Shown here one piece after another: positions 1 through 64,000 of a stretch of DNA of 64,000 bases (positions within the stretch are counted from its first letter, which is position 1; each line of letters starts with the position of its first letter). Source of the stretch: Theionarchaea archaeon (lineage in GTDB: Archaea > Methanobacteriota_B > Thermococci > Methanofastidiosales > SZ-28-30); contig JACVGT010000018.1 of the NCBI GenBank assembly GCA_018992685.1, positions 64,001 through 128,000 on the forward strand. Direction: 5' to 3'. The position numbers and the translations under genes are program-made. The notes under the pieces are model-generated. The model searched no databases, had not been told where the DNA came from, and saw nothing but the letters and a program-made list of their open reading frames with translations.

Positions 1-86
1 ATTCCGCTCTGGAAAGACGTGATCCTCATATCATAGAATCCATCTCTACATCAATAAGATTATAACCTCTCACCCCTAGTCGCGCC

Positions 87-605
87 ATGCCAATCACTGC
101 AGAAATGGAGGAAATCATGTCCTACCTGTCTGGCAGAGATGATTATGCCCTCTTTGCTGGGTTTGCAGCCTTTCTGTATACGGGAATTGAACCGTCTTCC
201 GATATTGACATTTTTGTAGATTTGCCGGAAAAAGTAGAAGAAATCATAGAAGATTTTCTTAAAAAGGGCTGGAAAAGGACTCAATATTGCAGCCAGCAGT
301 TTGTTACAGGCACAGTGAAGAGTCATGATACCACGCTAGACCTTTGCTTCTCGCCCCCTGCCCACAATGTCCTGATTCCTGAAAGGATTACTACCCATTA
401 TAAAGGAATTCCCCTGCTGGTCATAACTCCAGAAGCACTTTTACTCACTAAAATGAGCCAGCTCACAAGCCCATTGAGAACTGATGCAAAGACTGCCAGA
501 GACAGGCAGGTCATTCAGATGTTGCGGAAGAAGGTCGATGTATCCGCCCTCAGAGAACTGGTGGGGAATCTGGAAGACTCCTTCTGGACCCAGGGGTGGT
601 ACTAG
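87..605 (+). CDS. Nucleotidyltransferase-fold protein
   Basis: AGFAAFLY...SDIDIFV resembles the G-x-A...DxD NTase motif; LLLTK and RDRQ near the C-terminus; TATA-like TTTATAA upstream. Confidence 0.6.
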   Translation: MPITAEMEEIMSYLSGRDDYALFAGFAAFLYTGIEPSSDIDIFVDLPEKVEEIIEDFLKKGWKRTQYCSQQFVTGTVKSHDTTLDLCFSPPAHNVLIPERITTHYKGIPLLVITPEALLLTKMSQLTSPLRTDAKTARDRQVIQMLRKKVDVSALRELVGNLEDSFWTQGWY

Positions 606-725
606 CTATGTGAGGTTTACTACCATCTGGCGGTTGATCTCATCTCCCTCACTACAAGCACAGAAAACTGTAACCGTCCCGACTTGTCCCAAGTACATTT
701 ATAAACAAGTTGTCAGTCTAGAATT

Positions 726-2108
726 ATGGCGCGAGTCCCCGAGGATCAGATTCTAAAAGGCCCCATAGTTAAGACCTTGCTACTACTGGGCTGGCCAGTG
801 ATGATATCCAACCTCCTGCACAGCATGTACAACATTGTGGATACCTTCTGGCTAGGAAAGCTGGGAGGAATTGAATCCACCAGTGCAGTGGCTGCCCTCC
901 AGGTTTCCTGGCCCATTATCTTTCTCATGATTGCTATTGCTTTTGGATTTGGATCCGCAGGAGTAGCACTGGTATCTCAGTATACAGGAGCTCGAAAGCC
1001 GGAAGAGGCTAACAGATCTGCAGGTCAGGTCTTGTCCATGTCATTTGTGTTCGGGGTCACGATAGCAATTTTTGGATTTACCTTCTCTCACAATATTGTA
1101 GAATTCCTGGGAATTAAGGACGCCATTGCAGAAGCAGCTGTGACTTACCTGAGAATAATTTTCTTGGGAATTCCCTTCATGTTTACCTCCATGATCTTTG
1201 GGTTTCTCATGAGAGCGTACGGCGATATGATAACCCCCATGAAATTAGAAGCAGCCACTGTTTGCATCAATATGGTGCTGGACCCTGTGCTTATCTTCGG
1301 ACTGGCAGGCTTTCCTCAAATGGGAATAATGGGTGCAGCCATTGCCACCATATTCTCAAGGTCAGTCTCCTCGGCATTTGCTGTGTACATACTTTTCTCC
1401 GGAAGGGCTGGTATCAAGCTGGAATTCCCTTATTTGAAGCCTGTACAATGGAGAGTATCTCAGATTTTCGCCATCGGTGTTCCTGCTTCTGTGGGAAATT
1501 CTGGGACTGCTTTGGGATTCGTCGTGCTCATGGCCATCATAGCCCGCCTCCCTGACCAGGGCTCAGTACTGGCTGGATATGGTATTGCCAACAGGCTGAC
1601 AAACCTGATGTTCATTGCCATTGAAGGTCTGGGAGTAGGTGTAGCCACCATACTGGGTCAGAGTCTCGGGGCCAACAATGTGAACAGAGCAGAGGAAGTG
1701 GCCAAGAAGGGCATGATCCTCATGTTCCTGATACTGGTGGGCGCTTCCGCCTTCTTGTATCTTGGGAGAGAATTCTTAATCCAGATTTTCATAGATAATG
1801 ACGCAGTTATTGCGGAGGGATCGAATTTTATCAGAGTATTTGTGTTTGGAATGGCCTTCTTTGGCATTTTCAGGGCAGTCAACTCTTCTTTTATGGGCTC
1901 AGGACATAATATGCCCACCATGATCCTGGATCTGGTGAGACTGTGGGGACTGCGGATACCTCTGGCACTTGTATTTGGGTTTACCCTGGGCTGGGGGACA
2001 AGTGGAGTCTGGTTCGGTATGGCGTTGAGCAATGTCTTGGGAGCAGTACTAGCTCTCGGGCTATTTAAGACAGGAATCTGGAAAAAAAGAGTAATCAAAA
2101 CTGCCTGA
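726..2108 (+). CDS. MATE family efflux transporter
   Basis: About 12 TM segments; YNIVDTFWLG, SQYTGA, NMVLDPVLIFG, GQSLGA motifs. Confidence 0.93.
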   Translation: MARVPEDQILKGPIVKTLLLLGWPVMISNLLHSMYNIVDTFWLGKLGGIESTSAVAALQVSWPIIFLMIAIAFGFGSAGVALVSQYTGARKPEEANRSAGQVLSMSFVFGVTIAIFGFTFSHNIVEFLGIKDAIAEAAVTYLRIIFLGIPFMFTSMIFGFLMRAYGDMITPMKLEAATVCINMVLDPVLIFGLAGFPQMGIMGAAIATIFSRSVSSAFAVYILFSGRAGIKLEFPYLKPVQWRVSQIFAIGVPASVGNSGTALGFVVLMAIIARLPDQGSVLAGYGIANRLTNLMFIAIEGLGVGVATILGQSLGANNVNRAEEVAKKGMILMFLILVGASAFLYLGREFLIQIFIDNDAVIAEGSNFIRVFVFGMAFFGIFRAVNSSFMGSGHNMPTMILDLVRLWGLRIPLALVFGFTLGWGTSGVWFGMALSNVLGAVLALGLFKTGIWKKRVIKTA

Positions 2109-2120
2109 CGTCCTTGAGAA

Positions 2121-3068
2121 TTATCCGACAATGGAAAAGTGAGCCAGCAGGGATTCCAGTTGTATCTTTTCGTTCGATCCTTCTACCAATCTGAAATCGT
2201 GCTCTCCCAGCCTGTCAACGAGCTCAACTTTTTTCTCGTCAGGGATATTCAGGTTGAAAATCTCCCTGTGCATCTGGCGTAGAATGTCCTCCCCTGATAA
2301 TCCATGATTGATCAGGAGATCATTTAATTGTTTTCGAGCTGCCAGAAAGTCGCCACTCAGTGCATTCTGCATCATCACTCGGATATCTTCAGGAGTCGCC
2401 CTGGCCGATACCTGGTATATGACATCTCCTGAGATGTTCTTGAAGGCACTGGCTGCCTGCAGCAGGTTTTCAGACTTACGCATATCTCCTTCCGCCACAT
2501 AGAGGAGAGCGTTCATGCCATCTTCTGTCATGGTCAGCCCTTCATTCTCCGAAATCAAGGTTATTTTTGACCTGATTGCATCATCTGGTAAAGGGCCAAA
2601 TCTGAACACAGCACACCTGGACTGGATGGGTTCGATTATCCGGGAAGAGTAGTTGCAAGACAAGATGAATCGGCACGTTGACGTGTAGATTTCCATGGTG
2701 CGCCTCAGAGCATTTTGAGCATCTGAGGTTAAAGCATCAGACTCATCCAGAAATATGACCTTAAAATCACCACCAATAGGTCTCGTTCTGGCAAAATCTT
2801 TGATTTTCTGACGGACGACATTGATACCACGTTCATCTGATGCATTTGTCTCCTGGAAATTCTGTCTCCAGGTTTCACCAAAGAACTCACGGGCCAGACA
2901 GATGGCACAGGTGGTTTTCCCCACTCCTGCAGGTCCTGCAAACAGAAGATGGGGCATGCTCTCGTGCTCCACATAGTATTTTAGTCGTTTCACAATACTA
3001 TCCCGACCCACAACCTCATTCAGCGTTCGAGGTCTGTATTTTTCAGTCCAGGGTTTCTCGAAAACCAC
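2121..3068 (-). CDS. rfcS: Replication factor C small subunit (no intein)
   Basis: PWTEKYRP, GPAGVGKTT Walker A, NASDERG, LDESD, SRC motif. Confidence 0.97.
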   Translation of the reverse strand: MVFEKPWTEKYRPRTLNEVVGRDSIVKRLKYYVEHESMPHLLFAGPAGVGKTTCAICLAREFFGETWRQNFQETNASDERGINVVRQKIKDFARTRPIGGDFKVIFLDESDALTSDAQNALRRTMEIYTSTCRFILSCNYSSRIIEPIQSRCAVFRFGPLPDDAIRSKITLISENEGLTMTEDGMNALLYVAEGDMRKSENLLQAASAFKNISGDVIYQVSARATPEDIRVMMQNALSGDFLAARKQLNDLLINHGLSGEDILRQMHREIFNLNIPDEKKVELVDRLGEHDFRLVEGSNEKIQLESLLAHFSIVG

Positions 3069-3243
3069 AGTATCACCTGCTACGTGGCTTGAGGTTCTGA
3101 AATTTATAAAGGTTTGGTGACCTCACCCAGAGAATACCGAGTTCCAGCATATCCTTGAACATACACACACCCGAAGATTCTCACATGGGCTTCCCCTATT
3201 CTTTTCTTCTATAGAGATCCAATCTCATTTTTCTCTTAAAACG

Positions 3244-3255
3244 AGATAATTATCT
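3244..3255. promoter_or_regulatory. Perfect palindrome AGATAATTATCT upstream of the RRE/rSAM operon promoter
   Basis: 12-bp palindrome flanked by AAAAC/GTTTT, about 35 bp upstream of the TATA box. Confidence 0.35.
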
Positions 3256-3283
3256 AAGTTTTTTGCCCGTTGTCTTCTGCGTC

Positions 3284-3297
3284 AAAACGTTTATATG
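3284..3297 (+). promoter_or_regulatory. BRE-TATA promoter of the RRE-rSAM operon
   Basis: AAAACG-TTTATAT about 23-29 nt before ATG 3319, consistent with a leaderless transcript. Confidence 0.6.
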
Positions 3298-3318
3298 GTC
3301 AATCCACTGTTTATTCAC

Positions 3319-3945
3319 ATGAAAGATCTCGAGCACAAGTACATTCGCTGGTCTGACAACTGTGTATGGCAGTCTTTTGGTGAGACACTAGCTGTTTTAC
3401 ATACCCTCATGCCTGATGCAGGACTCATTCCTGCAGAGAATGTCACTCCTAGAATCCAGCTGAATGACGTGGGGAAGGACGTCTGGGAGTTGTGCGACGG
3501 CACCAGAACATTCAAAACTATCTTTGAACAGCTGTTGGAAGAATATGAAGGCGATCCAGAGAAAATCGAAGAGAATTTGAGAAAAACGGCCATAGAATTA
3601 GAGAAAAAAGGGTTCTTATCCTTCGAAGATACTCCCAAGGAGTATGAATACACTGACATCAACCCAGAGATGTATCCCTACTGGGACGACAATGTGCTCT
3701 GGAACGAGGTGGAGAATCAGGTACTTGCCATGAACAATCAAACCGGAGTGTCTTTTGAGTTCCCTGAAGATCTAGGAAAACTCTGGAAACTCTGTGATGG
3801 CAAGAGCACACTCAGGGAAATTCTTGTCATCCTTGAAAGGGAAGGAGGGGTAGACAAGCCACACCCGAAAAATATGGTACATCTGCTCCTGAAACAGTTG
3901 ATCAAGCTCAACATGATTGTCATGAGGGACTCCCCTGTCCCCTGA
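3319..3945 (+). CDS. Tandem PqqD-like (RiPP recognition element) protein
   Basis: Two repeats: LNDVGKDVWELCDGTRT...LEKKGFL and LGKLWKLCDGKSTLREI...LIKLNMI; start moved to ATG 3319 from the promoter position. Confidence 0.85.
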   Translation: MKDLEHKYIRWSDNCVWQSFGETLAVLHTLMPDAGLIPAENVTPRIQLNDVGKDVWELCDGTRTFKTIFEQLLEEYEGDPEKIEENLRKTAIELEKKGFLSFEDTPKEYEYTDINPEMYPYWDDNVLWNEVENQVLAMNNQTGVSFEFPEDLGKLWKLCDGKSTLREILVILEREGGVDKPHPKNMVHLLLKQLIKLNMIVMRDSPVP

Positions 3946-3954
3946 GGGATTCTC

Positions 3955-5316
3955 ATGCATCCTCTCAAGAGAAGAATTGTCGTCCAGCTCAAAGAAGATG
4001 AATACCTCCTCATTAACCCCTACTCTGGGCTAACTGATATTGTTGATGCAGAAGCATTGCGCGCTCTGGAGAACGGACATCCAGATCTCCAGAATGGTGT
4101 TATCCGGGCTCTCAGAAGAAGAGGTCACCTCAAGGAGGAAGATGACGAAGAGTATCTCTTTTCTTTCCTGGAAGCACAGGCAACCCGTGTACATAAGGCT
4201 GCTCGTTCCACTTACCTCCACGTTATTGTACCCACCTATCAGTGCAATCTGCGGTGCCCCTACTGTTTTGAGAAACATGTTTACAGAAAGGAGTTGAAGC
4301 AGAGGGCAATCATGGACGAAAAATCGGTGGATCTTCTCTTTGAGTCTGTGATGTCCCTGGATACAGAATCAAAAGAGAAGTGCATCGTACTCTATGGGGG
4401 GGAGCCCCTCCAGGTTCAGAACAAAGATATCATCCAGTACATACTGGAAAAGGGAGAGGACCTGGACTATTCGTTCAAGGTGGTTACCAACGGTGCTGAT
4501 CTGTATCATTTTGTTCCTGCACTCTCTGAGACAACTGTTCTCAAGATTCAGGTAACCCTTGACGGTCCCCAACCCGTGCATGATAGGAGAAGATTCCGAC
4601 CCGGAGGAAAAGGAACGTTCCATGATATCGTGAGAGGCGTGGATGCATGTGTGGAGCATGAACTGCCCATAGGAATACGAATCAATGTAGACAGAGAAAA
4701 TATTGATTACATGCCCGAGTTTGGGGAATTCTATAAACAAAAGGGGTGGTATCCCCAGGTATATGCCTTCCTGACCAATGTGCATGGCTCTGAGTGCGTT
4801 TCATACGTTCCATTAATCTCTCCAGAAGAATTCGTAGAGAAGATTGTACACCTCTTTGCAGAAGATGACCGGATGAGGCCTTTCTTACAAACATTCCGAT
4901 ACCCCAATGTTCTGCTGGAGCACCTCTTTGCGGGGAAGGAATTCAAGCCGCGGTTCTGGAGCTGTGGTGCCCACACCTCCATTTTGATATATGACCCTGT
5001 GGGAGATATCTATCCCTGCTACGAGGCTGTGGGTGATGAACGTCACAAGATTGGTGAGTACTTGCCCCAATTGCGGTTCAATGATGAATATGAATACTGG
5101 AGAAACAGAACAGTATTTGCAATCCCTGAGTGCAGAGAATGCAATTACAGCCTTCTCTGTGGTGGAGGATGTGCCTATGGGGCTTACAAGCAGCATGGAT
5201 CGATATACAGCCCGTACTGTGACAAGACCAAGTATTCATTGAAGTATGAAATACCTTATTTAATGAGACTGAGTGGGGAAGAAGTCTCTCTGTCTGAAGA
5301 GAGAGACTGGTACTAG
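3955..5316 (+). CDS. Radical SAM/SPASM peptide maturase
   Basis: CNLRCPYC, YGGEPL, VTNG, VTLDG; SPASM C...GDIYPC...CRECNYSLLCGGGC...PYC. Confidence 0.9.
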   Translation: MHPLKRRIVVQLKEDEYLLINPYSGLTDIVDAEALRALENGHPDLQNGVIRALRRRGHLKEEDDEEYLFSFLEAQATRVHKAARSTYLHVIVPTYQCNLRCPYCFEKHVYRKELKQRAIMDEKSVDLLFESVMSLDTESKEKCIVLYGGEPLQVQNKDIIQYILEKGEDLDYSFKVVTNGADLYHFVPALSETTVLKIQVTLDGPQPVHDRRRFRPGGKGTFHDIVRGVDACVEHELPIGIRINVDRENIDYMPEFGEFYKQKGWYPQVYAFLTNVHGSECVSYVPLISPEEFVEKIVHLFAEDDRMRPFLQTFRYPNVLLEHLFAGKEFKPRFWSCGAHTSILIYDPVGDIYPCYEAVGDERHKIGEYLPQLRFNDEYEYWRNRTVFAIPECRECNYSLLCGGGCAYGAYKQHGSIYSPYCDKTKYSLKYEIPYLMRLSGEEVSLSEERDWY

Positions 5317-5324
5317 GTGATGCC

Positions 5325-6620
5325 ATGAAGAGAACCCCTGTAATCCACGTGGGTGAGGATGAATTCCTCCTGTATAACCCTGTTTCAAAAGTGGTGGACG
5401 TGGTTGACTCTGACGTTGTCACTGCATTGGAGAGTGGAACCCTGCCGCCTGACATGAGAGAATATTTGGAAAGACATGGGCACCTCACCATGAGTGATGA
5501 TGAGGCAGAAGCCTGGTTAAAGGAGGAATGTTACAGGTCACATGCCACCCTTGCTGATTCTCCTGCTTACTACATAATTCCTACCTATAATTGCAACATG
5601 CGCTGTATCTATTGTTACGAGAAGGATTTGAGAAGAGAACCAAAAATCATGAGCAGTCGGACTGTAGAACAAGTTTTCAGTCTTGTGGAAAGCCGTCTAG
5701 TAGATACCATCATTCTCTACGGGGGAGAACCCTTCCAGAAGGGAACAAAACCCGTAATAGAACAGATTGCTAGACTCTCAAGAGAGACGGGGTGCCGCCT
5801 TTCTGCATGTACAAACGGCCTTGAATTGCTGGACTCCGAACCTCTTTTTGACTATTTCTCTGAAATCATCGTAACGTTGGACGGAGTGGAACCAGTCCAG
5901 AACTTCAGGAGACCTTCTGTAGGAGGACCCTCTTTTTCAACGGTGATCCGCAGCATTGAGAGAGTCATTGAAACAGGCACTCCTGTAACCATCTCAGTGA
6001 ACGCGGATGCTCAGAACGTGGAGTCACTACCTGAACTTGCAGATTTTTTCATTGAAAAAGGATGGCACACTCATCCTTCAGTTCACATTGCTGTGTCCCA
6101 CATATTGCAGCCGCTCGATAGGACCTATCCTTACATGCTGGAGCCCAAAGATGCTGCACAGAAAATGGTGGAACTCCACCAGAACTATCCTTCTATGGAA
6201 CTGTTCCAGGAATCATTCAAGGGGTTAAACCCGCTGGTTAACGTATTTTTCAAGGGAGAAGAGTGGAGGCCGCGCTACTGGTACTGTCGTGCAAACTGCT
6301 ACATGCTCCTTTTTGATCCGTATAACTATCTCTATCCCTGTTACATGGTAGTAGGGAGGCCTTCTTTTGCAGTGGGAAGATTCTCTGATACAATTGAGGA
6401 GTCTCCCAGCATGGCTGCGTGGAGAGAACGCACCTGTTTCACCATACCTCAGTGCAGGGAGTGCGCACTGGGCTGTTTCTGTGGTGGGGGATGTGCGTAT
6501 CGTCAGTATCGGAGAAGTGGTTCTTTTTCTGACCCGTATTGTGACACAGTGGAAGCCTTGATCACATATTATGTGCCATTTCTGTATGAAAAGGTGAAAG
6601 AAAGAGGTGATAGGCTGTGA
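5325..6620 (+). CDS. Radical SAM/SPASM peptide maturase (paralog of upstream gene)
   Basis: CNMRCIYC, YGGEPF, VTLDG; SPASM YC...LYPC...CRECALGCFCGGGC...PYC; RBS GGTGA. Confidence 0.9.
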   Translation: MKRTPVIHVGEDEFLLYNPVSKVVDVVDSDVVTALESGTLPPDMREYLERHGHLTMSDDEAEAWLKEECYRSHATLADSPAYYIIPTYNCNMRCIYCYEKDLRREPKIMSSRTVEQVFSLVESRLVDTIILYGGEPFQKGTKPVIEQIARLSRETGCRLSACTNGLELLDSEPLFDYFSEIIVTLDGVEPVQNFRRPSVGGPSFSTVIRSIERVIETGTPVTISVNADAQNVESLPELADFFIEKGWHTHPSVHIAVSHILQPLDRTYPYMLEPKDAAQKMVELHQNYPSMELFQESFKGLNPLVNVFFKGEEWRPRYWYCRANCYMLLFDPYNYLYPCYMVVGRPSFAVGRFSDTIEESPSMAAWRERTCFTIPQCRECALGCFCGGGCAYRQYRRSGSFSDPYCDTVEALITYYVPFLYEKVKERGDRL

Positions 6621-7300
6621 AAACCAGTTTTTGGGAAAGGGAAGCACTGTATGACCCTGATCACCAGAAACCCATCAGGTTAGTGAGGAATGTAGTAGCT
6701 GAGATGAGAAAGAGGGGAATGTCGGATGTTCTGGAAGTAGGATGTGGCAAAGGAAGAAACTGCCTCTACCTGGCCAGGAAAGGACTTAATGTGACTGGAG
6801 TGGATTCTGATTGCAGGACGTTGCTCTCTTTCCAGGAACTCTTGAGAGAGGAGGGGTTGTCTGCTGCCGTCGCCTGCGCCGATATATCAGCCCTGCCATT
6901 CATAGGAGAGTGCTTTGACCTGATTATGTTCATTCATGTCTTGACGTTCACGAGGGAATGTGCCCGCTGGAAAACTCTTGATGAAGCAAAGAGGGTTCTG
7001 AAACGTGGCGGCATCCTGGTCCTGGTGGAACGATCCCAAGGAGATCCTCTGTACCAAGAAGGCGTGCAGATAGAAAGAGATACCTACCGGTGCCAGGGGA
7101 TAACTCATCATTTTTTTTCCAAGGAAGAGCTGGACTCACTTCTATCTCCACTGAAAATCGCAATCATGCGAGAATCACGAACCATCGATACGAGCCACGG
7201 AAGCCCGCACGTTCATGGAATGTGGTTCTGTGTAGCAATTGATGAACCTCAGACGTCGTGCATGAAAGATTCCCTAATGGATATCAGTCATCAATGGTAA
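6617..7300 (+). CDS. Class I SAM-dependent methyltransferase
   Basis: VLEVGCGKGRN motif I, GVD, FDLI, RVLKRGG; GTGA overlap with the upstream stop. Confidence 0.88.
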   Translation: MKTSFWEREALYDPDHQKPIRLVRNVVAEMRKRGMSDVLEVGCGKGRNCLYLARKGLNVTGVDSDCRTLLSFQELLREEGLSAAVACADISALPFIGECFDLIMFIHVLTFTRECARWKTLDEAKRVLKRGGILVLVERSQGDPLYQEGVQIERDTYRCQGITHHFFSKEELDSLLSPLKIAIMRESRTIDTSHGSPHVHGMWFCVAIDEPQTSCMKDSLMDISHQW

Positions 7301-7934
7301 GAGTAACGTCTTCCACTCTTTTCCTTGGAGGGCTTCGAGGATTGTGGGAGGGTTTCCCAACGGGTATCATGGCCAGTAATTCCCAGGGGTCCTCGACGTC
7401 AAACAACATTTCCAGTGAGTCCTTTGCCACGAAGGGAATGTTCATCCAGCATGCACCATAGCCCAGATCGTGGGCTGCCAGAAGGAGGTTCTCAATAGCA
7501 GCTGAGACACTGAGAATATTCACGTATCCAAACTGTCTGAAAGCTTCAAGTTCATCCATGCCCTGATTCGTGTAGCATTTCAAGAACGGGCTATCTTCTC
7601 TTTCCATCAAGACCACGAACACCACCGGAGCAGACCCAAAGAAGAGGGAAACAAGACGAAATCGCTTCTTGAGGGCTTCTGCTGTTTCTTCAGGATTCTC
7701 CACAACTCCCCTCAGGAGTGACTTCAGCTCAAAGCAGCTCTTCTTAATACATGCTACCATCTCCCTTTTTCGCTGCTCTGATTTCACCACGATGAATCTC
7801 CAGGGCTGCCTGTTGGCACCGCTGGGAGCCATGGTTGCTGCCTCAAGCATGGCGACAATGTCCTCCTGCGGGACAGGAGTTGGGTTGAACCTTCTGATGC
7901 TTTTCCTGGTCCTGATAGCATCAAGTGTTTCCAT
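7284..7934 (-). CDS. Nitroreductase family flavoprotein
   Basis: IRTRKSIRRF, APSGANRQPWRF, AAIENLLLAAHDLGYGACW; start at METL overlaps the rSAM stop. Confidence 0.92.
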   Translation of the reverse strand: METLDAIRTRKSIRRFNPTPVPQEDIVAMLEAATMAPSGANRQPWRFIVVKSEQRKREMVACIKKSCFELKSLLRGVVENPEETAEALKKRFRLVSLFFGSAPVVFVVLMEREDSPFLKCYTNQGMDELEAFRQFGYVNILSVSAAIENLLLAAHDLGYGACWMNIPFVAKDSLEMLFDVEDPWELLAMIPVGKPSHNPRSPPRKRVEDVTLTIDD

Positions 7935-9144
7935 GAGCACGTCTCCCCTCTCTGTATTCGGTATAAATGTTGTCCACTCGTTCCAGAACGTTCTGGGCAT
8001 CTTGTTCTGGATCGAAAGAGCACTGTGGATCTGGCATGAAAGGGTCTCCATATGCCCCATAAGAAATACAGGATGCACCTCCCATGCATGTGAAGTTAAG
8101 TCGGGTATCTGTGTTAAAGGGGCATTTTGAACACTTTCCTTTCATGTGTGCGTATTTTTTTCTCATTTTCCAGAGGAAAGAATGGTTCCACATTTCTTCA
8201 AAACTCTGGGTCAATAAATTCCCTACCACCACAGGCATTCTCCTGCAGGCATAGCAGGTACCGTCAGGCATCACTGCAATATACTTCTTTCCTACCTGAC
8301 AGTGGTTCCCATTCTTGTTGACTAGTGAAAACATGGAATCGAGACAGGTTCCTGTACACACTACGGGCCAGTCACACCGTAGCCGGTTGACAAATACGGC
8401 CTTTTCTTGGTTCACTGCTTTTTCAAATGCACTATCAGTGATGTTCCCCAACCAAGAATACAATGATTTAACCTCTTGCGAGGTAAGCAGCATGTCGTTC
8501 ATTTGCTTTCCCCTTCCGAAGGGAACCAGCCGGGTTACCAGTACATACTCAGCCCCCAGCTGTTCTGCAAGATCAGTAATCTCATATGCATCCTGATAGT
8601 TATTCTTGTGTACGACGAGATGAATGTGGAAAGGGATTCCTGCCTCCTGCAGACATCCAATTCCCTGAAGCGTTTTTTCAAAGGCGCCTCTTCCCCTGAC
8701 TCTGTCATGCGTCTCTGCACGGACTCCGTCCAGGCTTACCTGGACAAACCTCAGAACGTCGTAGGTTGCAAGGGTTTCAGCCACAGAACGATCCACCAAA
8801 GTGCCATTGGTGAGGACAGCGCCTGAAACAGGATGATTCTGGCTGTATGCCTGTAGATGATCCAGCAAGGGCCATACGCTTGGTGAAACCAGAGGTTCTC
8901 CTCCACTGAGGGGAACACGGGGCAACGCATGCCACTTTTCAACGGCTGTCAGAAACTTGTCCAGCATAGCAATCAACTGCTCAGTTGTGGCCTGGTAGGT
9001 GATGGACTCATCTTGATAGCAGTGGGTACAATGGAGGTTGCAGTTCTCAGTAATCTGGTATTGAAATGTGAATGAGTTCTCCAGTTGGTCAACTCTACGG
9101 ACTCCTCGTTCCTCGAGTTGAGATATTCCAGACACGTCTTTCAC
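7921..9144 (-). CDS. Radical SAM/SPASM protein
   Basis: QITENCNLHCTHCY, SGGEPL, LTNG, QVSLDG; SPASM C...DGTCYACRR...CSKC...C..GASC...DPQC; GTG 9144 start inferred, ATG 9195 is the alternative. Confidence 0.88.
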   Translation of the reverse strand: MKDVSGISQLEERGVRRVDQLENSFTFQYQITENCNLHCTHCYQDESITYQATTEQLIAMLDKFLTAVEKWHALPRVPLSGGEPLVSPSVWPLLDHLQAYSQNHPVSGAVLTNGTLVDRSVAETLATYDVLRFVQVSLDGVRAETHDRVRGRGAFEKTLQGIGCLQEAGIPFHIHLVVHKNNYQDAYEITDLAEQLGAEYVLVTRLVPFGRGKQMNDMLLTSQEVKSLYSWLGNITDSAFEKAVNQEKAVFVNRLRCDWPVVCTGTCLDSMFSLVNKNGNHCQVGKKYIAVMPDGTCYACRRMPVVVGNLLTQSFEEMWNHSFLWKMRKKYAHMKGKCSKCPFNTDTRLNFTCMGGASCISYGAYGDPFMPDPQCSFDPEQDAQNVLERVDNIYTEYREGRRAHGNT

Positions 9145-9175
9145 AAGAATCACCAGCTTATCTGGCCCACTAACG

Positions 9176-9186
9176 TTTATATATTT
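9176..9186. promoter_or_regulatory. Shared/bidirectional TATA element between divergent rSAM and glycosyltransferase genes
   Basis: TTTATATATTT sits between GTG 9144 (-) and ATG 9205 (+). Confidence 0.5.
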
Positions 9187-9204
9187 AGTCCCCATAATGC
9201 CCGC

Positions 9205-10380
9205 ATGCAGGTGTTATTCGTTTCTAAGTATCCCCCTATTGAAGGATTTGTGTCTTCTTATGCCTATTGGTTGGCTAGAGGTCTGGGAGAACGAGGGCAC
9301 CAGGTTTTTGTTGCTACCAATGCCCAGGAAGTTGATACCAAATACAGAGAAGATGTTTCTTTGGAAGACCCGTCCCTGATACCAAAAGGAGTGACCCTAC
9401 GTCTCACGTGTGAGGACAAAACTCTGGGGTGTATTCCCTATTTCAATCCTTTCACTGAGAAATTGGCCTCTCTTGCTCTGGATTGCATTGATGAGCACGG
9501 TATTTCCCTTATTGATTCATGGTACCTCATGCCGTACGGGATTGCTGGATTGATGGTCAGCCTGCTTTCAGGACTGCCCCTCGTGGGGAGAGTGGCTGGC
9601 ACAGATGGAGAAAGAATGTGTCGCTCACCTCAATTTAACAGACTTGCGCTCTCATTTTTTGAGCATTGTTCACAGATTGTTGGAAATTTCAAAGCGATTC
9701 CCTCTATAACTCCGGAAATTCAGAAAAAGATGATTCCTCACGGGATTGTGCTGCATCCTTCATTCATAGAGGAGAGATCTCCTCTGGATCTGTCAGGATA
9801 TCCTCAATACGTCGAGGGAATTCCTGTCATTACCTTTATAGGAAAGGCAACGTCATTCAAGGGATTTTTTCCCCTTGTTGACGCACTCTCGCAGATACCA
9901 GACCCGTTTCTCTTTTTGGTAGTTTCTAACGGACCTGAATCCTTTCAATTCACAGAGCATGTAAGGAATCGAAACCTTGAAGAGAGAACACTTTTCCTCC
10001 CTTTCCAACCTCCCTGGAAGATGCCTGCAGTATACCGCTCTTCCACCGTAGTGGCTTGTCTGGAACATGGAAATTTGATACAAAGAGCTCCCATTGTGCC
10101 AAGGGAAGCTGCCTCCTGTGGACGCTGCACAGTAATCAGCCCTGAAATCCATTCAAAAGGACACTATCGCCTCCTGGAAAATGGGGTCCATACCGTGATT
10201 GCAGATCCTGATGATCCGGAGGGCCTCAGGAGTGCAGTCCATGATCTGATTTCTCACCCAGAAAAGGCTGATGTCATCGGACAAGGCGGACATGACTTTT
10301 TTTCCCGGCTGGACAATCCAAGAAATCACAGCACATATATTGATGGTATCCTGGACATGTACAGAAGAATCTGCGAATAG
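9205..10380 (+). CDS. GT-B glycosyltransferase (GT4-like)
   Basis: MQVLFVSKYPP...LARGLGERGHQV N-terminus, FIGK...KG, PIVPREAASCG donor-binding region. Confidence 0.85.
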   Translation: MQVLFVSKYPPIEGFVSSYAYWLARGLGERGHQVFVATNAQEVDTKYREDVSLEDPSLIPKGVTLRLTCEDKTLGCIPYFNPFTEKLASLALDCIDEHGISLIDSWYLMPYGIAGLMVSLLSGLPLVGRVAGTDGERMCRSPQFNRLALSFFEHCSQIVGNFKAIPSITPEIQKKMIPHGIVLHPSFIEERSPLDLSGYPQYVEGIPVITFIGKATSFKGFFPLVDALSQIPDPFLFLVVSNGPESFQFTEHVRNRNLEERTLFLPFQPPWKMPAVYRSSTVVACLEHGNLIQRAPIVPREAASCGRCTVISPEIHSKGHYRLLENGVHTVIADPDDPEGLRSAVHDLISHPEKADVIGQGGHDFFSRLDNPRNHSTYIDGILDMYRRICE

Positions 10381-10497
10381 AGTCTACAGGGGAAGAATAC
10401 GGCTGTACTGGTGATCCACACCATTTGAAAGTGGTTTGCTCATCAGTTCCCAGAAAATATACAAAGAGAACCTTCAGAACTGTATCTCCTGAGTTTC

Positions 10498-10626
10498 TTA
10501 TTTCATCTTCCTGAATTTCTTGATCATTTCCCCTATCAGCGGGTAGTACACATTCAGTGCCTGGCGAGAAAAGGTACAATCCGGCTTGGTCAGGTCTCCT
10601 TTCTCATGGGACGCATGATGAGAGGG
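10498..10626 (-). pseudogene. C-terminal remnant of a radical SAM/SPASM gene
   Basis: Frame without a suitable start: PSHHASHEKGDLTKPDCTFSRQALNVYYPLIGEMIKKFRKMK*, which resembles the C-termini of the neighbouring rSAMs (GSFSDPYC...ITYYVPFL). Confidence 0.55.
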
Positions 10627-10704
10627 TCATCAGGGGCTGAAAGGTTGAAAGCTCTAAGAAAGAATAGATGAATTCTGGTTATGACAACCGATTGATGCCT
10701 GAAT

Positions 10705-12609
10705 TCAAATCCGGGGTACATATTTACGTCCCATCAAGAACAGAAACCCGATGAATAATCCAGCCAGTTGTACCTCAAGCAGTCCATGTCTTCTGGAATC
10801 AGTCCACTCAGGCACATCTTTTGGCACTACCTGATCTCCCAGTGCTTCAAATTCTTCTCTTGTCATGTAATGTATCACGGGATGGTAATGACCCATAATC
10901 CCCGGGCTATTCTCACCAACAAGAGTGACATCATATGCATCTTGAGACCACGCCCCGGTAGCCCAGGGAATATTGTTGCTATCGGGAGCTGCCTCCGGGA
11001 GATGCCACTCAGGAACAACACTCATCCACCTGAGAACTATGACCTGATGTGAAGAAGGACCCCATTCCTGCCAGGTGATACCATTTTCCTCTCGAGCATT
11101 TGCTGGCTTCTCTTCTTCTCGCGAAAATACTATGATGTATTCATTGTCCTCATTGGTGAGAATCTCGTCATCCATGAGACTCCCGTGAGGGACAGAGGTG
11201 TAGATGCTCTTTCCTAATCCACCACTTCCCTGTTGATGCGTGAACGAGAAGTACCGCACTTCACTTCCTGTCATGGTTCTCTGACCCTGGCGGGTCTTTG
11301 GAAACTCTGGCAATCGTCCTGTGAGGACAATCACCTTGTCCTCGCCAAGCGCAATTGGACGCAGCAGGTATGAGACATAGTTGCAGCATGTTGCTCCACA
11401 CTCGAAGTTTCCTGGGGGATCAGCAGATGCACCCCGATTCCATAGGAGGCGGAAAAAGTCGCGAATCTCTTTTCGTGTGGTTTTTACATCGGTTCTCCCC
11501 CACGGGTTGGAGCTGATGTAGCCTTGCGCTTCCAGCATGGCAAGATCGATTCCAAACATTTTGAACCAGCCCAGTGTGGGCCCCTCAAAAACGTAAGGTT
11601 CAAAAGGGGAGACGGGCCTGTTGGGGACGAGAGCTGTCTGATCTTCAACAGCCTTTGATTTATCACATGTTATCCAGAATTTCTCACCTGTGGGCAGCTG
11701 GAGGGTGGCCCTGGGCCATTGTACGCCGCCAAAAGGCTCTCTATCTTGATCGGGGGCATAGATCCGAAGCCAGAGAACAGAAGGAACCAAAACATTATTA
11801 CCCCAGGGTCCAGCAAATCCAAAAGGACTTCCCACGCGCGTGTTGCCTGGTGCACGGTAGTCAGGTGGGCTCATGACGTCTGGATTCAAGTCTACAGCAT
11901 TCCCGATTCTTAGCTCAAAAGTGACTTGATAATGTCTTTTTTCACCAGTCCTGTCAGCACCTACCCTGAAGGGATTGGTATGCCCAGGGTCAGGCTCAAT
12001 ATCTACATCCACCAGTGGGACCTCACACACTCCCATGTTGCCGGTAACTGGATGAAGTGGGTCAAAGGGCTGCAGAATCTGGTAGTTCATGAAACGGCAG
12101 TGAGGGAAATCGCCTTCTATCAATAGTTTCGAGTTGAAAGGAGCAATGAAAATGAGTTTCAGATACGTAACGTGAGGATCAGGAGAGCTTTGATGAAGTT
12201 CCTCTGTAGGATCGTACATTTCGAGAGCATACCACTGATCTTCCGGTGTTATCTGGTCAGGAGTTACCAGTGTCCAGGTATGCGTTTTTTCACTGTCGAT
12301 ATAGGCAGGAAGCAGCCCATCAGGAAATTCGGCATCAGCCTCACCATCAAGCCATCGGTAGATGTAGTCCTGCAATGATTGGGAGAGAGTTTCAGCTTCC
12401 TCAAGAGCGCGCCTGCAGTATGTATCTCTGTCTTTCTGGCTTTCCAGTGCACACTGTAATCGTTCTTCACCCGTCATGGAGGGGAGATCCTGGTATGTCC
12501 ATTGTGTATCGGGGAAGAGAACCTCATTTTCAGGAGAGGATCTTTTGTCCTGAGAGATACAACCGCATAAGAGAAACCCCAGTAGAATGAGGGCGCATTT
12601 CCTGTTCAT
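10705..12609 (-). CDS. Exported lipoprotein of unknown function with C-terminal TM anchor
   Basis: MNRKCALILLGFLLCGC lipobox-like signal; Trp/Pro-rich body; C-terminal LAGLFIGFLFLMGRK. Confidence 0.75.
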   Translation of the reverse strand: MNRKCALILLGFLLCGCISQDKRSSPENEVLFPDTQWTYQDLPSMTGEERLQCALESQKDRDTYCRRALEEAETLSQSLQDYIYRWLDGEADAEFPDGLLPAYIDSEKTHTWTLVTPDQITPEDQWYALEMYDPTEELHQSSPDPHVTYLKLIFIAPFNSKLLIEGDFPHCRFMNYQILQPFDPLHPVTGNMGVCEVPLVDVDIEPDPGHTNPFRVGADRTGEKRHYQVTFELRIGNAVDLNPDVMSPPDYRAPGNTRVGSPFGFAGPWGNNVLVPSVLWLRIYAPDQDREPFGGVQWPRATLQLPTGEKFWITCDKSKAVEDQTALVPNRPVSPFEPYVFEGPTLGWFKMFGIDLAMLEAQGYISSNPWGRTDVKTTRKEIRDFFRLLWNRGASADPPGNFECGATCCNYVSYLLRPIALGEDKVIVLTGRLPEFPKTRQGQRTMTGSEVRYFSFTHQQGSGGLGKSIYTSVPHGSLMDDEILTNEDNEYIIVFSREEEKPANAREENGITWQEWGPSSHQVIVLRWMSVVPEWHLPEAAPDSNNIPWATGAWSQDAYDVTLVGENSPGIMGHYHPVIHYMTREEFEALGDQVVPKDVPEWTDSRRHGLLEVQLAGLFIGFLFLMGRKYVPRI

Positions 12610-12782
12610 AGTTGCCATTTCCTGCAATACTCTTAAGCCTTTTGTTTGGTGACTGCTGCTGGCCTGCTATCGTGGGACACCATCCCTCATCCCACACTGA
12701 TCTTCATCCCTCTTCTGAAATAGTCTTCTCTTTGTGGCCAGAAGACAGCAACCCTTTATAGTGGTATTCTGCATTCTACTGT

Positions 12783-13436
12783 ATGAAAATCGAAGAGCGT
12801 GTGAAAAGCACTTTTCCTGACCTGATTCTGCTGACAACAACATTTGAGGATGTGATAGTAAAATCGGAAAGTGAAGAACTAGAAAAATTTAAAACTGGAT
12901 TCATTTCGAGGATCAAATCTCAGTATGATATCGAAACGCTGAAAGATATACTGGAACTCCGATTGTACCGTGATTTTTTCTGGAAGATCGGGATAGATCC
13001 CACCAAGACCAGACCTGCCTCAGAAGCTTTGATACGAAGAGTGATCCAAGGGAACCCCCTCCCTCGGATCAACACGTTGGTAGATGCGTACAACCTGGCC
13101 TCAATGGAAACACGGGTTCCTCTGGCAGCATTTGACACGAAAGCACTTTCGGGAGAGCTGGTACTCCGGTTTGCTGACAAGGGTGAGGAGTTTACAGGTA
13201 TCGGCATGAAGAGTCCAGTTGTGCTGGAGGGAAATGAACTGGTGATTGAAGCGGGAGATGAGGTCATAGCACTGTATCCTCATCGGGATGCAGACAGAAG
13301 CAAGATAACTCTGTCAACTAGAGATGTACTCATTGTTGTCTGTGGAGCTCCCGGCATTCCTGTGGAAACGTTAAGAAAAGCTCAGAAGGTTGCTGAGGAA
13401 TACATTAGCACGTTTTGTGGTGGCAGGTTTTCATAG
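12783..13436 (+). CDS. Stand-alone B3/B4 (PheRS editing-like) domain protein
   Basis: YRDFFWKIGIDPTKTRPASEALIRR, LPRINTLVDAYN, YPHRD. Confidence 0.88.
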   Translation: MKIEERVKSTFPDLILLTTTFEDVIVKSESEELEKFKTGFISRIKSQYDIETLKDILELRLYRDFFWKIGIDPTKTRPASEALIRRVIQGNPLPRINTLVDAYNLASMETRVPLAAFDTKALSGELVLRFADKGEEFTGIGMKSPVVLEGNELVIEAGDEVIALYPHRDADRSKITLSTRDVLIVVCGAPGIPVETLRKAQKVAEEYISTFCGGRFS

Positions 13437-13606
13437 AGGCGCCTCACCATCTGTGATACGTTCCACAGGCAGAATCATATCGGGATGAATTGCACCACAA
13501 CAAACCGCTCAACTCCTGGACACCATGCTCTTGTGAGATGCACGGTCCAGGTGGGTGTCACTTATCTCCACCAAAATCATTTATACCTTGTAACAGAGGA
13601 TACATC

Positions 13607-15685
13607 ATGAAGAGACTCCTCATACTTTCCATTCTTGTTCTAGGAATCTCATCTGTTGTTTCTCAGCTGGTCGTGGTGAGAGAATTTCTGGCAGTTTTTG
13701 GCGGAAATGAACTCATATTTGGAATAATCTTGGGCAACTGGACCTTGCTAACTGGAATTGGGAGCTATCTGGGAAAGAAAGTCAACCCTTCTCAGCGTGC
13801 ACTGATATTCCTGCACATAGGTCTGGGTGTCCTCCCCCTAACCCAGCTCGTACTCTTAAGGGTGACTAAGACCATACTCTTCATTTCTGGAGAAGTAGCT
13901 GACCCGACAGAACTTTTCGTCTGGTCGTGTGCATTATTGGCACCTCTCTGCCTCATAGCAGGTAGTTTCCTGGTTGTGGCCTGCTCGCTGTATGCACAGA
14001 AGAGAAAACCCTCCGACATTGGGAGTGTGTATATTATTGACAGCCTGGGTGACATTGCAGGTGGGGCCCTTTTCAGTTTCCTTCTGGTGTATTTCCTTAG
14101 CCAGATCCAGATTGTCTATGTTCTCTTAGTAGCAAACGTGAGTATGGCTCTTATTACGTCCTTTTCTTCACGATCAAAACTGGCCCTGGTCTGTGCTGTC
14201 ATTCTGGTGGGTCTGGGAGTAATTACCACTGGTGTAGATCTCAATCATATGACAGTCCAGGCACTGTACCCGGGCCAGTCTATCCTTCACCAGGAATCCT
14301 CACTGTACGGTAATATTGTGGTCACACAACTGGAAAGCCAGACTACCATGTACGAGAATGGCACTCCCTTCTTTTCTACAGGAGATGTAATGGCTCGAGA
14401 AGAAACTGTCCACTACGCCATGATCCAGCGGGATAAAAACGTCTACACCGTCTTGCTCCTGGGCGGGGGAGCCTCAGGCACTATCCAAGAAGTCCTCAAG
14501 TATCCCGCTGCTCTGGATTATGTGGAATTGGACCCCTCAATCATTACCATATCACAGATGTACACTGGAAATCTATCTGGTGCCAACGTTTTCGAGATGG
14601 ATGCCAGAAAGTACGTCAAAGAAGCCAGTACAGCGTATGATGTCATCATTGTAGATGTCCCTGATCCTGATTCAGCACAGATTAATAGGCTGTACACCGT
14701 GGAATTCTTCCGTGAAACAAAGAAAATCCTTGCAGAAAATGGCATATTCAGCACCAGTGTGAGTGCATCGCCTAATTACATGGGGGAACATACTCGAAAA
14801 CTAAATTCTTCTTTATATCGTAGTTTAAAGTCCGTCTTCGAGAATGTCATCATTATTCCTGGCAACAACATTTATTTCCTGGCATCCGATGGTAACTTAA
14901 CCTATGATATTGCCCAGAAAATTGAAGAAAAAGGCATCCTCACTCAATACGTTAACAAATACTACTTGTCAGGTGTCATAACTGAAGATAGGATTGAGAT
15001 GGTTCTTGCCTCTGCAGCAGAAAATGTAGCTGAAAATACAGATTTTAGCCCTCACGCATATTACTACTACCTCTCGTTCTGGATGAGTCAGTTTCGTAGC
15101 CATTTTCTTGTGTTCCTGGCAATGGTGGTCATACTCGTGATAATTCTTTCTGTACGTATTGCCACTCACCCCGTTCCCCTTGCTCTAGTAACTGCTGGGT
15201 TTGCGGGCACTGCGCTGGAAGTAGTTCTGGTTCTGGGATTCCAAATTCTCTATGGATACGTGTATTCCCACATAGGAATCTTGATCACCTCATTCTTGAT
15301 AGGGCTAGCTGGAGGCGCTTTCTATGTCAACAGAACTCCAAGTATTTCACAGAAGCACTATCTGGTGATTCTGGAGGGACTGTTGGCTGGCTTTGCTGTT
15401 CTTATAGGGATTATTCTTCCACATCTGACAAGAACCTCTTTTCCTGTGATAGTTGGAATAGTGGGGGCCCTGATAGGGTCTGAATTCCCTTTAGCTTCCC
15501 GGCTATACTACAAAGATATCCGGGTCACGGCAGCAGCCCTCTTCAGCGCAGATCTCTTGGGGGGATGTCTAGGTGCCCTCATGGTCAGCACACTGCTGAT
15601 ACCTGTACTGGGAGTGATCAAGGTGTGTCTCCTGGTGGGAACCCTGTCCTTCATGAGTGCACTCCTTGTTTTGTGGAAAGGATAG
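13607..15685 (+). CDS. Membrane-bound spermidine synthase-like protein (fused TM/aminopropyltransferase fold)
   Basis: N- and C-terminal TM blocks; central LLLGGG, VELDP, DAR, DVIIVDVPDP; start MKRLL after a TATA box. Confidence 0.85.
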   Translation: MKRLLILSILVLGISSVVSQLVVVREFLAVFGGNELIFGIILGNWTLLTGIGSYLGKKVNPSQRALIFLHIGLGVLPLTQLVLLRVTKTILFISGEVADPTELFVWSCALLAPLCLIAGSFLVVACSLYAQKRKPSDIGSVYIIDSLGDIAGGALFSFLLVYFLSQIQIVYVLLVANVSMALITSFSSRSKLALVCAVILVGLGVITTGVDLNHMTVQALYPGQSILHQESSLYGNIVVTQLESQTTMYENGTPFFSTGDVMAREETVHYAMIQRDKNVYTVLLLGGGASGTIQEVLKYPAALDYVELDPSIITISQMYTGNLSGANVFEMDARKYVKEASTAYDVIIVDVPDPDSAQINRLYTVEFFRETKKILAENGIFSTSVSASPNYMGEHTRKLNSSLYRSLKSVFENVIIIPGNNIYFLASDGNLTYDIAQKIEEKGILTQYVNKYYLSGVITEDRIEMVLASAAENVAENTDFSPHAYYYYLSFWMSQFRSHFLVFLAMVVILVIILSVRIATHPVPLALVTAGFAGTALEVVLVLGFQILYGYVYSHIGILITSFLIGLAGGAFYVNRTPSISQKHYLVILEGLLAGFAVLIGIILPHLTRTSFPVIVGIVGALIGSEFPLASRLYYKDIRVTAAALFSADLLGGCLGALMVSTLLIPVLGVIKVCLLVGTLSFMSALLVLWKG

Positions 15686-15999
15686 TCACATTTCTCACTT
15701 CTGTACAGTTCCTACTTTGGGACGAATGATGCATTTTCCTAAAACCACGCAAAAGATGGACTTTGTGCTTACAAGCATTCGTTACGAATGATTTGGATTA
15801 TTCTTTCCATTTTGAGAAATTCTAATCCAGATAACAACCAGGTAGCATTGAATAGTGCAGTCTACTTATTTTCTTCCTACACTGAATTGATAGAACTTAT
15901 TAAATGCTAAAATAGACAAATGATCTTTAAAAGTGAAATAATTAAACTAATGTTTTTAAAAAATAATATTAAGGAATTAAGACGATTTAAACCAGTATA

Positions 16000-16013
16000 G
16001 AAAAGTTTATATA
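16000..16013 (+). promoter_or_regulatory. Strong BRE-TATA promoter
   Basis: GAAAAG-TTTATATA at the end of an AT-rich tract. Confidence 0.6.
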
Positions 16014-16058
16014 CCCCCATTGTTATGAAAGGTTGTCACTCTATGGCCAAGGGCAGAT

Positions 16059-16113
16059 AGAAGGACATTCATCGCTTCAAACTGCAATCAAGCCAGAAAG
16101 GACATGCATCACT
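16059..16113 (+). repeat. Imperfect direct repeat AGAA(A)GGACAT[T/G]CATC[G/A]CT x2
   Basis: Copies at 16059-16076 and 16095-16113, in the leader of the small ORF. Confidence 0.55.
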
Positions 16114-16134
16114 GGGAAATCGAGGTGATAAAAA

Positions 16135-16188
16135 ATGTCCAACAAGAAGTCTGAGAAGAAGACAGGGAAAGAAAAAAAGAAGTGCTAA
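16135..16188 (+). CDS. Putative 17-aa Lys-rich peptide MSNKKSEKKTGKEKKKC
   Basis: Canonical archaeal RBS GAGGTGA 6 nt upstream; own promoter and downstream oligo-T tract. Confidence 0.5.
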   Translation: MSNKKSEKKTGKEKKKC

Positions 16189-16221
16189 TGTGATTAGCCA
16201 ATTCTTGTTCTCTATGTAAGC

Positions 16222-16246
16222 TTTCTTATTCCTTTTTTTCCTTTTT
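16222..16246 (+). terminator. Oligo-T terminator candidate
   Basis: TTTCTTATTCCTTTTTTTCCTTTTT after the small ORF. Confidence 0.5.
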
Positions 16247-16475
16247 GAATTCCAGATACCCTCCAGCTGACTTTTATCAGGCAGATGACCCGGTTCACCT
16301 GGTTCATCATGACAGATTCTTCCTCGAATGTGTGTTGCTGGAACATCCCTCCCAGTATTTAGGCAAATAGAAGCCCAACCCTTGAAAGAAAGCCGTGAAG
16401 AGGTTCTCCTTGTTGCAGGAGACCGAAGTGAGATGTGAGCACAAACCTTAAATAGGAAGTCGCCTCTACCAACAC

Positions 16476-16688
16476 ATGCGAATCTCCAGATTCTACGGAC
16501 TGGCCATTTATAACTCCAGGGCAGAATACGTGGGCATTGTCAACGATGTCGTGCTGGATTTTGACAACGGAGAAGTCTTCGGACTAGCAGTAGGACAGGA
16601 AGCTGGAGTTCAAAACACTGCCGTCCCCTTCAAGGATGTCGTAGCAGTGGGTGATATCATCATTGTCAGGGCAAAGGGCCAGGAATAA
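16476..16688 (+). CDS. PRC-barrel domain protein (archaeal CdpB-like)
   Basis: ISRFYGLAIYN...YVGIVNDVVLD...VPFKDVVAVGDIIIV. Confidence 0.85.
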   Translation: MRISRFYGLAIYNSRAEYVGIVNDVVLDFDNGEVFGLAVGQEAGVQNTAVPFKDVVAVGDIIIVRAKGQE

Positions 16689-18047
16689 CTAGGACTGAGT
16701 ATAAACCTGCATAATCCTACTGATAATCTCATCTTCAAAGTTCTCAGAAAGCCTACTCAATGGAATGGCAGCACCTGCACTCATCGGGTGTCCTCCTGCT
16801 CGTCCCAGCTGATGAAAAGCTTTTCTCAGGAGTTTTCCCATGTGCAGATCTTCATTCCATGACCTGGCTGAAACATAGAGAATGTCCCCAATAATCCCAT
16901 ACACGATGACTACATCGAGACGTTGCATCTTCAGGAGAAAATCAGCCGAATTCGAGACCGCATCCCTGTAGTGGACTTTTCCAACGAAACTGAAGACCAC
17001 CCCATCTTTCACTTCCATGTTCTTGACGGCCTCCCCCATGACATTCAAGAAATCGGATGTTTCGTGACTTGGAGTTGCCCTTCTGGCCAACCCAGCCCGT
17101 TCTATCTGTGAGAGGAACTCAGTGTCAATTTTATCCTGTAGAAAATTTAGTGCTCTAATATCCTGCTCTGATATTCCTCTCCTGAACCCATTTGTGTCCA
17201 CCAGTAACCCGTAGAACAATGCAGTTCCCAGCCTTGGAGTAATCTCTATGTTGAACAATTCCAGATACTCAGTAAGAATCGTGGATGTTGCACCGACGTC
17301 CTCCCTCACATCCACGAATTTTCCCTGATAGTCAGGGAAGAGGTGGTGATCGATAACAATGTCAGGGTTAATATCCCTCGCAATGCTCGTATAATCCCAG
17401 GGACTGTGATCCACAAAAGCTGTGAGATCATATCGAGAAAAATCGGGCTGAGAATCAGGAGAAGGGGGCACCAGAATCAACTCCAGAAGGTCTACCAGGG
17501 CTTTGTTCTCCAGAAACCCAATCTGTCCTCCGTAGTACAGATCAGAGGTCACGCCCATGTTCTGAGCAACTAACTTCAGAGATAGTGCAGAGGATATGCA
17601 GTCAGGATCTGGATTATCGTGCATAATAATGGCCATTGTGGTGCCCGACTGGAGAGCCTTTTGCAGGAGGTCTTTTCTCTTCTTTTTCTCCACATACTCA
17701 ATCTGACTATAACATTCGCAGGCCATCATTTCCTCTGTGGGTATGATATGATCAGCCCCCAGGTCAACACTGCCACGCTCACTGTGGACAATGATAATGT
17801 AGGCATTGGGGGCATGGTTCCTCACTTCCTCGGAAGACACTGATCTGTCCAGAATCACAACGACAGCGGCCTCCTGTAGCCCGATAGTCTGCCATAGGAC
17901 GTGATCACCAGGATCACCTTTCACCGCACTATATCCTTCTTTTTCGAGTATGTCGCCTTCTGGATCTACAATTTTGAATCGTGATTCTTTCTTCAAGAGA
18001 AGACGTCCAATCCAGCCGCATCCCAGCATCACATAGACGGGAACCAC
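16689..18047 (-). CDS. DHH/DHHA1 phosphoesterase with N-terminal TrkA-N (RCK-like) domain
   Basis: LGCGWIG Rossmann motif, HDNPDPD, VDH, IDHH, DT, SARS, GGH; start approximate. Confidence 0.88.
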   Translation of the reverse strand: MVPVYVMLGCGWIGRLLLKKESRFKIVDPEGDILEKEGYSAVKGDPGDHVLWQTIGLQEAAVVVILDRSVSSEEVRNHAPNAYIIIVHSERGSVDLGADHIIPTEEMMACECYSQIEYVEKKKRKDLLQKALQSGTTMAIIMHDNPDPDCISSALSLKLVAQNMGVTSDLYYGGQIGFLENKALVDLLELILVPPSPDSQPDFSRYDLTAFVDHSPWDYTSIARDINPDIVIDHHLFPDYQGKFVDVREDVGATSTILTEYLELFNIEITPRLGTALFYGLLVDTNGFRRGISEQDIRALNFLQDKIDTEFLSQIERAGLARRATPSHETSDFLNVMGEAVKNMEVKDGVVFSFVGKVHYRDAVSNSADFLLKMQRLDVVIVYGIIGDILYVSARSWNEDLHMGKLLRKAFHQLGRAGGHPMSAGAAIPLSRLSENFEDEIISRIMQVYTQS

Positions 18048-18099
18048 CAATGTCTTTAAATAGAAGCATTTATAACTCTTTCTAGAAGAGGTAGTTTCT

Positions 18100-18978
18100 G
18101 TGAACCAAACCGAATTTCCGCACATGGAGAACACTATCCGTCAGTTGCGCGAGAGGCTGGAAACGCTTAACGCAGAGATACGGGAACTCGTGAAAGAACG
18201 TGATGAACGAAATACCAAGGTTTCAGAGTTTTCTAAGGAAGCAAAGGAGAACAAAGCACTGAGAGATGAAATCAACGAGAGAGTCAAAGAGGATGTTGAA
18301 CTGAGAAAAGAAGCCCTTGAGAAGATTAGAAGTCTGAATAAGGACATTGAAGCTCTCAAAACAGAAAGAGAAGACCTGTACGCTGCCATGGAGAAGAGCA
18401 AGATGAAACCTCGAAACCCCACCGCACTGCGAGAGGAAATTGAGAAAATGGAATGGAAACTGGTGACCAGTGTGCTCAGCCTAAAGAAAGAGAATCAACT
18501 GGTGGATCTCATTGAACAGAACACGAAGGTTCTTGAGTTGTCAGAGAAGGTTGACAAGATCAGGAAACATATGAAAGCCATTTACGAAGAGAAGTCAGAA
18601 TTGAAAGAGAAACTGACAGAACTTAACGAGAGAATAAAAGAAGTTAGGGGGGAATCCGAAAAGTACCATCAACGCATGCTATATGCCTACCAAAGAGCTA
18701 ACGAGATCAAGAAAGAGGCAGATTCCTATCACAATCAGTTCGTGGAGAGAAAGGAGGAACGAGACAAAGTATTTAAGGACTACAGGGAATTGATTGATAG
18801 GAAGGAAAAGATGATGAGCACACTCCGGGAAGAGAAGATCAGAAAGAAGGTGGAGGCGATCAGAGAACGTGACGAATTGCTGCGCAGTAGGGCTAAAAAA
18901 ATCTTAGAGGAGTTCAGAAAAGGGAAAAAGCTGAATACTGAAGAGTTCCGAATTCTTCAGGAGGGTGGCTTGTTGTGA
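18100..18978 (+). CDS. Archaeal coiled-coil protein
   Basis: E/K/R-rich heptads; C-terminal FRKGKKLNTEEF. Confidence 0.8.
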   Translation: MNQTEFPHMENTIRQLRERLETLNAEIRELVKERDERNTKVSEFSKEAKENKALRDEINERVKEDVELRKEALEKIRSLNKDIEALKTEREDLYAAMEKSKMKPRNPTALREEIEKMEWKLVTSVLSLKKENQLVDLIEQNTKVLELSEKVDKIRKHMKAIYEEKSELKEKLTELNERIKEVRGESEKYHQRMLYAYQRANEIKKEADSYHNQFVERKEERDKVFKDYRELIDRKEKMMSTLREEKIRKKVEAIRERDELLRSRAKKILEEFRKGKKLNTEEFRILQEGGLL

Positions 18979-20069
18979 AGGAAAAGAAGGATATTCTGGT
19001 TATAAGTGTGGACCGCGACGATGATCTGGGCAGAAAAGCAGCATTGAAAGGCCCTATCGTTGGGAGAGAAAAGGTCCTGGATGCTGCCATGAAGCTGGGT
19101 CTGGCAGATCCCACTGACTCTGATACTAATGTTCTGTTCAGGGCAGTCAAAGTCAGAGATGAGTGGGCAGAATCTGCCGGGAAGATTGAAGTTGCAGCCG
19201 TTACGGGAGATGGAAAAGTAGGAGTCACATCTGACGTTAAGATTGGAGATCAGCTGGATGCAGTACTCAAATCGTTTAAGGCAGATGGAGTCATCCTGGT
19301 CACTGATGGAAAAGAAGATGAGTTTATTGAGCCAGTTGTCCGGTCGAAGACGCAGATTTTGTCTGTGGACAGGATCATTGTGCAGCAGTCTGAAGAACTG
19401 GAAACCCAGTACTTCATTTTGCAGGAATATCTGCACAACCTCATGGAAGATAGGAAGGTTTCTGGTCTGGTGTTTGGGCTTCCCGGATTGTGGGTTATGG
19501 CCTTCTGTCTGGCTAGATATTTCGAACGGTCTGAGATCTTATATGCTATTGGTGCGTTCACAGGGTTCTATTTTTTCTCCCGAGGATTTGGCATTGATAA
19601 GATACTATCAGAGGAACTGGCACCAGGCAAATTCAGTATCTTCACGTACCTGGCAGCCATTCTTCTGGCCTTTGTGGGAGTGTCCAATGTGTGGCAGCAT
19701 GCTCCAAGTACCTGGCAGGAAGTCCAACTCTTCAGGGTGCTGCAGTTATACATCTACGCCAATCCCTGGATTCCCCTGGCTGTTTTTGTAGCCCTGGCAG
19801 GTAAAACCATTGATGCCTATGCGCACAGCGCAACTACTGAGTCTGAAGAATCCCCTCCTAGACCTGTCATGTGGTACTATTTGCGTGTGTGGGGATTTGC
19901 CACCTCTCTGTTCTTCCTGCTGTACCAGGTGGCCAACTATGTCGTGGGAGTGATTTCCTTTGATGAGCTGTCAATGACCGCTATCATAGCCATGTTCTTT
20001 GCTCTGACAGTCTGGGTCATATCATACCGTCAAGAGGGAAAGGCAGAGGTCGGGACAGCAGTGACCTAG
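18975..20069 (+). CDS. DUF373 family membrane protein
   Basis: VISVDRDDDLGRK, DPTDSDTN, VTDGKEDE, VQQS followed by TM helices. Confidence 0.88.
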   Translation: MKEKKDILVISVDRDDDLGRKAALKGPIVGREKVLDAAMKLGLADPTDSDTNVLFRAVKVRDEWAESAGKIEVAAVTGDGKVGVTSDVKIGDQLDAVLKSFKADGVILVTDGKEDEFIEPVVRSKTQILSVDRIIVQQSEELETQYFILQEYLHNLMEDRKVSGLVFGLPGLWVMAFCLARYFERSEILYAIGAFTGFYFFSRGFGIDKILSEELAPGKFSIFTYLAAILLAFVGVSNVWQHAPSTWQEVQLFRVLQLYIYANPWIPLAVFVALAGKTIDAYAHSATTESEESPPRPVMWYYLRVWGFATSLFFLLYQVANYVVGVISFDELSMTAIIAMFFALTVWVISYRQEGKAEVGTAVT

Positions 20070-20548
20070 AGGTCAATAGGTTCTTTTTCTACTATTTCTG
20101 AAGCTGAAAGCACAGCAATACCCACTTTCTTATCTATAATCTCAACGAGCACCACTTTGTCTGGGTTTTCCAGGTCCACGGGATTTCCCATTGTCTTTAC
20201 GATCTGAGCACCCACTTTCCGTTCTATTTCCATGCTAGGTATGGGAAATCCACGTCTCTTACAGCGTACTGCAAACGTTTCTCCTTGACCTAGCTTCTTC
20301 TCTGCAAGGCAAAGCGTTCTCTCAAGAATTACAGCAAGATCTGCACGCATGAAGTCATCAAGAGGAATTACTCTGCATATGGCCGTTGTCTCATAGGATC
20401 GAACCTGCTGAAGAGCTTCCTCATCTGCCTCTATCAGAAAGAGTCCCCTGTACCTCGTTCTGATGATTCTGCAGTTCTCCACTGCCCATTGGATTTCCCA
20501 CATGCCGTCATACTGGCGGTTCACAGGAGTGGTCACCATGAAGTACAT
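20066..20548 (-). CDS. THUMP domain RNA-binding protein
   Basis: TFAVRCKRRG, EIERKVGAQI, VDLENPDKVVLVEII; start uncertain (20593 alternative). Confidence 0.85.
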   Translation of the reverse strand: MYFMVTTPVNRQYDGMWEIQWAVENCRIIRTRYRGLFLIEADEEALQQVRSYETTAICRVIPLDDFMRADLAVILERTLCLAEKKLGQGETFAVRCKRRGFPIPSMEIERKVGAQIVKTMGNPVDLENPDKVVLVEIIDKKVGIAVLSASEIVEKEPIDL

Positions 20549-20599
20549 ACCCAAGGAAGGGGCTCCTCCATTAAAAGAGTTGTGTTTTGGCACAGACCA

Positions 20600-23500
20600 T
20601 CAAATGAAATCACTGAGATGCAGCTGCTTCTGGGTTTCATGGAACATCAACTCAATCTCGTGTTCCACGAGATCAATTCGCTGTTTCACATAGCTTGATA
20701 TGTCATACTTTTCCACCAGATCTTGGGAGATCTGTAAGTATTTTTCAATCGAACCTCTTGATATGGTGAGAATGACATTTCCTCTGCACCGAGGGCACAC
20801 ACCTGTGAGAGGTACTCTCCTGAACTTCTTGTTGCAGGTTGTGCATCTGAACCCCTGCTTTGAAAAAGAGCGCAGATTTCCTATCATATCAGGTATAAAA
20901 TGAGATTTTATTAATCTTTCTGCGGTATCATCAATGTCTACTGCCCGTACCCTCCGTGCAATCTCTAGCTGGGCTGAAATCTTATCTTTCATGGCTCCCA
21001 GCGTCTTGTAGGAACTTTCTGGCGGTCCTTGCGATATATCAGAGGTGGGATGGGTCACCTTGAACCCCTGATACTGGGCAGGAGTGCCCAGTCTGTCTTT
21101 GACCGTTTCCACGTGCACAGCTGAAGGAGACACAATCTCCGAGCTGTACAGCTCCATTGGATACTGTGACACGATGTCAAGATCGTGGGCTTCTTTATCC
21201 ACCTCGCGAGGATCAATCTTGGTAGTCAAGACAAGGGGTGCATCCATTTTGCCCCCTCTCTTCTCCGGGAGGTAGTACACAGAGAAATTCAGAAGAGCAT
21301 CCAGGGCCACGATGATGGCATCTTCATCCCCATCGCAGTTCCGCCTCTTGGCAGCATGAAAATACGGATGGGCGTACCCCACCTTTGCATCGACAAATCC
21401 GATGATCCTTCCAAGCACACCTGCAGAGGTGTGGGGAGCGAGCCCAATGACGAGGTGGCCGAGAAGATCCTTTCCGGAGTGGACATTATAGAAAGGAGGA
21501 AGCTTGTAATGCCTCTCCAACAGCTGGTCTAAGAACTGAGTCACCCTGATCAGGTAGGGAATGGCATTCCTTGAGATGATTATGTCCTGGACATTGAGTT
21601 CCACCACCTGAGTCTCATGTTCCAGAGGGTTTCCCAGATAGTCGGTGGTATACCCCAGCTTTCTCAATTCCTCCAGTGATACTCCTATTTCCTGCGGAGT
21701 GAAATGTGTTAGTGGGAGATCAGTTGCATCAAATCGAATAGTGCCATCTTTAAACACATATACCTTGTTTCGAGCTCTGAGAACACCTTTCATCACGGGT
21801 TCAGGGAATTTATATGCTGACGTCATTCCGATTACTCCTTTTACCTGTTCGGGCACCTTCTCATTAATCTGACCTAATTCATCAGCTATATTGACTTTCT
21901 TTCTGGAATACAGTTGGAGTGGTAAATTACACGCAGGACACAGGTCATATTCAGTCTTGATTTTGTCTACTGAACAAGATCTATTGATGCAGGTCTTGAA
22001 AAGCTCCGTTACTGATCCACATTTCGGACAGGTCCGTTTGTAGGTGATCTCTCCGCAGCGAGGGCACTCCAGGTTGACCACGTCCACTTCAATGACATGA
22101 TGACCTGCCTTCACCATGTTCCTGGTTTTTCCTCCATGAGTTCCCACGGGGAAGAGCGCGTGGACAGGGGGAGACATGACCCTGTATTTGCTCTTCTCTG
22201 GTCTGCCCATTCTCACACCCACAGTGTAAACGCATTTTGCTCTGACGGGGAATCCTGCCATCTTGCTGACAGCCTCCAGGACGGGGAGGTCTGGGCTGAA
22301 CGTCTCTTCATTCAGACAGGCAAAAAAAGCAGGAGATTCAATAGTGAGTTGATCCTCCCTGACCCTGTGGGGGACTCCAAGGACTTCAAGAATGTCCTTT
22401 ATCTGGGGGGAATAGGTTCTCTTGTCCCAGGTGACCAGCGCCAGTAGCTCCTCCTTCTCCAGGTAGTTCCAGGAGTAGGTGTACTTGGGATGGAGAGGGC
22501 ATTTGTGCTCTCTGCTGATGGCCAACGCTTCCTCTTCACTCACAGAATGCGGGTCTACCTCGACGGGAACCTCCTGTATCCACCACTCTTCTACGTATCC
22601 CGAAGGGAGAACGACATGACTGTTCTGCAGAAAATCTCCATATGATATCAAAGCATCTCCCATGTACAGAATCTCATCAATCTCCTCTTTGGACGCTTCT
22701 GCCTGTTCATACGTCTCAAGCCTGACCACATCTCCATTCTTTAATAAGACGGTAGGGCCTTCAATTGAATCCACCGGTGCTGCAGCAGTGGCTTTTCCAG
22801 GCCGCTCCGTCTTCAACTGAGTCCCTGTGGCAATGAACCCGCTGCACACTGACATGGTGGCAGGATGTATTCCCCAGGCCCCCAGTCCCGTGTTTCTGGA
22901 GCGTCCCAGCCGAATGCGGAACCCGCCTCTTCGCATGGGATATGAGAAGACAGGTCGTCCTGCAATAACATCTTTCAAGTACTTCTCATTGGCAGAAATC
23001 ACCGTGGCATCCTGTACTGACACTGTATGGAGATCTTTCAACCATTCCCAGTCAGGAATATTAAACTTAACTGCATATTTATAGACTTTCTTGCTTTTCT
23101 GGATAACACTCTCTGCCAGAGCCAGGATAGCACCTCCGCGAACCCTGTCGGTCTCGATTCGCTCCATATTCCGGTGCCCAGACACCTCTTCTTTCTCTGT
23201 GGGTTCTCCCGTTATTTCAACAGGGACATGTGTCAGGGCTTCCCGGGTTTCATCAGGAGTTGGAAAATACTGGAGACGAGTAATCCTGTTATATAACTCC
23301 ATTTCCTCGATATACCGTTCAATTTCATCCTGAGAAGCCTTGAACGCATCAAGGTGGAGTTTTCGCCTGATATAATCTCCCAGTAGTACCACAAGGGCAG
23401 CAGCAGTCCCTCCTGCGCTCCTGATGGGACCTGCAAAGTAGACTGCCAAGTACTTGGTGCCATCAAAATTGGATTTGATCTTGACCTTGGCAATCCCCTC

Positions 23501-23836
23501 CAAGGGAGCTGCCACAATTCCCTCTGTGAGAATCGCCAGTGAGGTTCTGATGCACTGCTCTGCAGTCTTCTCTCCCTGGAAATCTGATTCGATGATCTGG
23601 TCAATGACCTTCAGTGCGATATCTTCCCGGGAGAATCCTTCTCTATCAAGAGTTCGGACAGTATCAGCAATCCCCCGGGGACCTACCAGACTCTCCACTC
23701 TATCTGCCATGTCTTTAGCCCGGGGAATTTCCACATGCGGCGAAGGGTCTTTCCACTGTCTCCGGGCATTTCCAGCCACCACATATAGCTCTTCCAGCTG
23801 CTCTTCCAACAGTGAAAAGTATTGTTCAGGCTCCAA
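20600..23836 (-). CDS. polC: DNA polymerase D large subunit DP2 (no intein)
   Basis: AGPIRSAGGT, RMGRPEK, FKDGTIRFD, HAAKRRNCDGDED catalytic motif, Zn fingers. Confidence 0.98.
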   Translation of the reverse strand: MEPEQYFSLLEEQLEELYVVAGNARRQWKDPSPHVEIPRAKDMADRVESLVGPRGIADTVRTLDREGFSREDIALKVIDQIIESDFQGEKTAEQCIRTSLAILTEGIVAAPLEGIAKVKIKSNFDGTKYLAVYFAGPIRSAGGTAAALVVLLGDYIRRKLHLDAFKASQDEIERYIEEMELYNRITRLQYFPTPDETREALTHVPVEITGEPTEKEEVSGHRNMERIETDRVRGGAILALAESVIQKSKKVYKYAVKFNIPDWEWLKDLHTVSVQDATVISANEKYLKDVIAGRPVFSYPMRRGGFRIRLGRSRNTGLGAWGIHPATMSVCSGFIATGTQLKTERPGKATAAAPVDSIEGPTVLLKNGDVVRLETYEQAEASKEEIDEILYMGDALISYGDFLQNSHVVLPSGYVEEWWIQEVPVEVDPHSVSEEEALAISREHKCPLHPKYTYSWNYLEKEELLALVTWDKRTYSPQIKDILEVLGVPHRVREDQLTIESPAFFACLNEETFSPDLPVLEAVSKMAGFPVRAKCVYTVGVRMGRPEKSKYRVMSPPVHALFPVGTHGGKTRNMVKAGHHVIEVDVVNLECPRCGEITYKRTCPKCGSVTELFKTCINRSCSVDKIKTEYDLCPACNLPLQLYSRKKVNIADELGQINEKVPEQVKGVIGMTSAYKFPEPVMKGVLRARNKVYVFKDGTIRFDATDLPLTHFTPQEIGVSLEELRKLGYTTDYLGNPLEHETQVVELNVQDIIISRNAIPYLIRVTQFLDQLLERHYKLPPFYNVHSGKDLLGHLVIGLAPHTSAGVLGRIIGFVDAKVGYAHPYFHAAKRRNCDGDEDAIIVALDALLNFSVYYLPEKRGGKMDAPLVLTTKIDPREVDKEAHDLDIVSQYPMELYSSEIVSPSAVHVETVKDRLGTPAQYQGFKVTHPTSDISQGPPESSYKTLGAMKDKISAQLEIARRVRAVDIDDTAERLIKSHFIPDMIGNLRSFSKQGFRCTTCNKKFRRVPLTGVCPRCRGNVILTISRGSIEKYLQISQDLVEKYDISSYVKQRIDLVEHEIELMFHETQKQLHLSDFI

Positions 23837-25337
23837 AGTCCATCACCAGCATATTGTAGGTTTTCAGATTCAGGAGGGGAACCTTGCACGGCGTGGGTTT
23901 AATATTCCGGGTCTTCTGGTATTCCGATTGTTCCATCCAGCAACCCGCGTTCAACACTGTGGTCCCTCTATAGTTCTGGTACGAATTGACATGAATATGT
24001 CCAGTCACAAACACGTCCGGCACGTCCTCTATCACCAGCAAGTCCTCTTCAGAGGGAGCCATGGGCACATTTCCGTACATGGGACAGAGATGTCTTTTCT
24101 TCAGCATTTCAACCATGGGAACAGACGCATCATCATGCTCCTTCTGGAGAGCCAGAAAGTCGAAGAGACTCCCTCCGTGGTACAGCAGAACCTTCACTGA
24201 GTGTAGATCCAGGAAGCAGGGGTTGCCCACCATTCTCACATTCTCCATACTGTACAGATCGGGGGCATATTCTTCCAGAATGGGGAGCTGGGGCTCTGCA
24301 ATGCGTGTCGCATCGTGATTTCCAGGTGCCAATATCAAGGTGATATGAGAAGGAATTAATTTCAAGAGAGTTGCCAGGTTCCGGTACTGCTCCATGATGT
24401 CTGGGATGACCAGATCGTTCTCCTGGCCAGGATAGATGCCCACGCCATCCACCAGGTCTCCCACCACCAGGAGGTATTGAATCTTGCGGGCAATTTCTGC
24501 CCGGTGATCATATTTCAGGTTCAACCAGCGAATGAACCTGAGGAATGCCTTCTCCATGAAACTGCTGCTTCCTACATGAAGATCAGAAGTGACAGCCACC
24601 CAGATATCCTCTTCACTGTGGTTGGGTTCCCGTCCTGGAATGTCCGGAAATTCCAGATGATTAACAAAAATAATATCTTGCCCCAGGATTCCCGAGACAC
24701 CCACCACTTCATCGGTGAGAATGGTCCGGGCTTGCTCAGCCAGCGTTTCATTCCTACTGTGGAGCAGTGCTTTTATGGAGTCAGTCTCATCCTCAAGAGT
24801 CAGAATCGTGTGTCCATTGCGGGTAGTTCCACAGTCTGTTACTATGCCAACTGTTTTCACCATATCTTTGATCTTCATTTTCTTCACCACGGACAGTGGC
24901 TGGAAATCACGCATGGTGGGCTTAGCTCGAAACATTCGAGACAATTTGCGGTACCGGCTTCGGAACATGTCCACGAAGTTCTTGCAGGTCCCTTCAGACA
25001 GAACTTTTCGGGTAACATCCTTGATGATCCTGAAGTCATGATCGGCAGTGAGCGGGGTGGCGGGGACAAATTCGTCAAGAGGCAAATTCTCCCCCGTATA
25101 TTCAAAGGTTGCTTCTGCTTCAACCTGTGGGTAAAAGAATGAATCAATATGATCTCTTCCTACGAATGTGACGTTTCTCTTCTTGAGATATTCAATGAAT
25201 TCATCCAATTTGGTGGATTCCTGCGTGGCCAGCACTTCGACAGAATCTGTGGTTAGAAAGAGGTTGTTCCTGTTGAATTTCTCATTTATTATCCCTATGG
25301 AAGACGAAGTTTCAATCATTGTATCATCTGTATCCAA
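23826..25337 (-). CDS. polB: DNA polymerase D small subunit DP1 (proofreading exonuclease)
   Basis: OB fold; SDLHVGS, GDLVDGVGIYPGQ, PGNHD, YHG, RHLCP, GHIH. Confidence 0.96.
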   Translation of the reverse strand: MDTDDTMIETSSSIGIINEKFNRNNLFLTTDSVEVLATQESTKLDEFIEYLKKRNVTFVGRDHIDSFFYPQVEAEATFEYTGENLPLDEFVPATPLTADHDFRIIKDVTRKVLSEGTCKNFVDMFRSRYRKLSRMFRAKPTMRDFQPLSVVKKMKIKDMVKTVGIVTDCGTTRNGHTILTLEDETDSIKALLHSRNETLAEQARTILTDEVVGVSGILGQDIIFVNHLEFPDIPGREPNHSEEDIWVAVTSDLHVGSSSFMEKAFLRFIRWLNLKYDHRAEIARKIQYLLVVGDLVDGVGIYPGQENDLVIPDIMEQYRNLATLLKLIPSHITLILAPGNHDATRIAEPQLPILEEYAPDLYSMENVRMVGNPCFLDLHSVKVLLYHGGSLFDFLALQKEHDDASVPMVEMLKKRHLCPMYGNVPMAPSEEDLLVIEDVPDVFVTGHIHVNSYQNYRGTTVLNAGCWMEQSEYQKTRNIKPTPCKVPLLNLKTYNMLVMDFGA

Positions 25338-25537
25338 ACATACTTTTTCCTATTTTCATGAATTCGCAGTATATACGGAGGTTAGAATACTTTTAAAGGT
25401 TAATATAATCATACGGCTTAAATGCCTCATTTACTTCATAAAATGGATTCTCCTTTTTCACATGTGAGACGCACGATGCTTCCCAGTCATGTTACTGATA
25501 GTGAAAAATGAAAGAAAGAGGTGAAAAAAGACAGAGA

Positions 25538-25711
25538 TTAGAGCCCTTTCACCAGAATACCAAGGATGAGCAGGACATTTGAAATCACTAAGCAAAGCTG
25601 GGCAAAATCAGTACGTATTGCGATTACGTTTGTGTAGAGACCCAGAAGACCGATGAGAAAAAAGATGAGGGCTATAACAAAAGTCACTGTCTTTGGTGCT
25701 TGAGGTTTCAT
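25538..25711 (-). CDS. Small two-TM membrane protein
   Basis: MKPQAPK followed by two hydrophobic helices ending KGL. Confidence 0.65.
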   Translation of the reverse strand: MKPQAPKTVTFVIALIFFLIGLLGLYTNVIAIRTDFAQLCLVISNVLLILGILVKGL

Positions 25712-25870
25712 ATGCACACTATGCATTCGACAATTAAAAGCTTTCTGATCCAAATGACTGAAAACTGAAAACAGCTTGAGAAACGGTCTCAGTAAGACAT
25801 GTTTATTTTTGGAAACACTCTTTAAGAGAATGTATCCGCACCTTTATAAGTGGAGTATTTACTAACAATC

Positions 25871-26047
25871 ATGGAAATGGAGTATTGCCAGATTTGTGGA
25901 CGAAATACACCAGCCTTAAGAGAGTGCATTCTGTGCGGGAAGAACGTATGTCCCCGCTGTTTCCGAATTTCCATGGGCGTCTGCAGAGTCTGTGTGCCCG
26001 GGCAGAAAGGAGCCTATTATGATATTCTCAGAGAGCATGTAGAATAG
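25871..26047 (+). CDS. Small zinc-finger protein
   Basis: CQIC, CILC, CPRC, CRVC; TATA CTTTATAA upstream. Confidence 0.75.
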   Translation: MEMEYCQICGRNTPALRECILCGKNVCPRCFRISMGVCRVCVPGQKGAYYDILREHVE

Positions 26048-26552
26048 TATCGAAGATTTGGGCAGTGAAGATGCTTTCCTTTGTGACTGCAACGTTTTGG
26101 GTGCTCTCAAGATCCGATCTCGCAATTGATTGAAGAAATCACTATTTTGGCCCTATAGTACTTCCCTTATTTCATTTCATAATGGTTTTTCAGCATCATG
26201 TCGACACCCTGTTCCTGAAAACGACTCTGAAGTGTTCCGGGAGCAAACCTTTCATTGGTGTAGGAAGTCCAGAGAGCAGTGATAGTCTGATCAAGTGCGT
26301 GACAGTGTGTGGAATTCTGATGTTGACAGTAGTGACCTCACGGGATGAGCTTCCTTTCACGGAGACAGTCTCTCTGAGTGAGCTACCTGATCGCCATTCC
26401 TCTGAAGTGGCTACAGCCATCCTGGAGAATACGAAGGAGTTAGGACTCCCCTAAAGGGTTGGTGAGGAGGACTGGGTTGAGTCGGAAAGTGACAGCATAA
26501 GTTCTAAAAAGAAGATGAAACTCTTAAATAGACCTACGTGTCATATGTACCC

Positions 26553-27974
26553 ATGAAGAAATATGTGGTATTGGCCTTGCTCTTGCTTGTAGTCAGTTCG
26601 AATGCTGTGGTATCTCAGCCATTTACCGCAACTGTCGCCCTGTTCCCCGGATGTGGTCTGCAGTACTGGTATGGCCAGGAGGTGTGCGGGGAGATTGTGG
26701 TCTCTGATGATGCCTGGGTTACCCGATGGGTTGAGGACCAGTACGGGAATATCTGGTATCACTGGGGTACTCGGTACTACACGGCAGGTGTTCACCACTT
26801 CTGTGGATACATGGGATTACCCATAGGAGTCCATGTCATGAACATTGAAGCACAGCGGATCTCTGATGGTGCCATTGCCACTGACCAGTGCCAGTATACG
26901 GTATGCTGCGTCAGCTCGATATGGATACCTGGCAGACCTTCCTGTAATTGTGAGGATGTGACCTTTTCTGTTGATATTGACAAAAGAGAGGGTTCTCCAG
27001 GAGACTACATTACCGTGGTGGTGACAGCCACCAACGACATGGGAGGTGACTGCAACAAGAAGTTTGATGCAGGGCATCTCGAGATTGACTGGGGAATTCT
27101 CGGCGGCAACACGTCACCTCTGGAAAAGGATGTTCTGGTTAGACCCGGGGACACCAAGACCATTCTGGAAGAGACTCATTTGATACCCTTGATCCCTGAA
27201 GGAGATTACAATGTGGTGGTCTACTACTCTGATTCTGAATGCACCTGGATAGATTATACAATGATATCTGTTGTCTTGACGACTGAAGGCTCTCTTGAAG
27301 TCTTATCATATCCTGACATCATGAATGTGGATGAAAAAGGTCGCGTACGGGTCTTGGTACGAAATAAGAGCCAAAAAGAGGCTGAATTTACCTTGGTTGC
27401 CAGTGCTCCATCTGAGATTCATCTGCTTCAGAATAGATACACGGTTACTATTCCTCGAGCCGGGTACACTCAGATTGATGTGGCATTTCAGCCAGAGGAG
27501 AGAGGAACATACTCTCTCGAACTGGAGCTGACCAGTGAAGGCCAGTCTCTGGGGCACACAGTGGTCAGCATCCAGGTGGAAAAACCCATATCTGGACAGC
27601 TGGAAGTTATTCACCCGCCTGATGACGTCTCGAAGACTGAAAGTACTGTTGCTGTGCTACGCATAACAAACACGGGACAGTACGACACAGACTATCGACT
27701 GACTGCTTCAGCAGAAAATGTTGAGATTCAACCCATATCTGACTTCTTCGTGCCCGGGTCTCAAAACAGAGAAGTTCAGATCTACATGACCCCCCTGGCT
27801 GAGGGAGTGCATCAGGTGACCTTTCAACTTCTGGCAGAGGACCACCTTATGGACTCGGCCTCAGTCGCCTTTGAGACAACCAAGAGCCCTCCTCTGCTCA
27901 TGATAGGTGGAATTGTCACAGTTGTAGTTGTCCTGGTAGGAATAGCACTCATGTACTACGCCCTCAGAAGATGA
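26553..27974 (+). CDS. Cell-surface protein with Cys-rich N-domain, tandem Ig-like domains and C-terminal TM anchor
   Basis: Signal peptide MKKYVVLALLLL; repeated GSLEVLSYPD / GQLEVIHPPD units; TM segment plus RR tail. Confidence 0.8.
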   Translation: MKKYVVLALLLLVVSSNAVVSQPFTATVALFPGCGLQYWYGQEVCGEIVVSDDAWVTRWVEDQYGNIWYHWGTRYYTAGVHHFCGYMGLPIGVHVMNIEAQRISDGAIATDQCQYTVCCVSSIWIPGRPSCNCEDVTFSVDIDKREGSPGDYITVVVTATNDMGGDCNKKFDAGHLEIDWGILGGNTSPLEKDVLVRPGDTKTILEETHLIPLIPEGDYNVVVYYSDSECTWIDYTMISVVLTTEGSLEVLSYPDIMNVDEKGRVRVLVRNKSQKEAEFTLVASAPSEIHLLQNRYTVTIPRAGYTQIDVAFQPEERGTYSLELELTSEGQSLGHTVVSIQVEKPISGQLEVIHPPDDVSKTESTVAVLRITNTGQYDTDYRLTASAENVEIQPISDFFVPGSQNREVQIYMTPLAEGVHQVTFQLLAEDHLMDSASVAFETTKSPPLLMIGGIVTVVVVLVGIALMYYALRR

Positions 27975-28131
27975 CACTCAACCGGCCCCTCTCAGACCGC
28001 AGTCAGACTTCAGCCAGTGAGAGCACGGATCCTGAGAACAGGCTACCATGACCACTGGAAACTCTCCTCCTGACAGGATAACCATCAAATCGGGACGCCA
28101 AAAGTTAAAAAGCACTATTCGATCATAATTC

Positions 28132-29379
28132 ATGAATATCCAACTGATTCCTGAGAAGGACCTTCATGACTTTATTACCATAGTGGCCAATGCGTATCCT
28201 AGGATGAAGCTATCTACTCCTGAGGAGAGAGACCGAACCAGGAGTCTGCTTCTCAAACTGCAGAATGAAGAACCCACAACACACATTTACGGATTTTATG
28301 AGGATGGAACCTTAAGGGGAGGAATGATACTCTATGATTTCACTATGACAATGTTTTCAGTGCCTGTCCTCGTTGGAGGAGTCGGCCTGGTAGCGGTGGA
28401 TCTTATCCATAAGAGAGAAAAAGTCTGCAAGGAAATGATCTCCTTCTTCCTTGATTACTATAAGAAAAAGGGGTCTTTCTTAACTTCACTGTATCCATTT
28501 CGCCCTGATTTCTATAAAGAGATGGGATTTGGATTTGGGACGAAAATGCACCAGTACCGTCTTCACCCTGAACAGCTACCTGCCAGAACAAAAGAACACA
28601 TCCACTTCTTGTCCAAGAAGGATACGGCGGCTCTGGTGGACTGTTACAACCGATATGCTGCAACAACACACGGAATGATGAAATTGACCAGCGAGAGAAA
28701 AGTGGAACGGATAATGGAAGATCCTCTTACCCGGATTGTGGGATATAAGACCGGGAATTCCATTCAGGGCTACCTTGTCTTCATGTTCAAGGAAGCTGAG
28801 ACAGAGAATTTTGTCATCAATGACATCAGGGTCAGAGAATTCATTTATGAAACCACAGAGGCCTTCTGGGAATTGTTGACATTTCTTCACAGCCAGAAGG
28901 ATCAAATTCGTTACTGCATGATTAATACCCAAGATGAGTACTTCCACCACGTACTTGATGATCCCCGGTACGGAGAGGACATGCTGATGCCACACATCTA
29001 CCATGAGACTGATCGAGATGGGATTGGCCTCATGTACCGAATCATTGACGTAAAAAGAGCTTTTGAAGTTCTCAAAGATCACAATTTTGGAGGCATAGAC
29101 TGCAGATTGCGTATTGATATCCAGGATGGGTTCTTTCCTGAGAATCAAGGGAGCTACATTGTCCATTTTGAAGAAGGAATTCCTCAACTGGGAAGAAACG
29201 ATTTTGAAGTGAGTATTCACCTTAAAATTTCTGATTTCACGTCCCTGATCATGGGGATTGTTCCTTTTGATAGGTTGTGCACATATGGATTGGCAGAGAT
29301 CTCTGATTCCGGCTATGTAGATGTGGTTACACGTCTTTTTGCATGGGCAGAGAAGCCAGTGTGTACCACAGAGTTTTAA
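28132..29379 (+). CDS. Eis-like GNAT acetyltransferase with SCP2-like C-domain
   Basis: GGVGLVAVD, LYPFRPDFYKEMGFG, MYRIIDV. Confidence 0.88.
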   Translation: MNIQLIPEKDLHDFITIVANAYPRMKLSTPEERDRTRSLLLKLQNEEPTTHIYGFYEDGTLRGGMILYDFTMTMFSVPVLVGGVGLVAVDLIHKREKVCKEMISFFLDYYKKKGSFLTSLYPFRPDFYKEMGFGFGTKMHQYRLHPEQLPARTKEHIHFLSKKDTAALVDCYNRYAATTHGMMKLTSERKVERIMEDPLTRIVGYKTGNSIQGYLVFMFKEAETENFVINDIRVREFIYETTEAFWELLTFLHSQKDQIRYCMINTQDEYFHHVLDDPRYGEDMLMPHIYHETDRDGIGLMYRIIDVKRAFEVLKDHNFGGIDCRLRIDIQDGFFPENQGSYIVHFEEGIPQLGRNDFEVSIHLKISDFTSLIMGIVPFDRLCTYGLAEISDSGYVDVVTRLFAWAEKPVCTTEF

Positions 29380-29463
29380 ATGGAAATTTCAGGCCGGAAG
29401 CGGGACTGATCAGGAAAGGGAGACCACTACTTTAATGGTTTTCCGGAGAAACCTTGAGCAGTC

Positions 29464-30267
29464 CTATCTCCTTTGTGCCTTCAAGACTGTTGAACCCAGC
29501 AACACGCCTCCCAGGACCAGAACGATGGTTGCACCTGAGGGCAAATCACCAACATAGGATATGAACAATCCTGTCACAGTTCCCATGACTCCAATGACCA
29601 CGGATAATATCATCATTTTTTTCACATTGAAGGTGAAATACCTTGCAATTGCCGCAGGCATGGTCAGCAGAGCAATTACCAGGACAACTCCCACCACACG
29701 TATCAGTGCCACAACACTCAGTCCCACCAGGCAGAGCAGAAGCAAATTCAACCACTGGGCAGGAATCCCCACCACCGTGGAGAACTCTTCATCAAAAGAC
29801 AGTCCCACAAACTCCTTATAGAACAGAAAAACACCTCCCAGGATCAAAACATCCAGGATCAGCATCATTATAAGATCCTGCCGTGGGACAGTGAGAATGC
29901 TCCCAAATAGGTAACTGAATAAATCAGGGGCATATCCCTCACTCATGTGAATAAATACCACACCAGATGCCATCCCCAGTGTCCACAATACTCCGACGGC
30001 TGCATCTTCCCCCATGTCTGCTTTCTTGCTCAGCATCCCGATTCCAACTGCTGACATCACACTGAAGGGGATGGCTGCCACAATGGGGCTTATTCCCACA
30101 AGGTACCCCAGGCCAATGCCTCCGAATGCAGCGTGGGCGATTCCCCCACTGATGAAGACGATCTTCCGGATGACTACAAATGTGCCCACCACTCCACATG
30201 CAATGCTCACCAGTGCTGCAGCTGCCAGTGCGTTCCTCATGAATTCATACTCAAGGATTTCAATCAT
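29464..30267 (-). CDS. znuB: Zn/Mn ABC transporter permease
   Basis: GIAHAAFGG, YLFGSIL, SFDEEF, RVVGVVLV, PSGATIV. Confidence 0.9.
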   Translation of the reverse strand: MIEILEYEFMRNALAAAALVSIACGVVGTFVVIRKIVFISGGIAHAAFGGIGLGYLVGISPIVAAIPFSVMSAVGIGMLSKKADMGEDAAVGVLWTLGMASGVVFIHMSEGYAPDLFSYLFGSILTVPRQDLIMMLILDVLILGGVFLFYKEFVGLSFDEEFSTVVGIPAQWLNLLLLCLVGLSVVALIRVVGVVLVIALLTMPAAIARYFTFNVKKMMILSVVIGVMGTVTGLFISYVGDLPSGATIVLVLGGVLLGSTVLKAQRR

Positions 30268-31009
30268 CAGTGTGCCTCCTCAGTACTCGATGAGGTATCC
30301 CGTGGGCTAGAACCTCAACGGGACACTGATACACCTGTTCCAGCTGGTTCAGGGCTCCTTCTGCAGGACCATGATAGTACAGTTTCCGGTTGAGGCAGGC
30401 CACACTGTCCACATATACACTGACCACACTGATATCGTGCGTCACCAGGAGAATGGCCATCTTTTCCTTTAGAGAAGTCAATAACTCATAGAATGCTTTC
30501 CGTGCATCGGGATCAATACTCGCTGTCGGTTCATCAAGTAGCAAGAGCCGGGGCTGACGAACCAGGGCACGAGCCAGAAATACGCGCTGCTGTTCACCTC
30601 CGGAGAGGGTACCGATCCTCCTGTCTTTGAACTTGGCCATCTCCACCGTCCTGAGCGCATCCATAACGACCTCTTTATCCTCTTCAGAATGGGGGGAAAG
30701 AAGACCTTTGTAGCGACCCATTAAGACGACATCAAACACTGAAATGGGAAAGGCACTGTCAAATTGAATGTCCTGGGGCACATACCCGATCTGCTTTCTC
30801 CCAATCTTGGGTGGAGAACCAAAAACAGTCACGGAGCCCTTTGCTGGCTGTATCAAGCCTAGTATGACCTTGAGCAATGTTGTCTTCCCCGCTCCATTGG
30901 GACCAATTATGGACAGAAAATCATGGTCATTGACGACAAGAGATACATCTTCCAGCTGGGGAGAATGATCATAGTACACCCACACATTCAATACTTCTGC
31001 GAGAGACAT
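30260..31009 (-). CDS. znuC: Zn/Mn ABC transporter ATPase
   Basis: GPNGAGKTT, LSGGEQQR, LLLLDEP, VTHD, His-rich tail. Confidence 0.9.
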   Translation of the reverse strand: MSLAEVLNVWVYYDHSPQLEDVSLVVNDHDFLSIIGPNGAGKTTLLKVILGLIQPAKGSVTVFGSPPKIGRKQIGYVPQDIQFDSAFPISVFDVVLMGRYKGLLSPHSEEDKEVVMDALRTVEMAKFKDRRIGTLSGGEQQRVFLARALVRQPRLLLLDEPTASIDPDARKAFYELLTSLKEKMAILLVTHDISVVSVYVDSVACLNRKLYYHGPAEGALNQLEQVYQCPVEVLAHGIPHRVLRRHTDD

Positions 31010-31010
31010 T

Positions 31011-31865
31011 TCACACCTCCATAAAGGCCTGTGCCACTTTGAACAGGTTCTCAACGTAGTTCTTCTCCAGAGGATCTACCAGCACCACCTTCCCGCCGAT
31101 TTCTCTGGCAATAACCTCAGCCGGTTGTCTGTTCACCTGCGGGGATACAAAAATCACTGTAATATGCTCCTTTCTGGCCAGATCGATGAGTCGAGCTATG
31201 TCCTGGGGAGTGGGATCTTTCCCTTCTTTTTCAATAGGAATCTCTTCCAGTCCGTACTCTCTACAGAAATAACCCCATGAAGGATGGTATACTATGAGTT
31301 TGGTGAGAGAAGCAGGAAGAGCTTCCCGTATTCTGTGATCCAGAGTTTCAAGCTCCTGGAGGTATCGTTCCTTGTTTTCTGTGTAATAATCAACAGAGTC
31401 TGGATCGACTGCTACCAGTCCCTGGAATATGTTTTCTACCATGATGGCTGCGTTCCTTGGGGAAAGCCAGACATGAGGATTAGTCCCTCCATGATCGTCA
31501 CCGTCATGATCCCTGGATATGAGTTCTATCCCTTTGCTGCAGTCAATGACAGCCATATCTCTGTTCATGCTGATAATTCTATCCATCCAGCCCAGTTCGA
31601 ACTCTATTCCTGAACCCACAGCACAATACAGAGAAGCTGTGCTGACCTGAATTAACTGGTCAGGCGCAGGTTCATAAGAGTGGGGACTGGCCCCGGGAGG
31701 TATCATGACTGTCACAATAACTCTGTCCCCTCCAACCTTTTCCACAAACTCGGCTTGAGGAAGTATGGAAACGATAACGCCGATTCTTCCGGTGGCTTCA
31801 GGCTGTGGGCCTGACGTGCATCCGGCTGATAAGATCAGTACAATGAGGAGGAGTCGCTTTGTCAT
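31011..31865 (-). CDS. znuA: Zn/Mn ABC substrate-binding lipoprotein
   Basis: Lipobox SAGC; SPHSYEP, NPHVWLSP, YHPSWGYF. Confidence 0.9.
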   Translation of the reverse strand: MTKRLLLIVLILSAGCTSGPQPEATGRIGVIVSILPQAEFVEKVGGDRVIVTVMIPPGASPHSYEPAPDQLIQVSTASLYCAVGSGIEFELGWMDRIISMNRDMAVIDCSKGIELISRDHDGDDHGGTNPHVWLSPRNAAIMVENIFQGLVAVDPDSVDYYTENKERYLQELETLDHRIREALPASLTKLIVYHPSWGYFCREYGLEEIPIEKEGKDPTPQDIARLIDLARKEHITVIFVSPQVNRQPAEVIAREIGGKVVLVDPLEKNYVENLFKVAQAFMEV

Positions 31866-32055
31866 ATTACCATATATATAAAGTGTTATTAGTATATAAG
31901 GATTTGGACAATAATCTTTATGATGAATGCATCATTATCTTAATAAGGCAAAAAGTGAAGAAGAGTTGTCCATAGCGAACGGAGGCAAGAATCGAGACAC
32001 AATCCCATCAGAATGCAACGGTTAACCTTTTATACCCTGTGATGTACCGTATGGT

Positions 32056-32439
32056 ATGCCTGTGGTCAGTATTTCAGTAAATGAGAAAATGCTGGAGGAG
32101 ATAGACAGAATACAGGAGAAACTGGGATTCTCCGGAAGATCTGAAGTGATCAGGGCAGGAGTCCGCATGCTGATTGCTGACACGAGGGAGAAGGAAAAAT
32201 TCACTGGTGAAATCAATTCAATACTGCTGCTTGTTCATCACCAGGACGTGGAAAGCGTGGTAACCCAGATAAAACATAACTTCGAGGATATCACGACTAC
32301 TCAGGTTCACAGTCATTTAAAGGGTGGGAAATGTTTGGAAATCTTCATCCTGGATGGAGAGGCTGAGAGGATAGAAGAATTGGCTGGATTTTTCCTCACC
32401 AGTGGGAAAATGGAATATGTTAAACTGATTGTCGCTTGA
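32056..32439 (+). CDS. NikR-family RHH metalloregulator
   Basis: VSISV...GRSEVIRAG RHH; HSHL...CLEIF metal-binding region; divergent from znuA. Confidence 0.88.
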   Translation: MPVVSISVNEKMLEEIDRIQEKLGFSGRSEVIRAGVRMLIADTREKEKFTGEINSILLLVHHQDVESVVTQIKHNFEDITTTQVHSHLKGGKCLEIFILDGEAERIEELAGFFLTSGKMEYVKLIVA

Positions 32440-32482
32440 GGGCTGGGGAACATGGCGATGTGTTGTAACCAGAGGTGATTTC

Positions 32483-33124
32483 TTGAACTGGAGGTCTGCC
32501 TGGAACCTTATGATACTGTGGTTCGGTGCTGCATGTCTCATACTTGCTACTGCAAAAGAATGGTCTGTGGTTCTGTTTGCAGTAACGTATGGACTGGGAT
32601 TTGGTGGAATTTGCTACGTACTGCGAAAAAGGGTGAGAAAGCGTCTTATGGACTTACATCTCAAGAATTATGGTGGATTCTTGGTGACCACTGTCCTCAT
32701 TACTGTGGGAGAAGAAACGTACTGCTATGCTCTTGGCAATAGAATTGCTCATCCTGTTCTGTGGGTTGATCTTCTCATGGTGACGATCTTTTGGTCAGTG
32801 TGGTTTGGCACATGGTATTTCTTTCTTTCCAGGTGGTATCAGTTCCAGGAAAAGGAAGCGCTAATGACAGCAGGGTGCACAGGGATTTTGTATGAATTCG
32901 TGGGTACTGGAGCAATCCTGGAGAATCCTGGAGGATTCCTGCTGATCACACCCCTTGCTGTGGTGGTCTACGCCGCCATTTTCGTCCTACCTCTGCAGTT
33001 TCTGGACTTTTCTGGAAAACGAACGGGCTCTTCAAAATACATGGTCGGAATTTTCCTCCCTTTCTTTCTGACAGTTCCTGCAGCACTTGGATTGTATGTG
33101 ATATTTTCCGTCCTTGGCATCTAG
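32483..33124 (+). CDS. Hypothetical multi-pass membrane protein
   Basis: About 7 TM segments, EET and YE motifs; TTG start after RBS GAGGTGA. Confidence 0.7.
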   Translation: MNWRSAWNLMILWFGAACLILATAKEWSVVLFAVTYGLGFGGICYVLRKRVRKRLMDLHLKNYGGFLVTTVLITVGEETYCYALGNRIAHPVLWVDLLMVTIFWSVWFGTWYFFLSRWYQFQEKEALMTAGCTGILYEFVGTGAILENPGGFLLITPLAVVVYAAIFVLPLQFLDFSGKRTGSSKYMVGIFLPFFLTVPAALGLYVIFSVLGI

Positions 33125-33342
33125 AGTGCATTTTACGGAAACCTGCAATCTCCCTTCTTGTACATTTTTACAGATGAAATCGAAGCCAGTCGGTAGTGGT
33201 CCGATTCCAGATGGGAAGAGTGCTCCCTGAGAGATGTGATCGGGAAAAAATGTGCCAGTTATCGTCTATGAGACCTGTGAACCTCTCGAATTATCAGTAC
33301 GTATTCAGCAGGATATATAAACTATCAATCATATTGTAAGAG

Positions 33343-33936
33343 GTGATGACTATGAGCAAAGGCACACCAAGAGTTGGAGAAGAATTCAGACCTGCTTCAC
33401 AGCTTCAAAAGCTGTATTTCATATATCTCATTCTGGTCATACTTCTGGCATTCGTGTGGTGGTGGATTCTTGTCTTGGTACTGGTTCCCTTTGTTGCAGT
33501 CCTGGTAAGCATTCCTTTCTGTGCTGCCTTTGGGTTTACTGCATACTGGATTCCCAAGTACTATTCCACAATTCGGTACACGATGACAGAGAATGAGGTT
33601 CGATGGCTGAGAGGAGTGTGGTTCAGGAAGACAGGAATTGTTCCCTACAACAGGATCACGAATGTAGACATATCACAGGGACCACTATCCAGGAGACTGG
33701 GCATTGCGTCTTTGAGGATACAAACGGCAGGGTATTCCGGTCAATCTGGAGGAATGGGTACTGCAGAACTGCATCTGGATGGCATTGAACAGTACGAAGA
33801 ACTGCAGGAAGTCCTAGTGGAATATGTGCGTGGCAGGAAGCCTGTGGCGGTGGAAACATATGAACCTGAGGGTATACAGGGAAAGATGTTGGAGGAATTG
33901 ACCAGGATTCGAACCTTACTGGAGAAGTCTTCCTAG
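33343..33936 (+). CDS. Membrane protein with bacterial PH (bPH_2) domain
   Basis: Two TMs then RGVWFRKTGIVPYNRITNVDISQGPL...IQTAG. Confidence 0.85.
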   Translation: MMTMSKGTPRVGEEFRPASQLQKLYFIYLILVILLAFVWWWILVLVLVPFVAVLVSIPFCAAFGFTAYWIPKYYSTIRYTMTENEVRWLRGVWFRKTGIVPYNRITNVDISQGPLSRRLGIASLRIQTAGYSGQSGGMGTAELHLDGIEQYEELQEVLVEYVRGRKPVAVETYEPEGIQGKMLEELTRIRTLLEKSS

Positions 33937-33981
33937 TGTAGTATTTTGGAGAACCTGATGACTGCAGGAGCTTCTGGGAAT

Positions 33982-34917
33982 TCAAAGTCCACAGATGAAT
34001 TCTTTTTCAAAGTCAAAAAGAATTCCTTTCTCTTCTTTATAATGAAGTTCCAACTTCCTTTGTGTGGTAATTTCACCCATGATGCTAACTGAGATGTCAC
34101 GATCTCTGAATATTTGAGTCACTTCATCTACATGAATGGGGTTCACAGTAAGAATGAATCCGTAACCAGGGTACATTTTCACAAAAGTGGTGATGTCTAT
34201 CGGGGAGGGTATGGACTCTACATCTACAAGAGCACCTACTTTACTGGTTTCCAGCAACATGCCAAGAGACCCCAGTATTCCTGGGTTGGAAACGTCCTTG
34301 CAGGCTGTGGCCAGCCCCTTCTCAGCAATGACGGGTAATGCCTCAAGTCGGTACAGGACTTCTTTGGTGGTCTTCATACTGGTTGAATCCCAGTTTAGAT
34401 AGGTCTTGTATTGCTTCCCTTCTAAATCAATAGCCAGAATAACCGTGTCCCCCGGACGTGCATCGAAGCTGGTGAGAACCTTTCTTGCCTTCCCGAGAAT
34501 GGAAACGGCCACAGAGGTAGGTGCATCTGGGTGCACATGACCCCCCACCATGGGAACCGCAAACTTCTGGCAGGCAGTCTCAATTCCTTCCAGGAGCTCT
34601 TCTGCCTCCTCTTCTTTGAGAGACAGAACATTGACCATGGCCACGGGTACACCTCCCATGGCGTAGATGTCATTGACGTTAACGAGGACTGAACAGTACC
34701 CTGCCCAGAAAGGATCTCCTCCCAGCCTCCACCAGATACCATCTGAAGCAAACAACAGGTAGTAATCTTCCCAGGGGAGGATAGCTGCATCGTCTCCCAG
34801 CATGGTCGGAATTCCTGCCAAGGATGCACTCTCCTTAAGCCGTGTCACATGCTGTACTGCTTTCTTCCGGGTCAATCCCTCATAGTCCTTTATATCCTCT
34901 ATCAACCTGTTCAACAT
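33982..34917 (-). CDS. AIR synthase-like (PurM/ThiL/SelD fold) protein, methanogenesis marker 2 / sll0787-like
   Basis: GDDAA, VNVNDIYAMGG, VGGH, KDVSNPG, YPGYGF. Confidence 0.82.
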   Translation of the reverse strand: MLNRLIEDIKDYEGLTRKKAVQHVTRLKESASLAGIPTMLGDDAAILPWEDYYLLFASDGIWWRLGGDPFWAGYCSVLVNVNDIYAMGGVPVAMVNVLSLKEEEAEELLEGIETACQKFAVPMVGGHVHPDAPTSVAVSILGKARKVLTSFDARPGDTVILAIDLEGKQYKTYLNWDSTSMKTTKEVLYRLEALPVIAEKGLATACKDVSNPGILGSLGMLLETSKVGALVDVESIPSPIDITTFVKMYPGYGFILTVNPIHVDEVTQIFRDRDISVSIMGEITTQRKLELHYKEEKGILFDFEKEFICGL

Positions 34918-35650
34918 ATTCTTCCTCTAGCTCCTTTAAAATTTCTTTCCTCACGGAAACGAATTCAGGAGACGTGCGATCACGCTCCCTTTCCAGATCT
35001 ATGAGGAATTCTTCTTTTACCGTGGCCGGCCTCCTGGTGAGAACCATGACTCTGTCTGCCAGAAAGACTGCTTCATCCACATTATGCGTAATAAACAAGA
35101 TGGTCTTGTGTGTCTTATTCCAGATTCTCAGGAGCTCTTTCTGCAACATGTTCCTGGTCTGAGCATCCAGTGACACGAAAGGTTCATCCATGAGCAAAAT
35201 CTCCGGATCAGTAGCGAGGGCTCTGGCAATGGCCACCTTTTTCTGCATCCCCCCTGAAAGTTCGTGAGGGTATGCGTGCTCGAATCCCTGCAGTAGGAAG
35301 AGATCCAGGAGTGATGCCACAATGTCGTCCATTTCTTTCCTGGGTTTCTTCTGGATTCTCAATCCAAATTCCATATTCCCCTTGACTGTCAGAAACGGGA
35401 AGAGAGAAAACTCTTGGAAAACATATCCGATTTTTGGATTGATCCCCTGTGACAGCCTCCCGTCAATGCGTATTTTGCCTTCATACGTTCTCAACCCTGC
35501 TATGCACTTGAGCAAGGTAGTCTTTCCACACCCTGACGGCCCTACCAGGCACATAAATTGCCCTTTCTTCACGGACAGAGATACAGCCTCCAGGATGGGG
35601 AGCTCACCAATGGTCTTGGCAACTTGTTCCAGTGTGATCATGGTCGCCAC
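34880..35650 (-). CDS. Nitrate/sulfonate-type ABC ATPase
   Basis: GPSGCGKTT, YPHELSGGMQ, LLMDEPF, ITHNVDEA. Confidence 0.92.
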   Translation of the reverse strand: MATMITLEQVAKTIGELPILEAVSLSVKKGQFMCLVGPSGCGKTTLLKCIAGLRTYEGKIRIDGRLSQGINPKIGYVFQEFSLFPFLTVKGNMEFGLRIQKKPRKEMDDIVASLLDLFLLQGFEHAYPHELSGGMQKKVAIARALATDPEILLMDEPFVSLDAQTRNMLQKELLRIWNKTHKTILFITHNVDEAVFLADRVMVLTRRPATVKEEFLIDLERERDRTSPEFVSVRKEILKELEEEYVEQVDRGYKGL

Positions 35651-36372
35651 CTCACCAGTCGTTTCTCCAGCTGTCTGAGTGCTATATTCATTGCATACCC
35701 GATGACTCCTATTGCAATCATACCTGCCATCACGGTATCTGCCCTTCCAAGATCACGTGCTTCCATTATCAGATACCCTAACCCCAGAGGAGGGTTTAGC
35801 CCAGTGAGTTCTGCAGCCACCAGGCACATCCAGGCTATCCCCAATCCAATCCTCAACCCTTCCAGAATAGAAGGAAAGGAATTCGGAAGGATGATATTCC
35901 GGAGAATTTGACTATCACTGGCTCCCAAAACCCTGCCTGCTTCAACAAGATATGGTTCTGTCTCCCGCACACCAAGGAGAGCATTGCTGAGAATGGGGAA
36001 AAACGCCCCGATAAATATGATAAAGGCTTTTGACTGAAATCCAATGCCAAACCACAGCATGGCCAGAGGAATCCAGGCCAGGGGCGGGATGGGTCGCAGC
36101 ATCTCGATGATGACAGAGAGATTCTCCATTTTCGGGAACCATCCCATCAACACTCCCAGAGGCAGCCCAACGGCAAGTGCCAGGAGGAACCCGGCCAGAA
36201 CCCGGGCCAGACTTACAGCAGCGTGCCGAAACAGGGCGCCTGAACTCAGTAAGTTCCAGAACGTCGTTCCCACATGGAGAGGACTCGGCAGAAACCGGCT
36301 GTTTGCCAGTACTGCCACCACCTCCCAGACTACAACAAAAACAAAAACTATGAACACCTTGTGTGTTCTCAT
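35638..36372 (-). CDS. Nitrate/sulfonate-type ABC permease
   Basis: RPIPPLAWIP, EAGRVLGA, LVAAEL. Confidence 0.92.
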   Translation of the reverse strand: MRTHKVFIVFVFVVVWEVVAVLANSRFLPSPLHVGTTFWNLLSSGALFRHAAVSLARVLAGFLLALAVGLPLGVLMGWFPKMENLSVIIEMLRPIPPLAWIPLAMLWFGIGFQSKAFIIFIGAFFPILSNALLGVRETEPYLVEAGRVLGASDSQILRNIILPNSFPSILEGLRIGLGIAWMCLVAAELTGLNPPLGLGYLIMEARDLGRADTVMAGMIAIGVIGYAMNIALRQLEKRLVRWRP

Positions 36373-36376
36373 GTTC

Positions 36377-37336
36377 TCAACTCACGACAAGTGCCGATCC
36401 CTCATTATTTGCTCCTGCCAGTATCACAATGGGAATTCCGAGGTTCAGCCGCTTGGTGGTGGCGGGTGCAATACCCAGGTAACCCATGTCAATGTCCTGC
36501 GAACCGAAGGCATCCATCTCCTGGGGACCTGCAGAAAAGACATAGAGTTCTACAGTGAGCCCGAATTCTTCAAAGTACCCTTGGTCTAGGGCGACAAACA
36601 GGGCAAGCTGGTGCAAATCAGCTCTCAGGTACCCCATCCGAACTATCCTATCCAGGTTCGAACATGAGTACGCTGCAGCTTCCTCAATCAGCTGTGAATT
36701 GACGAATTCACCCAGAAATGTATCCATGTCACCCACGTCATCAGAAGACACGTACTCCATTTCCAGTAGCTGTTCAAGGTAATCCTTTATTCCTGCATAG
36801 TTGGGTTCATATACATATTCAATGGTCTGCACAGCCTGGCTGACTACCTCTTCAGACATCCCTGTGAAATCCACCCCGATCCTTATTGCTTCCTGAGGAT
36901 TCTCCAGTATGAAGGCAGTGGCTCTCATGTGAGAGGCCAGGACAGCGAGAACAACATCTTTATTCTCTGCGAGGTACTCCTTCTGAACAGCCAGCACACA
37001 GCAGGGATGATGGGGCCAGATCTCCCGGGAGGTTACCAGTAGCATGTGTTCACCTTCCACAACGGCACGAGCGGGATATGGCTCCCAGGCAATGAACCCA
37101 TCAATGCCACCACTCTCTAACGTTTGGATCATTTCAGGGGGTCCCACAATTATTGTGGTAGCCGTTATGTTATTGTCTCTAAGAAATCTCTGCAATAGAA
37201 AATCCTGCACGGTAGCTTTTCCGGGGATCGCTATTGTCTTGCCGTTCAAATCATCGATGGACTGAATCCCTCCTTCCTGCTGAGAGAGACAGCCCACCAC
37301 TAGAATCACGAGAAGAAGACTGCAAATCTTCTTCAA
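36377..37336 (-). CDS. SsuA/NrtA/NMT1-type substrate-binding lipoprotein, circularly permuted
   Basis: Lipobox VVGC then GIQSIDDLNGKTIA (normally mid-protein); VRMGYL...EGSALVVS (normally N-terminal) is at the C-terminus. Confidence 0.85.
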   Translation of the reverse strand: MKKICSLLLVILVVGCLSQQEGGIQSIDDLNGKTIAIPGKATVQDFLLQRFLRDNNITATTIIVGPPEMIQTLESGGIDGFIAWEPYPARAVVEGEHMLLVTSREIWPHHPCCVLAVQKEYLAENKDVVLAVLASHMRATAFILENPQEAIRIGVDFTGMSEEVVSQAVQTIEYVYEPNYAGIKDYLEQLLEMEYVSSDDVGDMDTFLGEFVNSQLIEEAAAYSCSNLDRIVRMGYLRADLHQLALFVALDQGYFEEFGLTVELYVFSAGPQEMDAFGSQDIDMGYLGIAPATTKRLNLGIPIVILAGANNEGSALVVS

Positions 37337-37340
37337 TCAA

Positions 37341-38054
37341 TCACTCCCGTAGTTGGTCAATGTACTTCTTGACTTCGTCGTCTGACATCTTCTTGAACTT
37401 TCTGTCCTTGATCAACGCCATCTCAATGTTTCCTTTGACCAGTGCCTCCACAGAAGGCTTCAGGGCTTTGAGAGCCAGGACAATGCTCTCATCCATGGTG
37501 ATATCGTCCCTGAATTCTGCCTCGAAGACATCCTGAGCACTGGTTCTGCCAGAACCGATGGCCGAGGCTTTCCAGCCCAGGTACCCTCCGCTGGGGTCTG
37601 TGACAAAGAGTTCAGGTTCGTCATTGACACCTGCAATGATGAGGGAAGCGCCGAAGGGTCTGAGTCCTCCATACTGAGTATGCATCTGCATGAGGTCTCC
37701 AATCTTCTTGCACAGAAGGGCAACAGAGATATCTTCATCGTAAGTTAGCCGGTGAATCTGCGCTTCCAGTCGTGCTCTTTCCACCAACTGGCGAGCGTCA
37801 GCAATCATCCCTGAGGCTGCTGTCCCGATGTGAGTATCCACCTGGAAGATCTTCTCAAAGGATTCAGGCTGCACCAGCTTTGAAGGGATTCGCTTGTCCA
37901 CAGCCAGTACAATGCCTTCCTCGCACTTTACACCCAGAGCTGTTGCACCTCGCTTCACCGCCTCTGAAGCATAGTTTACCTGATACAGCGATCCGTCTGG
38001 ACTGAAAACAGTGATAGCCATGTCATATCCAATACCGCGTGGTCTAAACGCCAT
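37341..38054 (-). CDS. psmA: 20S proteasome alpha subunit
   Basis: [32 protein letters not shown]. Confidence 0.95.
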
Positions 38055-38660
38055 TTACAACACCTCTTCTATTTCCTTCTTGGTGAGTTCTCGATACCCG
38101 TCTTTTGTGATGACTGCCATGGAAATACCATCCCCCGTTGCAAGGTCCCTCTGAGTCGCTGCGTTGATGCAGCGGGCGGCCAGTTTCTGCAGCTCTTTCA
38201 CTGTCATTCCTTCCTTGTACTGGTCTTCAAGAAGACCATATGCCACCTGCATCCCTGATCCTGAAGCAATGAAGTTGTCCTCGTTCATTCCACCAAGTGG
38301 ATCAAGTGAGAAAGCGACTGGTCGCTCATCATACCCTCCTATGATGAAGAGGGCAAAATAGGGATAGTATCTATGACTGAAGAGGATACGAGATGCAAGC
38401 GTGGCCAGCGATTTGACAGTCAAGTCCTGGTTAGTCTTAATGCTGTAGAGGTTTGATTCAACTCTGAGCAAGTTGACAAAGTTCTGTATGTCGCCCACTG
38501 AACCCGCTCCTGTAGCACCTGCTAACCCTGATACCTGGAAAATCTTGCGCGCGTTCTTATGGGCAACTGCATAGCCCATGGATGCTCTCTTGTCTGCTGC
38601 CAGCACAACTCCGTCTTTACCAACTAAGGCCACTGTAGTCGTTCCTTTTGTAACATCCAT
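38055..38660 (-). CDS. psmB: 20S proteasome beta subunit
   Basis: KG|TTTVAL Ntn processing site, ADKRAS, AGSVGD, SGSG; start at MDVTKG after RBS AGGTGA. Confidence 0.95.
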   Translation of the reverse strand: MDVTKGTTTVALVGKDGVVLAADKRASMGYAVAHKNARKIFQVSGLAGATGAGSVGDIQNFVNLLRVESNLYSIKTNQDLTVKSLATLASRILFSHRYYPYFALFIIGGYDERPVAFSLDPLGGMNEDNFIASGSGMQVAYGLLEDQYKEGMTVKELQKLAARCINAATQRDLATGDGISMAVITKDGYRELTKKEIEEVL

Positions 38661-38703
38661 ATTATCACCTTGAGCCAAGCATTCCTGTTCGCATGCTTAA
38701 CCT

Positions 38704-38734
38704 TACCTTAAGTTAAGTTAAGGTACTTATAAAG
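38704..38734 (-). promoter_or_regulatory. psmB promoter (CTTTATAAG) with an abutting 8-bp inverted repeat TACCTTAA-N6-TTAAGGTA
   Basis: IR arms at 38704-38711 and 38718-38725, directly downstream of the TATA box on the minus strand. Confidence 0.55.
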
Positions 38735-38851
38735 GTATCGGTCACCGGTCCCCGGGGAACTCGCTCACCCTTTATCGAGAAGGATCTCCCTCTGAATTGC
38801 CTCAATCCAGACAAGGAGCCCTGTGAAATCCCCCGTCTCTCAACGTGAGAG

Positions 38852-39358
38852 CTACCCATTGTTCTCGATATAGAAGTCCTTGACAAACTGAGGCGGGAAG
38901 CCTCCGTTCTGAACCTCTAACACCAAAGTGTCCACCGTTTCAAGCGCTTTTTTCTCCACTGTCTCGGTCAGAAGTCCATCCTTGGCGATATTTCTAAATA
39001 TGCTGGTGCCAAATACTTTACACTGATCTACAGGCGAAATCCATACCTTGATGAAGAGGTCCATGGTGTTGAGAAACGTGAGGTTCTCTTCCACAGGGGT
39101 CACGACATTGATGAGAAATCCTGTAGGACGAGCCTGAAAGTCGAAAATCTTCTCTGTGATGTACCAGTTGCCGTACTCTATGAAAGCTACTGCTGTATAC
39201 CCATTCTCCAGGACATGAACCCCATCAACAACCAATGGGTTCTGCAGGTTGCTCACAGGGTAGCGAGCAATAACCATCTTGTTTGACTGATAGATAATCT
39301 CCATCTCTCTTCTAGAGAGGTTTCCCCACAGGTTCGTCTGGGTAATCTGTATTCGCAT
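38852..39358 (-). CDS. DUF402-like protein
   Basis: WYITEKIFD...GFLINVVTP...MDLFIKVW pattern; coupled to uvrB. Confidence 0.55.
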   Translation of the reverse strand: MRIQITQTNLWGNLSRREMEIIYQSNKMVIARYPVSNLQNPLVVDGVHVLENGYTAVAFIEYGNWYITEKIFDFQARPTGFLINVVTPVEENLTFLNTMDLFIKVWISPVDQCKVFGTSIFRNIAKDGLLTETVEKKALETVDTLVLEVQNGGFPPQFVKDFYIENNG

Positions 39359-41295
39359 TATGATCCTCCTTTCAATTCCCGTATTTTGTCTCTGAGCACA
39401 GCGGCACGTTCGAATTCCAGTCTTCGTGCAGCCTCCAACATTTCTCTCTCCAGATCATCCAGAACCAGGGGCAGTTCCTCATGAGGTTTCTTCTCCCTGT
39501 CTTTTTCTTTCTCTTCCCTCATGCGCTGAAACACTTTTTTCCTTATGGACTCAGGTCTGATGTCGTGGCTTTCGTTGTATGCCTGCTGGATACCTCTCCT
39601 CCTCTCTGTCTCTTTAATAGCTTTTCGCATGGAATCGGTAACCTGGTCTGCATACATGATGACCTGACCTGAGACATGACGTGCGCATCTTCCAATTGTC
39701 TGGATGAGAGAGGTTTCGGATCGCAGGAATCCTTCTTTATCTGCATCCAGGATAGCCACGAGAGATACCTCTGGGAGGTCAAGTCCTTCCCTCAACAAGT
39801 TGATACCCACCAGACAGTCAAATTCACCCAGACGCAGGTCCCTTATGATGTCCATTCGATCCAGAGTGTCAATTTCGGAGTGCAGGTATCTCACCCTGAG
39901 TCCCATCTCAATGAGGTACTCAGTAAGATCCTCAGCCATTCTCTTGGTCAAAGTGGTTACCAGAATCCGTTCCTGTGGAGCTCTCCTCTCAATCTCCGCT
40001 ATGAGGTCGTCAATCTGATTGGCAGTGGGACGGACTATAACTTCAGGATCTACAAGCCCTGTGGGCCTGATTATCTGTTCCACAACCTGCTGGGATCTTG
40101 TGAGTTCGTAGACGGCAGGTGTTGCGGATACGTAGACCACTTCGTTGATCTTCTTTTTGAACTCTTCAAACATCAAAGGCCTGTTGTCGAATGCGGAAGG
40201 CAGCCTGAATCCATATGCCACCAGGGCGTCCTTTCTGGCCTTGTCTTGAAAGTACATCCCCTTTATCTGGGGCACGGTAACGTGAGATTCATCAATGACT
40301 AAGAGATAATCCTCAGGAAAATAGTCCATGAGGGTGTAGGGCGGATCTCCTGGCACTCTGCCGTCAAAGTGTCTGGAATAGTTTTCAATACCAGGACAAT
40401 ACCCGATTTCCCTTAACATCTCCAGATCAAACCGGGTTCTCTGCTCCAGCCTCTGAGCCTCCAGCAGTTTCCCCTCCTTCTTGAGGTATTGCAACCGTTC
40501 CTCCAGTTCTTGTTCAATGGAATGGAGACCTCTTCTGGTTTTCTCTTCAGGGGTAACGTAATGCTTGGCTGGATGAATGTGAGATCCTGAGGTCTCTTCC
40601 AGTATCTTGCCTGTCACCGGATTGAAATAGTAAATTCGGGACATCTCACCCCCGGAAAATCCAACGCGGATGGGTATGTCGCTGTAGGAAGGGAAAACAT
40701 CCACCATGTCCCCCCGTACCCTGAACGTGCCCCTGCCAAAGGCCATGTCATTTCGTTCATACTGAATCTCCACAAGGCGGCGCATGAACACATCCCTATC
40801 ATAGGGGATACCTGGTCTCAGGGCAATGCCCATTTCCTTGTAATCCTTGGGAATACCCAACCCGTAAATACAGGATACGGAGGCTACCACAATCACATCG
40901 CTACGATCCTGGAGGGAAGCGGTGGCAGACAGACGCATCTTGTCAATCTCTTCATTCACCGAGGTTTCTTTTCCAATGTAGGTATCCGTCTTGGGAATAT
41001 ACGCTTCTGGTTGATAATAATCATAATAGGACACAAAATATTCCACCGCGTTTTCGGGGAAAAATTGTTTGAACTCAGTGTATAATTGTGCTGCCAGGGT
41101 CTTATTGTGGGAAATCACCAGTGTAGGCTTATCAATCCTTTCTATGACGCAGGCCATGCTAAATGTCTTTCCTGATCCTGTGACGCCCAAAAGGGTCTGT
41201 TCTGAGAGTCCTGACTGGATGCCCTCTGTCAACTGGGCAATTGCCTTGGGCTGATCCCCTGATGGGGCAAAATCAGATTGAAGAACAAAGGGCAT
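39358..41295 (-). CDS. uvrB: Excinuclease ABC subunit B
   Basis: [41 protein letters not shown]-terminal UVR coil. Confidence 0.98.
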
Positions 41296-41507
41296 ACCTC
41301 GTTATTGCTCTCGCACTTTAAAAAGGTTCTCAGCAAAGAAAACTACTGACTGAAGTGAGTTGTACATATGATGTGGCATGTCCATATTGAGATGGACCAG
41401 ATCGAACCCTTTATTGGTGACACATAATCTTCTGCGAAGAGTCCTCCACAAGAGTCATCCTCTCCCTAAAGAAATAGATATTGGATAGTACTATCTCTGA
41501 GCACTGT

Positions 41508-41729
41508 CTAACATGAGCTGTGTTCGATCGCGTCCTGGGGGCATCCTTCCACACATGCGCAACACTCGATGCATTCATCTACATTGGGAGCCGTCGACTT
41601 CTCGCCAACAATCTCGTACACTTCAGTGGGGCAGACTTCAGCGCACTCACCGCAACCCGTACACAGATCATAGTCAATTCGGATAGAGCATCCAACATCT
41701 TCACTTTCCCAGGTCTTAATATCAGCCAT
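41508..41729 (-). CDS. 2[4Fe-4S] ferredoxin
   Basis: CTGCGECAEVCP and CIECCACVEGCP; RBS GAGGTGA. Confidence 0.92.
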   Translation of the reverse strand: MADIKTWESEDVGCSIRIDYDLCTGCGECAEVCPTEVYEIVGEKSTAPNVDECIECCACVEGCPQDAIEHSSC

Positions 41730-41935
41730 TTTAGTCACCTCTCTTTGTTCACCAACCTACTCATTTATAAATTTTTTGCCTCCTTTCTCAGGCTTCTAGA
41801 GCTTCTGTTCCTCTATTTATTTGTCATTGATACTCTTCTGGCATGATCCACCAGGACACACTAGTAGATGAAGGAGATCAATCAGTGCGAGAACAAACCC
41901 AAAAAATCTTTAAATGCATCCACAGCTTGTGTGAT

Positions 41936-43525
41936 ATGTACAAGCTTCTCATTGGTGACTGGGTGGAGACAGCTGATAGAGGTCTGGCCCTCCGGGCAGA
42001 TGACATCATAAAAGATCCAGGCATATCCATTGCATACTATCTCAGAAAAGTTCCTGCTTATCAGAAACTGCTCTTGCGGCTGGCCTCTGGGTTCTTCACG
42101 CCCAAGAGTGCAGAAGAACGATATGCGGTCAAGTACATCAGGAAGCATGGTATTCCCCACTTTGATGAGAGCGCAGCCTATGCAGAGTTCTGTATTGCTT
42201 CTCAAAAAGAAGTCCAGGATTCTATCAAGGTGTCACGGTCCTGTGAACAGGACGTGAGGTCAACCTCCATAGAGAAAAGAAAGGAGATTTTGTCCAGAAT
42301 TGGGGAGGAATTCAAAAACCACAGGAGAAAAATTGAAGAGATCAGCGTTGCAGAAGGACATCCCCAGAAAATGCTGGACTGGGAATACAGAGAATCGTCT
42401 ACCTTTTTTACAGATGACATGTTGTACTACCTTGGAGAACAGATCAGCCCCAAGAACCTCAATGGAGATTCGTTGCTGAGGACTCCTTTCGGTTCAGTGG
42501 GATTGGTCACTCCTTATAATGCAGCTACAACTCTGGGAATTTTGAATATTTGCTGTTCTTTCATTTCGGGGAATTGTACTGTGGTGAAACCCCCCTCTAT
42601 GCTACCCATTTCAACCCTCTACATTTCTGAAATGATGTATAACATATTCCAGGAATACGCCATCAACCCACTGTGCACAACGGTGGCTGAGTCAAAAATG
42701 TGTGTCACCGAATGGATCAACGGGCTGGACTGTATCATATTCTACGGATCATCTGAAAGCGGTGTGCAGATTGCAGCAAAGGCTGTGAAAAACTACAAGA
42801 AAGTAATTCTGGAGATTGCTGGAAGCGATGCCACACTCATATGGGAAGATTCCGACCTGGAGAGGGCCATCCAGGATGCTGGGAGGGCACGATTTCTCGG
42901 GTCAGGCCAGGCCTGCATTGCCACCAAGCGGCTGTTTGTGCATGAAAAGGTGTATGATGAGGTGGTCTCTGCCCTGACCAGATATGCAGAGTCTTTGCAG
43001 ATTGGACTGCCTTCAGATCCCCGGACTGATATCGTCCCTACAGCCATTGAGGCTCTGGAAAATGTCGAAAGATACGCTGCAGATGCTCTGGAACAGGGGG
43101 CTCAGGTAGAGTGCGGTGGTCACAGAGTAAATCACAAAGGAGAACCGGACGATTTGGGACTCTATTTTGAACCCACCATCCTCTCGGGATGTGATACTTC
43201 TATGCTGTGCATGCAGGAAGAAACCTTTGGACCACTCCTGCCTGTCTGCAAGGTAAAGAACTTAGAAGAAGCTCTCACCAAGATTAACCAGTCCAAATAT
43301 GGGCTGAGGGCCTCTGTGTGGTCTGAAGATGAGAATGTCACAGAATCCTTCATAGAGAAGGTGGATACAGGGGGAGTGATGGTCAATGATGATCATCTGC
43401 TCTTTACCTCCCGATTGCCACACCTGGGAGGCGTGAAGGCCTCTGGCATCATCGGTTCCAAATACTTCAACCTGGAGCTGACGTACATGAAATATGTTCA
43501 CAGGAGGGGGCCAACCCACGGGTGA
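41936..43525 (+). CDS. Aldehyde dehydrogenase family protein (divergent)
   Basis: VTPYN, VVKP, FYGS, LEIAGSD, GQACIA catalytic Cys, EETFGP, YGL. Confidence 0.88.
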   Translation: MYKLLIGDWVETADRGLALRADDIIKDPGISIAYYLRKVPAYQKLLLRLASGFFTPKSAEERYAVKYIRKHGIPHFDESAAYAEFCIASQKEVQDSIKVSRSCEQDVRSTSIEKRKEILSRIGEEFKNHRRKIEEISVAEGHPQKMLDWEYRESSTFFTDDMLYYLGEQISPKNLNGDSLLRTPFGSVGLVTPYNAATTLGILNICCSFISGNCTVVKPPSMLPISTLYISEMMYNIFQEYAINPLCTTVAESKMCVTEWINGLDCIIFYGSSESGVQIAAKAVKNYKKVILEIAGSDATLIWEDSDLERAIQDAGRARFLGSGQACIATKRLFVHEKVYDEVVSALTRYAESLQIGLPSDPRTDIVPTAIEALENVERYAADALEQGAQVECGGHRVNHKGEPDDLGLYFEPTILSGCDTSMLCMQEETFGPLLPVCKVKNLEEALTKINQSKYGLRASVWSEDENVTESFIEKVDTGGVMVNDDHLLFTSRLPHLGGVKASGIIGSKYFNLELTYMKYVHRRGPTHG

Positions 43526-43657
43526 GTAACAGCTCGCATTGCCATTCACCAATCGAGAGAGCCCAGATAGCACAACAACCTCCCTCTTTTCTACTCATTG
43601 ATGAGTATTTACCCAAACGTATTTAAAAAGACAATCCAACCTCATTGCGGTGATCCA

Positions 43658-44299
43658 ATGGACATGGAAACATTGATCCCAGAACTGGCAGTAATTGTAA
43701 TCATTGTACTTCTGGGAATTGTATTGAGGAGATATGTAAGTAAACAGAAAATCACGGTAAAACACATTGTCTTCGTGGGTATTATGTCAGCTATGGGTAC
43801 CGCTCTGGCGGTGGTCTCTTTTGTGCCTATAGGACCTAATATCAATGTAGATTTCTCTCATATTGGGACGTTCATTGTGGCTATTGCTCTTGGGCCTTTC
43901 TATGGAATGATTACTGGTGCACTAATTGGAATTTATCCCATGACCGTATTTGGGAATGTACTTGTGCCTCCAGGCAAAGCCTTAACCGGGCTCTTCGTCG
44001 GGTACCTGGCCATGAAGTTGAATCTGATTGGCAGGAATGGTACTGAAAAGCCAGCTGAAACTGGGAACAAGAGAATACCACGAATTGTGCCTACAGTTCT
44101 GGCAGGCTGGATCCCTGAAGCAGTGTTTGTGTTAATCACCATGGGAATTGTGGGTATTCCCTATCTCTTGCCCATGCCTGTGGTGGAAGGAATCCTGGTC
44201 AAAGGGGTAGCAGAGATTCTGCTGCTGGGCATAGTGTGTGAAGCTCTATTTGCCAGTAAAGCGATAAGAAATGCCCTTAAGTCGTTTAGAAACCACTAA
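43658..44299 (+). CDS. ECF transporter S-component-like membrane protein
   Basis: GIMSAMG, VDFSHI, LGPFYG, KALTGLFVG; about 6-7 TMs; RBS GGTGA. Confidence 0.7.
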   Translation: MDMETLIPELAVIVIIVLLGIVLRRYVSKQKITVKHIVFVGIMSAMGTALAVVSFVPIGPNINVDFSHIGTFIVAIALGPFYGMITGALIGIYPMTVFGNVLVPPGKALTGLFVGYLAMKLNLIGRNGTEKPAETGNKRIPRIVPTVLAGWIPEAVFVLITMGIVGIPYLLPMPVVEGILVKGVAEILLLGIVCEALFASKAIRNALKSFRNH

Positions 44300-44361
44300 T
44301 CTCTCTTTTCTTCACCTTTTTTTGGCCGTGCTTTTTACCTCCACAGCTTTATTAGCTGTGT

Positions 44362-45177
44362 GTGCCAGTGGAGAATGTGATACTGGATCATCCATGCTTT
44401 GATGAGAAAGCACACTTCCTATATGGGAGAATCCATCTCCCTGTGGCAAAGAGGTGTAACATTCACTGTACGTACTGCTCTCAAGAAGTGGGAATCTCAT
44501 ATCATGGATGCAGGCCAGGGGTAGCTGAACGAATATTGACCCCTCTTGAGGCAATCGAGAGAGTGTCCTTTCATATGAGGCCTGAGTTGAAAGTGGCAGG
44601 TGTTGCAGGACCCGGGGAACCCTTGTGCAACAATGAGACCTTTGCAACTCTTGAATTGATTCATGAGAAGTTTCCACATCTCATTCTGTGTGTTGCCACC
44701 AATGGACTGCTGTTGCCTGAGAAAGCTGACCTTCTCGCCCAGCTAGGGGTAAGGACAGTCACGGTCACAGTCAATACAGTCAACGCAGAGACTATTCCAG
44801 AGGTATATCAGCATATCATGGGGAACCCTCCAGAAAAGATGGCAGGACGATTTATTTCCAGTCAGCTGGAAGGAATCGAGGCCTGCGCTGAGCTGGGCAT
44901 ACAAGTCAAAGTGAACTCAGTGCTCATTCCCGGTGTTACAGCAGAGGGAATGAAAGACGTGGCCATCCAGTCAAAGAAGAGAGGTGCATATTTACAGAAC
45001 ATTATCCCTCTCATTCCACTGGCAAACCGTCCGCAACCGAGACCTCCCACATGTGAAGAGCTCAGGTCGGCCAGAGCAAAATGCGAAGAGACACTTCCCC
45101 AGTTCAAACTGTGTGTCCAATGCAGGGCTGACGCAGTTGGAATACCGGGTAAGAGAGAAATATTCATTACAGAGTAA
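44362..45177 (+). CDS. NifB-like radical SAM protein (short form, no NifX domain)
   Basis: HPCF, RIHLPVA, CNIHCTYC, RPG, AGPGEPL, TNG, CVQCRADAVG. Confidence 0.88.
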   Translation: MPVENVILDHPCFDEKAHFLYGRIHLPVAKRCNIHCTYCSQEVGISYHGCRPGVAERILTPLEAIERVSFHMRPELKVAGVAGPGEPLCNNETFATLELIHEKFPHLILCVATNGLLLPEKADLLAQLGVRTVTVTVNTVNAETIPEVYQHIMGNPPEKMAGRFISSQLEGIEACAELGIQVKVNSVLIPGVTAEGMKDVAIQSKKRGAYLQNIIPLIPLANRPQPRPPTCEELRSARAKCEETLPQFKLCVQCRADAVGIPGKREIFITE

Positions 45178-45326
45178 GTAAAGATAACAGCTAAAGATCG
45201 AATTTTCGCTCTATGTATGGGATAACATAGTCCTATACTTTACATATAGCAATATTTATATTTCGAGAAACGCATCATGATGCTGAAATAAATCTGGATG
45301 TGTGAAACTCAAAGGAGGTGGGCCCT

Positions 45327-45437
45327 TTGAAAAGACGTGGAAGAAGGCCTTTAGTCTGGATGGAATGTCTCGAAAGGAGAGAGTATGTTGCAGCGCGGAG
45401 ATGGGATGCTGCAGAACAGAAAAAGAAAAAGAATTGA
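45327..45437 (+). CDS. Putative 36-aa basic peptide MKRRGRRPLVWMECLERREYVAARRWDAAEQKKKKN
   Basis: TTG start 6 nt after a strong RBS AAAGGAGGTG; TATA-like TTTATATTT at 45255. Confidence 0.45.
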   Translation: MKRRGRRPLVWMECLERREYVAARRWDAAEQKKKKN

Positions 45438-45525
45438 AGTTGGAAAAGAAGCTAAGTAGAAAAATGGTTATAGATAACCCAATGTGACGTGATATATCCT
45501 GATAATCAAAAGGAATCGTGTACAT

Positions 45526-46017
45526 CTATTGAGTTATCTTCGAGATCTCTCTCAGTATTTCCTCCACAACCAGTGGAATTGCAGCAGAAACTCTTTCTGA
45601 TACTGTTGTGGCTGGTTCTATTTTCTCAGGCTGAACGGCAATGATTTGCATGATTTCCGGCGCTTCTCCAATCCTCTGGGAGAGAGTTATGACCTCCATC
45701 AAATCCAGCTGGTGCAGGGAATATTCGATCCCTCGTAGCGATCGCACTTCTTCGGGCAGAAATACTCTGACTTCTCCAGGAATTCCTCCAAAATCCACAC
45801 AATCGATGAAGATAACGTGAGCATAATCCTTTATTACGTGTAAGAGTGCCATCCCTCCTGTCCCCCCATCAATCACATCGACACCTGGAGGCAGGGATTC
45901 CCTTTGAAGAGCCTTGAGAACAGCGGGGCCTGCCCCATCATCTCCCATGAGTTCATTTCCAAGAGCAATGACTGCAATTGCAGGTGGTTGAGGTAGTTCA
46001 TCCCTTTTCTGATTCAT
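45526..46017 (-). CDS. Hydrogenase maturation endopeptidase
   Basis: LGNELMGDDGAG, IDGGT, FIDC, SLH. Confidence 0.92.
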   Translation of the reverse strand: MNQKRDELPQPPAIAVIALGNELMGDDGAGPAVLKALQRESLPPGVDVIDGGTGGMALLHVIKDYAHVIFIDCVDFGGIPGEVRVFLPEEVRSLRGIEYSLHQLDLMEVITLSQRIGEAPEIMQIIAVQPEKIEPATTVSERVSAAIPLVVEEILREISKITQ

Positions 46018-46166
46018 TATCTACGGTGTAGCCAGAACAAAAATAAAGGTTTGGAAAAGATGTCTGATCACTGCAATATGCCCAGAAATCCACGCTAACC
46101 CAGGACACACAGAACCGCAATACAGTAAATAGAGAAAAGAAGTAAAAGAGAGTGCGAAAGAAACCT

Positions 46167-47459
46167 TCATGTGAATTCTACGGTGAGATAATGTGTTGAA
46201 CACGATATGCAGGGATCATAGGCTCTGACCAGCATTTCCAGATTCAGTTCAATTTCCTTCTCTTCCAGATCAAGGAGTGTGGGGACAAAGGCTTCTAAAT
46301 CCAGGTTAATGTTCTTGTGATTCTGATTGGATGGTATGATACAATTGGCTTTGGTACAGAATCCCTGATCATCATACGTGTAATCGTGGAACAAGATGCC
46401 GCGAGGAACCTCAATGGCTCCGACACCGCGTCCTGCCTTCACTGTGTAGGTTGCTGTCTCATTCTTCAGGTCTGTGTCTAAAATGGCGTCTAGTAACCTG
46501 ATGGAATCCTCTACAGAATGATAGTACTCAACAAGCTGAACAGCATTGTTCATGAAGGGGTTGCAGTTGATGGGGCTGAGTCCGAACTTCTGTGCCCACG
46601 CCTTGGCTCCTGAGGTCAGGTTCGCTGCATTGAGATTGAACCGGGCCAGAGCTCCAACCATATAGGATTCCCGGGCGTGTTTGGCAAATTTGGCCGTTGA
46701 GTAGGGCACCATGTACTCATTGGCGATTGACTCATAGTCGGCCACAGCGTGAGTACCCGTATCTGTGGAACCAATGACTCCATCATATAATGCATATTCT
46801 GTGTCACTGGTGAGCCCGATGTACTCTGTCTCTCTGGTGAAATCAGGAAGTAGATGCAGATTATCCATTAGCAACTGGTTGACCTCGTCGCACACAGGCA
46901 GAACGCTGACGAGTCTATCTCTCAAGGTGGAAAGTTCTTTCTCCGAAGGTATCTTGGTAAATCCGCCCACCATCAAGGTGATAGGATGTGTAGTTCTGCC
47001 GCATATAAGGTCCGACATCTGATTAGCCAGCCGGTGAAGGCTCACGATCTTCAAGACAGCATCAGGGTGAGTCTCGATCAGCGGGAACACACTCCCTTTT
47101 CGAAACAAATCAGGAGCTACCAGATACCCCACGTGGAGAATGTGGCTTTGCATGTTCTCTGCATGGAGAGCAACCTTTCTCAAGAGTTCAGTCTCATCAC
47201 TGATAGTAACACCCATTGCAGCCTCAGTGGCTTTTAGCGAGCATAATGCATGGCCAATGGAGCAGATCCCACATATCCGAGACATGACATGTGATACCTG
47301 ATGGTAGTGCCTCCCTCTCACAAATGATTCAAACATGCGAGGGGCTTCAGTGACCTGCCACTGGACCTTCTCTACAATTCCATCTCTGGCGTTCAGAATA
47401 ATGTTGCCGTGACCTTCCACCCGCGTGAGATGATCTACCTTAATAGCAATTTCACTCAT
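46167..47459 (-). CDS. hydA: Group 3b [NiFe] hydrogenase large (alpha) subunit
   Basis: TRVEGHG, RICGIC, EVPRG, RAYDPCISCSTH plus a short cleavable tail. Confidence 0.93.
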   Translation of the reverse strand: MSEIAIKVDHLTRVEGHGNIILNARDGIVEKVQWQVTEAPRMFESFVRGRHYHQVSHVMSRICGICSIGHALCSLKATEAAMGVTISDETELLRKVALHAENMQSHILHVGYLVAPDLFRKGSVFPLIETHPDAVLKIVSLHRLANQMSDLICGRTTHPITLMVGGFTKIPSEKELSTLRDRLVSVLPVCDEVNQLLMDNLHLLPDFTRETEYIGLTSDTEYALYDGVIGSTDTGTHAVADYESIANEYMVPYSTAKFAKHARESYMVGALARFNLNAANLTSGAKAWAQKFGLSPINCNPFMNNAVQLVEYYHSVEDSIRLLDAILDTDLKNETATYTVKAGRGVGAIEVPRGILFHDYTYDDQGFCTKANCIIPSNQNHKNINLDLEAFVPTLLDLEEKEIELNLEMLVRAYDPCISCSTHYLTVEFT

Positions 47460-48238
47460 TGTTCCACCTCCGCCTTGGCTTTCTCCTCAATGTACCGGTA
47501 GGTAAACATGGATTTCAGCTGCATGATCTGTTCTGCAGATATCTCGTACTTCTCCAGAACCTCAGTGTGGGCATCCTCTTCGGGGTGAGTGACATACCCG
47601 CGGCAAGCTTCACATTCACTTCCGTGGGTAGGACAGATTGCGCCACACCCTGCTCGAGCTACCGGGCCCATGCAGACTCTACTCAACTCATAGAGGCACA
47701 CATTCTCTTTCTTTTTACAGTCCACGCACACAGGATAGTCAGGAATAGGGGGTTTCTTACCCTGCAGCAAAGCCGCCAGCACATTGCAGAACTCATCGCG
47801 ATCTATGGGACATCCCGGGATATACACGTCGACTGTGACCACTTCATCCAAGGCCTTAGTTTTGAAATTGGCAAAATATGGGTTGTCATTGAGGGCCGGG
47901 TCCTTGTCATAGACTGCGGCGATGCTTTCCTCAACAGGCCACTGGTTGACCATTCTCTGAACACATCCGATACAGGCACAGGCCCCCAGAGCCACCAGTA
48001 CCTTGGCATTTTTTCTGATTTTCTTTAACCGTTCAACGTCCATGGGGCGCATGATAGATCCTTCTATCACTGCAATATCATAATCATCAGAGTGTTCTTT
48101 CATCACTTCCCTGAAAGAGACGATGTCTACAAGCTTCGTTACATCGATGACTGCCTCTTCGAGGTTTGCTATCTGCAACTGACAGCCTTCGCAACTGGCA
48201 AAGTCAAAGAAGGCTACCCGTGGTTTTTGTTTCTTCAT
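47456..48238 (-). CDS. hydD: Group 3b hydrogenase small (delta) subunit
   Basis: SCEGC, EGS, GACA, PGCP, VCVDC...CMGP...GCGAICP...CEACRG. Confidence 0.92.
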   Translation of the reverse strand: MKKQKPRVAFFDFASCEGCQLQIANLEEAVIDVTKLVDIVSFREVMKEHSDDYDIAVIEGSIMRPMDVERLKKIRKNAKVLVALGACACIGCVQRMVNQWPVEESIAAVYDKDPALNDNPYFANFKTKALDEVVTVDVYIPGCPIDRDEFCNVLAALLQGKKPPIPDYPVCVDCKKKENVCLYELSRVCMGPVARAGCGAICPTHGSECEACRGYVTHPEEDAHTEVLEKYEISAEQIMQLKSMFTYRYIEEKAKAEVEQ

Positions 48239-50202
48239 GTGAACGCCTCCGGGAGGTTCTTGATCTCGCTGTACTTGAACACTGGTCCCTCCTTGCAGAC
48301 ATAGACTCCATTCATCTGACAGTGGCCACACTTTCCCACACCGCACTTCATACGCCTTTCCAGAGACACGATGATGTTCTCTTCAGGCATGCCTCTGTTC
48401 ACAAGGTCACGTATCACGAACTTGTACATGACAGGAGGACCCACCACGAAAGCAATAGTGGTTTTTGGATCAAACGTAGCCAGAGGGATCAAACAGGTGA
48501 TGAGACCTACTTCACCCTCCCAGCATTCTCCTTCGGGACAGGAATCTACTGATCTCAGATGGGTAACATCGTCTCTCTTGTCCCATTCTGTCACTTCCTT
48601 AGAGAAGAGAAGTTCGCATGGCTTCTTGCATCCGTACAGAACGGTGAGTTCCCCGAAATCCTGCCTGTGATCCAGGACATAGTTGATGAGTGACCGTGTG
48701 GGAATAATCCCAATGCCACCTGCAATAACCAGGAGGTTCTTACCCTCGAGAGCCCTAGCACCAAACCCAGTGCCAAAAGGACCTCTAATTCCTACCTTGT
48801 CTCCGGGGCTCAATTCGTGCAGTCTCGAGGTGACGTCTCCCACTTTTCGGACTGCGAGCTCGAAGGACTTTGGTCCAGGGGCTGAAGACACAGATATGGG
48901 GGCTTCGCCATATCCCATAATGGACAATTCCACAAATTGACCAGGTTCATGGTCCAGTGTACTCCCATCATCCAGCTCAAGTTCAAATAGCTTCTCCCAC
49001 TCTGATAGGTGCTCTACCCTCTTGATTGTGGCAGGACGGGGAATATACAAGTCCCTGTCTGTGGAACTGAGAGCTGGTCCTTTTGCCGTGATGGGAGAGA
49101 CAGGATGCAGTACGGGTCTTTCTTCCAGTTCGCGAGAGCTTTCTGTTATCATGTTAAAGAGGGTGACAGGGTCTGCAATGTCAGGAATACACTGGGTGGA
49201 ACAGCGACCACACCCAACGCATGCCACAAAGTTGAGTCTTGCAGGGAGATATTCTCCTTTGCGGCGGAACCTGTGTCTGTATCTATCTATCCTCTTCTCT
49301 CTGAAGATTTCGCCTGAGCCCACTTGTGTGAACCCGCGTAGCATGCAGCCGTCCCATGTCCTCATCCTGCTGCCAGTCTTCATGTCCAGGTGCATCTTGT
49401 CACTGACATCATAGCAGAAACAGGTGGGGCACACACTGGTGCAGGTTCCGCACGAGAGGCACTTGTCTGACTGGGTTTTCCACGCTGGGTTATCATGATT
49501 TCTCTGCAGGAGATGAGACCACTGTTCCGGAGGTGTTTTTAGTCCTCTCCTCGCAGCTGCTGCAGCATGTTCTCTCTTTCTTCTGACTTTGTCTGCCTCT
49601 TCCGGCGTGGCATCTCGAGTATGTACTTTCGCTATCAGGTCTGCTCCTGCTTCTGTGCCAACCTCAAGTGCCATGACATCTTCAAGGTCAGTAAGCATGA
49701 GATCAAACCCGGAATCTACAATACCAGTTCCCATGTCACCGAAAAACGCCTTCTCTGAAACATTCGCAACAGTTACACCCACAATCAAGGTATTCTTCCG
49801 CCTCCTGACATAGAGATCGTCCACAAAGGAATCTGTGTAGTACGTATCCATCTGTCTGATTGCAACAATATCGTACGGATGAACTCCGATTATGACTCTC
49901 TTTGGAACATCCTCGCTTGCCTGTACCCAAAAGGGCTGAGACACGTCGAAGTGCATCATGGACTCGTACAGGGGCAGGAAGTACTTTTTGGGGGGTATGA
50001 CCGTAACGTCATAATCAAGCCGCAACTCATCGGCTGATTCCAGCGGTCCAAACACGAATTTTGTGTCTTTTGATTTTACGCCATGAACTTCTAGGGACTC
50101 ATCTTCTATGAGTGAATCCAAAAAGGCCGCAAAATCTTTTTTCAACACTATTTTTAACGGATTCTTGTCTGGATTCGGATTATGTTCATTCTTGGTGTTC
50201 AT
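48235..50202 (-). CDS. Fused group 3b hydrogenase beta (Fe-S, AsrA-like) and gamma (FAD/NAD(P), AsrB-like) subunits
   Basis: N-half CLSCGTCTSVCPTCFC and CVGCGRCSTQC; C-half PGQF, RGPFG, AGGIG, ERRMKCGVGKCGHC...CKEGPVF. Confidence 0.9.
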   Translation of the reverse strand: MNTKNEHNPNPDKNPLKIVLKKDFAAFLDSLIEDESLEVHGVKSKDTKFVFGPLESADELRLDYDVTVIPPKKYFLPLYESMMHFDVSQPFWVQASEDVPKRVIIGVHPYDIVAIRQMDTYYTDSFVDDLYVRRRKNTLIVGVTVANVSEKAFFGDMGTGIVDSGFDLMLTDLEDVMALEVGTEAGADLIAKVHTRDATPEEADKVRRKREHAAAAARRGLKTPPEQWSHLLQRNHDNPAWKTQSDKCLSCGTCTSVCPTCFCYDVSDKMHLDMKTGSRMRTWDGCMLRGFTQVGSGEIFREKRIDRYRHRFRRKGEYLPARLNFVACVGCGRCSTQCIPDIADPVTLFNMITESSRELEERPVLHPVSPITAKGPALSSTDRDLYIPRPATIKRVEHLSEWEKLFELELDDGSTLDHEPGQFVELSIMGYGEAPISVSSAPGPKSFELAVRKVGDVTSRLHELSPGDKVGIRGPFGTGFGARALEGKNLLVIAGGIGIIPTRSLINYVLDHRQDFGELTVLYGCKKPCELLFSKEVTEWDKRDDVTHLRSVDSCPEGECWEGEVGLITCLIPLATFDPKTTIAFVVGPPVMYKFVIRDLVNRGMPEENIIVSLERRMKCGVGKCGHCQMNGVYVCKEGPVFKYSEIKNLPEAFT

Positions 50203-52907
50203 TCTTCTCCCTCCTTCTGTAACGTGATCACATCCACCTTTCTGATGGCACAAGCACAGACCTTGAGCTCCGGAATCTTGGCCTCAGGGTCCAGAGCATC
50301 ATTCGTCAGTCTGTTGGCCGGCGCCTCGCTAAAGTGGAAGGGGATAAACACAGATTGTGGAGCCACTCTGTCAGAGATTTTGGCTCTTACTGTAATTCTC
50401 CCTCTTCTGGTAGTGACTTCCACAAAATCATCCTGGTTAATGTTGAGGATATCTGCATCCTGGGAGGAAATCTCCACGTAGCCTTCATGGACAAAGGAGT
50501 CCAGTGCTTCTACTTTCCTGGACATTGTCCCCGTGTGATAATGAAAGAGAATTCTGCCTGTTGAGAGCACGAAAGGATACTCCTCGTCAGGACATTCTGC
50601 AGGGGGCACAAAGTCCACAGGGGAGAATAATCCCATTCCTCTTGAGAACGTTCCCCTGTGCAGGTACGGCGTCCCAGGATGGTCTTCAGATGGACATGGC
50701 CACTGGAGGCCTTCTGTAACCCTTTCTGGGGTAATTCCTCTGTAGATTGGCGTTACTTGGTTGATCTCCCTTAAAATATCCCATACTGTCCCATATTCCA
50801 TGGGGTATCCCATTTTCCCCGCTATCGATCCAATGATTTGCCAGTCAGTCTTGGTGTTTGGAGGTGGTTCCACCACTCTTCTTCCTGGCTGGATGCGCCT
50901 TTCAGTATTGGTGAAGGTACCCTCTTTCTCCAGTGCCGCCTGTGAAGGAAGCACCACATCTGCTAGCAGAGCAGTTTCGGTCATAAAAATATCCTGTACT
51001 ACCAGAAATTCCAGATTTTTCAACGCCCTTTCTACATGGTTGGTATTGGGGTCCGAAACCATGGGATTTTCACCCACGATGTACATTCCCTTGATTTCGC
51101 CCAGGGCTGCCTTGTTTATCATCTCTACAACAGTGAGCCCAGGGTTATCTGACAGAGCGACGCCCCAGGCAGTTTCAAACTGCTCCCGTGCTTCAGGACT
51201 GGTCACGGGCTGATATCCTGGATACACTGAGGACAGGGCACCGACATCGCAGGCTCCCTGTACATTTCCCTGGCCCCGGAGAGGGTTAACTCCGGTAGAG
51301 GGCCTGCCCACGTTTCCAGTAAGCAAGGCCAGATTGGCCAGTGATAGCACGTTGTCAGTGCCAGTAATGTGCTGGGTTATTCCCATGGAGAACACGATCG
51401 ACGCTTTTTCAGCCTGGCCAAAAAGGAGAGCAGCCTCCTGTATTTTCTCTGAGGAAACTCCCGTAATATCCTCCACCCTTTCTGGGGTGTACTCGCCTAC
51501 TACATTAATAAAATCAGAAAATCCTTCTGTTCGGGTTTCTATAAAATCCTGGCTGTGCAACCCTTGCGTATATATGTAATTCATAATGCCATTGAGCACT
51601 GCCACATCAGTGCCGTTCTTGAGCTGAAGATGGACATGAGCAGATGAAGCGAGGTCTATGGCTCGAGGGTCTGCTACAATGAGGGCAGCTCCCTTTCGAA
51701 CTGCATTTCTAATGAAGGTGGCAATAACGGGGTGTGTCTCGGTGGTATTTGAACCCATGACAAAGATACAGTCACTGTCAGCGAGCTCAGCAATGGAATT
51801 GGTCATAGCACCTGAGCCAAATGCTCTGGTCAATCCTGCCACAGTGGAGGCATGGCAAAGACGGGCACAGTGATCTACATTGTTGTTATGGAACAGAACC
51901 CTCACGAATTTCTGGAAGAGGTAGTTCTCTTCATTGGTGCACCGTGCTGACGACAATCCCCCCAGCACGTGAGGTCCGTACGTGGTCAGCATTCTGGAGA
52001 ATGTGTCTGCCACATGGTGAATCGCTTCATCCCAGGTGACTTCTACAAATGTGCCGTTCATCTTGATAAGAGGGGAGGTCAGTCGGTTTATTTCTAAGTA
52101 TTGATGCCCAAATCGTCCCTTTACACACAATCGTCCTTCATTTGCTGGCCCGTCCTTACCTTTGACTTTGACAATGTGGTTGTTTTTTATATAAACCTGA
52201 ATCAAACACCCCACACCGCAGTATTCGCACACTGTGTCTGTACTGGTGAGCTCCCACGTTCTCCCTTTTCGTACTGCCTCCTTTTCGTACAGAGCTCCCA
52301 CAGGACAGGCCTGGATGCATTCACCACATCCATCACACGAGCTTTCTTTCCATATCCCGTTGTATCCAGCCCACACCCTGATCTCATTGCTGCGTTCAAC
52401 CATGTCCAGAACGTGTTTTTCCTGAAGTTCATCGCACGCTTTCACACATCTATAACATTTTATGCATTTCCGCGGGTCAAACACGAGGACTTGTGTCTCA
52501 TGAACAGGTGACGCCGTGTAAGCAGGGGGATACACCTCACTAGATGAATCAATGCCATATCGATACGCCAAGTCCTCCAAATCACAGCTACCCGCAGCTT
52601 CACACGTCATGCAGTCATGGTGATGTTCTGAAAGGATCAACTGCAGTGTCTCTTTCCGGTAACCTTCTATTTCCGGAGTGAAAACTTGAATATCCATCCC
52701 CTCACAGACAGTCAAAGTGCAGGCCATCTCCACCTTATCAGTCTTAGTATCTTTGATACAGCACAGGCGACAACATCCAGTTGGAGACACTTTTCCGTTG
52801 TAACAGAGCCCAGGGACGTCAACCCCTGAAGAGCGCAGCTCAGATAACAGGGTTTCCCCCTTGGTCAGCTGCATGGGGTTTCCGTCGACAGTAATCTCCA
52901 CCTGCAT
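50199..52907 (-). CDS. fdhA: Mo/W-bisPGD formate dehydrogenase alpha subunit (Cys type) with N-terminal Fe-S domains
   Basis: N-terminal 2Fe-2S/HxxxC/2x4Fe-4S; CEYCGVGC, LCVKG, DHCARLCHAST, PLRGQGNVQG, EKEGTFTN. Confidence 0.93.
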   Translation of the reverse strand: MQVEITVDGNPMQLTKGETLLSELRSSGVDVPGLCYNGKVSPTGCCRLCCIKDTKTDKVEMACTLTVCEGMDIQVFTPEIEGYRKETLQLILSEHHHDCMTCEAAGSCDLEDLAYRYGIDSSSEVYPPAYTASPVHETQVLVFDPRKCIKCYRCVKACDELQEKHVLDMVERSNEIRVWAGYNGIWKESSCDGCGECIQACPVGALYEKEAVRKGRTWELTSTDTVCEYCGVGCLIQVYIKNNHIVKVKGKDGPANEGRLCVKGRFGHQYLEINRLTSPLIKMNGTFVEVTWDEAIHHVADTFSRMLTTYGPHVLGGLSSARCTNEENYLFQKFVRVLFHNNNVDHCARLCHASTVAGLTRAFGSGAMTNSIAELADSDCIFVMGSNTTETHPVIATFIRNAVRKGAALIVADPRAIDLASSAHVHLQLKNGTDVAVLNGIMNYIYTQGLHSQDFIETRTEGFSDFINVVGEYTPERVEDITGVSSEKIQEAALLFGQAEKASIVFSMGITQHITGTDNVLSLANLALLTGNVGRPSTGVNPLRGQGNVQGACDVGALSSVYPGYQPVTSPEAREQFETAWGVALSDNPGLTVVEMINKAALGEIKGMYIVGENPMVSDPNTNHVERALKNLEFLVVQDIFMTETALLADVVLPSQAALEKEGTFTNTERRIQPGRRVVEPPPNTKTDWQIIGSIAGKMGYPMEYGTVWDILREINQVTPIYRGITPERVTEGLQWPCPSEDHPGTPYLHRGTFSRGMGLFSPVDFVPPAECPDEEYPFVLSTGRILFHYHTGTMSRKVEALDSFVHEGYVEISSQDADILNINQDDFVEVTTRRGRITVRAKISDRVAPQSVFIPFHFSEAPANRLTNDALDPEAKIPELKVCACAIRKVDVITLQKEGEE

Positions 52908-54133
52908 TAAACTACCTCCAGGTTCAGGCCTGACTGCAGGGGCATTACAACGGACTGGCCCAGAGGACATAGGCAGGTCTTGTTCATGACCCGGGCAAGA
53001 CTGAGGATTCTGTCAATGCCATCTTCGGGTTCTATTGTTCCGGTGGCCATACCACTGAGCAGGCGATGAATCTGAACAATACCCACCCTGCAGGGGGCAC
53101 AGAGCCCACAGGATTCACGCATAAAGAACTCCATAATGCCGACCAGAATATCCAGGATATTGGTATCGCAATCCAGAACTACCACAACGCCTGAACCGAG
53201 CTGGGCATTCACCTGGTTCAGATGTTCAAAACTCAGAGGAACACTGAGGTTCTCTTTTCCCAAGAATGTTCCTGCAGCAGCTCCTCCCACCAGGACTGCC
53301 TTCAGCGTTTTCCCTTTTTTTATTCCGCCTGCATGGGTTAGAATGAGGGTTTCCAGAGAAGTCCCCATGGGCAGTTCATAACATCCAGGTCTTCTAACTG
53401 CACCTGAAACGGGAAAGAGCTTGGTGCCAGTAGACTGCGGCGTTCCTACTGAAGAGAACCACTTGCTGCCACCTGCAATGATCGCCGGTATGGTGGCCAG
53501 TGTTTCTACATTATTGACCACAGTGGGCTTACCGAATAATCCCCTGGACGTGGGATAGGGGGGTCTGATACGGGGATTCCCTCTTTTCCCTTCCAGAGAG
53601 GATATCAGGGCTGTTTCCTCTCCACACACATAGGAGCCAGCTCCCGCTCTCACTTTAATGTCAAAGCAGAAGTCAGAGCCAGCTATCTTGTTCCCCAGGA
53701 AGTGATGCTTCCGTGCGTCAGCACAGGCCTCGTCAAGCAGGTTCAGGCAGTGTGAATACTCTCCCCGCACGTATATGAACCCGTGAGAAGCACCCACTGC
53801 ATACCCTGCAATGGCAATTCCTTCAATCAGTTTGTGAGGGTCTCCTTCCATGATGAGACGGTCTTTGAATGCCCCCGGTTCACCCTCATCTGCATTGGCC
53901 ACCACATAGGCGGTGTCCTTCCGAGAGGCTGCATATCGCCATTTTGTCCCTGTGGGAAACCCTGCTCCCCCTCTTCCGCGGAGTTTGGAATCTTCCACTT
54001 CTCTTATCACAGATTCAGGATCTCTGGTCAGGCATTCCTTCAGAGCCTCATACCCTCCTTTCCCTGTGTATTCTCTTACAGACGCAGGGGTTTCATAACT
54101 GCCCACATTGTTGAGAACGATCTGTTCATTCAT
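52907..54133 (-). CDS. NuoF-like FMN/NAD(H) subunit (short, non-bifurcating type)
   Basis: LRGRGGAGFPTG, NADEGEPGAFKD, GEETAL, PPYP, ESCGLCAPC...CPLG; no extra Fe-S domains. Confidence 0.92.
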   Translation of the reverse strand: MNEQIVLNNVGSYETPASVREYTGKGGYEALKECLTRDPESVIREVEDSKLRGRGGAGFPTGTKWRYAASRKDTAYVVANADEGEPGAFKDRLIMEGDPHKLIEGIAIAGYAVGASHGFIYVRGEYSHCLNLLDEACADARKHHFLGNKIAGSDFCFDIKVRAGAGSYVCGEETALISSLEGKRGNPRIRPPYPTSRGLFGKPTVVNNVETLATIPAIIAGGSKWFSSVGTPQSTGTKLFPVSGAVRRPGCYELPMGTSLETLILTHAGGIKKGKTLKAVLVGGAAAGTFLGKENLSVPLSFEHLNQVNAQLGSGVVVVLDCDTNILDILVGIMEFFMRESCGLCAPCRVGIVQIHRLLSGMATGTIEPEDGIDRILSLARVMNKTCLCPLGQSVVMPLQSGLNLEVV

Positions 54134-54608
54134 GAGAAATCCTCTCCAGTATCTCCCTGATCTTCTCACGAGTCAGATCACCATAGACCTCACCATCAAC
54201 CATCATGGCTGGTGCTCTCTCACACACTCCAAGGCAGGATGAAGGTTCCAGCGTGACAAGATTGTCGCTGGTGGTCTCACCCGGAGATATCCCAAGCAGG
54301 TCTTCCAGCATGGTTATGATACTGTAGTGGATACTGCAGCTGGGAGAGGTGCACACCCTGATAACATACTTTCCTCTGGGCTCGAGAGAAAACATGGAAT
54401 AGAAAGAGGCAACACCATATACTTCCGCGCAGGATATCCTGAGGTATGCTGCAGTTTCTCTCAGAGCATCCTCAGAAATGTAATGGGCTGGAGTGCTCCC
54501 CTGAAGGCGATGCAGAATGGGGAGAAGGTTTTCCCTTCTGGGTTCATATTCCTTCAGGATGGCACTAATAGAGCCTGAGGGTTTTTGTGGAAGATGGTCA
54601 CCTTTCAT
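54126..54608 (-). CDS. NuoE-like [2Fe-2S] subunit
   Basis: VASFY, VCTSPSC, CLGVC. Confidence 0.9.
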   Translation of the reverse strand: MKGDHLPQKPSGSISAILKEYEPRRENLLPILHRLQGSTPAHYISEDALRETAAYLRISCAEVYGVASFYSMFSLEPRGKYVIRVCTSPSCSIHYSIITMLEDLLGISPGETTSDNLVTLEPSSCLGVCERAPAMMVDGEVYGDLTREKIREILERISHE

Positions 54609-54703
54609 GCTTTTCCACCTGGGTCAAATGGGTTACTGCGGGCTGGTGTCTCAGTCTGAGCATTTTTCAAGCCAGGGTAGCTATCTCAGGGTAGAAAGGT
54701 TCC

Positions 54704-54717
54704 ATATATAAACTTTT
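54704..54717 (-). promoter_or_regulatory. BRE-TATA promoter of the fdh-hyd operon
   Basis: AAAAG-TTTATATAT on the minus strand about 100 nt before the NuoE start. Confidence 0.55.
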
Positions 54718-55367
54718 ACCTATGTCAACAATTAAGAAAAAAGACAAAATTGAAATCTTCTGCCCTTTCTGTCACGTAAAGGCAGTTGCTACAGTTGAGT
54801 TTCTGCACTGTACAGGCTACCTAGTTCTCATCCCTAAATGGTAGTTACTGGATTCTGCGGGTAGGCAACCCCCAGAACTTCGTCAAACGTGCCTGAGCTA
54901 GATATGGCTATCGAATAGCATCATGGTGGGAATTCTGAAGACATCCTTGTATATGAGATAAATTACTTACCTGCCATCCTATCTTTCATAAAGAAGAACT
55001 GACCCTGCTTCTTCGTGAAATCATATTGAATCTTGTAGGAAAGAAGATGGTCATGGAATACAAAATCCGTGTACGCTTTCGAAACCCCTGCGTTGACTGG
55101 AATTGTCCAATGATTCTCTTCAGCACTTGAAGGTGACTTATCAAGTATGGGGGGAGACTGGTTCCCAGACTCCAGTAATTTTCTTCTGGACAACCATAAC
55201 AAGATTGAATACAGTAGCAAGACACAGTGTCGTCTTAGCCGCAGCGGCCAGACTCACGTGATGCTCCTACCCATTGTTTAGAATCTCAAGACATTCGCAA
55301 AAGTTGCTGAATTGCTGAGAGAAAAGACGATTTATTGGACAACTCCGTGTTGGTGTTGAGCATAACA

Positions 55368-55375
55368 TTTATAAG
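55368..55375 (+). promoter_or_regulatory. TATA box of the nuoE/nuoF-gltD operon
   Basis: TTTATAAG about 190 nt upstream of ATG 55561, implying a long leader. Confidence 0.5.
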
Positions 55376-55560
55376 ATGAAATCCTTTGCTTTTGAACATG
55401 GATAAAGCACTTCCGATGGTGGCAGGTGAACAGTCTGGACTTTCTTGTAGTGTACTTCTTGGCATTCATCAGATCCTGTCGAAAGGAAGTGAGCGGAGGG
55501 TTTTTGTCCTCTTGAAGGATTCATGTCATCTTTTCAATTGAAGAGGAGGTAGAGTTCACC

Positions 55561-56043
55561 ATGAAAGATACAACTGCGGTTGTAAAGTCTGTGTTGGATA
55601 GATGGAATAATGATAGCGCATGCTTGATCTCCATTTTGCTGGATATTCAGGAAGAGCTGAATTATCTGCCCCATGAGACAATCACTGCCATTGCTGATAG
55701 TCTGGGTATTCCCCTCATCGATGTATATTCTGCTGCAACTTTCTACACAGTTTTTAGCCTAGAACCCAGAGGCAAACACATCGTCAATGTTTGTGTTGGA
55801 ACAGCATGTCACGTTCGGGGGGGAAAGCGAATCCTGGACAGAATTCAGAGAGATTTGAAGCTTAACCCCGGAGAGACAACAGAGGATGGTCTTTTCACCC
55901 TAGAAACAGTCAGGTGCCTCGGGTGCTGTGCGTTGGGCCCTGTGATGGTTGTGGACGAAACCTACTATCCACACATGACCACAAAAAAGGCAGACACGAT
56001 TCTCAGCAAGTACAGAAAAGACTCAGAAGGAGTGGTTGCATGA
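55561..56043 (+). CDS. NuoE/HydC-like [2Fe-2S] subunit
   Basis: ATFY, VCVGTACH, CLGCC; RBS GAGGAGGT. Confidence 0.93.
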   Translation: MKDTTAVVKSVLDRWNNDSACLISILLDIQEELNYLPHETITAIADSLGIPLIDVYSAATFYTVFSLEPRGKHIVNVCVGTACHVRGGKRILDRIQRDLKLNPGETTEDGLFTLETVRCLGCCALGPVMVVDETYYPHMTTKKADTILSKYRKDSEGVVA

Positions 56044-59000
56044 CTAGCATAGAGGAATTTCAACTACAGTGTACTGAAATTCGGAGGAAAAGATCAGAGA
56101 CTGCAGACAGCCCGACAATAGTCATATCATCTGGGACATGCGGTCGGGCTAGAGGATCTGCTGAGGTTGCCATAGCATTGGAGGAAGCCATTAGAGCCCA
56201 TAACCTAGAAAACAAAGTGAGCCTGAGGATAACAGGATGCCAGGGATTTTGTCAGGTGGCACCCATCGTTGTCATTCAACCTGAAAACATTTTCTACCAG
56301 GGTGTAACTCCAGAAGACGCAGAAGAGATCGTCACGGAAACAGTCATGAACAAGAAGGTCGTAAACAGACTACTCTATCCCGACCCACAGATTGGTGAGG
56401 GAATTCTGTCCAAAGAAGACATTCCTTTTTTCACCAAACAAAGAAAAATCCTCCTGGAAAACAATAGCCTGGTAGATCCAACGAATATTGATGATTATAT
56501 CGGAATTGGCGGCTATTCTGCACTGTGTAGAGCTTTAAGAGATACCAATCCTGAAGAAATAATAGAGACAATAAAATCATCTGGCCTCAGAGGGAGAGGT
56601 GGTGCGGGATTTCCTACTGGCCTGAAATGGCAGTTCTGCAGGAATTCAAAGGGTGATCGCAAGTATATCGTGTGCAATGCTGATGAAGGTGATCCCGGAG
56701 CCTATATGAATAGGAGCCTTTTAGAAGGGAATCCTCATTCAGTGCTTGAAGGCATGCTAATTGGCGCATATGCAATAGGAGCACAACAGGGATATATCTA
56801 CATCCGACACGAATACCCTCTTGCAGTCAAGCATGTCTTGATCGCTGTTGAACAAATGAGGGAAAAGGGCCTTTTGGGCAAGGATATTTTGGGTACGGGT
56901 TTCGAATTTGACATCAAGGTGGTAAAGGGTGCTGGAGCCTTTGTTTGTGGCGAGGAGACTGCACTCATCGCATCTGTTGAAGGAAGGAAGGGTGAACCCA
57001 GACAGAGACCACCATTCCCTGCACAGAAAGGCATATGGGGAAAACCAACAAACATTAACAACGTAGAGACCTGGGCCAATGTTCCACATATAATAAACAA
57101 TGGGGCAGAATGGTACTCACAAATCGGCACAGAAAGGAGCAAGGGCACAAAGATATTCTCTCTCGTAGGGAAGATAAACAATACAGGACTCGTTGAAGTA
57201 CCAATGGGAATAACATTGAAAGAAATGGTATATGATATCGGTGGTGGAATACCAAAGGGCAGGAAATTCAAGGCCGTACAAACAGGTGGCCCATCTGGAG
57301 GATGCATACCAGCAGAATTATTGGGTCTCAAGGTTGACTATGAGCAGTTGAAAGAAGTTGGCTCTATCATGGGCTCTGGCGGTATGGTCATCATGGACGA
57401 GGATACTTGTATGGTAGATACTGCCAAGTACTTCCTGGAGTTCCTGCAAGAAGAATCCTGCGGGAAATGTACAACCTGTAGAGAAGGTATCGAGCGACTT
57501 ATTGAGATTCTCACAGACATTACTGAAGGAAAAGGAAGCCTCGAAGACCTAGAAACCTTACGAGATTTGGGTGAACTGGTCAGAGATGCGTCCATGTGCG
57601 GACTTGGACAGACTGCACCCAATCCGTTGCTGTCTACCCTCACCTACTTCTATGACGAGTATCTGCAACACATCAAGTACAAGAGGTGCCCTGCAGCTGT
57701 TTGTAAGGAGATTACCTCTGCTCCATGCCAGCATACCTGCCCCATTGGTACGGAGGCGGTGGTCTATGTCTCCTTAATAGCCCAGGGCAGGTACGATGAG
57801 GCCTTCACCATCATCAGGAAAGATAATCCTCTTCCATCTGTTTGCGCCCGAGTGTGCAGCCATCCCTGTGAATCTAAGTGCCAGGCGGGCAAGTTCGGAA
57901 ATCCCATCGCTATCAGAGCACTGAAACGGTTTGCCACAGATTATGCAATGAAGAACAAGTTGATCTATCCCATTACGAAGGAGAACAAGAGAAAGGAGAA
58001 AGTAGCTATCATTGGATCTGGACCCGGGGGCCTGACCGCAGGCTACTACCTGGCTATCAAGGGGTACAATGTTACTGTCTTTGAGTCACTTCCCCTCTTG
58101 GGAGGAGCTCTGGCAGTCTACATCCCGGAGCATCGTCTTCCCAGAGACATGCTCAACTATGACATTGAGAACATCAGAAAGGCAGGGGTTGAGTTCAAAA
58201 CCAATACTACCGTGGGCAAAGATATCTCCTTCAAAGAGCTCAAAGACACGTATGATGCCATCTTCATAGCTACCGGGGCCCACAAATCCATGGAACTGGG
58301 CATTCCTGGTGAAGAAGCTGAGGGGGTCATTCACGCTCTAGACTTTTTGAAAGATGTGAGCCTGGGAACCAAAGTCACTGTTGGACGAAGAGTGGGAGTG
58401 ATTGGAGGCGGTAATGCAGCTGTGGATGCTGCTCGTGTGGCTGCCCGTCTTGAAGACTGTGACACGGTGACGATTCTCTACCGAAGAACCAGGAAGGAAA
58501 TGCCTGCCTTTGAGGAGGAGACTGAAGCCTGCCTTGAGGAACAGATTGACATCCAGTTCTTGACTGCTCCTAGGAAAATCCTCACTGAGAAAGGTAGGGT
58601 TACAGGCGTGGAATGCGTGAAGATGCAGCTGGGAGAAATTGATGAAAGTGGCAGACGACGGCCCATCCCCATTGAGGGCTCAGAATTCGTGGTGCAGCTT
58701 GATACCCTGATTGTGGCCATCAGCGAACGTCCTGATGTTTCATTCCTGAAGGGTCATGAAGGTGTCGAATTCACCAAATGGGGAACTATTGTGGCAGACC
58801 CTGAAACCTATGTCACGGGGTTGGAAGGCGTCTTCGCTGGCGGAGATGTGGTCACCGGTCCCAACGTGGCTATTTATGCTATGGGAGCGGGAAAAGTGGT
58901 GGCTGAGATGATCCATCAGTATCTCCAGGGGAAGACACTGCAACCAGAGTACAAGGTAACCAGACCGTCCATGTACCTTAATCCTGTGGAACTGTCCGAA

Positions 59001-59186
59001 GAAGAAGTGGCTGAAGCAGAGCGTCCCGCCACGCGGTGTATATCTGTTGAAGAACGAGTATGCTCCTTCAACGAAGTAGACCTGGGGCTCTCTGAGGAAC
59101 AGGCAGTGAAGGAAGCCCGGCGCTGCTTGCGATGCGATCTGGAAACAGAGGAGGGAAGAAAAAAAGTTGAGGAGGTGACAGCATGA
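56040..59186 (+). CDS. NuoF/HydB-like subunit fused to a GltD/NfnB-like FAD-NADP(H) module
   Basis: Thioredoxin-like Fe-S N-domain; NADEGDPGAYMN, PPFP, GGPSGG, CGKCTTC, H...RCPAAVC; then APCQHTCP, CARVC..PCE..C, IGSGPGG, IGGGNAA, YRRT, GGD, RRCLRC. Confidence 0.92.
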   Translation: MTSIEEFQLQCTEIRRKRSETADSPTIVISSGTCGRARGSAEVAIALEEAIRAHNLENKVSLRITGCQGFCQVAPIVVIQPENIFYQGVTPEDAEEIVTETVMNKKVVNRLLYPDPQIGEGILSKEDIPFFTKQRKILLENNSLVDPTNIDDYIGIGGYSALCRALRDTNPEEIIETIKSSGLRGRGGAGFPTGLKWQFCRNSKGDRKYIVCNADEGDPGAYMNRSLLEGNPHSVLEGMLIGAYAIGAQQGYIYIRHEYPLAVKHVLIAVEQMREKGLLGKDILGTGFEFDIKVVKGAGAFVCGEETALIASVEGRKGEPRQRPPFPAQKGIWGKPTNINNVETWANVPHIINNGAEWYSQIGTERSKGTKIFSLVGKINNTGLVEVPMGITLKEMVYDIGGGIPKGRKFKAVQTGGPSGGCIPAELLGLKVDYEQLKEVGSIMGSGGMVIMDEDTCMVDTAKYFLEFLQEESCGKCTTCREGIERLIEILTDITEGKGSLEDLETLRDLGELVRDASMCGLGQTAPNPLLSTLTYFYDEYLQHIKYKRCPAAVCKEITSAPCQHTCPIGTEAVVYVSLIAQGRYDEAFTIIRKDNPLPSVCARVCSHPCESKCQAGKFGNPIAIRALKRFATDYAMKNKLIYPITKENKRKEKVAIIGSGPGGLTAGYYLAIKGYNVTVFESLPLLGGALAVYIPEHRLPRDMLNYDIENIRKAGVEFKTNTTVGKDISFKELKDTYDAIFIATGAHKSMELGIPGEEAEGVIHALDFLKDVSLGTKVTVGRRVGVIGGGNAAVDAARVAARLEDCDTVTILYRRTRKEMPAFEEETEACLEEQIDIQFLTAPRKILTEKGRVTGVECVKMQLGEIDESGRRRPIPIEGSEFVVQLDTLIVAISERPDVSFLKGHEGVEFTKWGTIVADPETYVTGLEGVFAGGDVVTGPNVAIYAMGAGKVVAEMIHQYLQGKTLQPEYKVTRPSMYLNPVELSEEEVAEAERPATRCISVEERVCSFNEVDLGLSEEQAVKEARRCLRCDLETEEGRKKVEEVTA

Positions 59187-59893
59187 TAACACTGACCATC
59201 AATGGACTGGACCTGCAAGCTGAACAGGGGTGGAGTATCCTGGAAACCTGTGAATTCTATGGAATAGAAATACCCACCTTATGCTACCATGAAGGTCTTT
59301 CCCCATATGGAGCCTGCAGGTTGTGCATTGTGGAGATTGGAGAGGGAGAGAGAGCAAAGGTCGTGACCTCCTGTACCTATCCTGCTCAGGAAGGGCTGAA
59401 GGTCAGAACTCATTCTGAAAAGATCCACAAGTACAGGAAATTGATCATAGAACTGCTGCTTGCCAGATGCCCCACCTCAAAGACCGTGCAAGATCTGGCA
59501 TCGAAACTGGGAGTCACTAAGGTGCGCTTTTCCATCAAGAATGATGACTGCATTCTCTGTGGGCTGTGTACACGCATATGCGAGGAGCAGATGGATGCCA
59601 GAGCCATTGGATTTGTTAACAGAGGGAAGGACAGAAAGATTACTACCCCGTTTGACATAAAATCTGATGTGTGTCGGACCTGCGGTGCCTGCATGTACGT
59701 CTGTCCAGCATGTCAGCTGAGATGCCACGGGCCTGAACCTCCGGGCGCTGTGTGCGGAGGCTGTCTCAATATCGAGTATCCATGTCTGGATGTATATGAG
59801 GACGTCCACTGCTACGTGGACCCCTGCGCTGCATGTCTCTTATCAGAAGCAGAAAAGAAGAAGGAGGAAGAAAAAAAGGAGGTCAAAGCATGA
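59183..59893 (+). CDS. NuoG/HydA N-terminal-like Fe-S subunit with Cys-rich tail
   Basis: IPTLC...GACRLC...SC; CILCGLCTRIC; CRTCGACMYVCP; additional C-terminal Cys residues. Confidence 0.88.
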   Translation: MITLTINGLDLQAEQGWSILETCEFYGIEIPTLCYHEGLSPYGACRLCIVEIGEGERAKVVTSCTYPAQEGLKVRTHSEKIHKYRKLIIELLLARCPTSKTVQDLASKLGVTKVRFSIKNDDCILCGLCTRICEEQMDARAIGFVNRGKDRKITTPFDIKSDVCRTCGACMYVCPACQLRCHGPEPPGAVCGGCLNIEYPCLDVYEDVHCYVDPCAACLLSEAEKKKEEEKKEVKA

Positions 59894-59933
59894 CTATCAA
59901 GATTAAGAATGAATGTATAGAGGAGGTAAAACC

Positions 59934-61514
59934 ATGTCTCTAACCAAGATTAACGCCACAGCAGCAACTCTGACCAAGAACAGAACAGAGGGGTCAATTA
60001 ATCAGCTCAGTGGAATGTGTGTTACCTGTGTTGACGGATGCGTGGGTATGTGTGAAATCGGAAAATCAGCGTACCGGGGACACGAGATAATTTATCCACA
60101 ACCTTTCGGTATCATCACGTCCGGAAGCGAAAAGCTCTATCCTGTTGACCTATCCCACTTCACCATCCTCGGTGGCGTCGTGGGTGCATGGGGAATCGAG
60201 ACTGACAGTGATAAGGCGCTCTTCTCCAATGTGAAACTGGAAACCTCGATTGGAAAAGAGAAAGACATCAAGCTGAGAATGCCCGCCATCATCCCCGGAC
60301 TTGGCTCCACAGCTATTGCCAAGAATAACTGGGAAGGGCTGGCTGTAGGTGCTGCACTCACCGGCATCCCTCTGACCATCGGAGAGAATGTGTGTGGAAT
60401 GGACGCTGGATCTGAGATTGTCGATGGAAAGATAAAGCACTCGCCAGATCTGGAATGGAGAGTCAAACTGTACAAGAAATGGCAGAGAAAAGGGTATGGT
60501 GCCATTATAGTACAGGCCAATGTGGAGGACAGCAACCTGGGCGTCCATGAGTATGCCATATCAGAACTGGATGCAGATGCTGTTGAACTCAAGTGGGGCC
60601 AGGGAGCCAAGAACATTGGCGGTGAGGTCAAGCTCAAGACCCTTGAGAGAGCACAACTTCTCAAATCCAGAGGATATGTGGTGCTTCCTGATCCTACAAA
60701 CCCGGCAGTGATCGAGGCCTTCAAGAAAGGAGGCTTCAAAGAGTTTGAACGGCACTCTCGAGTGGGTATGGTATCAGAAGAAGCCTTCATGAAAAGGATA
60801 AAGGAATTGCGAGACTACGGCGCAAAGCACGTCTTTCTGAAGACTGGTGCCTACAGACCAATGGATCTTGCCCGCGCTCTGAAATTCGCGTCCAAGGCAG
60901 AACTGGATCTTCTGACAGTTGATGCTGCGGGCGGAGGAACCGGCATGTCGCCCTGGAGAATGATGAATGAGTGGGGAGTTCCAGAAGTGGAATTACACTC
61001 ACTGTTGTACCAGTACGCAGACAAGCTGGCCAAGAAGGGCAAGTACGTCCCGGACATTGCCATTGCTGGAGGGTTTGCCTTTGAAGACCAGATGTTCAAG
61101 GGGCTGGCAATGGGCGCACCATATGTCAAATTGATTGGCATGGCACGAGCACCACTTGCTGCAGCCATGGTGGGAAAGACCATAGGAAAGAAGATCAACG
61201 AAGGAATGGTCCCTGTCTACATTGAACGGTTCGGAACTTCCAAGGAAGAGATCTTTGTTACTGCCCCCGATTTGAAGAGGGATCTGGGGAAGGACTTTGA
61301 TGAGCTTCCCACAGGTGCTATGGGTCTGTACACCTATATGGAACGACTGCACCAGGGTCTGAGGCAGATCATGGCAGGGTCACGCAAGTTCGCACTGGAG
61401 TACATCAGCAGAGACGATATTGCAGCCCTCACCCATGAGGCAGCTGACATCAGTGGCATTTCATACATCATGGACTGTGACAAAGAAGAAGCTGAAAAGA
61501 TACTCAATTCCTGA
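59934..61514 (+). CDS. FMN-binding glutamate synthase family protein (stand-alone synthase domain)
   Basis: SGMCVTCVDGCVGMCE Fe-S motif, IGEN, ELKWGQGAKNIGGE, LKTG, GGGTGMSP, IAGG; RBS GAGGAGGT. Confidence 0.88.
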   Translation: MSLTKINATAATLTKNRTEGSINQLSGMCVTCVDGCVGMCEIGKSAYRGHEIIYPQPFGIITSGSEKLYPVDLSHFTILGGVVGAWGIETDSDKALFSNVKLETSIGKEKDIKLRMPAIIPGLGSTAIAKNNWEGLAVGAALTGIPLTIGENVCGMDAGSEIVDGKIKHSPDLEWRVKLYKKWQRKGYGAIIVQANVEDSNLGVHEYAISELDADAVELKWGQGAKNIGGEVKLKTLERAQLLKSRGYVVLPDPTNPAVIEAFKKGGFKEFERHSRVGMVSEEAFMKRIKELRDYGAKHVFLKTGAYRPMDLARALKFASKAELDLLTVDAAGGGTGMSPWRMMNEWGVPEVELHSLLYQYADKLAKKGKYVPDIAIAGGFAFEDQMFKGLAMGAPYVKLIGMARAPLAAAMVGKTIGKKINEGMVPVYIERFGTSKEEIFVTAPDLKRDLGKDFDELPTGAMGLYTYMERLHQGLRQIMAGSRKFALEYISRDDIAALTHEAADISGISYIMDCDKEEAEKILNS

Positions 61515-61526
61515 GTAATCTTCTAC

Positions 61527-61543
61527 TTTTTCCCCTTTTTTTT
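61527..61543 (+). terminator. Oligo-T terminator candidate
   Basis: TTTTTCCCCTTTTTTTT just after the stop codon. Confidence 0.55.
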
Positions 61544-61708
61544 AAATATTCTCCTCTTTCTGTTTTCAACTGCCCCAACTGATCACCATAGCCATTCTCA
61601 TGCAGTGTACACTAGGTACATACGCCATATGGCAAAATCCCTCACTGACATCACAACCTATTTAAAACTGCACGAAGAACGTATGTAAAAAGACTTGAGG
61701 AATGGCCT

Positions 61709-62953
61709 ATGGAATTCTCGCTAACTCAAATGGTTCAACAACAAGTGGAGAAAGCATTTAACTGTGCAACCATCCCCGAGTATGTTCAAAAAATACTAAA
61801 GTGTCCCAAACTGGTGCTGGAAGTGAATTTCCCAGTCAAAATGGACGACGGCAGCTACAAGTGTTTCAAAGGGTTCCGCTGCCAATATGACAATGCTTTG
61901 GGCCCCACCAAAGGGGGCGTGAGATACCATCCTGGAGTGACCAGAGAAGAGGTGGAGGCACTGGCTGCCTGGATGACCTGGAAATGTGCGCTGGCTGACC
62001 TGCCCTACGGGGGAGCAAAAGGGGGAGTGGTGTGCGATCCCTTGGAACTGTCAGAATCTGAACTGGAGCGATTGACCAGGCGATTCACTGCTGAAATCAT
62101 GCCCATCTTGAGCCCTCATTCAGATATTCCTGCCCCCGATGTGTTCACCACCTCAAAGACAATGGCCTGGATGATGGATACCTTTAGCATGTTTAAAGGG
62201 TATACTGAGCCCGCCATTGTCACTGGAAAGCCTGAGGCTCTTGGAGGGTCCCTCGGGCGGAAAGAAGCAACAGGACATGGCGTGGCAATTACCACCCGGG
62301 AGCTCTACAGGAACGTGGGAAAGTCACTGAAAGGCGCGACTGTGTCAATCCAGGGGTTCGGTAATGTGGGAACGTACTCTGCTCTCTTTCTGGAGGAGAT
62401 GGGCGCCAAAATCGTGGCAGTGTCAGACTCATCAGGGGGCGTTATCGACAAGGATGGACTCAACTTAAAGGAACTTCTAGAATGCATGGAAAAACACAAA
62501 TGCCTTGCAAAATATGAGAAATCAAAAATATGGCCCAGAGATGACATCCTATATCAGGACGTGGATATTCTGATCCCAGCTGCTCTGGAGAACCAAATCC
62601 GAAAGGACAACGTAGAACCTGTGAAGGCCAAGGTAATATCTGAGGGTGCAAATGGGCCCACGACTCCCGATGCAGACGAAGTGCTGGAGAAAAAGGGAGT
62701 CCTTGTGATCCCAGATATCCTGGCCAATGCCGGAGGCGTCATCGTCAGCCATCTAGAATGGGTTCAGGCACTCAGTGGTTTGCGGTGGGAAGAGAAAGAA
62801 ATCAATGACAGATTGGAGAAACGGCTGGTAACAGTGTTTGACAAAGTGTGGAAGAAAGCACAGGAAAAGAAAATATCTCTGAGAACTGCTGCCTATGTTG
62901 TTGCCATTGAAAGGATTGCTGAAGTCTATGGCTACAGGGGAGTGTTCCCCTAG
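61709..62953 (+). CDS. gdhA: Glutamate dehydrogenase
   Basis: GPTKGGVRY, MTWKCA, GGAKGG, DIPAPD, QGFGNVG, EGANGP, PDILANAGGV. Confidence 0.95.
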   Translation: MEFSLTQMVQQQVEKAFNCATIPEYVQKILKCPKLVLEVNFPVKMDDGSYKCFKGFRCQYDNALGPTKGGVRYHPGVTREEVEALAAWMTWKCALADLPYGGAKGGVVCDPLELSESELERLTRRFTAEIMPILSPHSDIPAPDVFTTSKTMAWMMDTFSMFKGYTEPAIVTGKPEALGGSLGRKEATGHGVAITTRELYRNVGKSLKGATVSIQGFGNVGTYSALFLEEMGAKIVAVSDSSGGVIDKDGLNLKELLECMEKHKCLAKYEKSKIWPRDDILYQDVDILIPAALENQIRKDNVEPVKAKVISEGANGPTTPDADEVLEKKGVLVIPDILANAGGVIVSHLEWVQALSGLRWEEKEINDRLEKRLVTVFDKVWKKAQEKKISLRTAAYVVAIERIAEVYGYRGVFP

Positions 62954-63114
62954 CTCATTCTCATCCTTTTCTCTTTCCCTTTCTCCTTTCCTTAAAATCC
63001 CACCTGCAATTGGAGGCAGCGCGGGATAGTCAATAGGACATCTCAAGTCATGAAAGTTGGTGGATAATTCAAAAACCCTTTCCGAGAAGAAGTCGGGATT
63101 TCGATGACGTAGGT

Positions 63115-63987
63115 TCACTCTACCTGAAATCGCTCTTTGATCTCACTTGGATAGAGAAGAGAGAGGTATCTATCCAGCTCTTCAGCCACAACATAGGACA
63201 GGTAATGGTATTCCTCGAAGGCATAGGGCGGGCTCACTGCAATCGTCACCACCCTGGAATTGATGCGTATCCTGTTCAGCACACGCATGAATCTGTCAAT
63301 TGTTATCCAGGGAACGATCTCGCCCTGGTTATAGAAATAGTCCGGATATCTGTCGATGTCCAATGCGTTGATGAAATAATCTGTATCGACATCCAGAAGG
63401 ACCTCCTTCTCAAAGTGAGGTAGCATTCCTAAGGTGACAAAGTGGACGCGTGTCTCAGTTTTTTCGTACATATCAAGGGTGAGGAGAGGAGGAGCCACCT
63501 GGTGAACCTGCATTAATGCACACACCACATGATCCTCTTCTTTTTCGCAGTCGCAGAATTTCACATATTTGTAGAAAGTTCGGGGTTCTCCATTGCTGAT
63601 AAAAGTCTCCACAGAGTCAAATCGCTCACGCCAGTACCGGTAATCAGGCACGACCCACCAGATTTCTGTGACCAGCCCTTCGCCAACTGCTGCTGAAATA
63701 AAAGTGGCATTGGTCACACCTTCCACCTTGTCCGGACCTCGTTCACAGGTAGCCAGCCACAGATCATAGTAATCCCCTACCATGCAGTCCATGTCACTGT
63801 GTGCGTCAAAATGAACGAGTGTCATGCCATTCTGAATCAACCCTCTCTCCCGGGCAATCCTCCAGTAAAGGTAAGCATCTTTGTGATTAGCAGAATGAGC
63901 TATCATATAAGGGTTAGAAGTAAAGAGTGTGCACTGAACTTGAGATGCCAGAACAACGATGAGTAAAATGGCAAGAACCCTTTTCAT
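63115..63987 (-). CDS. UPF0489-like (arginase/deacetylase fold) protein with signal peptide
   Basis: NH, LVHFDAHSD, NATFI, LLDVDTDYF, TIAVSP; N-terminal MKRVLAILLIVVLA. Confidence 0.75.
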   Translation of the reverse strand: MKRVLAILLIVVLASQVQCTLFTSNPYMIAHSANHKDAYLYWRIARERGLIQNGMTLVHFDAHSDMDCMVGDYYDLWLATCERGPDKVEGVTNATFISAAVGEGLVTEIWWVVPDYRYWRERFDSVETFISNGEPRTFYKYVKFCDCEKEEDHVVCALMQVHQVAPPLLTLDMYEKTETRVHFVTLGMLPHFEKEVLLDVDTDYFINALDIDRYPDYFYNQGEIVPWITIDRFMRVLNRIRINSRVVTIAVSPPYAFEEYHYLSYVVAEELDRYLSLLYPSEIKERFQVE

Positions 63988-64000
63988 AAACTCACATGTG

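Follow-up and report, generated by a model that had tools for sequence, protein, structure and literature searches.

A theionarchaeal radical-SAM gene block that may tailor Cys/Gly-rich peptides encoded elsewhere in the genome

What does a block of peptide-maturation genes act on when no peptide is encoded beside it? The question is raised by a 64,000-nt stretch of DNA from an uncultured theionarchaeon of sediments (here, the window), in which seven real genes, all with intact frames and full Cys motifs, form two converging units and a divergent gene. The forward-strand unit comprises a stand-alone tandem RRE of two PqqD-like repeats, a predicted leader-binding protein (positions 3319 to 3945); rSAM1, a radical SAM/SPASM enzyme that carries an RRE-like domain of its own at the N terminus and resembles CteB, CrpC, and CefB (3955 to 5316); its paralogue rSAM2 (5325 to 6620); and a class I SAM-dependent methyltransferase (6617 to 7300). 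The reverse strand carries a nitroreductase-family flavoprotein of a cluster-specific clade (7284 to 7934) and rSAM3, a SPASM enzyme of an AcgM (ACGX)-related clade that lacks an N-terminal RRE (7921 to 9135 or 9195). A GT4 (GT-B) glycosyltransferase of a family starting KYPPIEG follows on the forward strand (9205 to 10380). The intergenic gaps inside the two units are 9, 8, −4, and −14 nt. The Pfam matches above cut-off (PqqD, 66.8 bits in two stretches; Radical_SAM in three genes; Methyltransf_11/25; Nitroreductase; Glycos_transf_1) agree with the layout given by an earlier sequence-only reading, namely, a double PqqD protein, three rSAM/SPASM enzymes, a methyltransferase, a nitroreductase, and a glycosyltransferase. 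Neither a protease nor an exporter is encoded within the block. Most likely, the block cross-links and decorates a small Cys/Gly-rich peptide of an undescribed family.

An archaeal TATA-like element, TTTATAT, precedes the start codon of the RRE gene by 29 nt (3290 to 3296, forward strand), and a second element, readable on both strands, lies between rSAM3 and the glycosyltransferase gene (9176 to 9186). The 7-mer occurs 12 times in the 64 kb and stands 29 to 30 nt upstream of the ATG in all five promoters compared (glycosyltransferase and RRE in the window and in the congener G001, and the glycosyltransferase at locus L043). The proposal that rSAM3 and the glycosyltransferase share the element at 9176 thus finds backing in the equal glycosyltransferase spacing in G001 and L043. 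The rSAM3 frame is open as far as 9195, and its likely start is one of two GTG codons (9135 or 9144) lying downstream of the TATA element.

The product of 3319 to 3945 was modeled with AF2 (pLDDT 83.6) as two repeats of three strands and three helices, the architecture of RRE/PqqD domains, and Foldseek matched the model to the solved RREs TbiB1 [TM(target), 0.84 to 0.86], PqqD, and PbtF; ThcOx and PKMT winged-helix proteins were also among the top-ranked matches. Together with the two Pfam PqqD stretches, these matches bear out the RRE fold previously suggested for this protein.

The block contains the CxxxCxxC motif and the auxiliary-cluster cysteines of rSAM/SPASM enzymes, as a radical-SAM RiPP system should. 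The best NCBIfam matches of rSAM1 were CefB (150 bits) and TIGR04463 (139 bits), and it also matched PapB (126 bits), all far below the cut-offs of these models (600, 525, and 340, respectively); rSAM2, 35% identical to rSAM1, scored 83 bits on the PapB model. By both sequence (E value of 3e-27) and fold, the best PDB match of rSAM1 is CteB, and its N-terminal region has an RRE-like fold. In the tree, rSAM1 and rSAM2 join CtpM and TIGR04463 (support, 100/100). The closest known systems are CteB (PDB 5WGG/5WHY) and archaeal CrpC (TIGR04463), which likewise combine an N-terminal RRE, radical SAM, and SPASM domains and act on Cys-rich substrates. The seven SPASM cysteines of rSAM1 are spaced 18-38-3-6-4-16, identically in rSAM2, compared to 19-38-3-6-4-19 in CrpC (PMC13692751), whose substrate is a large repeat protein, in contrast to the short peptides discussed below. 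Unlike the CteB and CrpC systems, this locus has paired paralogues, an extra RRE protein, rSAM3, a nitroreductase, and a GT4. The resemblance of rSAM1 and rSAM2 to CteB/CrpC maturases suggests thioether chemistry. Freyrasin-type ranthipeptide maturation (PapA/PapB) is related through the PapB matches, but the CxxxD/E motif that typifies PapB-type ranthipeptides was found in just 1 of 20 precursor cores.

For rSAM3, the HMM scores were 154 bits for AhbD (cut-off, 500), 132 for ACGX (400), and 126.5 for SbtM (350). In the trees, rSAM3 and AcgM form one clade with support of 98/94 in an IQ-TREE analysis that included neither SbtM nor a cut-off-passing AhbD, and of 0.99 in another tree, and motifs are common to rSAM3 and the AcgM clade. 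The earlier tree held 28 selected metagenome and 30 selected rSAMs of the window's own genome (G000) rather than every one, and the later one, from IQ-TREE, used 29 of those 99 rows. Because no AhbD above cut-off was present among 121 genomes, AhbD-like proteins served as stand-ins. ESM Atlas returned generic SPASM clusters and nothing more specific. The expectation that all three rSAMs would side with peptide maturases thus held, with rSAM1 and rSAM2 being CteB/CrpC-like and rSAM3 falling in the AcgM clade.

The ACGX system (AcgA/AcgM, TIGR04340, on a Roseburia plasmid) shares with this locus the rSAM3 clade, the order of rSAM followed by nitroreductase, and a substrate with Cys-Gly motifs; it differs in leader and in SPASM Cys spacing, rSAM3 is only 26 to 28% identical to AcgM, and the Roseburia nitroreductase beside acgM is just 22% identical to that of the block. 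Authentic AcgM scores 578 bits on the ACGX model, and its next-best family, and hence nearest characterized relative by HMM, is SbtM (TIGR04082), of which rSAM3 matches only positions 197 to 515 of 516. In the accessible parts of PMC9204691 and PMC11002830, SbtM is a thio(seleno)oxazole synthase acting on Gly-Cys within a GGUG motif; its signature, per the same part of PMC9204691, is a 4-Da loss and a 304-nm chromophore. The Gly-Cys target is present in the core of all 20 aligned precursors, the putative substrates here. The nitroreductase clusters with three other cluster-borne copies (support, 0.986), away from six other nitroreductases of G000. Its best models are BluB/FbiB; no azoline-dehydrogenase model matched at an E value of 0.001 and YcaO is absent from the seven genes, which argues against a SagB/ThcOx-type azoline oxidase.

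The glycosyltransferase has the GT-B Pfam domains and invariant C-terminal glutamates (E287 and E301) of GT4 enzymes, and its closest solved structure is BshA. Of its 21 homologue clusters, 20 are found next to a Cys/Gly peptide or an rSAM of the AcgM-like type, a closer link to peptide systems than the sequence-only reading, which had proposed possible glycosylation, could know. Of 80 glycosyltransferase loci, 36 include a Cys/Gly-rich small ORF (two controls gave 0/80 each), and 40 include an rSAM bearing the clade motif. A PqqD domain is recorded in one homologue (P0027), and another (P0023) has a weak PqqD match. The GT4 belongs to a wider rSAM/Cys-Gly-peptide module, and this genomic association suggests that it may glycosylate peptides. 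The methyltransferase has 27% identical homologues in two G001 peptide clusters, and its closest G000 paralogue (36%) sits outside this cluster. Mycofactocin loci (MftA-B-C, MftF, and MftM) likewise combine a stand-alone RRE, an RRE-less SPASM enzyme, a glycosyltransferase, a flavoenzyme, and a methyltransferase. However, MftC falls outside the rSAM3 clade, MftF is a GT2 whereas the enzyme here is a GT4, and no conserved C-terminal Tyr core is present.

Consistent with the earlier remark that no precursor is evident nearby, no cis precursor was detected in the window by six-frame reading of 3040 to 3330 and 10340 to 10760, a search for small ORFs led by ribosome sites, two profile searches, or a scan for Cys/Gly small ORFs and motifs. 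A precursor family was nevertheless tied to these enzymes, with the conserved leader and variable core typical of RiPPs: peptides of 40 to 69 aa whose leader contains NKKxW and whose core is rich in Gly-Cys. Among the nine tandem-RRE loci of G000 and G001, six carry a precursor in cis (the start of the frame on contig C140 is unclear); a precursor is missing from this locus, from its G001 orthologue, whose contig ends 94 nt past the glycosyltransferase gene, and from a 1.6-kb contig. The G000 members lie on other contigs (C18:10930-11088 and the divergent C10:13962-14156), in line with the prediction that the substrate is encoded in trans. Of the 24 precursor profile matches, 6 proved to be long repeat proteins and were set aside as unrelated; P0100 is a mis-clustered, unrelated protein. 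Neither the ten small peptides of G001, one of which gave a weak UspF match, nor the ten metagenome peptides scanned fell into an NCBIfam family. Separately, equal longest-contig figures are shared by precursor P0082 and glycosyltransferase P0106 (15697) and by precursor P0091 and nitroreductase P0129 (36020); as a lead only, this agreement suggests that some orthologous blocks have a precursor in cis.

The window RRE was predicted to bind the C18 peptide with a score of 0.74, compared to 0.00 for the best control. In a calibration that is roughly valid with the alignments used here, 0.74 is attained by 116/157 solved complexes and 2/215 mismatched pairs. Across the docking runs, 60% or more of the contacts recur, and the partner pLDDT is 51. 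Leader residues 7 to 19 are predicted along RRE strand 45 to 49, with Trp11 facing the helices, consistent with the RRE binding mode in which the leader forms a fourth strand and a hydrophobic residue fills the cleft between the helices. Because RRE-leader complexes have already been solved and close cousins pass, the docking indicates family-level likeness only.

As a precursor gene adjoins the sister clusters and is absent here, the block probably acts on peptides encoded elsewhere. Our preferred reading, which we hold to be somewhat probable, is that the locus supplies the tailoring enzymes of an archaeal radical-SAM RiPP system, that its own precursor gene was lost, and that it works in trans on NKKxW peptides, the candidates being the C18 peptide, the divergent C10 peptide, or a member in an unassembled gap. 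The C18 and C10 peptides would need no help from this block, since both have their own maturases. The first repeat of the tandem RRE would bind the leader and serve the RRE-less rSAM3, a pairing suggested by an rSAM3 paralogue fused to a tandem RRE (G000 C10:18301-20151). By homology with CteB/CrpC, rSAM1 and rSAM2 would grip the leader through their own N-terminal RREs and make Cys thioether cross-links. Within Gly-Cys motifs, rSAM3 would oxidize the Cys, with SbtM-type thiooxazoles as the likeliest product, a step to which we give an even chance at best, as we do to the nitroreductase being its redox partner. Two optional steps may follow, glycosylation by the GT4 and methylation by the methyltransferase.

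The main rival, which we regard as unlikely, is that the block is a decaying orphan: its precursor operon was recently deleted, the genome has no substrate for it, and the remaining genes await loss. A deletion scar is indeed present: 42 codons of a fourth rSAM/SPASM gene survive as a 3′ stump (10498 to 10626, reverse strand) that is 57% identical over 42 aa (E value of 5e-12) to the C terminus of G001 L035:3568-5130. An assembly artefact at 10626 was considered and rejected, as a contig of run X11 (record 6, 10284 to 10891; not flagged as a possible source) bridges the junction without a gap. G001 lacks the methyltransferase, nitroreductase, and rSAM3 genes at the orthologous position, where deletion has left short remnants. 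Because the whole G001 clusters C30 and C13 are absent from the syntenic G000 sites, cluster turnover is fast. The dN/dS relative to G001, measurable for 4 of the 7 genes (RRE, rSAM1, rSAM2, and glycosyltransferase), is 0.10 to 0.15, which favors our preferred reading, although as a whole-branch average it is compatible with recent loss of function; in line with decay, it is 2 to 4 times that of the neighboring MATE gene (0.067) and RFC (0.034); dS relative to L043 is saturated. Against decay stand the seven intact frames with full Cys motifs, the retained TATA elements, the cognate precursor in the genome, and the absence of indels wherever other sequencing runs cover the block, X11 spanning all 30 bins. 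The earlier idea of a fixed seven-gene pathway is weakened because G001 deleted three of them and the locus itself is scarred.

It is less probable still that two unrelated modules lie side by side, RRE-rSAM1-rSAM2 for NKKxW peptides and rSAM3-nitroreductase-glycosyltransferase, perhaps with the methyltransferase, for another Cys/Gly peptide or a protein, as for CrpC. Such a split would suit the wide occurrence of the glycosyltransferase and AcgM-like rSAM alongside leaders of different types (KYxxW and CxxCxGCHGC), the absence of the glycosyltransferase from all paralogous G001 clusters fetched (one match per genome), and the absence of rSAM3 from the L036/C18 and L032 clusters within the stretches read. 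However, rSAM3 paralogues occur in four precursor-bearing G001 clusters, a tandem RRE is joined to one in the C10 fusion, and locus L062 unites an NKKxW precursor, two rSAM1-type enzymes, this glycosyltransferase family, and a tandem RRE. Non-peptide chemistry, with rSAM3 as an AhbC/D- or NirJ-like tetrapyrrole enzyme, rSAM1 and rSAM2 as sulfatase maturases, and the glycosyltransferase as a housekeeping enzyme, is very improbable: AhbD is the top HMM match of rSAM3 and anSME the second PDB match of rSAM1, but AhbD-like proteins of the phylum reach up to 344 bits and fall outside the rSAM3 clade, CteB leads anSME by 12 orders of magnitude, the sulfatase maturase HMM gives 81 bits against a cut-off of 349, rSAM1 has the N-terminal RRE-like fold that those maturases lack, and RRE and precursor co-occur with these enzymes.

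A broader proposal, rather doubtful, is that AcgM/SbtM-like rSAMs and GT4 enzymes form a widespread, undescribed module that would convert Gly-Cys repeats into thiooxazole strings and glycosylate them, possibly on sulfur; in Theionarchaea it would be joined to paired thioether maturases and a tandem RRE, with precursor-less cassettes acting in trans on a genome-wide NKKxW pool. If true, this archaeal system would yield a combinatorial library of cross-linked, heterocyclized glycopeptides, plausibly metal binding. Should the block work in trans as preferred above, a maturase-rich lineage would diversify its products by shuffling tailoring cassettes. Literature searches returned nothing relevant for Theionarchaea with RiPPs, biosynthetic gene cluster, or radical SAM, no paper for ACGX with radical SAM, and nothing on the NKKxW family, although the supplements of the CrpC paper may list related enzymes. 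Characterized archaeal radical-SAM RiPP chemistry is scarce: in the accessible part of one preprint (10.1101/2024.10.07.616454), archaeal rSAM clusters could not be activated, and the substrate of CrpC is a large protein. New here are a precursor family without an NCBIfam model, named enzyme-substrate pairs ready for coexpression, and a GT4 family tied to peptide loci. Whether AcgM-type enzymes perform SbtM chemistry on Gly-Cys repeats can now be tested directly.

The nearby MATE gene had been suggested as the exporter of the product. A dedicated role was rejected as unsupported: 51 to 71% identical orthologues occur in three of five genomes tested, all three without an orthologue of the glycosyltransferase or rSAM1, and MATE is absent from the ORFs listed for the paralogous clusters. 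RFC sits between the MATE gene and the cluster, and in genome G002 an unrelated gene lies upstream of RFC.

All seven genes of the cluster have intact frames and the spacing first described, comprising a tandem RRE protein (3319-3945, +), rSAM1 (3955-5316, +), rSAM2 (5325-6620, +), a methyltransferase (6617-7300, +), a nitroreductase (7284-7934, −), rSAM3 (7921-9135, −), and a glycosyltransferase (GT; 9205-10380, +), and their Pfam families all score over cut-off. The TATA element that the sequence-only reading assigned jointly to rSAM3 and the GT (9176-9186) is supported by the position of TTTATAT, 29 to 30 nt upstream of the start codon in 5/5 compared promoters, including the GT promoter of three genomes. 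Because ATG 9195 sits upstream of this element, the rSAM3 start is probably GTG 9135 or 9144. The last 130 bases of the interval initially assigned to the cluster hold what is left of a fourth rSAM/SPASM gene, a stump of 42 codons that the earlier reading did not name. It is 57% identical to the C terminus of a full-length enzyme in the congener genome G001, whose orthologous contig carries a Theionarchaea annotation. Since a contig from a run that bears no flag as a potential source spans the junction without gaps, the junction is a genuine deletion scar.

The structure model of 3319-3945 (pLDDT 83.6) contains two repeats with three strands plus three helices apiece. It matches solved RREs, TbiB1 among them, bearing out the proposed RRE fold. 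Among its 40 homologs at E ≤ 1e-10, those named to a taxon come only from Theionarchaea or Methanofastidiosia. On contig C10 of the host genome (G000), an rSAM3 paralog and a tandem RRE are fused in a single frame, which suggests that the stand-alone protein serves rSAM3.

Clusters in G001 encode a family of 40- to 55-aa peptides. Their leader reads (L/V)NKKxW or, in a shorter variant, KxWxG, and in their core Gly-Cys repeats precede more cysteines. A precursor profile search returned 24 matches, 18 of them short family members. Of ten small G001 peptides that were scanned, including six from the family, none matched an NCBIfam peptide model. A precursor frame lies in cis at 6/9 tandem-RRE loci of G000 and G001, the exceptions being the window locus, its G001 ortholog (whose contig stops 94 nt past the GT gene), and a 1.6-kb contig. 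Family members were found on other contigs of G000 (91% complete), at C18:10930-11088 (E 1e-21) and, weakly, at C10:13962-14156, in agreement with the earlier suggestion that the substrate is encoded in trans. Leader binding by the tandem RRE is predicted: the window RRE modeled with the C18 peptide gave a score of 0.74 versus 0.00 for the best control, a mark reached by 116/157 solved complexes and 2/215 mismatched pairs, counts only roughly valid with the alignments used. The conserved leader lies against the first repeat, with at least 60% contact agreement between runs and a partner pLDDT of 51. Because similar complexes have been solved and cousins also pass, the docking shows a family-level fit rather than proof that the window copy uses this peptide. 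We lean toward a cluster that acts in trans on peptides encoded elsewhere. In the C10 locus (C10:13962-20151), the precursor is accompanied by three rSAM1-type genes, the natural tandem-RRE/rSAM3 fusion, and then a probable B12-rSAM. At L037 (∼10930-11100, +), the ribosome-site-led ATG of a precursor-like frame and the Cys/Gly core lie in different reading frames, which may reflect a frameshift, a sequencing error, or a GTG start.

Decay of the window cluster, which lacks a precursor gene of its own, is a possible but rather unlikely account. G001 retains the RRE, rSAM1, rSAM2, and GT genes (74 to 85% identity), again next to RFC and MATE. For these four genes dN/dS is 0.10 to 0.15, well below 1 but above the values for MATE (0.067) and RFC (0.034). 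The methyltransferase, nitroreductase, and rSAM3 are deleted from the orthologous G001 site, leaving short remnants, which weakens the idea of a single fixed pathway of seven genes. Two entire G001 clusters are missing at syntenic G000 sites; the peptide clusters are modular cassettes with fast turnover. That two independent modules stand side by side is improbable. The nitroreductase-rSAM3/GT arrangement is retained in the locus L043. In the metagenome locus L062, a precursor, two rSAM1-type enzymes, the same GT family, a tandem RRE, and a membrane protease occur together. For the favored trans-acting cluster, a protease and an exporter must be supplied from outside the seven-gene block. The MATE gene (726-2108), previously proposed as the exporter, has no evident link to the cluster, as orthologs exist in cluster-free genomes. 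The L062/L064 contig, with its complete NKKxW system, also encodes a NosD/dockerin/CARDB protein, a gene type known from Bathyarchaeia.

The best models for rSAM1 and rSAM2 were CefB, TIGR04463, and geopeptide, all far under cut-off, and none of the cluster's maturases reached a curated family cut-off. CteB is the closest solved relative of rSAM1 in both sequence and fold, and the rSAM1 model has an RRE-like N terminus. The SPASM Cys spacing of both enzymes, 18-38-3-6-4-16, is near the 19-38-3-6-4-19 of CrpC, an archaeal, ranthionine-forming enzyme (PMC13692751) belonging to TIGR04463. By homology with CteB and CrpC, rSAM1 and rSAM2 would form thioether cross-links. At E 1e-40, rSAM1 had 12 matches in G000, 23 in G001, and 3 in a further genome, G002, and none in the remaining 28 genomes searched.

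HMM scores for rSAM3 were ambiguous (AhbD, 154; MftC, 138; ACGX, 132; SbtM, 126.5 bits). In two trees, whose taxa included AhbD-like proteins but not true AhbD or SbtM, rSAM3 grouped with the annotated ACGX maturase AcgM (support 0.99; 98/94), separate from MftC, TIGR04053, and AhbD-like proteins; non-peptide chemistry appears very improbable. In Roseburia, a nitroreductase gene comes directly after acgM, as one does after rSAM3, although the two nitroreductases are only 22% alike; the window copy forms its own clade with three further cluster-borne copies and would have a redox role. AcgM's next-best family is SbtM, which forms thiooxazoles at Gly-Cys (−4 Da; PMC9204691). Gly-Cys is present in 20/20 aligned precursors, and the PapB motif in only 1/20. 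By analogy with SbtM, rSAM3 would oxidize Cys at Gly-Cys. A metal-binding role is a guess, prompted by reported thiooxazole metallophores.

The GT belongs to GT4, with BshA as nearest solved structure, and was found in only 2/133 genomes of the class. Metagenomes yielded 315 stretches with relatives; among the best 80 of these, an rSAM neighbor was found at 48, an rSAM with the rSAM3-clade motif adjoined the GT at 40, and a Cys/Gly-rich small ORF occurred at 36 (0/80 in both reversed and complemented controls). After clustering at 70% identity, 20/21 clusters from these 80 had a clade-motif rSAM or Cys/Gly small ORF, and some longer homologs carry a PqqD-like C-terminal domain. Judged by these neighbors and domains, the GT is a peptide-system gene, mostly paired with an AcgM-like enzyme; glycosylation and methylation would be optional tailoring steps. 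Two recurrent systems emerged from these loci. One, an operon (L049, L053, L063, L067, L075, L107, L110, L117), combines an AcgM-like rSAM, PqqD, and GT4 with a prenyltransferase-fold protein, an asparagine-synthase-like protein, a metallo-beta-lactamase fusion, and a peptide with a CxxCxxCHGC(R/K) end; no family model matched the two peptides scanned. The other (L047, L048, L056, L059, L069, L080, L103, L104) places an ACGX-type rSAM near cut-off (347 and 326 bits in two tested) beside GT4 and one to three peptides with a KYxxW leader and CSGC repeats.

RRE-dependent rSAM/SPASM maturation of RiPPs is known, with one archaeal example, acting on a protein substrate (CrpC; PMC13692751). The open-access text searched contained no description of the GT4 module, the tandem RRE, the precursor family, or a system that pairs CteB-like with AcgM-like enzymes. 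A substrate family and testable chemistry are now defined for the system.

Radical SAM enzymes abound in the host genome (CxxxCxxC occurs in 66 ORFs, and a crude pattern flagged 31 as SPASM), many adjoining small ribosome-site-led peptide genes. Twin short CMCC-box peptides (C1:310154-310231 and 310538-310636, −) lie upstream of an rSAM, PqqD, and methyltransferase and are conserved in G001 and G002. A precursor with 9-residue Cys repeats (C2:35882-36109, −; shorter in G001) precedes an rSAM pair and an MFS gene, and a 79-aa G001 peptide with three FCATLP repeats (L041:956-1195) also precedes an rSAM pair. Peptides of 32 aa with a terminal PWK..CL motif (C3:57029-57127, C19:17743-17841, and C7 ∼100340-100450) adjoin RRE-fused rSAMs and membrane proteases. 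Within the window, which corresponds to C1:64001-128000 of G000, a 634-aa lipoprotein-like protein (10705-12609, −) had no match in Pfam or NCBIfam and has related stretches in two sequencing runs, and a 172-aa nucleotidyltransferase-like protein (87-605, +) weakly matched AbiEii (E 0.036, below cut-off). A dispersed family of 28- to 48-aa ORFs (C5:40241, C5:179917, C14:67119, C19:6492, C22:4304, and C18:14737) shares a start resembling GWPFEP and a Gly-rich end resembling SPG.
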